From NCBI GenBank assembly GCA_010202845.1, contig CP047921.1, positions 450,001-482,000 on the forward strand: DNA of 32,000 bases, in the 5' to 3' direction. Shown here piece after piece: positions 1 through 32,000 of this stretch. This stretch comes from Candidatus Saccharibacteria bacterium oral taxon 488 (GTDB lineage: Bacteria; Patescibacteriota; Saccharimonadia; Saccharimonadales; Saccharimonadaceae). Under the pieces are notes generated by a model. The model had not been told where the DNA came from. It saw only the letters and a program-made list of their open reading frames with translations, and did not search any database. The translations under genes and the position numbers were made by a program. Position 1 is the stretch's first letter; each line of letters opens with the position of its first letter.

Positions 1-436
1 CTGGGTCGATCCAGCCCGCGTCAAAACACACCGCCACACCGTTACGACCCCACGAGCTGCGGCTCTTCACCTCGGCTGCGCCGCCATGCGCCCGAATACC
101 CACAAACTCGTGCGTGTGTGCCAAGATCCGCTCGCCGGGACGCAGCACAATGATCGGATGCTCGTCCGGAATATTACGAAACCGCCTAAAGCCGTTGTGC
201 TCGCACCACTCGGCGTGCGGTATCGCCATCAGCGGCCCCTTGAAATACCGCGCTACCTCCGCTTCGTCGAATGGATTATAGACGCTTGACTGATCGTCAA
301 ATTCCTGTTTATAAAAATAATGCCCCAGTGTAAAATCCAAGCTAGCCTCTGACACATTATCTGGGTCAAACGGTGTACAGACGATCGTTCCCTCCTCGAT
401 CGCTGCCAAAATTTCCCGGTTTGAATACACGCTCAT
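1..436 (-). CDS. dcd: dCTP deaminase, N-terminal ~145 codons (gene continues past the left window edge)
   Basis: Not in the ORF track because it has no stop in the window. Reverse-strand ATG at 436-434 with GAGGAGG 6 nt upstream. Hand translation MSVYSNREILAAIEEGTIVCTPFDPDNVSEASLDFTLG...KSRSSWGRNGVAVCFDAGWIDP matches the dCTP deaminase (dUTPase-fold) N-terminus and its SxxGRxG...AGWIDPG core. Confidence 0.8.
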   Translation of the reverse strand, partial: MSVYSNREILAAIEEGTIVCTPFDPDNVSEASLDFTLGHYFYKQEFDDQSSVYNPFDEAEVARYFKGPLMAIPHAEWCEHNGFRRFRNIPDEHPIIVLRPGERILAHTHEFVGIRAHGGAAEVKSRSSWGRNGVAVCFDAGWIDP

Positions 437-549
437 GCCGCGCCTCCTCTTGTTTATCTTACCTCACTCCCCCGAGTGATTCTATTATGACAACATTTAC
501 CCGCTCGGGCAAGCTTTTCGTAAATTTTACATCATGCTAGACTGGGGTT

Positions 550-1047
550 ATGGAGAAAGCCATCATCGTTGCTTATGATAAAAATCGCGCCATCGGTCAG
601 GGTGGCGATTTGCCGTGGGGTCGCAGCCTACCGGCGGATCTAGCGAATTTCAAGCGGCTGACCAAAGGTAGCGACGTCATCATGGGCCGAAAAACTTTCG
701 AGTCGATCAGCTGCCGTCCGCTGCCGGAGCGCGAGAATATTGTCATTTCCTCGCGGCCGACGGGTGTTAAGGGCGTGCTGACTGCGGTAAACTTAGAAAG
801 CGCCCTAGCGCTAGCTCGTTACAAAACCTTCATCATCGGTGGGGCGCGGGTGTATAGCGAGGCGCTGAAGACGCCGGAGACCGACACCATTTACGCCACC
901 GAGGTTGACGCGTCATTCCCGGATGCCGACACCTTTTTCCCAGAGCTTGACATGACCGCTTGGCAGGAGGTGAGCCGCGTCCATCACCCCGCGGACACCG
1001 AGAATAAGTACGGCTTTGATTTTGTGACGTATCGTAGAATAATTTAG
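550..1047 (+). CDS. folA: dihydrofolate reductase
   Basis: 165 aa. IVAYDKNRAIGQGGDLPW and MGRKTFESI motifs and the length are typical of bacterial DHFR. Sits between dcd and thyA. Confidence 0.9.
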   Translation: MEKAIIVAYDKNRAIGQGGDLPWGRSLPADLANFKRLTKGSDVIMGRKTFESISCRPLPERENIVISSRPTGVKGVLTAVNLESALALARYKTFIIGGARVYSEALKTPETDTIYATEVDASFPDADTFFPELDMTAWQEVSRVHHPADTENKYGFDFVTYRRII

Positions 1048-1107
1048 CTGGGATCAACTCCGAACACCTTTGGATAATTTAGTACGCCAACAAATTGTCC
1101 GAACACA

Positions 1108-2046
1108 TTACACCGCAATCGGCGCCTTGATCGGTGGATGGTGTTCATACCCCTCTAGGCGAATATCATCAATGGTAAAATCGTCAATATTCTTGATGTC
1201 TGGATTCAGCCACAGTTTCGGCAGCGGCAGCGGACGGCGCGACAGTTGCTCGTCAACCTGCTGGCGGTGATTGTTATAAATATGCGCGCTATTCAGGGTG
1301 TGAACGAACTCGCCCGGCTGCTTGTCGGTCACTTGGGCGATCATGCTGAGCAGCAGCGCGTAGCTGGCGATATTAAACGGCACGCCCAGGAACATGTCCG
1401 CCGAACGCTGCGTCAGTGCCAAATCCAACTTATCTTTCTCGCCATTTTCACCCGGCCGCACATTGAACTGGAACATGGTGTGGCACGGCGGCAGCCCACC
1501 AGCTCGGGCGATATCGTCAATTTCCGCCACGTTCCAGGCGCTGACGATGTTGCGCCGCGATGTCGGATTATTCTGTATCATGTCAATAGCGTTTTGGATT
1601 TGGTCAATCGTTCCGCCCTTGCTGTCGGGCCATTTCCGCCACTGCACGCCGTAGACTGGTCCCAAGTTACCCCACGTTTCAGCAAACGTGTGATCAGTCG
1701 CGATTTTACCGATAAACTCCTTCATGCCAGCGCGCCACTCCTCACCGTTAATCTCTGGAATGCTCTGGTCAGTTTTCTCCAAATAATTCTTATACGGCCA
1801 CTCGTCCCAAATATGCACGCCGTTTTGTGCCAAATATTCAATGTTGCCGGTGCCTTTGAGAAACCACAGCAGCTCGTGCGCCACGCTAGTAAAGTACAGT
1901 TTCTTGGTAGTCATAGCCGGAAACCCGTTCGCCAAATCATACCGCGTTTGCACGCCAAACACTTCCGTCATGCCCGTGCCGGTGCGATCGCCTTTTTTCA
2001 CGCCATTATCACGGACATGCCGCAGGGCGTCTAAATATTGCCTCAT
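1108..2046 (-). CDS. thyA: thymidylate synthase (ThyA type)
   Basis: 312 aa. [11 protein letters not shown]...GDRTGTG N-terminus, catalytic-Cys motif [27 protein letters not shown] Shine-Dalgarno (SD) sequence upstream of the ATG. Confidence 0.95.
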
Positions 2047-2167
2047 ACTTCCCTCCTTGCCTCTCCTTAATTATGGCAAGATTCCATCGTAACCACAAGG
2101 TAGTTTTAACAACGTCACGGCCGTGTTCAATGTATTTACGGCCCGCGAGCACGAGACTTCTTGCGGC

Positions 2168-2767
2168 CTACGCCAGCTTGCTCAGCACCTTATCCACCAG
2201 CCCATACTGCACCGCCTCCTGAGGGCTCATCCAGTAGTCGCGTTCCATGTCGGCCTTGACCTTAGAGAGCTTCTGGCCAGTGTTTTTGGCCATGATTTTG
2301 GCAAGCATCTCCTTCACTTCCAGCGTTTCTTTCAGGTCGATTTCCATGTCAGTCACCTTGCCGCGCGTGCCGCTTGACGGCTGATGGATCATCACCTTGG
2401 CGTGTGGCAGACAAAACCGCTTGCCTTTGGCACCCGAGCTGAGCAGAAACGCACCCATGCTGGCCTGCAAGCCAATACCATAGGTCGCCACGTCCGGCTT
2501 GATAAAATTCATGGTATCGTAGATCGCCATGCCGTCATAGACGCTGCCGCCCGGGCTATTGATATAGAGCGAGATGTCCGCCTGCGGGTCAACGTACGCC
2601 AGATGTAGCAGCTGCGCCACCACGCTGTTAGCGGTATGTTCGTTAACCTCCTCGCCGAGGAAAATAATCCGCTCATTGAGCAGCCGCGAATAAATATCAA
2701 ACGCCCGCTCGCCGTCGGCTGACTTTTCGATGACGGTGGGGATGAGATACGATGTTGTTTTCTGCAT
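2168..2767 (-). CDS. clpP: ATP-dependent Clp protease proteolytic subunit
   Basis: YLIPTVIE...[20 protein letters not shown] (active-site Ser) and MIHQP (His) motifs. The track ORF starts at 2776. I prefer ATG 2767 (M4) because a TTTACA-17-TATAAT promoter ends 7 nt upstream of it. Confidence 0.9.
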
Positions 2768-2774
2768 ACACAAC

Positions 2775-2803
2775 ATTATATAAGCCGAGCTTGCTACTGT
2801 AAA
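2775..2803 (-). promoter_or_regulatory. clpP promoter, TTTACA-17-TATAAT, 7 nt before ATG 2767 (leaderless)
   Basis: Reverse strand reads TTTACAgtagcaagctcggcttaTATAATgttgtgtATG. Confidence 0.55.
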
Positions 2804-2818
2804 GGATGGCCCGTTAAT

Positions 2819-4198
2819 CTATATATTGAGACTTTTTATCAACCGCTCTTGCCCCGCACGTATTAGCTCCTGAGCCTCCTCTGTATGGAGCGGCACTAAG
2901 CGGACGTAGACCTGGCCCGATTGCTGTCCAGCGGCGACCAATATACCGAGCTGTTCATCAATATACGCAACGTGTTCAAAGCTATTCTCGCTATATTTAA
3001 TACTCTCATCCCATATACTTGGATTTAATATGGCGCTATCACGCCCTCCTGACCATGTCGCAAAGACGCCCATCCGGTCAATAGGGTTACTCCACTGCTT
3101 TGAGCGGACTATTGGGCCAATGAAAAGTGTATCTGTATTCGGAGCTATTTGGCGTAGTATATGATCCTCTGGGATGTCTATCGTAATACCGGCTCGGTCA
3201 GGCCCGCCATAGTTAATGGGTATCTGGCCTGTGCCCATCGACGGCATTGTGATATGGCGAATTGACAGCGTTGGATCGAGAAAGGCAAGCTCAGGGGAAG
3301 AGAACATTGGTATCGTTGGATCTACCATGGAATCAAATAATGCACTATTTCCCATGACGCTATATCGTGAAGCATAGGGATTTGGTTTTCCACTGTCATC
3401 CTTCTCCAGACCATACCCCGCGGCGATAATGTCCTGAATAGGAGCAACATGGGGACTATGGCGCCAATCTTTTACCTCCTTATCACCATCTTGCCTTACC
3501 CACGACTGCAGGGCCCAGGCATGACCAAGACCGCGCTTGACACCCTCTGGAGCAAGCATATGTCCTAATTCGTGTGCAATCGTACCAATGGACACGCCAC
3601 CCACGTCGCGCACAAATGCAACTGGAGGATATTTATCGTCGTACACGGTTAGACCAGCGTAGTAGTCCTTTTCTGTATCAGCAGAATCGACGATAACCAG
3701 TGCCATATCACTTTCTTCACGAGCATGAGCCTGGCCAATCAGTTGAAGCAGACGCTGACTATAGGCAGGTTGTTTACCATCCTCAGTTATTCGTGTTGTA
3801 TCAGGCGAGTGACCATCCCGGGTGAACCGCACATTAAGGTATAGATGGCTAGTCGTTAGCGCGATACGCCCAAGAGCATCTCGTACCCCAGAACTAATTT
3901 TTTCAATGCCTTGATGCGGCTCGGCGTTTTCTGGCAATAATTGCACGACGACAACACTTAGCGAGCCCAGCGGCGGAGCTTTTCGCTCGTTATTGTGCTG
4001 TATCGGTATATTTTGACCTTGTTCTGATCCTAGATTTTTTATAGCCTCACCGATAAGAGTTCCAGCGCCCAAGCATCCAGCACCAAGCGCCATACCTCCC
4101 AAAAAACTGCGACGGCTAACCTTCTTGCCGCTCCCGTCTGTCTCTTGGAAATGCCCAGACTCCAACTCTGGACGCTCAGACTTTGAGGATTCACACAT
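2819..4198 (-). CDS. secreted zinc metalloprotease (HEXXH) with twin-arginine-type signal peptide
   Basis: 459 aa. SRRSFLGG (nt 4100-4117) followed by a hydrophobic stretch resembles a Tat signal. HELGH lies at nt 3560-3574, followed by GLGH and later YSVMG (possible Met-turn). More AT-rich by eye than its neighbours. Protease family not assignable by eye. Confidence 0.65.
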   Translation of the reverse strand: MCESSKSERPELESGHFQETDGSGKKVSRRSFLGGMALGAGCLGAGTLIGEAIKNLGSEQGQNIPIQHNNERKAPPLGSLSVVVVQLLPENAEPHQGIEKISSGVRDALGRIALTTSHLYLNVRFTRDGHSPDTTRITEDGKQPAYSQRLLQLIGQAHAREESDMALVIVDSADTEKDYYAGLTVYDDKYPPVAFVRDVGGVSIGTIAHELGHMLAPEGVKRGLGHAWALQSWVRQDGDKEVKDWRHSPHVAPIQDIIAAGYGLEKDDSGKPNPYASRYSVMGNSALFDSMVDPTIPMFSSPELAFLDPTLSIRHITMPSMGTGQIPINYGGPDRAGITIDIPEDHILRQIAPNTDTLFIGPIVRSKQWSNPIDRMGVFATWSGGRDSAILNPSIWDESIKYSENSFEHVAYIDEQLGILVAAGQQSGQVYVRLVPLHTEEAQELIRAGQERLIKSLNI

Positions 4199-4206
4199 AT
4201 TTTGCC

Positions 4207-4235
4207 ATTATACCAACTACTTGTAAGTTTGTCAA
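4207..4235 (-). promoter_or_regulatory. perfect consensus sigma70-type promoter TTGACA-17-TATAAT, 8 nt before ATG 4198 (leaderless)
   Basis: Reverse strand reads TTGACAaacttacaagtagttggTATAATggcaaaatATG, with no SD. The -35 box overlaps the T-tract of the tig terminator. Confidence 0.7.
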
Positions 4236-4267
4236 TAAAACAGGGGCGGCCCTTTTGCCATCCCCTG
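4234..4267 (-). terminator. intrinsic terminator of tig
   Basis: Reverse strand reads CAGGGGatGGCaaaaggGCCgCCCCTG followed by TTTTATT, 30 nt after the tig stop. Confidence 0.7.
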
Positions 4268-4296
4268 CTTCAGATTATTTTATTGCTTTGCCGTCG

Positions 4297-5583
4297 CTAT
4301 TTACTATTCAGCTCAACCAGCTTGTCGATCGTCTTGTCGGTGATCATCCGATTGGCGATGTCACGGTGGACGTTTGGATCATCGAACCGGGCAGCCAGCT
4401 TGGCATCCTTGCCGTATTGCTGCTTAAAGGTGGAAATTTGCCTATCAAGCTCCTCGCGGCCAACCTCTACGCCCAGCTCCTTCGATAGCTCAGCCAGCAC
4501 CAAGCCAGCCTTGACCCGCTTTTCAGCCGCCAGGCGAGCCTCTTTTTTCTGCCAATCGGCTTTATCCTTGAAGCCTTGCGTCTTTAGATACGAGTCCATT
4601 GTCAGGCCGCGATATGACAAATTCTGCATCAGATCTTGTTCAATTGACCGCAGCTGATCGTCGATCAATAGCTCTGGCAGCGCCACCTTGGAGCTATCCG
4701 CCAATTCCGCCACCAGCTCATCCTTGAGCTTCTCCTTGGCCTCGCGCTCTTTTTGCGCAGTAATCTCGCGCTTGATGTCCGCCTTGAGCTCTTTGATGTC
4801 GGTGAACGGGCCGCATTTGGCGGCAAATTCATCATTGAGTTCCGGTAACTTCAGCTCATTTACTTTGTGCAGCGTCACACTAAACACTACCTTGGCACCG
4901 GCCAGATTTTCAGCATGGTAATCCTTCGGAAATTCGAGATCAAGCTCAAATGTCTCGCCGGCCTTGTGACCAACCACGCCCTCTTCAAAACCGGGGATAA
5001 ACTGACCACCGCCCAGCTTCAGGGCAAAATCCTTGGCCGAACCGCCGTCAAACGCCACACCGTCTTTCTTGCCAACAAAGTCAATAATCGCCTCGTCACC
5101 TTCTCGAGCTGCACGCTTGACCTCGGTCTTATCGACAAAATTCTGCTGCATCCGTTCGATAATTTCATCAACGTCTTTGGCCTCAACCTTGACGGCCTGA
5201 GGCTTGGCCTTGAGCTTTTTGTAATCGCCTAACTTGACCGGCGGCACAACAGTCGCCTCGGCGGTAAACTCAACTTCTTGATTGGGGACAAATTTCTTGA
5301 CCTCAACGCTCGGCCGCTCCAGCGCCTGTAATTTCTCGTTCATAAAGGCCTCAGCGACCGCTTTGGACAGGGCGTTGTCTAGCACCTGCTCCTGGAGTGC
5401 CATTGGATTGACGTGCTTGGCAGCCACGCTGATCGGCACTTTGCCCTTACGAAATCCCGGCACCTTGAGGTCGCGCGCCATCTTGGTCAGCGCCACCTGC
5501 TCGGCCGCATTCAGCTCGTCTGCCCCGAGCGTAATTGTCAAACAAACGTTAGTATCTGATAGTTTCTTTACGGTAGTCTTCAT
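4297..5583 (-). CDS. tig: trigger factor
   Basis: 428 aa. N-terminal ribosome-binding signature PGFRKGKVP; overall length and charged C-terminal arm are typical of trigger factor. Confidence 0.9.
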   Translation of the reverse strand: MKTTVKKLSDTNVCLTITLGADELNAAEQVALTKMARDLKVPGFRKGKVPISVAAKHVNPMALQEQVLDNALSKAVAEAFMNEKLQALERPSVEVKKFVPNQEVEFTAEATVVPPVKLGDYKKLKAKPQAVKVEAKDVDEIIERMQQNFVDKTEVKRAAREGDEAIIDFVGKKDGVAFDGGSAKDFALKLGGGQFIPGFEEGVVGHKAGETFELDLEFPKDYHAENLAGAKVVFSVTLHKVNELKLPELNDEFAAKCGPFTDIKELKADIKREITAQKEREAKEKLKDELVAELADSSKVALPELLIDDQLRSIEQDLMQNLSYRGLTMDSYLKTQGFKDKADWQKKEARLAAEKRVKAGLVLAELSKELGVEVGREELDRQISTFKQQYGKDAKLAARFDDPNVHRDIANRMITDKTIDKLVELNSK

Positions 5584-5591
5584 AACTACTT

Positions 5592-5620
5592 ATTATAACA
5601 GGGGTGGCACTAAATCTCAA
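5592..5620 (-). promoter_or_regulatory. tig promoter TTGAGA-17-(TGt)TATAAT, 8 nt before ATG 5583
   Basis: Reverse strand reads TTGAGAtttagtgccacccctgtTATAATaagtagttATG. The -35 box overlaps the hisS stop codon. Confidence 0.6.
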
Positions 5621-6947
5621 ACGCCGCGTCGTCATCACCGTCATAGCGCCGATCTTTGACCACGCTGATCATTCGCTCGAGGCTGACTTTTTGCTCGGTT
5701 GACTCGATGAGGTTTTTGATCGTGTAGACACCCGAAGCGATCTCTTCCTCGCCGACAAACGCTACGAATGGGATGTTCTTTTTGAGCGCGGTTTTCAGCT
5801 GCTTGTCTAACTTGCGCCCGCTGAAATCTAACTCGGCCCGCACCCCCTCGCTCCGCAGCGTCCGCGCCAAAGCATCTGCACCACCTAGCGATGCCGCGTC
5901 CACCGCGATGATGTACACATCGGTGTGCGTCGTTAGTTTTGGTAGTAACTCGTGCACCTCAAGGAACTGCTGCATCGTCGTCGCACCGAGCCCCACGCCG
6001 ACCGTAGCGACCGGCTCGACACCAAACAGCCCGACCAGCCCATCATAGCGCCCGCCGCCGAATAGCGCTCGATTGTTCTCCGGCGAATTATCAAAAAACT
6101 CAAACACCGTACCAGTATAATAATCCAGTCCGCGCATCAGCGTCACGTCGAACATCGCATTGCCAATGCCCTTCTGACGCAGCAGGGTCATCACCTGGCG
6201 AAGCTGCTGGACATTCGGACTATCCGCTAGCTCCTCCGGCAGATCGTCAACGCTGCGCATACTAATTAGCTGCGCCAACTTTGGCAGGCCCGCCTTGGCC
6301 TCTTCTGAGCCAAAAATCTCGATAGCTTGCTCGCGGAAAGCTTCTGGCGAAATCTTATTCTTTCGATCAAGCAGCCGCGTCATCATCTGTGCGCCGATCA
6401 CATCAAGGCTGAGAAACCCGCTCATCAGCTGATTGATCAACTGGCGATTATTCACCCGCACCGTAAACATGTCTTCGCGCGCGCCAAAGTTCATGATGCT
6501 ATGGTAGCCAAACTCGATAATCTCCGCATCCGCCCACGGCCCCTCCGCGCCAAACAAATCAGCATTCAGCTGCCAAAACTCGCGCTCTCGACCACGCTGC
6601 GGCCGCTCATAGCGCATAAAATTAGCGATAGAATACAGCCGGGCCGGCATGGGTAATTCCTGACGCCGACTGGCCACCATACGGGAAATCGACGGCGTCA
6701 TCTCTGGGCGAATTGCCACCTGACGACCACCACGATCAGTGAACAAGTACGTCTGCTCGCCCGCTAATTCCTGCCCCGACTTGGCGGTATAAATATCCAG
6801 CGGCTCAAGCAAGGGTGCGCTGTATTCCTCGTACCCAAAACTCTGCGCCGTGGCGTGCCACACCTTGAAAATATAGTTTTGTAGGCGCTTGTCCTCCGGG
6901 AAATAATCGCGCGCGCCCTTGTAACTCTGAGTTGATAAATTGCTCAT
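5610..6947 (-). CDS. hisS: histidine--tRNA ligase
   Basis: KGARDYFP, class II core, RGLDYYTG and GGGRYD motifs, C-terminal anticodon-binding domain. The track ORF begins at a TTG (6986) that lies inside the -35 box, so ATG 6947 (MSNLSTQSYKGARDY) is preferred. Confidence 0.9.
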   Translation of the reverse strand: MSNLSTQSYKGARDYFPEDKRLQNYIFKVWHATAQSFGYEEYSAPLLEPLDIYTAKSGQELAGEQTYLFTDRGGRQVAIRPEMTPSISRMVASRRQELPMPARLYSIANFMRYERPQRGREREFWQLNADLFGAEGPWADAEIIEFGYHSIMNFGAREDMFTVRVNNRQLINQLMSGFLSLDVIGAQMMTRLLDRKNKISPEAFREQAIEIFGSEEAKAGLPKLAQLISMRSVDDLPEELADSPNVQQLRQVMTLLRQKGIGNAMFDVTLMRGLDYYTGTVFEFFDNSPENNRALFGGGRYDGLVGLFGVEPVATVGVGLGATTMQQFLEVHELLPKLTTHTDVYIIAVDAASLGGADALARTLRSEGVRAELDFSGRKLDKQLKTALKKNIPFVAFVGEEEIASGVYTIKNLIESTEQKVSLERMISVVKDRRYDGDDDAAFEI

Positions 6948-6957
6948 GGTTGCTTTT

Positions 6958-6986
6958 ATTGTGGCACAATGGGGCAAATTTTTCAA
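6958..6986 (-). promoter_or_regulatory. hisS promoter TTGAAA-17-(TGc)CACAAT, 10 nt before ATG 6947
   Basis: Reverse strand reads TTGAAAaatttgccccattgtgcCACAATaaaagcaaccATG, with no SD. Confidence 0.5.
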
Positions 6987-7016
6987 TAATAAAGGCGGGT
7001 GAGGGGTTGAAGCATA

Positions 7017-7544
7017 TCAACCGAGCACATGCTGTTGCAGCCAGCAATACATCGCCACAGTCGCTGCCGCGCCAACATTGATGGAGCGGGTCGAGCCGAA
7101 TTGCTCGATGGCGACAATTTTATCTGCCGCCTGCACCATCTCCTCGGAGATTCCCGGACCCTCTTGGCCAAACACCAGCACCGCGCGCTTTGGTAGGGTC
7201 GTCTCCGCCATATTGACGCTGCTCGGGATATTGTCAATCGCGATAATTTCTCTGTTTTCAGCCCGCATTAGCTCGACAAACTCCGCTGTCGAACCGACAT
7301 AATGCACATGCAAATATTTATCCGTCATCATGGCGCCGCGCTTGTTCCATTGCCGCCTGCCAATCACATAAATCTGCCGCACGCCAAACGCATTAGCGCT
7401 CCGGACAATCGTTCCCATATTAAAATCCCGCTCGGTGTTCTCCAGAGCAATCACCAAGCCGTGGTCCTTGGCGTCTAGCTCCTTTACAATCTCCGCCTCG
7501 CTGCGACCTTTGAATTTGTCAATCACATTTCGTGTGTCTTGCAT
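7017..7544 (-). CDS. SpoU/TrmH-family RNA 2'-O-methyltransferase
   Basis: LVFGQEGPGIS and IEQFGSTRSINVGAAATVAMY motifs of the SPOUT (TrmH) class. ATG 7544 (MQDTRN...) is preferred over the TTG at 7592 in the track. Confidence 0.8.
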   Translation of the reverse strand: MQDTRNVIDKFKGRSEAEIVKELDAKDHGLVIALENTERDFNMGTIVRSANAFGVRQIYVIGRRQWNKRGAMMTDKYLHVHYVGSTAEFVELMRAENREIIAIDNIPSSVNMAETTLPKRAVLVFGQEGPGISEEMVQAADKIVAIEQFGSTRSINVGAAATVAMYCWLQQHVLG

Positions 7545-7585
7545 CTCTGTTATTTTAGCAAATGGGGATGAAAAAACAGAAAAAC

Positions 7586-7681
7586 TTGACAAAAATCATT
7601 GACATTTTTTCATATAAGTGATATATATATCAGCTTTTGTTGACATAAATTTGACTTATTGTCCAAAGGCGTTCATTGACA
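7586..7681 (+). repeat. array of five TTGAC(A/T) hexamers in a 96-bp AT-rich intergenic stretch
   Basis: TTGACA at 7586, 7599, 7640 and 7676; TTGACT at 7651. Spacings are 13, 41, 11 and 25 bp. Confidence 0.8.
7599..7627 (+). promoter_or_regulatory. candidate promoter TTGACA-17-(TGa)TATATA for the small-ORF unit; implies a ~180-nt leader
   Basis: TTGACAttttttcatataagtgaTATATA. It is the only one of the five TTGAC(A/T) boxes with a well-spaced -10 box. Confidence 0.45.
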
Positions 7682-7689
7682 AGCAGACG
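7677..7689. repeat. left arm of a perfect 13-bp inverted repeat (TGACAAGCAGACG)
   Basis: It is the reverse complement of 8205-8217. A second shared block is AGGTGAGA (7695-7702) versus TCTCACCT (8182-8189). Confidence 0.85.
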
Positions 7690-7746
7690 ACACAAGGTGA
7701 GATTTTGCTTCTTTTATGGTAAGAGGCGCGAAACCTCATCTTGTGT
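7690..7746 (+). promoter_or_regulatory. 57-nt imperfect hairpin in the leader of the small ORF
   Basis: ACACAAGGTGAG (7690-7701) pairs with CTCATCTTGTGT (7735-7746): 12 bp including one G-U. An inner CTTCTT/AAGAGG helix is possible. The 3' arm can alternatively pair (GTGTG/CACAC) with 7760-7764. Confidence 0.45.
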
Positions 7747-7812
7747 GTTATAGGATTGCACACGTCCATTTATTGGATGGCATGTCGCCAAAGATGCGGA
7801 GAAAGAGCTACC

Positions 7813-8139
7813 ATGACTCACATGGTTAACATCGAAGGTATTTCACTGGCAGAAGTTCTCGCGAGGCTTTTTAACAATTCCAGGCCCGTTGGTATGGGTA
7901 TCTTCGCAGCTGCGCATGGCCCTCAAGAATTGAGCGTCGAGATGGCGCAGTCGATCATCGACGAAAAAAAGAGGAGGGGTGGGAATATCTCCTTCGACTA
8001 CCTCTTCGGGAGACCGTTGAAGGTGCTCCTCTCAACCGACCGAGAGCTGGACCCCCGGCTCTACGATCGGGACAACGGAGGCCCGGGGACGGCGGCGCGG
8101 CTCATTAGTGAGTTGCGCAGGGCCAAAGGCCTGACTTAG
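7813..8139 (+). CDS. small hypothetical protein (108 aa)
   Basis: ATG 7813 has GGAGA 10 nt upstream. The track ORF starts at an upstream TTG (7741) inside a leader hairpin. Conserved-looking core ISFDYLFGRPLKV...YDRDNGGPG. No family assignable by eye. Confidence 0.55.
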   Translation: MTHMVNIEGISLAEVLARLFNNSRPVGMGIFAAAHGPQELSVEMAQSIIDEKKRRGGNISFDYLFGRPLKVLLSTDRELDPRLYDRDNGGPGTAARLISELRRAKGLT

Positions 8140-8148
8140 TACCAGGCC

Positions 8149-8222
8149 AAGCATGACAAGTGAGCGGCGGAACACACGTTGTCTCACCTAAGACAACCCT
8201 ATCCCGTCTGCTTGTCATGCTT
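8149..8222 (+). other. 74-nt nested hairpin immediately after the small ORF
   Basis: Outer stem AAGCATGACAAG (8149-8160) / CTTGTCATGCTT (8211-8222) is a perfect 12 bp. Inner hairpin GTTGTCT-caccta-AGACAAC lies at 8179-8198. Confidence 0.6.
8205..8217. repeat. right arm of the perfect 13-bp inverted repeat (CGTCTGCTTGTCA)
   Basis: Reverse complement of 7677-7689. Together the arms bracket the 108-aa ORF. Confidence 0.85.
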
Positions 8223-8245
8223 ACCATATATCTGCATAATACCCC

Positions 8246-8266
8246 GAGGAGACATCCTCAGTTTTT
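8246..8266 (+). terminator. weak intrinsic terminator candidate after the small-ORF unit
   Basis: GAGGA-gaca-TCCTC followed by aGTTTTT; the stem is only 5 bp. Confidence 0.35.
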
Positions 8267-8276
8267 ATAGTCAAAC

Positions 8277-8306
8277 AATATAAAACGATGAGCGCTGACT
8301 CATCGT
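8277..8306 (-). terminator. intrinsic terminator downstream of tRNA-Leu(CAG)
   Basis: Reverse strand reads ACGATGAG-tcagcg-CTCATCGT followed by TTTTATATT; 8-bp perfect stem. Confidence 0.7.
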
Positions 8307-8314
8307 ATGATTTC

Positions 8315-8401
8315 TGGTGCGGATGAAAGGACTTGAACCTTCACGTACTTGCGTACACTAGCACCTGAAGCTAGCGCGTCTACCAATTCCGCCACATCCG
8401 C
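8315..8401 (-). tRNA. tRNA-Leu (anticodon CAG), type II with long variable arm, CCA encoded
   Basis: Reverse complement GCGGATGTGGCGGAATTGGTAGAC...CTAGC-TTCAGGT-GCTAG...GGTTCAAGTCC...CATCCGCACCA folds as a cloverleaf with anticodon loop TT-CAG-GT. Confidence 0.9.
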
Positions 8402-8414
8402 GTGACTACCGAGT

Positions 8415-8443
8415 ATTATACACGACCGGCCGCTCCTCCGCAA
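8415..8443 (-). promoter_or_regulatory. tRNA-Leu(CAG) promoter TTGCGG-17-TATAAT
   Basis: Reverse strand reads TTGCGGaggagcggccggtcgtgTATAATactcggtagtcac, then the tRNA 5' end at 8401. Confidence 0.55.
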
Positions 8444-8461
8444 GGAGATTTCCCAGCCGTT

Positions 8462-10066
8462 TCAGCCCGCCAGCCGGCACCAAGCATTTAATTCTTCTGC
8501 CAGTTGTTTCATCGGCACAGCAGTCTTGATACCCGGCGCGAGGATGCCTTTTGGATCAAAGATATGCTTGATTTTTGCATACAGGTCACGCTCCTCGGGC
8601 GTCAGTGTTGGCTGAACAAATGCCGCCTTGAGCCGGCCCTCGCCGCCAAATCCCGCGAACGACCCTTCGTGGCTAGTCACGATCCGCATCATGTCCGAGC
8701 AGAGTTTGAGGATACGTTGGCGGTCACTGACCTTTTTGCTCGAGAACACCGGATAACTATTGATCATGCCAGTCGTCGCGTCGATAAACAGCGGCATGGC
8801 CACGCTGTATTCTTTTTCAAGCGCGCGCATCGACTTGATAAAGCCGTCCAGCTGCACGCCCGGCAGCCACATCCCAGAGAATACCTGCGGCATGACACCG
8901 TGCTCATCCGTTGGATGCTCCGCCAAGGTCAGCACTGAATGTAGCGTAAACGCTTCTTTCATTTCCACGTCGCGTAGCTCAACCTGCACAGCCGTGCCAC
9001 CGCGAAGCGCACGTAGTAACTTCTTGGCAGCCTTGCTACGCGCGCGGTCCGAAAACGCGTGAAAGAGCGCCACTACCACGCCACCGCGATAGCATTCTTT
9101 TGGCGCCCATGCTAGTTTTTTACCCTGGGCTGCCGCCCGCGAGAAGAGCCGCCCGTCGATCAGCTCGACTGTCGAGGCGCCCGCTTGCAGGGCCGTGTCA
9201 ACCGCCGCCTGCGCTGCATTCATTGAACTATACGCGGCACTTACCACGGCTAGTTCTGGATGGATGAAGTCAGCTTTCATAATTAGCTCGCCGATGATAC
9301 CGAGGCTGCCTTGAGCGCCGACAAACAGCGGCGTGAGGTCAAACGAGCCGTCGCGCTGCCGCACCTGAGCGATGCTCGAAAAGCCGGCCATCTCTGGCGC
9401 ACTAGCATCAATCCGAGCGATCAGCGCTTCATTATCGGTTATCAAATTATCCAGCTGACGGTATAATTCGCCCTCAAATGTCGCCAGACCCTTCTTCTTG
9501 CTCAGTTCACGCTTCGACAGCCGACCGGTCTGTACAATATCGCCACTTGATAGAACAACTTCCATCTGGTGAATCGACTGGCTCAATAGACCATACGCCG
9601 AGGACAGCATGCCAGCCGCTTCAGTACTAATTGCGCCGCCAATCGTCCCGTCCTCACCCGTCAATGAAATCTCCGGCAGACCCAAACCTTTATGCGTTGA
9701 CAGAACCACTTGCGCCGCTCTGTGAGAAATACCCGACTGGAGGTGAATCAGCTGCTGCTTAGCATCAATTCCGACGACATTATGCATGTGTGCCGCCATG
9801 TCAATGGCGATGCCACGCCCAATCGCCGCACCCGTACTGTCCGTGCCGCATCCGCGCGCATACACCGGCAGGACGTGGCCCTTCTCCGCCAGTTGCGAAC
9901 AAAACCGCAAAATCTTGCGCACATCACTCGTATCTGCTACTCGTGCGATCAACTCCGGCCGGCGCGCAAGCACGCTCCCGTCCCGCTGCGCATCCGCCAG
10001 AGCACCGTCATGCGTCACCACTTCACCCGTCAGATGTTCATTCAAATACGTCGCAACCTTATTCAT
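8462..10066 (-). CDS. FAD-binding oxidoreductase, GlcD / D-lactate dehydrogenase family
   Basis: PCMH-type FAD-binding N-domain (ARGCGTDSTGAAIG) and FAD-linked oxidase C-domain. ATG 10066 (MNKVATYLNEHL) with an AGGGGG SD is preferred; the first 40 codons of the track ORF overlap promoter DNA. Confidence 0.8.
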   Translation of the reverse strand: MNKVATYLNEHLTGEVVTHDGALADAQRDGSVLARRPELIARVADTSDVRKILRFCSQLAEKGHVLPVYARGCGTDSTGAAIGRGIAIDMAAHMHNVVGIDAKQQLIHLQSGISHRAAQVVLSTHKGLGLPEISLTGEDGTIGGAISTEAAGMLSSAYGLLSQSIHQMEVVLSSGDIVQTGRLSKRELSKKKGLATFEGELYRQLDNLITDNEALIARIDASAPEMAGFSSIAQVRQRDGSFDLTPLFVGAQGSLGIIGELIMKADFIHPELAVVSAAYSSMNAAQAAVDTALQAGASTVELIDGRLFSRAAAQGKKLAWAPKECYRGGVVVALFHAFSDRARSKAAKKLLRALRGGTAVQVELRDVEMKEAFTLHSVLTLAEHPTDEHGVMPQVFSGMWLPGVQLDGFIKSMRALEKEYSVAMPLFIDATTGMINSYPVFSSKKVSDRQRILKLCSDMMRIVTSHEGSFAGFGGEGRLKAAFVQPTLTPEERDLYAKIKHIFDPKGILAPGIKTAVPMKQLAEELNAWCRLAG

Positions 10067-10124
10067 AGTCCCCCTTTTTCTATTAATTTCATGATAGCAC
10101 GGTCGAGGTGGAGCGTAAAGTGTA

Positions 10125-10153
10125 TTGCCTGGGCGCGGCGGGTCATGTATAAT
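10125..10153 (+). promoter_or_regulatory. promoter TTGCCT-17-TATAAT for the tRNA-Leu(TAG)/tRNA-Val unit
   Basis: TTGCCTgggcgcggcgggtcatgTATAAT, about 50 nt upstream of the tRNA 5' end. Confidence 0.5.
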
Positions 10154-10205
10154 TAAGGGGTGGATGCGCCTGACAACATGACGCACCTCCTTGACAAGTA
10201 GTTAT

Positions 10206-10290
10206 GCGGATGTGGTGGAATTGGTAGACACGCATGCCTTAGGAGCATGTGCCTCACGGCGTGAAGGTTCAAGTCCTTTCATCCGCACCA
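10206..10290 (+). tRNA. tRNA-Leu (anticodon TAG), type II, CCA encoded
   Basis: GCGGATGTGGTGGAATTGGTAGAC...CATGC-CTTAGGA-GCATG...GGTTCAAGTCC...CATCCGCACCA; anticodon loop CT-TAG-GA. Confidence 0.9.
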
Positions 10291-10304
10291 AGGTTTTATT
10301 TTAT

Positions 10305-10381
10305 GGGAGATTAGCTCAGTTGGCTAGAGCGCACGATTCACATTCGTGAGGTCACAGGTTCGAGCCCTGTATTTCCCACCA
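10305..10381 (+). tRNA. tRNA-Val (anticodon CAC), CCA encoded
   Basis: GGGAGATTAGCTCAGTTGGCTAGAGC...CACGA-TTCACAT-TCGTG...GGTTCGAGCCC...TCCCACCA cloverleaf. Confidence 0.9.
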
Positions 10382-10384
10382 TCA

Positions 10385-10413
10385 TTGCATTTTTGTAAAA
10401 TATATGATATAAT
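10385..10413 (+). promoter_or_regulatory. promoter TTGCAT-17-(TGa)TATAAT upstream of orphan 10450-10884
   Basis: TTGCATttttgtaaaatatatgaTATAAT, starting 4 nt after the tRNA-Val 3' end. Confidence 0.55.
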
Positions 10414-10449
10414 AAAAAGCGTAGTATTTAATAATCTACACTTTTTATT

Positions 10450-10884
10450 ATGCCAGAGAAAATTACTGCAGAAATCGGTGTTTTTGATATTCCGCGATCC
10501 GAAGAAGAAAACTATAACCAGCCCATAGGCCTGGCAATCTGTGGCGGCACGAAGGACATAGCTAGGGTTACTATTGCTCTTGCCAACCACGGGCATCACA
10601 GCGACCTATATTCGCAACTACTAGAAGAGATAACCAACAAAGAGAGAATGCCTGGGCTGTATTTTAATGGAGTGGACGCTTACAGATTTTTGAATAACAC
10701 AGATAAACTACCGACAGTAAATTATATAGACAGAGGCGATAGTTATCGAAAAATAGCAGCCCAAGCGCTATATACAGCCTTCATGACCCAGTCCCACCTT
10801 TATATACCGGCTGACAATTCATTACGCTCTCTGCGGATTAGACGTAACCAGCTAGAAAAGGCAGTTTTTCAGACCTTGACTTAA
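10450..10884 (+). CDS. hypothetical protein (144 aa), AT-rich orphan
   Basis: Intact ORF directly downstream of tRNA-Val with its own TTGCAT-17-TGaTATAAT promoter. No motif recognised and no SD. Confidence 0.5.
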   Translation: MPEKITAEIGVFDIPRSEEENYNQPIGLAICGGTKDIARVTIALANHGHHSDLYSQLLEEITNKERMPGLYFNGVDAYRFLNNTDKLPTVNYIDRGDSYRKIAAQALYTAFMTQSHLYIPADNSLRSLRIRRNQLEKAVFQTLT

Positions 10885-10888
10885 TATG

Positions 10889-10897
10889 TGGTATAAT
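10889..10897 (+). promoter_or_regulatory. extended -10 element TGgTATAAT upstream of typA
   Basis: atgTGgTATAATtaacg. No well-spaced -35 box, as is common for extended -10 promoters. Confidence 0.5.
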
Positions 10898-10907
10898 TAA
10901 CGAGAAT

Positions 10908-10942
10908 AAGGAGGTCTGTGATTAACATCAGACCATATTTTT
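10908..10942 (+). promoter_or_regulatory. typA leader: AAGGAGG SD partly buried in a hairpin, 28 nt from the ATG
   Basis: AAGGAGG (10908-10914). Stem GGTCTG (10913-10918) / CAGACC (10929-10934) with a 10-nt loop, then 8 nt to ATG 10943. Confidence 0.45.
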
Positions 10943-12766
10943 ATGAAAGACGCTAGCAAGATTCGAAATATTGCCATTATTGCCCACGTCGATCACGGCA
11001 AGACGACCATGGTTGACGGGCTGCTCAAACAGTCGCGTACATTCCGCGACAATCAGGCTGAGATGAGCCAAGAATTGATCATGGATTCGGGCGATCAGGA
11101 ACACGAACGCGGTATCACCATCACCGCCAAACAGACCTCGATTTTTTACGGTGATTATAAAATCAACATCATCGACACGCCGGGACATGCGGACTTTTCG
11201 GGCGAGGTCGAGAGGACATTGCAGATGGCGGATGGTGTCTTGCTGATCGTTGATGCGCAGGAAGGGCCGATGCCGCAGACTAAGTTTGTGCTGAGTAAGG
11301 CGCTAGAGCTGGGCTTGAAGCCAGTGGTGGTGATTAATAAAATTGATAAGCCAGCCAGGCGAATCGCCGAGGTTGAAGATGAACTGAGCGATCTGTTTCT
11401 GGAGCTAGCAACCGATGATAGCCAGCTACACTATCCGATTTATTATGCGATCGGGCGCGATGGCAAAGCGTGGAAGGAGATTCCTACCGACCCGACTGAA
11501 GACGCCGACCTCACACCGATTTTTGAAGCGATTATCAACGATATCCCGGCGCCGAGCGTCACGGCTGATGGCGGTTTTCAGATGCTGGTAACCAGCCTGC
11601 AGTACGACACCTTCCAGGGTAAATATGCCATCGGGCGGATCGCTCGTGGGTCGGTTAAGCGCGGCCTAGCGGTTAGTTTACTAAAGCACGGCGAGGTGTC
11701 AGGCTCAGCGCGAATTGAGAAAGTTTTTGGCTACCGCGGACTGAACCGCGAAGAGCTTGACGAGGCGTTTGCTGGCGACATTGTGGCATTGGTCGGCGTC
11801 AGTGAAGCGCACATTGGCGATACGATTGCCGACAAAGAACAGCCCGAAGCCTTACCGGCGATTGCTATTGAAGCGCCGACATTGAGCATGTACCTCGGCC
11901 CGAATACCAGCCCGATGAAAGGGCGCGAGGGCGAATTTACCACCTCGCGGCAAATTGGCGACCGATTGCGGCGAGAACTGGAAACCAACGTAGCACTGCG
12001 CGTTGAAGAAAACGGGATCGGCTTTACGGTGTCTGGCCGCGGCGAGCTGCACCTCAGCGTCTTGATCGAGACCATGCGGCGCGAAGGCTTTGAGTTCGAA
12101 GTTGGCCGCCCGCAAGTGGTCACCATCACCGAGGACGGCGTCGAAAAAGAGCCAATTGAAGAACTGCAAATCGAAATTAGCAGCGAATTTATCGGCGCGA
12201 TTAGCCAAGAATTGGGTGCACGCCACGCTGAAATGAAATCGCAAGAAACCACCGCCAGCGGCGCTACCCGCATCACCTATGTGCTGCCGACGAGAGCATT
12301 GATCGGCCTGCGAAACGTACTCTTGACCGCCACCAAAGGCACGGTGATTATGAATTCCCTGCCGCATGGCTATCAACCGCTGGACGGCAAATTGCCGAAA
12401 ACCCGCGGCGGCGTGCTCATCGCCTTTGAGGCTGGCACCACCACGCCGTATGCTCTACAGGCGGCCGAAGCTCGTGGCGAACTCTTGGTCGGACCTGGCA
12501 CGGAAGTGTACGCTGGGATGATCGTCGGTATTTATAATCGCCAAGAAGACATTGAGATTAACGTCTGTAAGGCTAAGCATCTAACCAACATGCGTTCCAA
12601 ATCGTCCGACGGCACGGTACAGCTGACACCATTTACCCAGTTTAGCCTGGAGCAATGCATCGACTTCATCGAGGACGACGAACTGCTGGAGGTGACGCCA
12701 AAATCCTTGCGCCTGCGTAAACGCTACCTTGACGCTAATGAGCGAAAGCGCGCCAACAAGCGGTAG
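10943..12766 (+). CDS. typA: translational GTPase TypA/BipA
   Basis: 607 aa. IRNIAIIAHVDHGKTT (G1), DTPGHADF (G3), NKIDK (G4), EF-G-like domains and the BipA-specific C-terminus. Confidence 0.95.
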   Translation: MKDASKIRNIAIIAHVDHGKTTMVDGLLKQSRTFRDNQAEMSQELIMDSGDQEHERGITITAKQTSIFYGDYKINIIDTPGHADFSGEVERTLQMADGVLLIVDAQEGPMPQTKFVLSKALELGLKPVVVINKIDKPARRIAEVEDELSDLFLELATDDSQLHYPIYYAIGRDGKAWKEIPTDPTEDADLTPIFEAIINDIPAPSVTADGGFQMLVTSLQYDTFQGKYAIGRIARGSVKRGLAVSLLKHGEVSGSARIEKVFGYRGLNREELDEAFAGDIVALVGVSEAHIGDTIADKEQPEALPAIAIEAPTLSMYLGPNTSPMKGREGEFTTSRQIGDRLRRELETNVALRVEENGIGFTVSGRGELHLSVLIETMRREGFEFEVGRPQVVTITEDGVEKEPIEELQIEISSEFIGAISQELGARHAEMKSQETTASGATRITYVLPTRALIGLRNVLLTATKGTVIMNSLPHGYQPLDGKLPKTRGGVLIAFEAGTTTPYALQAAEARGELLVGPGTEVYAGMIVGIYNRQEDIEINVCKAKHLTNMRSKSSDGTVQLTPFTQFSLEQCIDFIEDDELLEVTPKSLRLRKRYLDANERKRANKR

Positions 12767-12858
12767 GCCCCGCCCCGATAAACTCCCGACTGACAGAATA
12801 CATAAGAAACTTAACGTTACTATAGATTATCCCACGGTAACACGCTATACTTAACCAT

Positions 12859-14457
12859 ATGCTTCCCAAAAAAACCACAACAATTATCAAGCGCACGTTA
12901 GCCCGCACCGCCCAGCGCATCACACCAATCGACCGCAAAGATCCCGACGAAAAGCTCGGGCAGTTGTTTCATGAGGTGCAGTCACACCGCGTGTTTGCCG
13001 ATGGTAAAACTTTCGTCGATCTCGTGCCGCGAAAGCGCGCCACCCGCATCCTCCAAGAGTATCGCCTGGCCCGACGTGATCCCAACTTTCGGCTGGATGA
13101 ATTTGTGAAGCTACATTTTTATGAATTTGAATCGCCGATCAAAAAGGTGAGCTTTGTCCAGGCTGACTCCGCCAGGCAGCACGTCACCAACCTTTGGCCG
13201 CTGCTCATCCGCCGCGCCCACAAGTCGAAGGGTTCGCTGATCGCCCTGCCGCACGACTACGTGGTGCCGGGCGGTCGATTTGCTGAGCAATTTTACTGGG
13301 ATACGTATTTTATCATGCTGGGTCTGGCGGCGGACGGCAAGTGGAAGCTGATCGACGGCATGATGAAAAATTATGTGTACATGATTCAGCGCTTTGGTTT
13401 CATTCCGACCGCCAACCGGACGTACTTCCTCAGTCGCAGCCAGCCACCGTTTTTTGCGGCGATGGTCAAGCTCCTCGCCAGCAAACCCGGCCGGCGCGCC
13501 CCGAGCTTGACGTACCTCGAGTACTTTCCCTCACTACTGGCCGAATATAAATTCTGGATGAAAGGCCAGCGCAAACTTTCGAGCATTGACTTTATGGCCA
13601 CCAACCGCGTAGTAGCCATGCCCGATGGCCAGGTGCTCAATCGCTACTACGACGACAAGGCCACGCCGCGCCCAGAAAGTCGCCGCGAAGATATCGAAAC
13701 CGCCAGGAACAGTCGCTCCGCCAACAAGACTAAGGTCTATCTCGACCTGCGGGCCGGGGCTGAGAGTGGTTGGGATTTCAGCTCGCGCTGGTTTAGTGAT
13801 CCGCACGACATTGAAACGATTCAAACGACTGACCTCGTGCCGATTGACCTGAACTGTTTGTTGTACGAACTAGAGATGACGATCGCCCATTGTTACGGCG
13901 TGCTGCGTCAGGCACCGCTCAAGAAACGCTTTATCCGCCTGGCCGAGCGCCGCGCCGAGAGCATCCGCCAGCACTGTTGGAATGAAACCGACGGCTTTTT
14001 CTATGATTATAATTTCCGCACCGGTCATCAGACGAGCCACGCCACACTGGCCGGCGTCTTCCCGCTCTACAGCGGTATCGCCACCAAGAAACAAGCCAAG
14101 CGCGTGGCCGAGAAATTAGAGCGCGAGTTTTTGCGCGATGGTGGACTGCGGATGACGCTGGTTGACAATGGTCAGCAATGGGACGCGCCGAATGGCTGGG
14201 CGCCGCTACAATGGGTGGCGGTTTGCGGCTTGAAGCGGTATGGGCTGGATGAGCTAGCAGAGGAAATTAGAAAGCGCTGGCTGGCTTCAACCGAACGCGT
14301 CTTTGCTGACCAGGGTAAGATGATCGAGAAATATGATGTCGATAGTGAATCACGCATCGGCGGTGGCGGTGAGTATCCATTACAAGACGGCTTCGGCTGG
14401 ACCAATGGCGTGTACGCGGCGCTGTATGATCGGTTTGATGAGCGCTGCCCAAAGTAG
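12859..14457 (+). CDS. alpha,alpha-trehalase (GH37), apparently cytoplasmic
   Basis: Both GH37 signatures are present: PGGRFAEQFYWDTYF and QQWDAPNGWAPL, plus DLRAGAESGWDFSSRW. No N-terminal signal peptide visible. Confidence 0.9.
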   Translation: MLPKKTTTIIKRTLARTAQRITPIDRKDPDEKLGQLFHEVQSHRVFADGKTFVDLVPRKRATRILQEYRLARRDPNFRLDEFVKLHFYEFESPIKKVSFVQADSARQHVTNLWPLLIRRAHKSKGSLIALPHDYVVPGGRFAEQFYWDTYFIMLGLAADGKWKLIDGMMKNYVYMIQRFGFIPTANRTYFLSRSQPPFFAAMVKLLASKPGRRAPSLTYLEYFPSLLAEYKFWMKGQRKLSSIDFMATNRVVAMPDGQVLNRYYDDKATPRPESRREDIETARNSRSANKTKVYLDLRAGAESGWDFSSRWFSDPHDIETIQTTDLVPIDLNCLLYELEMTIAHCYGVLRQAPLKKRFIRLAERRAESIRQHCWNETDGFFYDYNFRTGHQTSHATLAGVFPLYSGIATKKQAKRVAEKLEREFLRDGGLRMTLVDNGQQWDAPNGWAPLQWVAVCGLKRYGLDELAEEIRKRWLASTERVFADQGKMIEKYDVDSESRIGGGGEYPLQDGFGWTNGVYAALYDRFDERCPK

Positions 14458-14458
14458 G

Positions 14459-15643
14459 CTAATTCTTGGTCGGACGCGGAATGTCTTCCGGCAAAAACCC
14501 CTTTTCGTGCTGGAAGCCAGCTTGCCATTTGTAATCTTTGCCATAGCCCAAATCTTTCATTAATTTAGTGGCTGCATTTCGAAGGTGTAGCGGCACCGGC
14601 GAGTTCGGATATTTGTGCGCCAGAGAAAAAGCATCATTCATCAAATCAGTAATTTCGCGCGATTTCTGGCTGCGCGCCAGAGCGATAGCGCAGTGGAATA
14701 AATTATATTTGGCCTCAGGCAAGCCAACGCGCTCCACCGCTTCAAAGGTGGCGACTGCCAGACTTAGCGCGCCGTTACCCACCAGCCCAATGTCTTCTGA
14801 CGCAAAGATAACCATCCGCCGAGCAATGAACTTCGGATCTTCACCAGCCTCAATCATACGCGCCAAATAATATGCCGCAGCCACCGCATCACTACCGCGT
14901 AGTGATTTGATGAACGCCGAGATGACGTCATAATGCGCATCGCCCTTTTTATCATAACCCGGCAGTCGCCGCTGGGCCGCTGCCTTGACAACCTCTGGCG
15001 TGACTTTCTCGCCAAAACTCAGCGCCAACTCCAAATTACCCAAGGCCACCCGCGCGTCGCCGCCCGCCAATTCCGCCAGATAATCCAAAGCTTTGGGCGA
15101 CACCCGCTTGGTTTGTCTCAAAACTTTCAGCGCCCGCTTCAACACTAGTATAATTTCATCTTTGGTCAGTTGGTGGAGCACCAGCACCCGCGTTCGGCTG
15201 AGCAGCGGCGTGATCACCTCGAAGCTCGGGTTCTCGGTGGTCGCACCAATCAAAGTAATCAGCCCGCTCTCGACGTGCGGCAAAAACGCATCCTGCTGCG
15301 CCTTATTAAATCGATGAATTTCGTCAACAAATAGAATTGTCCTGAGGCCCAAATTCCAATTTTGCCTGGCATGTTCGATCACCCGTTCGACATCTTTTTT
15401 GCCGCTAGTGACCGCCGACAGCTCGACAAATTCAGCATTAACTTCGTTGGCAATAATCCGCGCCAACGTCGTCTTGCCCGTCCCTGGCGGCCCCCACAAA
15501 ATCAAGCTAACCGGCTCACCACGCTTAACAATTTGGCGAAGTAACTCGCCCTCGCCCAGCAAATGATTTTGTCCAATCACCTCATCCAAGGTTTGCGGCC
15601 GCATCTGCTCCGCCAGGGGTTGTCGCGCGTCCATTACCACCAA
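14459..15643 (-). CDS. rarA: replication-associated recombination protein A (AAA+ ATPase)
   Basis: MRPQTLDEVIGQ, Walker A GPPGTGKTT, Walker B LFVDEIHRFNK, MgsA C-terminal domain (YDVISAFIKSLRGSD). Confidence 0.9.
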   Translation of the reverse strand: MVVMDARQPLAEQMRPQTLDEVIGQNHLLGEGELLRQIVKRGEPVSLILWGPPGTGKTTLARIIANEVNAEFVELSAVTSGKKDVERVIEHARQNWNLGLRTILFVDEIHRFNKAQQDAFLPHVESGLITLIGATTENPSFEVITPLLSRTRVLVLHQLTKDEIILVLKRALKVLRQTKRVSPKALDYLAELAGGDARVALGNLELALSFGEKVTPEVVKAAAQRRLPGYDKKGDAHYDVISAFIKSLRGSDAVAAAYYLARMIEAGEDPKFIARRMVIFASEDIGLVGNGALSLAVATFEAVERVGLPEAKYNLFHCAIALARSQKSREITDLMNDAFSLAHKYPNSPVPLHLRNAATKLMKDLGYGKDYKWQAGFQHEKGFLPEDIPRPTKN

Positions 15644-16479
15644 TTATCCCCTCGCGGACGATACTGCGAAAAGTGTGAAAAACAATCAGCCGGTCGCCGC
15701 CCGAGCGGTTTTGTCTGCAGACGTAACCCTCGATCAATCTGCTGAGCGCTTCCGCAGACTGCCGCAAACTCCGGCGACGCCACGTACTCTCGCCACGTCA
15801 TCCCATCCAGCGGCACATACTGCTCCAACATATCCAGTGTCGTTTGATGCATGCTGTCTGCCCCCGCCTGACCAGCCTCGCGACGAGACCGGCACCGCCC
15901 AGGCGCCGTCATTTCCGGCGGCAACGCGCAGCCAGCCCAGTGTAAAACCTGCGCTGCTGCTACATTAACCAGACCAGCGCCGCCAGAACAACAACTGGTC
16001 AGTCGCACAAGTGCCGCGTGACGTTCCGCCTCATCAGTGGTGAGCGGTACGACTAGTGTACGACCGGCCTTAATCGCCATCTCATATGTCAATCGCTTTT
16101 GGTCAAGCTCACCGAATAGATTATCTAGCTGCCTGCTGCTATCTTTGATACTATCGACCAGTGGCGGCAGATTACCAACTGCCTCCCTAAGAAGCTCAGG
16201 CTCGCGCTCACCATACTCACGCAACTGGACAGCCTGAGATATCCGCCACAACCCCCCTATCGCCACCGCTATACCACCAAAAAATGTTACCTGCTGACCA
16301 GCTTCTGGTAACACATTATGCCACACTTCACTCGATAGAGCTGTCAACATGCCGGCGACTGCACTAATATTACCGACAACCTCACGCCCACTGCACCCAG
16401 TCATTGCGTCACTACTACCGATGACCTCAGGTGACAGTGATCTATTTCTCCTATTTCTTTCACTCTCCGCCATCATCAT
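15634..16479 (-). CDS. hypothetical membrane protein (281 aa)
   Basis: Starts with three consecutive ATGs just downstream of a TGaTATAAT box. Two hydrophobic segments (ISAVAGMLTALS, VTFFGGIAVAIGGLW) precede a soluble Cys-containing C-terminal part. Its stop overlaps the rarA start by 10 nt. No family recognised. Confidence 0.55.
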   Translation of the reverse strand: MMMAESERNRRNRSLSPEVIGSSDAMTGCSGREVVGNISAVAGMLTALSSEVWHNVLPEAGQQVTFFGGIAVAIGGLWRISQAVQLREYGEREPELLREAVGNLPPLVDSIKDSSRQLDNLFGELDQKRLTYEMAIKAGRTLVVPLTTDEAERHAALVRLTSCCSGGAGLVNVAAAQVLHWAGCALPPEMTAPGRCRSRREAGQAGADSMHQTTLDMLEQYVPLDGMTWREYVASPEFAAVCGSAQQIDRGLRLQTKPLGRRPADCFSHFSQYRPRGDNWW

Positions 16480-16482
16480 TTC

Positions 16483-16491
16483 ATTATATCA
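16483..16491 (-). promoter_or_regulatory. extended -10 TGaTATAAT directly before the ATGATGATG start of gene 15634-16479
   Basis: Reverse strand reads gTGaTATAATgaaATGATGATG; the gaps to the three ATGs are 3, 6 and 9 nt. Confidence 0.55.
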
Positions 16492-16538
16492 CGCCCAGAA
16501 ATTCGCCTCGTCAGGGCATAGTGCGTTATACTGGTATA

Positions 16539-17573
16539 ATGGATAGGTTACGCGTTCTCCTCATATTTGGCGGCGAGTCATCCGAGCACGAGGTCTCGAT
16601 CAATTCCGCCACTAATGTACTAGTGGCGCTAGACACAGCACGCTACGACATCAAACTATGCTACATCGACCGTACTGGTCAGTGGCGGCTCGTCGAGACG
16701 ATCGAGGCACGCAATCAGCCGAGCCCGCGCCTAACGCCACAGCTCGGCCAGCGGTCACTGCTCATCGACGGCGTTAACCCGCTGCCGATTGACGTGATAA
16801 TTCCGGTGCTTCACGGCAAAAATGGTGAGGACGGCAGCGTACAGGGTCTGGCGCAGCTACTTCACATCCCCTATGTCGGCCCGAGTCTCCTTTCGGCGGC
16901 CGTCACCATGGACAAAGACATGACCAAGCGGCTGGCGCTCGGCGCTCACGTTCCGGTTGTGCCGTGGCGAACGCTAGTAAGTGATGCACCACGACCGACC
17001 TTCGCCGAGATAGCTGATGAGCTTGGTACGCCTGTTTTCATCAAGCCATCCCGCGCTGGCTCGTCCGTCGGTGTCAGCAAGGTTTATTCGGCCGAAGCAT
17101 TCACCACCGCGCTTGACGAAGCCTTTTGCCACGACAACACCGTGTTGATCGAACAAGCGATCACCGCCCGCGAGATTGAGCTGGCCATCCTCAGCCACGG
17201 CACATCTGCCCGCGTCAGCGTACCTGGTGAGATTCTTCCTGGCGAAGAGTTTTATAGCTACGACGATAAGTACAGCACTGCTAGCACTTCGCGCGTCGTT
17301 ATCCCCGCAGACATTGACGAGTCAGTGACGACAGAACTACAGCGCCTCGCACTGGCCGCCTATCACGCGACTAGTGGACACGGTATGGCGCGAGTTGACT
17401 TTTTCCTTGACCCAACGGGCCAGATTTTTCTCAACGAAATTAACAGCATCCCCGGCTTCACCAACATCAGCATGTATCCAAAACTATGGGAGGCTTCAGG
17501 CCTCAGTCCACGGGCGCTGATTGATGAGCTGATCGAGGAGGCGCTTGCCAGCCGCTCTATACGTGGCGTATAA
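16539..17573 (+). CDS. ddl: D-alanine--D-alanine ligase
   Basis: LRVLLIFGGESSEHEVS N-terminus, ATP-grasp core, C-terminal NEINSIPGFT. ATG 16539 is preferred; the first 36 codons of the track ORF cross the divergent promoter region. Confidence 0.9.
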   Translation: MDRLRVLLIFGGESSEHEVSINSATNVLVALDTARYDIKLCYIDRTGQWRLVETIEARNQPSPRLTPQLGQRSLLIDGVNPLPIDVIIPVLHGKNGEDGSVQGLAQLLHIPYVGPSLLSAAVTMDKDMTKRLALGAHVPVVPWRTLVSDAPRPTFAEIADELGTPVFIKPSRAGSSVGVSKVYSAEAFTTALDEAFCHDNTVLIEQAITAREIELAILSHGTSARVSVPGEILPGEEFYSYDDKYSTASTSRVVIPADIDESVTTELQRLALAAYHATSGHGMARVDFFLDPTGQIFLNEINSIPGFTNISMYPKLWEASGLSPRALIDELIEEALASRSIRGV

Positions 17574-17597
17574 TTTCCTTATAAACAGGAGGTAGAT

Positions 17598-18341
17598 ATG
17601 GAAATAGTAGCAGTAATTTTAGTCATCGTACTGATGTTTGTGCTGAGCGGCATAAAAGTGGTCAATCAATACCAGCGCGGCGTGGTGCTGACGCTCGGTA
17701 AATTTACTGGCGTGCGCGAGCCAGGACTGCGGGTAGTGATACCAATTTTTCAGACGATGATGATGGTGGATGTGCGCTCAACGCCAATTGACGTGCCGAA
17801 ACAAGAAGTCATCACCAAAGACAACGTCACCGTCGGCGTTGATGCGGTGGTCTATTTCCGAGTGATTAACGCGCCAAAAGCGGTGCTAGAAACGACCAAT
17901 TACATTTACGCCACCAGCCAATTTGCCCAAGCTGCTCTGCGCGATGTCACTGGTAATGTCGATATGGACGACCTGCTCGCCAAGCGCGAGGAGATTTCGC
18001 AGCAAATTAAAGAAATTGTTGACGCCGAGACTGACAAATGGGGTATCGATGTTGAGAATGTCAAAATCCAGAACATTGAACTGCCTGGCGACATGAAGCG
18101 CGCTATGGCCAAGCAAGCCGAGGCCGAACGCGAACGCCGCGCCAACATCATCAACGCCGACGGTGAAAAAGCTGCCGCTGAAACACTAGCGCAAGCCGCC
18201 GAGATCCTGGCAAAAACCCAAGGCGCGATTAATCTGCGTACGCTAAATACACTGGAGCGTATCTCGACCGAACCATCACAAAAGACGATGATGCTCTTCC
18301 CGATTGAACTGATTGATGCCATTCGCGGCGGTAAAAAATAG
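17598..18341 (+). CDS. SPFH/band 7 (stomatin/prohibitin-like) membrane protein
   Basis: N-terminal TM helix, SPFH core (YQRGVVLTLGKF...TKDNVTVGVDAVVYFRV) and Ala/Glu-rich coiled coil. GGAGG SD upstream. Confidence 0.85.
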   Translation: MEIVAVILVIVLMFVLSGIKVVNQYQRGVVLTLGKFTGVREPGLRVVIPIFQTMMMVDVRSTPIDVPKQEVITKDNVTVGVDAVVYFRVINAPKAVLETTNYIYATSQFAQAALRDVTGNVDMDDLLAKREEISQQIKEIVDAETDKWGIDVENVKIQNIELPGDMKRAMAKQAEAERERRANIINADGEKAAAETLAQAAEILAKTQGAINLRTLNTLERISTEPSQKTMMLFPIELIDAIRGGKK

Positions 18342-18380
18342 AAAATTACCTAGTTTAACCTTAGTTTTAAGAACCTGGAT

Positions 18381-18409
18381 TTGAAATATATTCAATAATG
18401 TGTTAGTAT
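18381..18409 (+). promoter_or_regulatory. promoter TTGAAA-17-(TGt)TAGTAT, 10 nt before ATG 18420
   Basis: TTGAAAtatattcaataatgtgtTAGTATattctaagtaATG, with no SD. Confidence 0.5.
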
Positions 18410-18419
18410 ATTCTAAGTA

Positions 18420-19286
18420 ATGTCTAAACCTCACGAGCTACCTGCAATATCACTGCCTTCAAAGCTGGAATCTGTTATAGATCCTGAAAGAGTATTATCA
18501 AATAGATACAATTATCCTGAGCTTAGCTGGAGTCCTGATATCCATGAGCAAAAAGCTTTAGCTCGTATTAAAGAGACATTCCTTAATGTTGAACTGTCAC
18601 ATGCTACTGCTAGCGACCCTAAACTCCTCCAAACAGAGGGTATAATTCCTCCAAGCGATTTGACAGACAGGCAGGATTGGAGATCGCAAACTGGCAAACT
18701 CGACGAGTCGCTTGGATTAGATCACTATACTTTTCTTCATTGGGGCGCGCTTCATCCAACTGGAAATGGGCGCTATATATTTCCTGTAGAAGCTCGCGAT
18801 ATACTTTTGTCACCAGAAACAATCGTCACTCCGTATGACATCCACTCTACGATGTGTACTTATATGATGAATACCGACGACATCCGAGCACTAGACGAAG
18901 AAGGACAAAGACGTCTTAACGAATATCTAGAAACAATAGTGCCAGGCAAAGATTGGGTTGACATAATTGCCAGACGTGCCCTGCGGCGCATGCAGTACAC
19001 TGATGATAAATCTGTTTACAAAGTAAGAAGTCACTCTGATTTAGGTGAGATAAAACATCTTGGCGCTATATCACCAACGTCACTACACAAGCCTATAGAT
19101 ATATACGATAAACAGACTATGTATTCAAAGTGGCTATCCTTAGTTGAAAATAATGGTCTGGCGGTCTCATATATTACAAATACGTTAGAATTTGGATCAG
19201 CCGACGATAAGGCTGAACTGCAGACCAGCCTTGATAAATCACGAAAGCTGTGGCGCAAGATACTAGATATAGCCCAAAAAAGCTAA
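18420..19286 (+). CDS. hypothetical protein (288 aa), AT-rich orphan
   Basis: Intact ORF, clearly more AT-rich by eye than flanking genes. It has its own TTGAAA-17-TGtTAGTAT promoter ending 10 nt before the ATG. No signal peptide, TM segment or recognisable motif. Confidence 0.55.
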   Translation: MSKPHELPAISLPSKLESVIDPERVLSNRYNYPELSWSPDIHEQKALARIKETFLNVELSHATASDPKLLQTEGIIPPSDLTDRQDWRSQTGKLDESLGLDHYTFLHWGALHPTGNGRYIFPVEARDILLSPETIVTPYDIHSTMCTYMMNTDDIRALDEEGQRRLNEYLETIVPGKDWVDIIARRALRRMQYTDDKSVYKVRSHSDLGEIKHLGAISPTSLHKPIDIYDKQTMYSKWLSLVENNGLAVSYITNTLEFGSADDKAELQTSLDKSRKLWRKILDIAQKS

Positions 19287-19335
19287 GTAATCATAAATAA
19301 AGCTACCTAAGAGTAGTAAAGAGTAAGGAGTAAAC

Positions 19336-19584
19336 ATGCGTAAACAAAACTATACCGAAGAATTTAGCGTTAACGGCGATCAAGTTGTCGAGAAGGTCAA
19401 GCAACTCATCAAAGAAGGTAACGTCCGCCGCGTCATCATCAAGAACGAAAAAGACGAAAGCATCATGGAATTCCCGGTCACTGCTGGCGTGGTAGGCGCA
19501 TTATTACTACCAACACTTGCAGCACTCGGCGCAGCAGTGGCATTGATGGCGCAGTGCACGATTGCGGTAGAGCGACGAGACTGA
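19336..19584 (+). CDS. DUF4342-like small protein
   Basis: 82 aa. VEKVKQLIKEGNVRRVIIKNEKDESIMEFPVTAGVVGALLLP followed by a hydrophobic tail matches my memory of the DUF4342 pattern. AAGGAG SD upstream. Confidence 0.6.
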   Translation: MRKQNYTEEFSVNGDQVVEKVKQLIKEGNVRRVIIKNEKDESIMEFPVTAGVVGALLLPTLAALGAAVALMAQCTIAVERRD

Positions 19585-19602
19585 CTTGATTATTTATCAA
19601 CT

Positions 19603-19677
19603 TGGTGCGGATGGGGAGAGTCGAACTCCCGTCTCAACCTTGGGAAGGTCACATAATAGCCGTTATACGACACCCGC
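19603..19677 (-). tRNA. tRNA-Gly (anticodon CCC), CCA encoded
   Basis: Reverse complement GCGGGTG...TGACC-TTCCCAA-GGTTG...GGAGTTCGACTCTCC...CATCCGCACCA. The anticodon stem contains two G-U pairs. Confidence 0.75.
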
Positions 19678-19753
19678 GACGAGAATATTATACCTGATTC
19701 TCCGCCAAACTACTAGAGTATTGTAGCATTTTCTTGACGCTTACGCTAAAAGT

Positions 19754-19781
19754 TTGACATATAATTTTAGTGCGCTACAAT
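19754..19781 (+). promoter_or_regulatory. GH16 promoter TTGACA-16-TACAAT, 6 nt before ATG 19788 (leaderless)
   Basis: TTGACAtataattttagtgcgcTACAATagacatATG. Confidence 0.6.
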
Positions 19782-19787
19782 AGACAT

Positions 19788-20963
19788 ATGACGAAGCGAA
19801 AACTGGTTACAACTAGCATAGCAACTCTTATCGTCATCGGCGGCTTGTCGCTTGGCGCACTGCACTTCTTGTCGCAGGTAAATAACGCCCCGCCCCAAGC
19901 GACAAAATACGCTGACCGAACTACGTCGCCGACTGGCTCATCTGGCTCATTGAGTACCGATAATCGCTCTCGCTCTGATACCAACTCCACGAACGACAAT
20001 CAGCAATCAAGCAAGCCTAACCAAAACACTGACAATAAACCGACGCCAGCTGAGCACAATTGGGTAACGCAGACGATGCGCCAGAATCAAGCCCAGACCA
20101 CAAATCAACAGCCCGAACGTCACGACCCTCATGGCTCAACTGAGCAGACTAATCAACTGCCGCACAACAACTCATCAAACAATAACTCTAGCAATAAGAG
20201 GCGCAAGCGTAGCGTTCCAAGCCAGCCTCAGCCATCAAAGCCCAGCGGCCCGGCGAACCACGACCGAAACCAGGCGGCAATTGATGGCTGGCAGATTGAT
20301 TATTTTGAAGGCTTTGACTCGTCGATCAAGCAAACTAAATGGGTGCAGTACGGCTGGGGCGATCCAGCGGTTGGCCACGGCTGTATGGGTGTGATGTCGC
20401 AGCGTAATTCGTTCACTCGAGACGGCAAACTGGTAATTCGCACTCAGTACGAGAACGGCCAGTGGAGCACTGGCGGCGCCGGCTCGGGCGATGTATTTAC
20501 CGCTTCACGTGGTCGCTGGGAAGTTCGCGCCAAGTTCCCGAAAGCCAAAGGTGTCGGCTACGCATTCCTTCTCTGGCCAAAGGACGAAGGCTGGCCACCA
20601 GAGATTGATTTCGCTGAGGGGCACGTCAATGGTCCTCGTGTTGAGGCAACGTACCACTGGGATCCGGACAACAAGCAAAAGCAAGCATCCCTTGATAATC
20701 ATGATATGAGCGGCTGGCACACGTACGGCGTTATCGTCGAGAAGGATCACATAATCTTTACGCTGGATGGTAAAGAATGGGGTCGCATCAAGCATCCGAA
20801 CGTAACCGACAAGCAGATGTTCCTCGGTGTACAGGCTGGAGCGATGAACCCGAACGGCATTAATAAACATACCGAGACCGTTGACGGCGGCGTACCTAAT
20901 CCACTCACGCCAGCTGTATCCGATATCGAAATTGACTATGTAGCGCATTACGTGCGGAAATAG
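19788..20963 (+). CDS. membrane-anchored GH16 glycoside hydrolase (beta-glucanase/laminarinase-like) with a long low-complexity stalk
   Basis: N-terminal TM anchor LVTTSIATLIVIGGLSLGALHFL. About 125 aa of S/N/Q/T/P-rich linker includes KRRKRS. The C-terminal beta-jelly-roll carries the GH16 catalytic motif EIDFAE at nt 20601-20618. ATG 19788 is preferred over the GTG at 19770 in the track. Confidence 0.8.
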   Translation: MTKRKLVTTSIATLIVIGGLSLGALHFLSQVNNAPPQATKYADRTTSPTGSSGSLSTDNRSRSDTNSTNDNQQSSKPNQNTDNKPTPAEHNWVTQTMRQNQAQTTNQQPERHDPHGSTEQTNQLPHNNSSNNNSSNKRRKRSVPSQPQPSKPSGPANHDRNQAAIDGWQIDYFEGFDSSIKQTKWVQYGWGDPAVGHGCMGVMSQRNSFTRDGKLVIRTQYENGQWSTGGAGSGDVFTASRGRWEVRAKFPKAKGVGYAFLLWPKDEGWPPEIDFAEGHVNGPRVEATYHWDPDNKQKQASLDNHDMSGWHTYGVIVEKDHIIFTLDGKEWGRIKHPNVTDKQMFLGVQAGAMNPNGINKHTETVDGGVPNPLTPAVSDIEIDYVAHYVRK

Positions 20964-20967
20964 CGGC

Positions 20968-20996
20968 TTGCCAGATAACGGCAACTTTAGTACAAT
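20968..20996 (+). promoter_or_regulatory. promoter TTGCCA-17-TACAAT for the tRNA-Phe/tRNA-Gly unit
   Basis: TTGCCAgataacggcaactttagTACAAT, 16 nt before the tRNA-Phe 5' end. Confidence 0.6.
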
Positions 20997-21012
20997 GAAA
21001 TAGCAAGTTTGT

Positions 21013-21088
21013 GGCTCTTTAGCTCAGTTGGTAGAGCAGAGGCCTGAAGAGCCTTGTGTCCCCAGTTCGAGTCTGGGAGGAGCCACCA
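21013..21088 (+). tRNA. tRNA-Phe (anticodon GAA), CCA encoded
   Basis: GGCTCTTTAGCTCAGTTGGTAGAGC...GAGGC-CTGAAGA-GCCTT...CAGTTCGAGTCTGG...GAGCCACCA. Confidence 0.9.
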
Positions 21089-21137
21089 AACATTGCATTT
21101 TATTCGCGGCTTTGTTACAATAAACCGTGAACCACAT

Positions 21138-21213
21138 GCGGGTATAGCTCAGTTGTTAGAGCGCTTCCTTGCCATGGAAGAGGCCAGGAGTTAGAGTCTC
21201 CTTACCCGCACCA
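21138..21213 (+). tRNA. tRNA-Gly (anticodon GCC), CCA encoded, non-canonical D-loop/T-loop pair
   Basis: GCGGGTATAGCTCAGTTGTTAGAGC-G-CTTCC-TTGCCAT-GGAAG-AGGCC-AGGAG-TTAGAGT-CTCCT-TACCCGCACCA. The D-loop reads GT where GG is usual and the T-loop reads TTA where TTC is usual. Confidence 0.85.
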
Positions 21214-21223
21214 CAATGAAACA

Positions 21224-21243
21224 GGCGTTTTGACGTCTTTTTT
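21224..21243 (+). terminator. intrinsic terminator after tRNA-Gly(GCC)
   Basis: GGCGT-tttg-ACGTC (one G-U pair) followed by TTTTTT. Confidence 0.6.
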
Positions 21244-21332
21244 ATATTGTTCAGACTAACCCAAATGGATAATTAGGGTTCGTTGTATAATTTCTGGCAA
21301 GAAACCTATAAAGAAGTTCTTATTTTTAGCTA

Positions 21333-21361
21333 TTAACTAATTATGTTATTTATACTATATT
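21333..21361 (+). promoter_or_regulatory. candidate promoter TTAACT-17-TATATT, 10 nt before ATG 21372
   Basis: TTAACTaattatgttatttatacTATATTagtgattactATG, with no SD. Confidence 0.4.
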
Positions 21362-21371
21362 AGTGATTACT

Positions 21372-22517
21372 ATGAATATATTTCGTGAACCCGGATATCA
21401 ACTACCAACTGATAATCAAGGCCAGAACAACCTTGAGAAAGAGTGCGGTGTCCAGTCGTCGGAAGCAGACGATCAACCACAGGACCCCGCTGTCGTGCGC
21501 TCACTGGGAGAGTTCGGACTCAGAGAACCTCTCGCGCCAGAGCCATCAGCTGACGGACAGCGTATGGATGGGCTGCCACCAGTAGATGAGATCCCTGATT
21601 TATTATCACGGCTTAGCCCTATTCTAAATCTGGAGCACGATAGTAATGAGCCTTCTGATACTGTGTATCTGCGGGCAAGAGAGGCGGAGAAAACCCCAGA
21701 AGGAGAGCGGACTCTAGAACAGCGGCAACTCATTAAAGACATAGAAACTATGGGGTCATTTTCACAAGATCCACTCTATAAGTTTGCTTATACGCCCGAG
21801 GAGTTGCACGGCTTAGTGCTCGAGCTTCTTTCATTAAAAGAAATGCGCCGGCCTAATCTAAGCGGTGTTGAGAATAAGATACTGGATATGGCGGCCTTTA
21901 TTCGGGGCGAGGGCCGCGAGAAACTGGGTGGAGTAAAGGTTGACGGCCTGTTGACACGGTCTACAAATGACAGACGCCAGGGGGTGCGGTGGGATACACT
22001 AATTAACTGCGCCCGAGACATTACCAGTACAATTAGATCGGCGATAGACGGTAAGGGCGGCGGCATGTCTAATCTATTAATAGACATTAAAAGCCCCGAG
22101 AGTAGAGGTACTAAAGGAAAAAATAATATTGATCTCACGCCGGTGTATCAGTGCGTCGCTGACGTCTATGCTTTCAGGGTTATCGGCCAACGGGACGTCC
22201 CTATTTATGACAAGAACTGCGCTACGTTTATAGCTAATTGCGATATAATAAACCAATGGTATGAGGACGTCGAGCAAACGCTAACGGGAGTCCCTCGCGA
22301 ATATAAAATTCAAGGATATAAGACTGGTGCGGCTTGGACTATTAATAACATGGTCAATATCATGAACGAGCGACTAGCTGGCAATCATAAGAGTGGTATT
22401 AAAAAAGACTACAGGTTGGATCCCGCTGGCGCTATTGCCCAGCAACTACACCTTGGACGTGCTGTTGAGGAAATCCGAAATATGCTCAAGATAGCAAACG
22501 CCGGCGATAACCAGTAA
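21372..22517 (+). CDS. hypothetical protein with RelA/SpoT-homologue (RSH, small-alarmone-synthetase-like) sequence motifs; function unknown
   Basis: 381 aa from ATG 21372 (the track uses GTG 21363). The N-terminal ~130 aa are acidic, Pro-rich and low-complexity. The C-terminal part carries IKSPES (nt 22086-22103), DVYAFRVI (nt 22161-22184; compare SpoT DIYAFRVIV), RDVPIYD, and REYKIQGYKTG, in the order and approximate spacing of RSH synthetase motifs. No EIQIRT-type catalytic strand found. Confidence 0.35.
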   Translation: MNIFREPGYQLPTDNQGQNNLEKECGVQSSEADDQPQDPAVVRSLGEFGLREPLAPEPSADGQRMDGLPPVDEIPDLLSRLSPILNLEHDSNEPSDTVYLRAREAEKTPEGERTLEQRQLIKDIETMGSFSQDPLYKFAYTPEELHGLVLELLSLKEMRRPNLSGVENKILDMAAFIRGEGREKLGGVKVDGLLTRSTNDRRQGVRWDTLINCARDITSTIRSAIDGKGGGMSNLLIDIKSPESRGTKGKNNIDLTPVYQCVADVYAFRVIGQRDVPIYDKNCATFIANCDIINQWYEDVEQTLTGVPREYKIQGYKTGAAWTINNMVNIMNERLAGNHKSGIKKDYRLDPAGAIAQQLHLGRAVEEIRNMLKIANAGDNQ

Positions 22518-22568
22518 GGCTGGAGACACCGGCTCTGGCTATTAGTAATGCAGAGCCACTCCACCTAT

Positions 22569-22597
22569 TTGCCCAAATCACCCATCTCACCTATACT
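22569..22597 (+). promoter_or_regulatory. GH13 promoter TTGCCC-17-TATACT, 6 nt before ATG 22604 (leaderless)
   Basis: TTGCCCaaatcacccatctcaccTATACTtaaactATG. Confidence 0.5.
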
Positions 22598-22603
22598 TAA
22601 ACT

Positions 22604-24196
22604 ATGAAAGCTTGGCACAATGTCGCTTCTCTGTATCAGATTTATCCGCGTAGTTTCCGAGACACCAATGGCGACGGAATTGGCGATTTGAATGGCATTA
22701 CCGAAAAGCTGGACTATTTGGCATGGCTGGGCGTTGACGGAATTTGGATTTCGCCGTTTTTCCTATCGCCGATGACTGATTTTGGCTATGATATTTCCGA
22801 TTATCGAGCAATTGATCCGACATTTGGCGGACTGGACGATTTTCGGGCGCTATTAGAAAAAGCCCATATCCTAGGCATTAAAGTCATGATCGACCTCGTT
22901 CCCTGCCATACATCTGACCAGCATCCATGGTTTCAGGAGGCTCGGTCATCACGCGATAACCCTAGGCGTAATTATTATGTCTGGCGTGACGGGCGGGATG
23001 GCAATGAGCCAAATAATTGGCGTAGTCTGTCGGGTGGCAGTTCATGGGAGTTTGATGAGCAGACCAATCAATTTTATCTCCATTCGTTCCTAAAAACACA
23101 GCCGGATTTGAATTGGGATAATCCTGCGGTTCGCGATGAGATGAAAAACGTGGTGCGATTTTGGTTTGATATGGGCGTAGACGGCATGCGAGTTGACGCG
23201 ATTTGGGGCATTTCGAAAGACCCTGAGTTTAGTGACGATTCGCCAAATCCTGATTTTCACGGCGATCCTGAAGCCTACGGCACATTCATTCACGACCACT
23301 GTAAAATGGGGCCGCATTTTCAAGAATATCTGCATGAGCTGGCGTCAGTTTGCGATGAGTATGACGACAAGCAGATGGTGTTTGAATTTTATCCGGACGA
23401 GGGGTTGGGTGATATCTACCAGCAGTACCACAAGGTTCTGACGGCCCACCCGAAGGCGTCGGCGTTCTTTATGGAATATCGCCAGGACGAGTGGCACGCG
23501 GAGCGTACTGGGCAGAAGATTGAGAAATATCTGCAGGCGGCAGGATTGGCCAAGCCGTTTTTCTGCGTTGGTAATCACGATCAGCCGCGCGTCGCCTCGC
23601 GGCTCGGGACAGAGCGAGCACGAGCACTGCATTTTCTCAACCTGCTCACGCCGGGCGTTAGCGTGATGTACTATGGTGACGAGATTGGCATGACTAATGG
23701 CGAACTGACTACTGAGGATATTCAGGACAATTTCAGTCCCGCCAATTCCACCATTGACAGCCGCGACCTGGAGCGCACGCCGATGCAATGGGACGATACG
23801 CGGTTCGCTGGATTCTCAAGCGTACAGCCGTGGCTGCCCGTTCACGCCAACGCGATAAGAACCAACGTCCTGACACAGGCCATGCACCCTGACTCACTTC
23901 TACACCTGCACCGACGGCTGCTTCACCTGCGGCGGAGTATGCCAGTGTTGCAGCACGGTACGCTTGAAGTGATTAACACCGGTAATGGATTTATCCTTGG
24001 CATCAAACGAGAGCTAGGCAGCGAGTGGGCTTATATTTATATTAATTTCGCTGATGCACCACAGCATTTTTTTATCCCAGAAAATACCGAGATCATCGCC
24101 TCAACCCACCCCTACTGCTCCACCATCGATAATAATCAGCAGCTAACAATTCAGAAATATTGTGGGGTTTTATTATTGCCGCAGAATAATGGGTAA
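22604..24196 (+). CDS. GH13 alpha-glucosidase / oligo-1,6-glucosidase family
   Basis: 530 aa. YQIYPRSFRDTNGDGIGDLNGI, DLVPCHTSDQHPWF, GVDGMRVDAI (nucleophile Asp), VGNHDQPR; no signal peptide. Confidence 0.9.
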   Translation: MKAWHNVASLYQIYPRSFRDTNGDGIGDLNGITEKLDYLAWLGVDGIWISPFFLSPMTDFGYDISDYRAIDPTFGGLDDFRALLEKAHILGIKVMIDLVPCHTSDQHPWFQEARSSRDNPRRNYYVWRDGRDGNEPNNWRSLSGGSSWEFDEQTNQFYLHSFLKTQPDLNWDNPAVRDEMKNVVRFWFDMGVDGMRVDAIWGISKDPEFSDDSPNPDFHGDPEAYGTFIHDHCKMGPHFQEYLHELASVCDEYDDKQMVFEFYPDEGLGDIYQQYHKVLTAHPKASAFFMEYRQDEWHAERTGQKIEKYLQAAGLAKPFFCVGNHDQPRVASRLGTERARALHFLNLLTPGVSVMYYGDEIGMTNGELTTEDIQDNFSPANSTIDSRDLERTPMQWDDTRFAGFSSVQPWLPVHANAIRTNVLTQAMHPDSLLHLHRRLLHLRRSMPVLQHGTLEVINTGNGFILGIKRELGSEWAYIYINFADAPQHFFIPENTEIIASTHPYCSTIDNNQQLTIQKYCGVLLLPQNNG

Positions 24197-24210
24197 CTAT
24201 TGCTTATGTC

Positions 24211-24239
24211 TTTACAGTTTGAGTATACTGTTCTACAAT
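24211..24239 (+). promoter_or_regulatory. promoter TTTACA-17-TACAAT for the HsdR-N-like gene (33-nt leader with GAAGGG SD)
   Basis: TTTACAgtttgagtatactgttcTACAAT. Confidence 0.5.
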
Positions 24240-24272
24240 ATCTGCAAGTTTAGTTAATAACGAAGGGTAACT

Positions 24273-24929
24273 ATGGCTACAGACTTCCAGGAAAAAGCTT
24301 GTGAAAAGGCTTTGCGTGAGTATCGTAAAAAATATTTAACAAAGAAAGAAAACCTCAATGCTGATGAGTCAACGGCACGCCTGATGGTCAATAGCCTGCT
24401 CAGTGTGGTGCTTGGATATACTCTCATTGACGAGATTAAAACAGAACATATGATTCGTGGTACATATGTTGACTACGTTGTGCAGCTAAATAAGAAAATT
24501 CATTTTATTGTTGAAGCAAAGGCCACCTCTATTGACCTCAATGAGCGCCACCTCAAACAGGCTGTTGACTATGCCTCAAACGAAGGCGTTGATTGGGTGA
24601 TCTTAACTAATGGTCGCTGCGTCGAGCTTCACCGCGTTATCTTTGAAAAGCCGATTCGCTCACAGCGTATTTTTGCCTATGACTTAACCAATTTATCAAC
24701 AATTAGAACTGCAGCAAAGCACCTAGTAAACCTCACCAAGAAATCAGTGCTCAGAGGTGATTTGGATAAATACTGGAAGCGTTTTGATGCGCTAACCGAA
24801 GACAACATGAGAAAGGCTATTAAGTCACCCGATGTTATTCGTAGCCTGAGACTGTTCATTAAGAAAAAGTCGACTATCAACTTTACCGATGCCGAGGTTG
24901 CCAAGGCGATTGACAAACTAATCAGTTAA
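24273..24929 (+). CDS. stand-alone type I restriction enzyme HsdR N-terminal-like (PD-(D/E)xK nuclease fold) protein
   Basis: 218 aa. ESTARLMVNSLLSVVLGY...VDYVV...HFIVEAKA (D...ExK, nt 24471-24521)...QAVDYASNEGVDWVILTNG matches the HSDR_N-type pattern. No helicase, methylase or specificity gene nearby. AT-rich by eye. Confidence 0.65.
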   Translation: MATDFQEKACEKALREYRKKYLTKKENLNADESTARLMVNSLLSVVLGYTLIDEIKTEHMIRGTYVDYVVQLNKKIHFIVEAKATSIDLNERHLKQAVDYASNEGVDWVILTNGRCVELHRVIFEKPIRSQRIFAYDLTNLSTIRTAAKHLVNLTKKSVLRGDLDKYWKRFDALTEDNMRKAIKSPDVIRSLRLFIKKKSTINFTDAEVAKAIDKLIS

Positions 24930-24980
24930 TTACCGTGCTTTCACTAAGGCTAGACCTGTCACCCCGCCAACAATCCCCCG

Positions 24981-25526
24981 CTAGTACAGCTGTGCCCACG
25001 ACGCAACATATCTATTGAGTCCATTTGGGCCGAGCCGCCCTGCACCGATACACTTCAACCTCAACTGCTGACCCAAGCCATTGACCGCAAAGAACGCCGT
25101 TGGATCAGGGCCACGCAGCACTCGTACCGCCCCCTGAATCGGCCGATCATTTAACTCAGCCTTACCAGCCACCGACACCCAGCCGATATAGAATAGCAAC
25201 TGACCAAGCTCGTCACCACTACCCTCAAACTGAGGCTGCAGCACCCCATACTTATTCCAGCCGCCAGCAACTGGCATCTGAAATCGTGGCGTCCGTTTAT
25301 GATCTGGCATCTGGCCCTCAACTCCTGGCATGATAAGTACTTTCTCCGGGTCAACAGCATCCGGGTCAACTTCGTGACATGACCATGGGCTGGAATGATT
25401 AATATCATATGCACGCCCTCCAGCCGTCAGTAGCCGCAGTGGCGATATCGCTACGTCCCCCATTCGTTTTAATAGACCATACGGGAGTGGCCGCAGTGGC
25501 GCTTCACTGTCAAATTGTTCTTTCAT
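24981..25526 (-). CDS. hypothetical protein, paralogue A of a tandem pair (181 aa)
   Basis: ATG 25526 with GGAGGAGG upstream; the track ORF extends to 25634 into the upstream gene. Aligns by eye with the neighbouring gene product: LRPLPYG..DVAISPL..SPWSCHEVDPDAVDP..FYIGW..FFAVNGLGQQL versus LRPEPLP..DVAMRPL..HPWHCRRDIDPSLIDP..FHIGW..FFAVHPDGRQI. Confidence 0.6.
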   Translation of the reverse strand: MKEQFDSEAPLRPLPYGLLKRMGDVAISPLRLLTAGGRAYDINHSSPWSCHEVDPDAVDPEKVLIMPGVEGQMPDHKRTPRFQMPVAGGWNKYGVLQPQFEGSGDELGQLLFYIGWVSVAGKAELNDRPIQGAVRVLRGPDPTAFFAVNGLGQQLRLKCIGAGRLGPNGLNRYVASWAQLY

Positions 25527-25539
25527 ACTCGCCTCCTCC

Positions 25540-26100
25540 TTATAATAATCGTACCTTTGGGTACTTGTTATCACCGAGCACACCGGTGTCCACAATCTCC
25601 AGTCCGATCTGCCTTCCGTCAGGATGTACCGCAAAAAACTCTGTCTCTAGGTGCGCTGGACCACTCAACATTCGCACGTATTGATCATTGATTGGTAGAC
25701 GATGGACTATTGACTGCTTTACCTGGCCACTCCCACGTTCACGCACTATCCAGCCAATGTGAAACGGCGGCTTAGCCCGCAGCACGGCATAATGCCGCCA
25801 GCCAACGAGCCCTGGCGCATGAAAAAGAAAAGAAAAGCGGCCCGGTAGTAGCTCGTCTGTTTCACCATTCGTCGTCACTGTCAGCGCTGGGTCTATCAGC
25901 GACGGATCAATATCACGCCGGCAGTGCCACGGGTGGGTCTCCTGCATACTGTCTCGGCGAAAACCGCCCAACACAAACATCAGCGGCCGCATTGCTACGT
26001 CCGCTATTTTTGTCCACATAGGCAGGGGCTCGGGGCGAAGAGCCGAGTGATTATGTTCGTCTCGCCGTTTCTCCATCATCACCTCGCCAGCGTCAGTCAC
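25540..26100 (-). CDS. hypothetical protein, paralogue B of a tandem pair (186 aa)
   Basis: GTG 26100 with AAGGAG upstream, overlapping the rsmD stop by 8 nt (alternative ATGs at 26079 and 26076). Its stop (25540-25542) lies inside the SD of paralogue A. No known motif. Confidence 0.6.
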   Translation of the reverse strand: MTDAGEVMMEKRRDEHNHSALRPEPLPMWTKIADVAMRPLMFVLGGFRRDSMQETHPWHCRRDIDPSLIDPALTVTTNGETDELLPGRFSFLFHAPGLVGWRHYAVLRAKPPFHIGWIVRERGSGQVKQSIVHRLPINDQYVRMLSGPAHLETEFFAVHPDGRQIGLEIVDTGVLGDNKYPKVRLL

Positions 26101-26644
26101 TTATCTCCTTACGGAAGTAAGTGAGGTGCGCACCCCCATAACTACGATTGTCCACCACAACAATTCCGTTCTGAATTGGCACCTCACCTATTCCTGAGTG
26201 TGATAATACCATATGTCCACCCGGTTTGAGAAGTCCCATCAGTCGCGAGACTGTGGAAAACTGCGGGTTGTGGTATGGTGGATCGGCAAAAATAAGATCA
26301 AACTCCTCTGTTACGCTCATGCTTTCTAGCCAATTTGCTACCGTTGTTTTTATTACAATAGAGTTTTCGCTGGCGCCCACGGTGCTAATATTTTCAGCAA
26401 TCACCCGCTGGGCGACGCGGTCTCGCTCCACGAAAACCACCGACTCAGCACCGCGACTGAGCGCTTCCAAACCAATCGCACCGGAGCCAGCAAAAGTATC
26501 CAGTACCCGCGCGCCACGCACGGTTTCGCCCAGTGAATTGAACATCGCCGAACGGACCCGCTCGCCCATGGGATGCGTCGTCGAGCCGGGCGGCGCCTGG
26601 ATGAATCGTCCGCCAAATTCACCAGCAATGAGCTTAACGCGCAC
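26093..26644 (-). CDS. rsmD: 16S rRNA (guanine966-N2)-methyltransferase
   Basis: 183 aa. IAGEFGGRFIQAP, VLDTFAGSGAIGLEALSRGA (SAM-binding motif), FADPPY. GTG start overlaps the upstream gene by 11 nt. Confidence 0.85.
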   Translation of the reverse strand: MRVKLIAGEFGGRFIQAPPGSTTHPMGERVRSAMFNSLGETVRGARVLDTFAGSGAIGLEALSRGAESVVFVERDRVAQRVIAENISTVGASENSIVIKTTVANWLESMSVTEEFDLIFADPPYHNPQFSTVSRLMGLLKPGGHMVLSHSGIGEVPIQNGIVVVDNRSYGGAHLTYFRKEISD

Positions 26645-27452
26645 GCTGTTCCTCGGCTAGCCACACTGCACTCAGCCAGCCCAGCACCACCGCACGAATA
26701 ATCAGCGGCATCAGTTGACGGTTGGTCTGCCGCGCCAGCTCCGTTGTCCAGCCAGTCTTGGCGAACTTTTCATACATGGCCATATCCGCCACCTCATGAA
26801 CGCAGCCAAGATAAAACGCCCGAAAGCCCGCCTGGCGTACTTCCTCAATGTCGCGCTGCTGCGGCAGGCCAGCAGCAAACCGTTGGTAGGCCACTACGCT
26901 AGCAACACCCGCCTCGAACGCCAGATGCATAGTCATCACGCCCTTTGCGCCCCAAAATTCCCAGTTATTGCGCAGGGTTTTTAACACCGTTTCGCCCGGC
27001 ATGAGGCTCTTTTTGATCAGCGAATTGCGGGTCTCCATGCCCTCACCACGTAGCTGAGCCAATTTCTCCTCCAGTGGAAAATGATGCGGTGGCGTCAAGC
27101 CATCAGTGATCGCGTGAGCCATCCATGCTGCTTCAAACGCTGCTCGCTCACAGTTATCAGCATTAAGCGCTGCTGCGAGATTAGTAATGTGTTGATCAAC
27201 CATCTCGAGGAGCGCCACGTCATTCGGATCATGCGGGTCAATGAAGTGCCACGGCTCATCAACGGCCGGACTTTTACGCTTAATACCATCGGGGCCATTA
27301 TTACCCTCGAAATGCAAAATCTGCCTGCTTGACGGAAAGTTGCACCACGACGGCAATAGCTGCACGATATGTCGCCGCGCGACCCGATCAATTTTTTGAT
27401 GAACACCCATCAGATTGCCTGACTTGGTGTGAAATGTGGTTCCTGAATACAT
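26634..27452 (-). CDS. zinc-dependent phospholipase C / S1-P1 nuclease-superfamily-like hydrolase (putative)
   Basis: 272 aa. GVHQKIDRVARRHI, WHFIDPHDP and AHAITDGLTPPHH fit the H-x3-D-x2-(T/Q)P-x-H metal-ligand pattern of that superfamily. Hydrophobic C-terminal helix (LMPLIIRAVVLGWLSAVWL). Confidence 0.45.
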   Translation of the reverse strand: MYSGTTFHTKSGNLMGVHQKIDRVARRHIVQLLPSWCNFPSSRQILHFEGNNGPDGIKRKSPAVDEPWHFIDPHDPNDVALLEMVDQHITNLAAALNADNCERAAFEAAWMAHAITDGLTPPHHFPLEEKLAQLRGEGMETRNSLIKKSLMPGETVLKTLRNNWEFWGAKGVMTMHLAFEAGVASVVAYQRFAAGLPQQRDIEEVRQAGFRAFYLGCVHEVADMAMYEKFAKTGWTTELARQTNRQLMPLIIRAVVLGWLSAVWLAEEQRAR

Positions 27453-27462
27453 ACTTATCTCA

Positions 27463-29505
27463 CTAATTTAGCGTGGTTAATCGCTGATAGCGACTGACGG
27501 CACGCGCCAGATGCTTATATTGTAGCAAATCCTGCCCCTCTTTGACAAAGCGCTCAGCCTCTGTCTGCGCACGGGCAATCAGCGGCGTGTCGCTCAACGA
27601 GGCAATTTTCAGGTTCAGCGCGCCATGCTGCGCTCGGCCGTAAATCTCGCCAGGGCCGCGCAGTTTCAAATCAACTTCCGCCAGGTAAAAGCCGTCTTGA
27701 GACTTCTCAATTTCCCTGAGCCGCTGGCTCGGCTTGTCGTGACTCGACAACATCAAATGACAAAAACTCTGGTGCTGGCCGCGCCCAACCCGCCCGCGCA
27801 GCTGATGAAGCTGGCTGAGCCCAAAATGATCAGCATTTTCGATGAGCATGACCGTGGCGTTCGGTACATTGACGCCAACTTCCACCACCGTGGTGCTCAC
27901 TAGCATATCAATGTCGCCGTCCGCGAATTGCTGCATAACCGCGGCTTTTTCCTCAGGCGGCAGTTTACCGTGCAACAATCCGACGCGGCGATGACGAAAC
28001 ATCGTTTTTGCCAATTTGTGATATTCCGCCTCGACCGACTTTTTGTCATTGTCAGGATTATCGTCAATCAATGGGCAGATGACATAGGCTTGGCGACCCT
28101 GGGCTAGCTCATGGTCAATGGTTTCATAAAGCTTCGGCGCCGAGGCCGGTGACCAAATTTTCGTTTGAATCGGCTGACGACCGGCCGGCAACTCGTCCAA
28201 AATAGAGATATCCAGCTCGCCATACAAGGTCAACGCCAGACTCCGCGGAATCGGCGTGGCGGTCATGCTGAGCAGATGCGGCATGTAGTCTGACTTTTGT
28301 AGCAACGCCTGCCGCTGCTTGACGCCGAACCGATGCTGCTCGTCGATCACCACAAACCCCAGCTTATGATACGCCACTTTTTCCTGAATCAGCGCGTGCG
28401 TACCAACCACCACGTTAATGGTGCCATTTGCTAAATTGTCCAACAGTTGCCGCCGCACCGCACCCTTGACGTGTCCTGTCAGCAGCGCCACTGACACGCC
28501 AAATGGCGATAATAATTCATCCAGCGTTTTGGCGTGCTGAGTCGCCAAAATCTCCGTCGGCGCCATGATGGCTGTCTGAAAACCAGTCTGCGCCACTTCC
28601 GCCGCTACCAGCCCGGCGACCACAGTTTTGCCCGAGCCAACATCGCCCTGCAGCAGCCTATTCATCGGATATTTGGACTCCAAATCTTGCAAAATCTGCC
28701 ATGCAGCGCGGCGCTGCGCGTTGGTCAGGGGAAATGGTAATTGCTCGACAAATTGCTTGACAACCGGCTGATTGAACGGAATGCTCCAGCCAGTCAACTT
28801 GGTTTGTTCTTGCTTATTTAGCTGCGCTGCCAAGATCATTTCAAACAATTCTTCAAATGCCAGCCGCTCACGACCGCGGGCAATTTCCTGATGATTTTTC
28901 GGCGCATGGAGAAACTTGACAGCTTCCGCGCGGCTGACTAACTTTTGCCGCTGGACGATATGCTCTGGCAGCGTTTCGGGCAAAAACTCCATGACGGGGC
29001 GCAGATTCCTCAGCAAATCCTGCACGGTTTTCGGGCGAAGGTTTTTAATGGATTTGTAGACTGGATGAATGCCCGATGTATGCTGGGCGTCGGACGTATC
29101 TGTTTGCTTGGCCAGTTCAACAGAGGGATTGCTGATCTGATAGCTGTTATATTGCATGCCAAATTGGCCAGAAAACATGAACTCGGCGTCGGATTTGAGC
29201 TGTGACTCACGGTATGGCTGATTAAACCAAACGGCCTTGACCTTGCCAGAATCATCCGCCAGCACCGCCGTGGTAATTCTCAGGCCCCGGCGCACAATCC
29301 GCGTCGAAATCGACTCGCAGCGCGCCCGCACCGTCACCTTGCCCGGCTGAAGATCAGCAATGTTAACCGCCGCCGAATAATCATCATACGCCCGCGGCAA
29401 AAAATCCAAGGCGTCCGCCACCGTCTCCAGACCCGCCGCCGACAGCGCTTGGGCGGTTTTGGGGCCGACGCCTTTGATGTGCGCGAGAGGGGTGGTTAGT
29501 TTCAT
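27463..29505 (-). CDS. recG: ATP-dependent DNA helicase RecG
   Basis: 680 aa. Wedge domain, GDVGSGKT (motif I), DEQHRFGV (motif II), QLHQLRGRVGRG (motif VI). Confidence 0.95.
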   Translation of the reverse strand: MKLTTPLAHIKGVGPKTAQALSAAGLETVADALDFLPRAYDDYSAAVNIADLQPGKVTVRARCESISTRIVRRGLRITTAVLADDSGKVKAVWFNQPYRESQLKSDAEFMFSGQFGMQYNSYQISNPSVELAKQTDTSDAQHTSGIHPVYKSIKNLRPKTVQDLLRNLRPVMEFLPETLPEHIVQRQKLVSRAEAVKFLHAPKNHQEIARGRERLAFEELFEMILAAQLNKQEQTKLTGWSIPFNQPVVKQFVEQLPFPLTNAQRRAAWQILQDLESKYPMNRLLQGDVGSGKTVVAGLVAAEVAQTGFQTAIMAPTEILATQHAKTLDELLSPFGVSVALLTGHVKGAVRRQLLDNLANGTINVVVGTHALIQEKVAYHKLGFVVIDEQHRFGVKQRQALLQKSDYMPHLLSMTATPIPRSLALTLYGELDISILDELPAGRQPIQTKIWSPASAPKLYETIDHELAQGRQAYVICPLIDDNPDNDKKSVEAEYHKLAKTMFRHRRVGLLHGKLPPEEKAAVMQQFADGDIDMLVSTTVVEVGVNVPNATVMLIENADHFGLSQLHQLRGRVGRGQHQSFCHLMLSSHDKPSQRLREIEKSQDGFYLAEVDLKLRGPGEIYGRAQHGALNLKIASLSDTPLIARAQTEAERFVKEGQDLLQYKHLARAVSRYQRLTTLN

Positions 29506-30261
29506 CTAGGAAACGGCGTTGATGCCTTCCAGCGCGTAGGCGGTGTCTTCCCAACCTCTTACTTCTATTGAGTCAACGCCCATTTGTTTGACTGGAAAAT
29601 CATTGCCGCCTTCCTGTAATTTATCGCCAAAGAATAGCGCTTCTTCCTTTGACCAGCCGTTCAGCTCAAGCAGTTTACCAATGCCATAGGCTTTATCAAT
29701 TCCTGGCAGCGTAATGTCAGTACTAGTCGTACCACCAATCCTAACTTCGAGATTTGGCAGTTTCGCCGCCACCTTGTCACGATATACCGGACGGACATCC
29801 TTGTACTTTTCCGCCCAGGCATACTTATCTTCTGGCGACGCCTGCTGACCCAGCGCCGACATGGTAATCTGGCTGTGGCGATCCTCAATAATTTCACCCG
29901 CAGGATTATCGCACCAAATGCCCATCTCTCGAGCAACCTCCTCCAGCACTGCAGTTATCTGAGTTTTTTGCTCATCAGATAAATCGTTCGCATATTGAAT
30001 CTTCCATTCATTATCAGCAGTATCAAATCGATAATACCTAGTACCGCAAGTTGGCATCGCGTGAAACCGCTGAAGCAACTCAGGCTGAACATTAAGCCGA
30101 TCAATCACCTGCTTTTTAATCTGCTGGAATGTGCCGCCCGTAATGACGCACGCGTCATAATTTTCAAGCAACTGGCTAAGAATGCCGGCCATCCGATCGC
30201 TAATTGGTGACTTGGTAATAGCTAGCGTGTCATCCAAATCAAACCCGATAATTTTTTTCAT
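29506..30261 (-). CDS. HAD-IIB family hydrolase (phosphomannomutase-like)
   Basis: 251 aa. GFDLDDTL (DxD nucleophile motif), ITGG, FGDKLQEGGNDFP. The stop abuts the recG ATG and the start overlaps the tyrS stop. Confidence 0.75.
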   Translation of the reverse strand: MKKIIGFDLDDTLAITKSPISDRMAGILSQLLENYDACVITGGTFQQIKKQVIDRLNVQPELLQRFHAMPTCGTRYYRFDTADNEWKIQYANDLSDEQKTQITAVLEEVAREMGIWCDNPAGEIIEDRHSQITMSALGQQASPEDKYAWAEKYKDVRPVYRDKVAAKLPNLEVRIGGTTSTDITLPGIDKAYGIGKLLELNGWSKEEALFFGDKLQEGGNDFPVKQMGVDSIEVRGWEDTAYALEGINAVS

Positions 30262-31490
30262 TATTCCTCTCCTTCCATATTTTCTGCAACTAGAATAAAC
30301 GTATTTTTACCTTTTTTCAACAAAGATTGATTGTTGATGGCTCGGTCATTAGCCAGTTTTTCGCCGTTAAGGCTGATGGCGCCAGATTTGAGCAGGCGTC
30401 TGGCCTCGCCGTTAGAACTGACCGCACCAGAGACCACCAACGCTTCAATCACGCCGACGCCGACATCAACACGTGGAATTTCTTTGGCCAGGGTGTCCAA
30501 ATCATCGTCCGACAGTTGCCGAAAATCGCCGCCGCCAAACAATACTTCCGTCACCCGCTCCACTGATTCGCGCCGATTGACGCCGTGGACGATGTCGGTG
30601 ACTTCACGCGCCAAAACTTTCTGTGCCGAGCGCGCACCTGGATTGACGGCGTGGTTTTCAGCGATGGCCTCAATGGTATCGCGGTCAAGCATAGTAAAGA
30701 TTTTCATGTATTCGATGGCGCTTTCGTCATCAACGTTCAGCCAGAATTGATAGAACTTGTAGACGCTGGTTTTGTTTTCGTCCAGCCACACGGCGCCACC
30801 TTCGGATTTGCCAAATTTACGACCGGTTGATTTGTTGATGAGCAGCGGCGCGGTCATGGCGTAGACTTCGGTGTTTTCTTTTTTGCGGATCAACTCCACG
30901 CCCGAGAGCAAATTACCCCATTGATCGGAACCGCCAATTTGCAAATTAACGCCGTAATGCTTGAACAAGTGCCAGAAATCATAGCCCTGCAGCAACGTGT
31001 AAGTAAATTCAGCAAAACTCAGGCCCTTGCCATTAGCAATACGCGCCTTAAAAAATTCCCGCGTCGTTAACTCTGCCATGTTGAAATTCTTACCAATGTC
31101 GCGGAGAAATGGAATCAGTTCCAGACTGCCCAGCCAATCCGCATTATCCACCAAGGTAAAATCGCGTCCAGCAAAAATTTGCGACACTTGCGCCTTTAGG
31201 GCCCGTTTATTATGCTCAATTTCTGCATAAGAAAGTAAGTTCCGCTCCTCAGTGTCGCGCATATCACCAATCATCCCGGTGCCACCACCAACCAGCAAAA
31301 ACACCCTGTGACCGCGCTCCAAAAAATGCCGCACCATCATATAGACCGCCAGATGCCCGACATGCAAACTGTCCGCCGACGGGTCTGTCCCCAAATAGAG
31401 CGTAAAATTTCCCGAATCAATACGCCCATCATCGGTGAATGTCGCTTGATTCCAAAACCCGCGCCACTTTAGCTCCTCTGATAATTGCAT
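30261..31490 (-). CDS. tyrS: tyrosine--tRNA ligase
   Basis: 409 aa. HVGHL (HIGH), KFGKS (KMSKS) and a C-terminal S4-like domain. AGGAGG SD upstream. Confidence 0.95.
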   Translation of the reverse strand: MQLSEELKWRGFWNQATFTDDGRIDSGNFTLYLGTDPSADSLHVGHLAVYMMVRHFLERGHRVFLLVGGGTGMIGDMRDTEERNLLSYAEIEHNKRALKAQVSQIFAGRDFTLVDNADWLGSLELIPFLRDIGKNFNMAELTTREFFKARIANGKGLSFAEFTYTLLQGYDFWHLFKHYGVNLQIGGSDQWGNLLSGVELIRKKENTEVYAMTAPLLINKSTGRKFGKSEGGAVWLDENKTSVYKFYQFWLNVDDESAIEYMKIFTMLDRDTIEAIAENHAVNPGARSAQKVLAREVTDIVHGVNRRESVERVTEVLFGGGDFRQLSDDDLDTLAKEIPRVDVGVGVIEALVVSGAVSSNGEARRLLKSGAISLNGEKLANDRAINNQSLLKKGKNTFILVAENMEGEE

Positions 31491-31529
31491 ATTCCTCCTT
31501 TTCTGGTTATTAGTATAGCAATTTTATGA

Positions 31530-31557
31530 TTGAAGCGAAACATAGGCGTGATATAAT
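31530..31557 (+). promoter_or_regulatory. PBP promoter TTGAAG-16-(TGa)TATAAT, 6 nt before GTG 31564
   Basis: TTGAAGcgaaacataggcgtgaTATAATaatactGTG. Confidence 0.5.
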
Positions 31558-31563
31558 AATACT

Positions 31564-32000
31564 GTGAACAAGAAACCCTCAGATAAGCAGTCGGACGCCA
31601 GCGCAAAATCGGCGCCGTCGCGTCCGCATCCAAAGCCGGCAAAACGGCTGAGTGTCTATGCAAACTTGGCGAATAAGCGTCGGCTCAAGAAGGATAAGCG
31701 CTCCCGCGAAAAAGCAGAGTACCTGGCGAGCCTACCAAAGCACCCCGTCAAGCGGTTCTTTTACCGCCTTCATCCGAAGCGCGTCTTTCGCTACTGGTTC
31801 TCCAAGCGCGGCGGCTTAATGGCGCTCAAGATCCTTGGCGTCGCCATTGTTGCGGTGATTATCCTGATCGGCGGCTTGTTCGCCTACTTCCGCAAAGATC
31901 TCGACAAGATCCGCCCAGGCGAACTCGCCAAGCGCGTCCAAACGACCGTCACCAAATACTATGACCGCAACGGTGCGCTGCTCTGGGAAGATAAGGGTAC
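31564..32000 (+). CDS. class A penicillin-binding protein (PBP1A-type), N-terminal fragment; runs off the right edge
   Basis: Not in the ORF track (no stop in window). From GTG 31564, hand translation gives a basic cytoplasmic tail (KRRLKKDKRSREK), a TM helix (LKILGVAIVAVIILIGGLFAYF) and the start of a glycosyltransferase-51 domain (TKYYDRNGALLWEDKG). Confidence 0.7.
   Translation, partial: MNKKPSDKQSDASAKSAPSRPHPKPAKRLSVYANLANKRRLKKDKRSREKAEYLASLPKHPVKRFFYRLHPKRVFRYWFSKRGGLMALKILGVAIVAVIILIGGLFAYFRKDLDKIRPGELAKRVQTTVTKYYDRNGALLWEDKG

Follow-up and report, generated by a model that had tools for sequence, protein, structure and literature searches.

The inverted repeat that encloses a small open reading frame (ORF) in the window, the stretch of 32,000 nt of Saccharibacteria DNA analysed here, probably provides, on comparative and folding evidence, both halves of a long-range RNA helix within a single mRNA. 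The unit to which it belongs follows a standard cassette design of the CPR, in which a promoter, a 5′ hairpin, a left arm, a RAGATH-10 leader, an exchangeable ORF, a right arm and a type III hammerhead succeed one another; the window copy is a hammerhead-less variant, with a local hairpin and a terminator instead. Of the readings offered in the preliminary description of this DNA, it is consequently the third, long-range 5′-3′ pairing of the mRNA in rivalry with a local 3′ hairpin, that the evidence supports, because of the covariation, the G.U wobbles of the sense strand, the fixed place beside RNA elements and the folding predictions.

The geometry described beforehand proved exact (Table 1). 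The arms are complementary at 13 of 13 positions, may be extended in a repeat search to 22 nt at 82%, and enclose one ORF of 108 aa; the second shared block is present on both sides (AGGTGAGA at 7695-7702 and TCTCACCT); the tRNA-Leu(CAG) gene lies on the minus strand at 8315-8401, 97 nt past the right arm; and 8149-8160 pairs with 8211-8222 at 12 of 12 positions, forming the local 3′ hairpin. The neighbouring ORFs correspond to trigger factor, HisRS, a TrmH-like protein and a FAD-linked oxidase. The promoter module also stands at the head of at least six small units in the same genome, and is absent from the list of a consensus scan because its -10 ends in A.

Table 1. Features of the cassette in the window (positions of the window; all on the forward strand)
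Feature	Position	Strand	Basis or remark
Putative promoter module	7586..7633	+	Read from sequence; activity predicted
TTGACA	7586-7591 and 7599-7604	+	Promoter module
Spacer of 17 nt; TG; -10 TATATA	TG 7619-7620; -10 7622-7627	+	Promoter module
Predicted transcription start	near 7634	+	
5′ leader hairpin GACATAA / TTATTGTC	7642..7663	+	Read from sequence
Left (leader) arm of closing helix, TGACAAGCAGACG	7677..7689	+	Observed
Helix A-A′, ACACAAGGTGAG / CTCATCTTGTGT, around a variable hairpin	7690..7746	+	Repeat search
RAGATH-10 RNA element (Rfam RF03147)	7730..7806	+	cmscan
Cargo ORF, 108 aa	7813..8139	+	Shine-Dalgarno (SD) GGAG at 7798-7801
Tail copy of left arm, AAGCATGACAAGTG	8149..8162	+	5′ strand of local 3′ hairpin
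Small tail hairpin GTTGTCT-CACCTA-AGACAAC	8178..8197	+	Contains block TCTCACCT at 8182-8189
Right (tail) arm of closing helix, CGTCTGCTTGTCA	8205..8217	+	Observed
Intrinsic-terminator-like hairpin GAGGA-GACA-TCCTC, then T-run	8246..8268	+	Terminator consensus match

The earlier estimate was that such a repeat should arise by chance in well under 1% of cases. When the 1.1-kb region was simulated 3000 times with a first-order Markov model, 12 runs (0.4%) contained a perfect inverted repeat of at least 13 nt with a spacer of 50-700 nt. With the same spacers the real genome, of 853 kb, holds 17 of them, so that a 13-nt repeat by itself is only mildly surprising, and its significance comes from recurrence. 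In this genome the 11-mer TGACAAGCAGA occurs six times, four of these occurrences constituting two convergent pairs around small ORFs, and in 10 of the 301 genomes of the class the exact 12-mer is found in convergent pairs separated by 214-854 nt. A second copy with a different cargo, in the same genome (G000:289.6-290.3 kb), presents in order a promoter, a leader with TGACAAGCAGA, a RAGATH-10 element (290074-290152, 55.9 bits), an unrelated ORF of 91 aa, TCTGCTTGTCA and a hammerhead. More widely, 18 distinct cassettes, drawn from Saccharibacteria, Colwellbacteria, Nomurabacteria and other CPR MAGs, have a leader/tail helix of 9-16 bp around cargo that is either unrelated or homologous, and a different 11-bp helix occupies the same leader position in a further RAGATH-10 locus, L024. 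Of the 13 loci found independently, via the Rfam RAGATH-10 model, 12 possess the helix, L025 being the one doubtful case.

These cassettes have been grouped here under a working definition, which corresponds to no published family, by a left arm 0-9 nt upstream of box A (ACAAGRUGAG) and at least 9 complementary nt past the stop codon; the window copy belongs to this class, with 13/13 pairs and a left arm that ends at 7689, box A starting at 7690. The left arm is always found 0-9 nt 5′ of box A in the 19 cassettes, and in the 14 cassettes that have a whole -10-like element inside the 60 nt shown, this element lies some 40-60 nt 5′ of the left arm, which would place both arms within the predicted transcript.

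The strands of the helix have changed together. In the cassette set, which was collected by helix search and whose covariation statistics therefore carry an ascertainment bias, 12 of the 16 helix positions are changed on both sides (29 cells), none of 500 shuffles reaches the observed covariation, and a shift of the register by 1-3 columns makes the pairing fall from 83% to 32-47%. The G063 arms TGACAGGCAATCG/CGATTGCCTGTCA, for example, are paired at 13 of 13 positions with three compensatory changes with respect to the window. The interior pairs that are not Watson-Crick comprise six G.U or U.G, one U.U and no A.C, and in the window, L020 and L040 the local hairpins use G.U pairs as well; wobbles of the G.U type without A.C are expected from selection on the sense RNA, unlike a strand-symmetric DNA site. 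With respect to the relative L031, identity is 100% for the promoter, the leader and both arms and 97% for the RAGATH-10 element, against 92.5% for the neighbouring trmH-like gene and 79% for the ORF; the ORF is less strongly constrained than the leader and the arms. The core GACAAGCAG is conserved beyond what pairing alone needs, a hint that something else also constrains it, for instance a protein that binds it, the copy of the arm in the tail or a role at the DNA level.

The second block was considered separately as a general second helix, by comparing box A with the 45 nt that precede the right arm in each of 19 cassettes, and was discarded: there was no family-wide signal, 141 of 500 shuffled tails reaching the summed score. 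Only two cassettes, those of the window (P 0.006) and L031 (P 0.018, G.U-retained), show a notable pairing of AGGTGAGA with TCTCACCT, which may be lineage-specific or due to chance. A sequestering of box A by the tail, as a control of the SD, likewise found no family-wide support in this test.

The position of the helix relative to RNA elements is fixed. On the leader side, the window element aligns with the full length of the RF03147 model (1-82) with 40.8 bits (E = 3.6e-6), 0.4 bit under the gathering score of 41.2, retaining 7 of the 8 P1 pairs and intact P3 and P4 hairpins, with a shortened P2. The conserved ends GAAACC...GGAGAAAG are present, the conserved nucleotides GAAACCUCAUCUUG...GGCAU.CGCC...GAUG.GGAGAAAG are matched, the 3′ strand carries the SD, and the small ORF follows directly downstream. 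The link of RAGATH-10 to genes that lie next to hammerhead or twister ribozymes in other places is found here as well, as homologues of the 108-aa cargo precede hammerheads in other loci (L032, L034, L036, L038, L042, L033, L035, L049 and L059). The Rfam model represents only the leader core, and the window element forms part of a larger unit: unlike in the model, the upstream box A pairs with the 5′ strand of P1 in 18 of the 19 cassettes and partly (7 bp) in the nineteenth, and the leader arm pairs with the mRNA tail. This helix A-A′, whose 3′ strand overlaps P1, has 11-12 bp with compensatory changes in those 18 cassettes and only 7 bp in L040; in the window its predicted pairing probability is 0.98. 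Further upstream, the 5′ hairpin, which is present in the arms-forced fold of the window, has a counterpart (GACAAG/CTTGTC) in the L001, G129 and G063 cassettes.

On the tail side, a type III hammerhead comes directly after the tail arm in 13 cassettes, with its core beginning 24-30 nt past the right arm, a distance at which stem III abuts the closing helix. In the window, no ribozyme family matched 7600-8320 at E <= 10, and the core CUGAUGA...GAAA that characterises this type (RF00008), with stems I-III and a cleavable NUH site past the right arm, was not found; the paralogues have the core, at 289649-289691 and 317454-317508. A decayed hammerhead at 8218-8275, suggested by the resemblance of CCGAGGAG to CTGATGAG, was rejected, its local alignment to sister hammerheads being no better than that of shuffles (447/2000 and 1955/2000). 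The place of the hammerhead in sister cassettes is taken by the terminator-like hairpin (predicted pairing probability 0.98-0.99). The tail copy of the left arm starts 9 nt past the stop codon and has analogues in other hammerhead-less cassettes (L019, L020, L040); the small tail hairpin is retained in L031 with compensatory changes. Our literature search found no mention of RAGATH-10, no published function for it, and no paper that ties hammerheads to Saccharibacteria or the CPR; 33 RAGATH members are still of unknown function (PMC11061315).

Partition functions of whole mRNAs (550-1050 nt) give the arm helix a probability of 0.76-0.99 in 11 hammerhead-bearing cassettes, and in the hammerhead-less copies, the window included, they favour the local hairpin (0-0.16 for the arms). 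In the window, the arms reach 0.16 in unconstrained folding and 0.96 once 8122-8152 is kept from pairing, with energies of -240.1 kcal/mol for the local state and -238.9 kcal/mol for the arms-forced state. The long-range pairing and the alternative local pairing of 8209-8222 with 8149-8162 are, in these models, mutually exclusive and nearly equal in predicted energy.

If the arms act in the mRNA as proposed, the transcript would run from the predicted start at a conserved strong promoter to a predicted end at the terminator, near 8268, with the leader arm some 45 nt from the 5′ end, directly before RAGATH-10, and the tail arm some 65 nt past the stop codon. Their pairing would loop out the variable coding part and bring together the conserved leader and tail. 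We infer for such a helix a stabilising, insulating or switching role in the mRNA: (i) it would close the ends of the message and protect the 3′ end made by the ribozyme or the terminator; (ii) it would insulate the folds of leader and tail from the intervening cargo; (iii) and in the window variant, it could work as a switch against the local hairpin, for which a possible trigger would be a ribosome terminating 9 nt 5′ of that hairpin. The hammerhead-less window copy keeps the leader arm perfect and swaps the ribozyme for a decoy hairpin and a terminator, which suggests that the helix has a function beyond aiding the folding of the ribozyme.

Among the alternatives, a recombination signal at the DNA level, with the arms or the flanking leader and tail as crossover points for integron-like swaps of cargo, is unlikely but accounts for several observations. 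Different ORFs sit between conserved flanks in the window, L001 and G129, one cargo family is found in the same frame across distant CPR lineages, the 108-aa protein is patchy (3 of 200 family genomes, and none of the four same-genus genomes sampled), and the content of the trmH/tRNA-Leu gap differs in each congener. The arms, moreover, are perfect Watson-Crick complements, which is equally expected of DNA inverted repeats, and the 3′ end of the cassette (8149-8222) is an imperfect palindrome that superficially resembles attC. However, homology with the four congeners stops at 7562 and resumes at 8307-8314, away from the arms; the three cassettes inspected have no integrase or transposase next to them; the wobbles are specific to the sense strand; the right arm is in a fixed register with the hammerhead, an RNA-only element; and a homologous exchange via the conserved flanks requires no inverted symmetry. 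With integron cassettes these units share small, often promoter-dependent genes of variable identity, a conserved imperfect 3′ palindrome and variable content at one fixed chromosomal site. Unlike them, each has its own promoter, a symmetry that joins leader and tail within the transcript with RNA-type wobbles, and no integrase, attI or attC core motifs: neither R″/R′ cores (GTTRRRY/RYYYAAC) in 8140-8230 nor IntI or attI were found, the neighbours being non-integrase genes. Recombination can hold for the whole cassette and yet leave the repeat unexplained.

Far less probable are the paired operators of the preliminary description, in which a dimeric or looping DNA-binding protein would repress the gene by recognising TGACAAGCAGAC on either side of it. 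The strong conservation of the core GACAAGCAG and the TTGACA hexamer (7676-7681) in the left arm would agree with such sites, but the arms vary between cassettes, even in one genome, while each pair stays self-complementary: one G063 cassette carries TGACAGGCAATCG, another TGACAAGCAG, and further variants are TGCGACAAGTAGAC, GACATGTAAATCA and CAAGTTGATTA. Both sites, besides, would be downstream of the predicted promoter, the right one past the stop codon.

The first of the earlier readings, terminal inverted repeats of a 541-bp MITE-like, non-autonomous element, is slightly less probable again and may be regarded as largely refuted. It would fit a perfect 13-bp repeat around a single small ORF with a tRNA gene nearby, and a cassette whose presence varies within the genus; but the target-site duplication that was to be looked for does not appear, since GTTCAT precedes TGACAAG... 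and TGCTTA follows ...CTTGTCA, with no common direct repeat. The segment that differs from the congeners is the whole intergenic unit (7563 to 8306-8313), 744 bp when counted to 8306, as opposed to 541 bp from arm to arm, its ends lying 114 and ~90 bp outside the arms; the promoter of the ORF is also outside. Nor did the search for extra copies and empty sites favour it: there are only two arm pairs in the genome, enclosing unrelated DNA, and no empty site ends at the arms in the four congeners. As for a chance repeat without function, to which the 17 genomic repeats lend some colour, it is refuted by the recurrence with covariation in 18 cassettes and by arms that are 100% conserved next to an ORF that is 79% identical.

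A long-range helix within the mRNA, the reading preferred here, has partial precedents. The 3′UTR of Staphylococcus aureus icaR pairs with the SD region, and in Bacillus subtilis hbs the pairing of 5′- and 3′-UTR guards against RNase Y. The likeness consists in an intramolecular pairing of leader and tail with a predicted effect on stability, translation or both; unlike these cases, the cassette pairing is portable, a module that many lineages keep around one cargo or another, leaves the SD itself uncovered, is coupled to a ribozyme or a rival hairpin, and is known here from sequence and prediction. We know of no agreed biological role for bacterial hammerheads. Those that flank single prophage genes or short blocks of them (Perreault et al., 2011; PMC3088659) resemble the sister cassettes in the type III hammerhead after a small gene of varying identity, and the cassette cargo has phage homologues. 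The cassettes differ from that system in standing singly, each with a promoter of its own, amid the housekeeping genes of CPR chromosomes, in having one ribozyme, on the 3′ side only, and a leader-tail helix that abuts stem III, and the window copy differs in lacking a hammerhead; in a term search of PMC3088659 and in the other literature searched, no mention of a leader-tail helix abutting stem III was found.

RAGATH-10 is an orphan Rfam family, and the covarying helix links its leader to the nucleotides just before a ribozyme. A testable job for both elements would be to define and protect the 3′ end of a closed message, whatever its cargo. It is possible, though on balance doubtful, that the cassettes represent an undescribed, integrase-free system of the CPR in which a constant RNA chassis, used again and again, expresses small genes of phage type acquired by horizontal exchange and the helix is the functional heart. 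The chassis would consist of promoter, 5′ hairpin, leader arm, RAGATH-10 switch, tail arm, and hammerhead or hairpin; its helix would read the state of the message, whether complete, cleaved or under translation, and would pass this on to the stability of the mRNA and to the SD-sequestering fold of RAGATH-10, and the conserved ends would serve also as homology for the swapping of cargo. The cassette illustrates how Saccharibacteria, with their reduced genomes and dependence on a host, package small phage-like genes and exchange them, and might be a source of compact natural insulator parts for synthetic biology.

The cargo of the window, finally, appears from structural modelling to be a confidently folded, uncharacterised protein of phage type. 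AlphaFold2 gives it a pLDDT of 93; Pfam, NCBIfam and PADLOC return no match, PHROG only an insignificant one (E 0.38), and the PDB neither a sequence nor a fold match, and its structural matches in BFVD are uncharacterised phage proteins (best TM-score 0.83). The earlier association with small proteins of actinobacterial phages was borne out in part, homologues being found by tblastn in Streptomyces phage Gilgamesh (gp28) and also in Dulem virus 39. The protein carries the motifs FNNSRPxGMG, FDYLFGRPLK and DRDNGGPG, and its ORF has a GC content of ~61-62%, the adjacent non-coding DNA having 34-45%.

The inverted repeat formed by TGACAAGCAGACG and its exact reverse complement is probably the closing helix, between leader and tail, of a modular small-gene cassette of the CPR, in a variant that lacks the hammerhead, with pairing at the level of RNA as the likely reason for its existence. 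Both arms lie where the preliminary description had placed them, as do the second shared block, the 108-aa ORF enclosed by the arms and the tRNA-Leu(CAG) gene neighboring the right arm. Taken alone, such a repeat is only mildly improbable, since, of 3000 Markov-simulated versions of the region, 12 held a perfect inverted repeat of at least 13 nt with a spacer of 50–700 nt, and the genome, a single contig of 853,179 bp, contains 17 of them; its significance is its recurrence, and not the repeat by itself.

With a near-consensus promoter on one side and a terminator-like hairpin on the other, both arms fall inside one predicted transcription unit, the left one about 45 nt past its start and the right one about 50 nt short of its end. 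The RAGATH-10 element directly 5′ of the ORF scores 40.8 bits against an Rfam threshold of 41.2 (E = 3.6e-6). As to base composition (7900–8199), the GC content is 61–62% in the ORF, 34–45% in the adjoining non-coding DNA and ~50–60% in the neighboring genes.

Features of the cassette and its surroundings in window coordinates, with identity to the related MAG locus L031
Feature	Position	Strand	Remark	Identity
Promoter	TTGACA 7599-7604, 17-nt spacer, TG-n-TATATA ending 7627	+	near-consensus; 5′ of left arm	100%
Leader				100%
Left arm	7677-7689		TGACAAGCAGACG	100%
Second block, leader copy	7695-7702		AGGTGAGA
RAGATH-10	7730-7806	+	Rfam; Shine-Dalgarno in 3′ strand	97%
Shine-Dalgarno GGAG	7798-7801	+	ahead of ORF
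Start-codon hairpin	7808-7826		ACCATG-ACTCA-CATGGT; CCATG...CATGG in L031
108-aa ORF (cargo)	7813-8139			79%
Tail				86-98%
Second block, tail copy	8182-8189		TCTCACCT
Right arm	8205-8217		reverse complement of left arm	100%
Sigma-70-like match	8212-8240	+	TTGTCA-17-CATAAT (10/12); overlaps right arm; such matches in the region not above shuffles
Terminator-like hairpin, T-run	8246-8268	+	3′ of right arm
tRNA-Leu(CAG)	8315-8401	-
trmH-like gene				92.5%
14-nt perfect inverted repeat	713-726 / 1225-1238		GCCGTCCGCTGCCG; arms ~500 nt apart
18-nt perfect inverted repeat	17827-17844 / 18149-18166		TCACCGTCGGCGTTGATG; 304 nt apart, within 247-aa ORF (17598-18341); longest in window

The order of the window cassette is repeated elsewhere in the same genome. 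The sole other RAGATH-10 (290074–290152, minus strand, 55.9 bits) is preceded by the same promoter module and by a homologous leader with TTGACAAGCAGA, and is followed by an unrelated 91-aa ORF, TCTGCTTGTCA and, immediately after, a complete type III hammerhead (GTTCGC-UC-stem I-CUGAUGAG-stem II-CGAAA-GCGAAC). A third unit (C1:317400–318100, minus strand) comprises the promoter module, an ORF, the right arm (GCTCTGCTTGTCATG) and an intact type III hammerhead, and has neither left arm nor RAGATH-10; around its right arm, a GCGAAC/GTTCGC hairpin competes with stem III of the hammerhead. Of the six genomic occurrences of the 11-mer TGACAAGCAGA, four make up the two convergent pairs of the window cassette and the 290-kb unit, one is the right arm of the third unit and one falls in a coding region.

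In relatives, cassettes were gathered by three routes: through cargo-protein homologues in collections of genomes and metagenomes, through Rfam RAGATH-10 matches across 150 family genomes, and at the syntenic site of four congeners. A leader-tail helix of 9–16 bp is present in 18 distinct cassettes from Saccharibacteria, Colwellbacteria, Nomurabacteria and other CPR MAGs, and in 13 of these the hammerhead core starts 24–30 nt 3′ of the right arm, so that stem III abuts the helix. No hammerhead was found in four lineages (the window type, the congeners G129 and G063, and UBA6040), where a tail copy of the left arm and the right arm make up a local hairpin, with an intrinsic terminator behind it. 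Among the loci picked by RAGATH-10 alone, without a helix criterion, 12 of 13 have the helix (L025 is doubtful), including L024, with a wholly different sequence (CAAGTTGATTA/TGATCAACTTG). Of 301 genomes of the class, 10 contain the exact 12-mer as a convergent pair with a spacing of 214–854 nt; three of the ten are congeners with the 529–531-nt spacing of the window at the syntenic position. Hammerheads flanking variable genes in prophages are described (PMC3088659); no mention of a leader-tail helix was found in the searchable literature on RAGATH-10 and gene-flanking hammerheads.

That the arms pair as RNA, one of the readings in the preliminary description, is supported by covariation and by G.U pairs. 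When the two arms are aligned over 18 rows, both sides change at 12 of 16 pairs (29 cells), a covariation that none of 500 shuffles reached, although, the cassette set having been assembled by seeking helices, these statistics are biased upward; sliding the register lowers pairing from 83% to 32–47%. Examples are the leader/tail arms of G063 (TGACAGGCAATCG/CGATTGCCTGTCA), L034 (TGCGACAAGTAGAC/GTCTACTTGTCGCA), L036b (TGACAAACAGAGA/TCTCTGTTTGTCA) and L028 (GACATGTAAATCA/TGATTTACTTGTC). Of the interior pairs that are not Watson-Crick, six are G.U or U.G, one is U.U and none is A.C, and G.U pairs are also used in the local hairpins; in a strand-symmetric DNA site, A.C would be expected as often as G.T. 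The arm core GACAAGCAG is conserved beyond what pairing alone needs. The alternative of paired operators flanking the gene, like that of simple homogenization, is argued against by G063, whose two cassettes have arms unlike each other, yet each pair is self-complementary.

Nor are the arms the terminal repeats of a MITE-like element, since no target-site duplication flanks them, the promoter is located outside them and the edges of the variable unit lie elsewhere. The match to the four congeners ends at 7562 and restarts at 8307–8314, and therefore the variable unit is the whole 744-bp intergenic cassette (7563–8306), with edges 114 bp and ~90 bp beyond the arms. The variable hotspot is the interval from the trmH-like gene to tRNA-Leu(CAG), which in the four congeners spans 1.9–3.1 kb and has different content in each: a cassette with different cargo adjoining tRNA-Leu in G129, another cassette plus extra genes in G063, and unrelated genes in G165 and G189. 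In G129 the promoter module beside trmH is retained, followed by a tRNA gene and other genes. The cargo protein was found in just three of 200 additional family genomes and in none of the four congeners sampled; the cassette is thus exchangeable in its entirety, and the arms do not bound it. In L031, whose cassette occupies the matching site with a cargo 80% identical in protein, the arms are better conserved than the ORF, the reverse of the pattern that the preliminary description had set against its proposal.

In the leader, box A (ACAAGRUGAG), 3′ of the left arm and shortly before the Rfam model, pairs over 11–12 bp with the 5′ strand of RAGATH-10 P1 (CUCAUCUUGU) in 18 of 19 cassettes (only 7 bp in L040), with compensatory changes in L001, L021, L033 and L034. 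The Rfam model pairs this same strand with the 3′ strand containing the Shine-Dalgarno; RAGATH-10, which the searchable literature treats as no more than an orphan motif (PMC11061315), therefore seems to form the core of a bigger structure made of three strands, one of which has two alternative partners. The arm helix would stack directly on the box A helix. Sequestering of box A by the tail, implied by the second shared block, lacks family-wide support.

Competition with the local hairpin, also proposed earlier, is seen in folding predictions. In 11 hammerhead-bearing cassettes of 550–1050 nt, the arm helix has a partition-function probability of 0.76–0.99, whether the RNA is modeled uncleaved or cleaved, and the hammerhead fold is undisturbed beside it. 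The minimum free energy fold of the window transcript (7634–8268; -240.1 kcal/mol) contains the local hairpin (probability 0.81, against 0.16 for the arms); forcing the arms costs only ~1.2 kcal/mol (-238.9), and keeping 8122–8152 unpaired, approximately the stretch that a terminating ribosome would cover at the stop codon (8137–8139), raises the arms to 0.96. The remaining hammerhead-less cassettes are similar (local hairpin 0.87–1.0). The two structures are thus predicted to be mutually exclusive and finely balanced. With less confidence than the pairing itself, we suggest that the helix may protect the 3′ end, insulate the leader and tail folds from the variable cargo, and act as a switch against the local hairpin.

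No Pfam, NCBIfam or PADLOC family matches the 108-aa protein, its one PHROG match is insignificant (E 0.38), and PDB yields neither a sequence nor a fold match. The 83 homologue clusters of the protein all have invariant FDY-GRPLK and DRDNGG-G motifs, and its nearest named homologue belongs to ‘Candidatus Saccharibacteria bacterium oral taxon 488’. The AlphaFold2 model is alpha/beta and confident (pLDDT 93), and its BFVD matches are uncharacterized phage proteins (top TM-score 0.83). The kinship with actinobacterial phages and plasmids suggested earlier is partly borne out by tblastn matches in Dulem virus 39 and in Streptomyces phage Gilgamesh (gp28, with a tyrosine integrase gene a few genes downstream). 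Outside the CPR (Micavibrio and Clostridia MAGs), the cargo gene has neither arms nor hammerhead, and so the frame is CPR-specific and the cargo broader.

The promoter module heads at least six small units in the window's genome. Two more of these (C1:366900–367620 and 320200–320900, minus strand) look like a second chassis type, with a different leader common to both, in which a hairpin GCTCAAAG...CTTTGAGC encloses GGGCGGAAGTCGCCC, a conserved tail CCCACCGAAAATAGC...GGTGGGCTATTTTC, and small, hydrophobic-looking ORFs.

Follow-up and report, generated by a model that had tools for sequence, protein, structure and literature searches.

A tandem pair of accessory genes behind rsmD in an oral Saccharibacterium belongs to an undescribed Patescibacteria family, and one copy lacks the family's conserved putative site

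In Candidatus Saccharibacteria bacterium oral taxon 488, two consecutive genes follow directly on rsmD, the place where coaD is commonly found in Firmicutes and Actinobacteria. What kind of proteins do these genes encode, and does their position indicate what the proteins do? We analyzed the two genes, here called A and B, in a window (the whole stretch of DNA that was analyzed) of 32,000 nucleotides, which comes from a complete genome of 853 kb (99.8% complete). The genes and junctions at this locus are:

27463-29505, minus strand: recG.
26634-27452, minus strand: p272, a PLC/P1-nuclease-like gene (272 aa).
26093-26644, minus strand: rsmD, for the 16S rRNA m2G966 methyltransferase (PF03602, E = 1e-44; TIGR00095, 138 bits, above the cut-off).
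26093-26100, minus strand: 8-nt overlap between the stop of rsmD and the start of A, read directly from the sequence (TGA at 26093-26095, GTG at 26098-26100).
25540-26100, minus strand: gene A, 186 aa, with a GTG start (from the ORF and its translation).
25527-25542, minus strand: the A-B junction, with TAA at 25540-25542, GGAGGAGG at 25532-25539, and a 5-nt spacer before the ATG at 25526.
24981-25526, minus strand: gene B, 181 aa, with an ATG start (from the ORF and its translation).

On the minus strand the order is recG, p272, rsmD, A, B, so that A and B are appended behind rsmD, the gene that closes the conserved block recG-p272-rsmD. As a first-pass annotation of this DNA had stated, A begins 8 nt inside rsmD, with its GTG at 26100 and rsmD at 26093-26644. 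The sequence AAGGAG lies 4 nt upstream of this GTG. There is also an alternative start for A, an ATG-ATG at 26079/26076 (21-24 nt inside the gene) with GAGG before it, and this alternative matches the start position of most homologs. At the second junction, GGAGGAGG abuts the TAA of A and precedes the ATG of B by 5 nt; this tight arrangement of stop and start is compatible with translational coupling, as had been proposed. The absence of gaps and of terminator-like sites is compatible with co-transcription of A and B with the tyrS-to-rsmD operon. Searches for promoter and terminator consensus sequences at or between the genes of the operon gave only weak matches, in numbers similar to those for shuffled sequence. 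Overall, the arrangement is compatible with a pair that borrows the transcription and translation of the recG-p272-rsmD operon via overlapping or abutting start signals.

The position behind rsmD raises the possibility that A and B together are a non-orthologous replacement for CoaD (phosphopantetheine adenylyltransferase, or PPAT). The adjacency of rsmD and coaD in other bacteria speaks for this, as does the absence of coaD from the genome. The first-pass annotation had proposed to check whether coaD and other genes of CoA synthesis are lacking. In this genome (99.8% complete) we detected none of coaD (TIGR01510), coaE (TIGR00152), and coaBC (TIGR00521), and control genomes score with these models. 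The sole match to PF01467 in the genome is marginal (21.1 bits at a cut-off of 21 bits) and belongs to a 230-aa ORF elsewhere. Because coaE and coaBC are absent along with coaD, there is no pathway for a CoaD-substituting pair to serve, and a genome survey reported that synthesis of CoA and of pantothenate is missing in Saccharibacteria (PMC11659515). Also, when we examined 41 genomes from the genus, each with a completeness of 90% or more, none had a coaD above the cut-off, with or without A and B, and most of these genomes lack A and B too. The significance that had been attached to a "coaD slot" is thereby lost: coaD is missing across the genus irrespective of the pair, and in the window's genome coaE and coaBC are missing as well.

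The proteins themselves do not look like CoaD either. The (T/H)xGH motif of CoaD is absent from both translations, just as the first-pass annotation had reported, and neither protein matches TIGR01510 or PF01467 at E <= 1. The fold predicted for A is a beta-sandwich (pLDDT 88.2), not a Rossmann-like fold, and homologs of A are found elsewhere behind pepN or other genes. In short, the pair and CoaD are alike only in their position downstream of rsmD; they differ in profile, motif, predicted fold, and the presence of a pathway, and the pair is sporadic in the genus. We consider the replacement of CoaD by this pair to be effectively refuted and, for practical purposes, ruled out, which removes a misleading lead.

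If the pair does not stand in for CoaD, its distribution might still tie it to rsmD. Of 61 genomes from the genus, 57 have rsmD, and the recG-p272-rsmD block is conserved throughout. In contrast to that block, what comes after rsmD varies. About 11 of the 61 sampled species, in one Nanosynbacter subclade, carry the A/B pair, and A was found at 11 of the 30 loci that we inspected. A profile search for A identified it in the window's own genome and in 4 of 36 other sampled species of the genus. In one arrangement, A and B are followed by an AT-rich HsdR-N-like gene and then by a convergent GH13 gene; in another, the GH13 gene follows the pair directly. Other loci have small secreted Cys-containing ORFs or a membrane protein behind rsmD, and in the empty variant rsmD is directly convergent with the GH13 gene. 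We conclude that the pair is almost certainly accessory, dispensable, and sporadic.

Homologs outside this subclade are in different places. The closest A-type homologs (~50% identity) are single genes that abut or overlap the stop codon of the gene for an M1 aminopeptidase (pepN), and one genome (G000) has the same synteny, from pepN to rnhB-rplS (L19), with the slot empty. Other members of the family lie behind ribosomal protein genes or near LytR_cpsA_psr, glycosyltransferase, or GH1 genes. Across about 15 contexts we found no family-wide theme in the gene neighborhood; the links that we did see, with pepN or with an alpha/beta hydrolase, are clade-local. The first-pass annotation had asked whether the pair always follows rsmD: close homologs sit singly at pepN, different genes occupy the slot behind rsmD, and the pair is sporadic among lineages. 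These heterogeneous neighborhoods and the pepN-linked homologs indicate that the tight translational coupling to rsmD most probably reflects the insertion place of an accessory gene, and not a shared function.

The links to hydrolases could instead mean that the family is an accessory factor (a chaperone, an inhibitor, or a regulatory subunit) of the adjoining hydrolases, with the linkage lost in the clade of the window. Besides the relatives in Saccharibacteria whose genes overlap or abut the stop of the M1 aminopeptidase gene, three contigs from another, close-knit clade have an alpha/beta-hydrolase gene 30-45 nt downstream of the family member, and in one contig the next gene downstream encodes a 2',5' RNA ligase/LigT-like protein. 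However, each of these linkages is confined to one close clade and so amounts to roughly one evolutionary event, the types of hydrolase are unrelated to each other, and many members have no hydrolase as a neighbor. G000 also has pepN without an adjoining gene of this family. We think that a role as a hydrolase factor is quite improbable.

To see what the proteins are, we turned to sequence searches. A and B had been called orphans, and this description does not hold for either of them. When 1.8 billion cluster representatives were searched exhaustively with a profile, 375 proteins matched with E <= 1e-3 (294 of them at 1e-10 or below and 46 at 1e-30 or below), where each protein represents a cluster at 50% identity. 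A word-indexed search returned close relatives only. Nearly all of the matches are 160-175 amino acids long, align from end to end, and have a single domain. A scores 1.2e-79 and B 1.3e-63 with one profile of the family (A1), and 2.4e-53 and 1.2e-40 with another (A2); both proteins match the family profile over their full length and have the residues that define the fold. All of the carriers that could be identified are Patescibacteria, including one named Candidatus Staskawiczbacteria, and the source annotation of the members is "hypothetical protein". Within an even sample of 401 genomes, all drawn from the window's phylum, the family profile matches nine, from several taxonomic families.

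Known families gave no match. A and B have no hits in Pfam, NCBIfam, PADLOC, or PHROGs (for Pfam and NCBIfam we checked down to E <= 1), which agrees with the earlier reading that they contain no recognizable domain. Similarly, these libraries gave nothing for 42 diverse members of the family, none of which has a meaningful match in Pfam, and searching the sequences of the PDB with the A1 and A2 profiles gave nothing below E = 0.1. Judging from these comparisons, A is almost certainly a typical member of a family, so far undescribed, of single-domain proteins of about 170 amino acids (165-175) that is thinly scattered in the Patescibacteria (CPR). The genomes of Patescibacteria are small, a large share of their genes has no assigned function, and hypothetical families are common. 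The family defined here is one of these; it comprises at least 375 sequence clusters and lacks both a Pfam model and a structural neighbor.

A and B are related to each other as well as to the family. BLASTP aligns 176 columns of the two with 28% identity (E = 2e-20), which is far beyond chance and close to the 30% that had been estimated by eye, and the blocks that had been listed as common to A and B are visible in the alignment. The two are true paralogs, as the first-pass annotation had proposed. Relative to A, B has an insertion of about 10 residues (EGSGDELGQL) and a C-terminal insertion of five residues (YVASW).

To find out which residues the family conserves, we aligned 195 members. 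We counted residues in the 187 sequences that are not B proteins and compared them with the 8 B sequences. The seven most conserved residues that are not structural are listed below, numbered as in A (both genes are on the minus strand):

Position 41: M in 98% of 187; R in 8/8 B (codon 25978-25980 in A; residue R31 of B).
Position 50: E or D in 92% of 187; Y in 8/8 B.
Position 53: Q in 97% of 187; N in 8/8 B (codon 25942-25944 in A; residue N43 of B).
Position 55: T in 83% of 187; S in 8/8 B.
Position 56: H in 98% of 187; S in 8/8 B (codon 25933-25935 in A; residue S46 of B).
Position 59: N or H in 98% of 187; S in 8/8 B.
Position 94: H in 98% of 187; Q in 8/8 B (codon 25819-25821 in A; residue Q83 of B).

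A carries all seven of these residues. Together they form a near-invariant motif of polar or ligand-type residues, [E/D]50-x2-Q53-x-T55-H56-x-W58-[N/H]59, to which M41 and H94 are added. We infer that M41, Q53, H56, and H94 make up a putative site for catalysis or for binding a metal or a small ligand, and its combination of His and Met suggests a soft metal or haem. This would pinpoint the likely functional site of the family. Two or more of these four residues are missing from only 4 of the 187 non-B members. A has all four, and B has R, N, S, and Q in their place.

The first-pass annotation had placed a possible ligand or metal site in the cluster of Cys, His, and Trp at PWxC. The tryptophan of that cluster (W58) is indeed 97% conserved. 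In contrast, the cysteine is present in just 17 of the 187 members, and the histidine (H56 in A) is a serine in B, so PWxC as such is not the conserved site of the family.

B has lost the site, and the rest of the protein is preserved. The fold residues kept in B are D34, P39, G46, W58, F93, P96, G100, W101, Y104, G116, and W117, as well as R143, L145, G147, F155, F156, Q164, G173, G176, and L185. From its sequence, B appears to be a fold-preserving copy of A without the conserved site. It may be viewed as a natural experiment in which the fold was kept and the site was erased, and it indicates which residues to test.

Is B still useful to the cell? Purifying selection acts on A as well as on B, and it is looser than for their housekeeping neighbors. 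The dN/dS values across up to 13 orthologous loci (by the method of Nei and Gojobori) are 0.19 (A), 0.28 (B), 0.10 (rsmD), and 0.04 (both p272 and recG); these values are descriptive, as the genome pairs (53 of them for B) are not independent. B was seen only beside A, and among the 9 loci at which its state could be judged, 7 have an intact copy. The pair is decaying in two genomes (G006 and G033). They share a deletion of ~270 nt, by which B lost its ribosome binding site, the start codon, and about 90 codons at the 5' end. In G033, B has a second deletion and A is intact. In G006, A is also affected (Q126 is replaced by TAG).

The origin of B is less clear-cut. In a free maximum-likelihood tree, A belongs to a clade (SH-aLRT 99) with single-copy proteins from Saccharibacteria (P0008, P0031, P0033, and P0207). 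B, in contrast, is on a very long branch (1.23), is weakly joined to P0058, and is not the sister of A, which counts against duplication in place. Nevertheless, a tree with A and B as one clade was not rejected by the AU test (delta lnL 1.15, p-AU 0.49). Given the tree and the AU test, duplication in place is indistinguishable from separate acquisition; the data are compatible with B being a tandem duplicate of A that arose in place and then diverged quickly.

Our preferred explanation is that A would be the working subunit that bears the site, like its single-copy relatives, and that B would be a non-binding partner, structural or regulatory, in an A-B hetero-oligomer. This hetero-oligomer would derive from an ancestral homo-oligomer. 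The genes, which come last in the recG-p272-rsmD operon (at its 3' end), would use its transcription and translation signals, and the accessory pair would have no link to rsmD and no CoaD role. We put this explanation as a whole forward tentatively and give it not quite an even chance. A heteromer, as the first-pass annotation had suggested, that would join a site-bearing subunit to a site-dead one is plausible: B never occurs without A, and it has kept the fold residues, lost the site, and remained under purifying selection. On the other hand, in G033 B is destroyed and A is intact, which implies that A does not need B. For the heteromer and the site, taken as parts of the explanation, our expectation is lower, at roughly one in three.

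The pattern has precedents. Active/inactive pairs of paralogs, or pseudoenzyme-type heteromers, arise by tandem duplication of a gene for the subunit of a homo-oligomer. A and B are like such pairs in that the genes are coupled and in tandem, one copy is without the site, and both the fold and the selection on it are kept. These pairs are an evolutionary pattern and not a family. What is familiar here is a tandem duplicate of an accessory gene that loses its site; what is new is a family without a described relative in sequence or fold.

Alternatively, B might be no partner of A but a duplicate released from the ancestral function, and it would now either have an independent new role or be drifting slowly towards loss, with the tandem and the common ribosome-binding context as remnants of the duplication. 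Its dN/dS is the highest in the operon and its branch is very long, its 5' half is deleted in both G006 and G033 (with A intact in the latter), and every other lineage has a single copy. However, a dN/dS of 0.28 across 53 genome pairs is still clear purifying selection, and B has kept about 20 fold-defining residues, a strong GGAGGAGG with ideal spacing, and an intact reading frame at 7 of 9 judgeable loci. We consider the release of B to be somewhat unlikely.

To see what kind of fold would carry the site, we modeled A with AlphaFold2. The model had pLDDT 82.8 and pTM 0.78 with an alignment of 18 rows, and pLDDT 88.2 and pTM 0.82 with an alignment of 56 rows. The predicted fold consists of N-terminal helices and then a beta-sandwich. 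Specifically, the model has a helix at residues 4-19, which is specific to the A clade, and a conserved helix at 28-44; these are followed by short strands (60-62 and 75-78) and then by six strands between residues 103 and 174 (103-108, 113-121, 127-133, 141-145, 151-158, and 168-174). Confidence is lowest in the segment that surrounds H94 (residues 85-98), where pLDDT is about 60.

This fold may be new. We compared both models of A to the PDB with Foldseek and found no significant match: the best E value was 0.019, and the query TM-scores were at most 0.33. A comparison of the pLDDT 82.8 model to BFVD gave nothing better than E = 0.005 and TM 0.23. The weak resemblances were to carbohydrate-binding modules (CBMs) from Ruminococcus flavefaciens (5fu2 and 5fu3), the hook-cap domain of FlgD (7bhq and 3osv), and the Anabaena sensory rhodopsin transducer, or ASRT (2ii7). 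Like A, these proteins have a compact sandwich of about 6-8 strands (target TM-scores of 0.4-0.5 over ~110 columns). Unlike A, they lack the two N-terminal helices and the M/Q/H/H constellation, and the matches have E values of 0.02-0.2 and identities of 7-14%. They also have no sequence-profile relationship to the family, so we view this as a general likeness of shape and not as membership. The cupin entries (3kmh, 4lul, 7ang, and 6cd3) had Foldseek probabilities of 0.03-0.16 and TM-scores below 0.2.

The resemblance to CBMs and to FlgD-type sandwiches brings up another possible role, in the cell envelope or at the surface. The helix at residues 26-46 of A would be a signal anchor, and the beta-sandwich would be outside the cell, where it might for instance bind components of the episymbiont's host or of the cell wall. 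Among 204 members, 50 have a 19-residue window with a Kyte-Doolittle hydropathy of at least 1.6 at this conserved helix. About 11 members (~5%) have a signal peptide, a lipobox, or a transmembrane segment added at the N terminus, and some members have LytR_cpsA_psr, glycosyltransferase, or GH1 genes as neighbors. In A and B, though, K, D, and R are present in the helix, and with a hydropathy of ~1.0 it does not resemble a transmembrane segment. The invariant D34, P39, and M41 are in this helix, which is modeled with pLDDT above 90 and is contiguous with the domain, so a core helix fits better. In a lipoprotein-type member, the helix comes after a long linker and so is part of the soluble domain, and the fold matches are not significant. 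An envelope role seems rather improbable to us.

Among known proteins, A presumably bears some likeness to the beta proteins that bind copper via His and Met, such as CusF, CopC/PcoC, and PCuAC. These too are small and rich in beta strands, with His, Met, and Trp close together in the sequence; in A, the candidates would be M37 (which is found in 60% of the family), M41, H56, W58, and H94. On the other hand, no Pfam model for such proteins matches at E <= 1, and the Foldseek matches listed for A, the top ones included, contain no entry for a cupredoxin, CusF, or CopC. We treat the likeness as a lead and not as a classification.

Putting the lead together with the heteromer, we speculate that the family has a fold specific to Patescibacteria, with a putative site for a metal (copper, or haem via His/Met) or for a small ligand, and that A and B form an obligate heterodimer in the Nanosynbacter clade that acts in dealings between the episymbiont and its host. 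We regard this full scenario as unlikely. The practical weight of the pair is modest in any case: it is dispensable, it is found in few species of oral Saccharibacteria, and no major open question is evidently connected with it.

We also considered, and rejected, the idea that A and B came from a phage or another foreign source. The G+C content of both genes is that of the operon, neither gene has a match in PHROGs or among viral sequences, and a scan of viral contigs with the A-type motif found no match. The HsdR-N-like gene next to the pair is AT-rich, in contrast to A and B, and it matches phrog_17239.

Across the genus Nanosynbacter, the content of the slot that follows rsmD on its downstream side varies (window 24930-26092 compared with loci L041-L070). 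The arrangements found in this slot, which in some loci holds the tandem paralogues A and B, are:

A, B, the HsdR-N-like gene and then GH13
A, B and then GH13
two small secreted Cys-containing ORFs (L049 and L053)
a 216-aa polytopic membrane protein (L059)
empty, with rsmD convergent with GH13 (L068 and L069)

The HsdR-N-like gene of the first arrangement lies at:

window 24273-24929, + strand: stand-alone HsdR-N-like PD-(D/E)xK gene, AT-rich (about 40% G+C)

It matches phrog_17239 (E = 3.6e-40). Its copies are 98-100% identical between species, and the same species are 5-10% different elsewhere. At some loci (L017 and L048), A and B are present and the HsdR-N-like gene is missing.

A and B are decaying in two species of the genus:

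L045 (genome G006), 600-1505: decaying A/B locus
L042 (genome G033), 2045-2830: decaying A/B locus

Both species share an identical deletion of ~270 nt, which removes the 5' half of B. In G033, B has an additional internal deletion and A is intact, while in G006, A has an in-frame TAG at codon 126. The locus is thus decaying step by step, and B is the first to go.

On the other side of rsmD, we compared the gene in the recG/rsmD interval with its counterparts in L042-L070:

window 26634-27452, - strand: PLC/S1-P1-nuclease-like gene, 272 aa

The genus has two allelic types of this gene: relative to the copy in the window, one is about 96-99% identical and the other about 66%. The distribution of the alleles follows neither rsmD identity nor the presence of A; L052, for instance, combines A with the 66% type. 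This pattern suggests recombination across the recG-rsmD block that contains the 272-aa gene.

In other Saccharibacteria, A-type genes are found as single copies linked to pepN (M1 aminopeptidase):

L019, 3305-3808: single-copy A-type gene
L074, 1297-1797: single-copy A-type gene
L075, 3014-3514: single-copy A-type gene

These genes start at or inside the stop of pepN and are followed by a conserved protein of ~255 aa, for which we found no Pfam match. Genome G000 (L080, G000:C1:589000-594500) retains the pepN...RNase HII/UPF0102-L19 synteny, with just 37 nt at the expected place of the A-type gene.

One close clade of the protein family has another neighbor, an alpha/beta-hydrolase gene (Abhydrolase_1/6) that lies 30-45 nt 3' of the family member on the same strand (3/3 contigs examined):

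L040, 3320-4839
L072, 4001-5509
L073, 3658-5086

On another Patescibacteria contig (L037, 6001-12489), a distant member lies within about 2-6 kb of tyrS (tRNA-synt_1b) and recG. Both of these genes also stand at the head of the operon in the window, so that the proximity may be either old synteny or a coincidence. Finally, G455, from the same taxonomic family as the window, has only a 94-aa C-terminal piece of a family member (L036, 7167-7451; profile positions 74-170). It adjoins response-regulator and gltX genes and is probably a pseudogene remnant.
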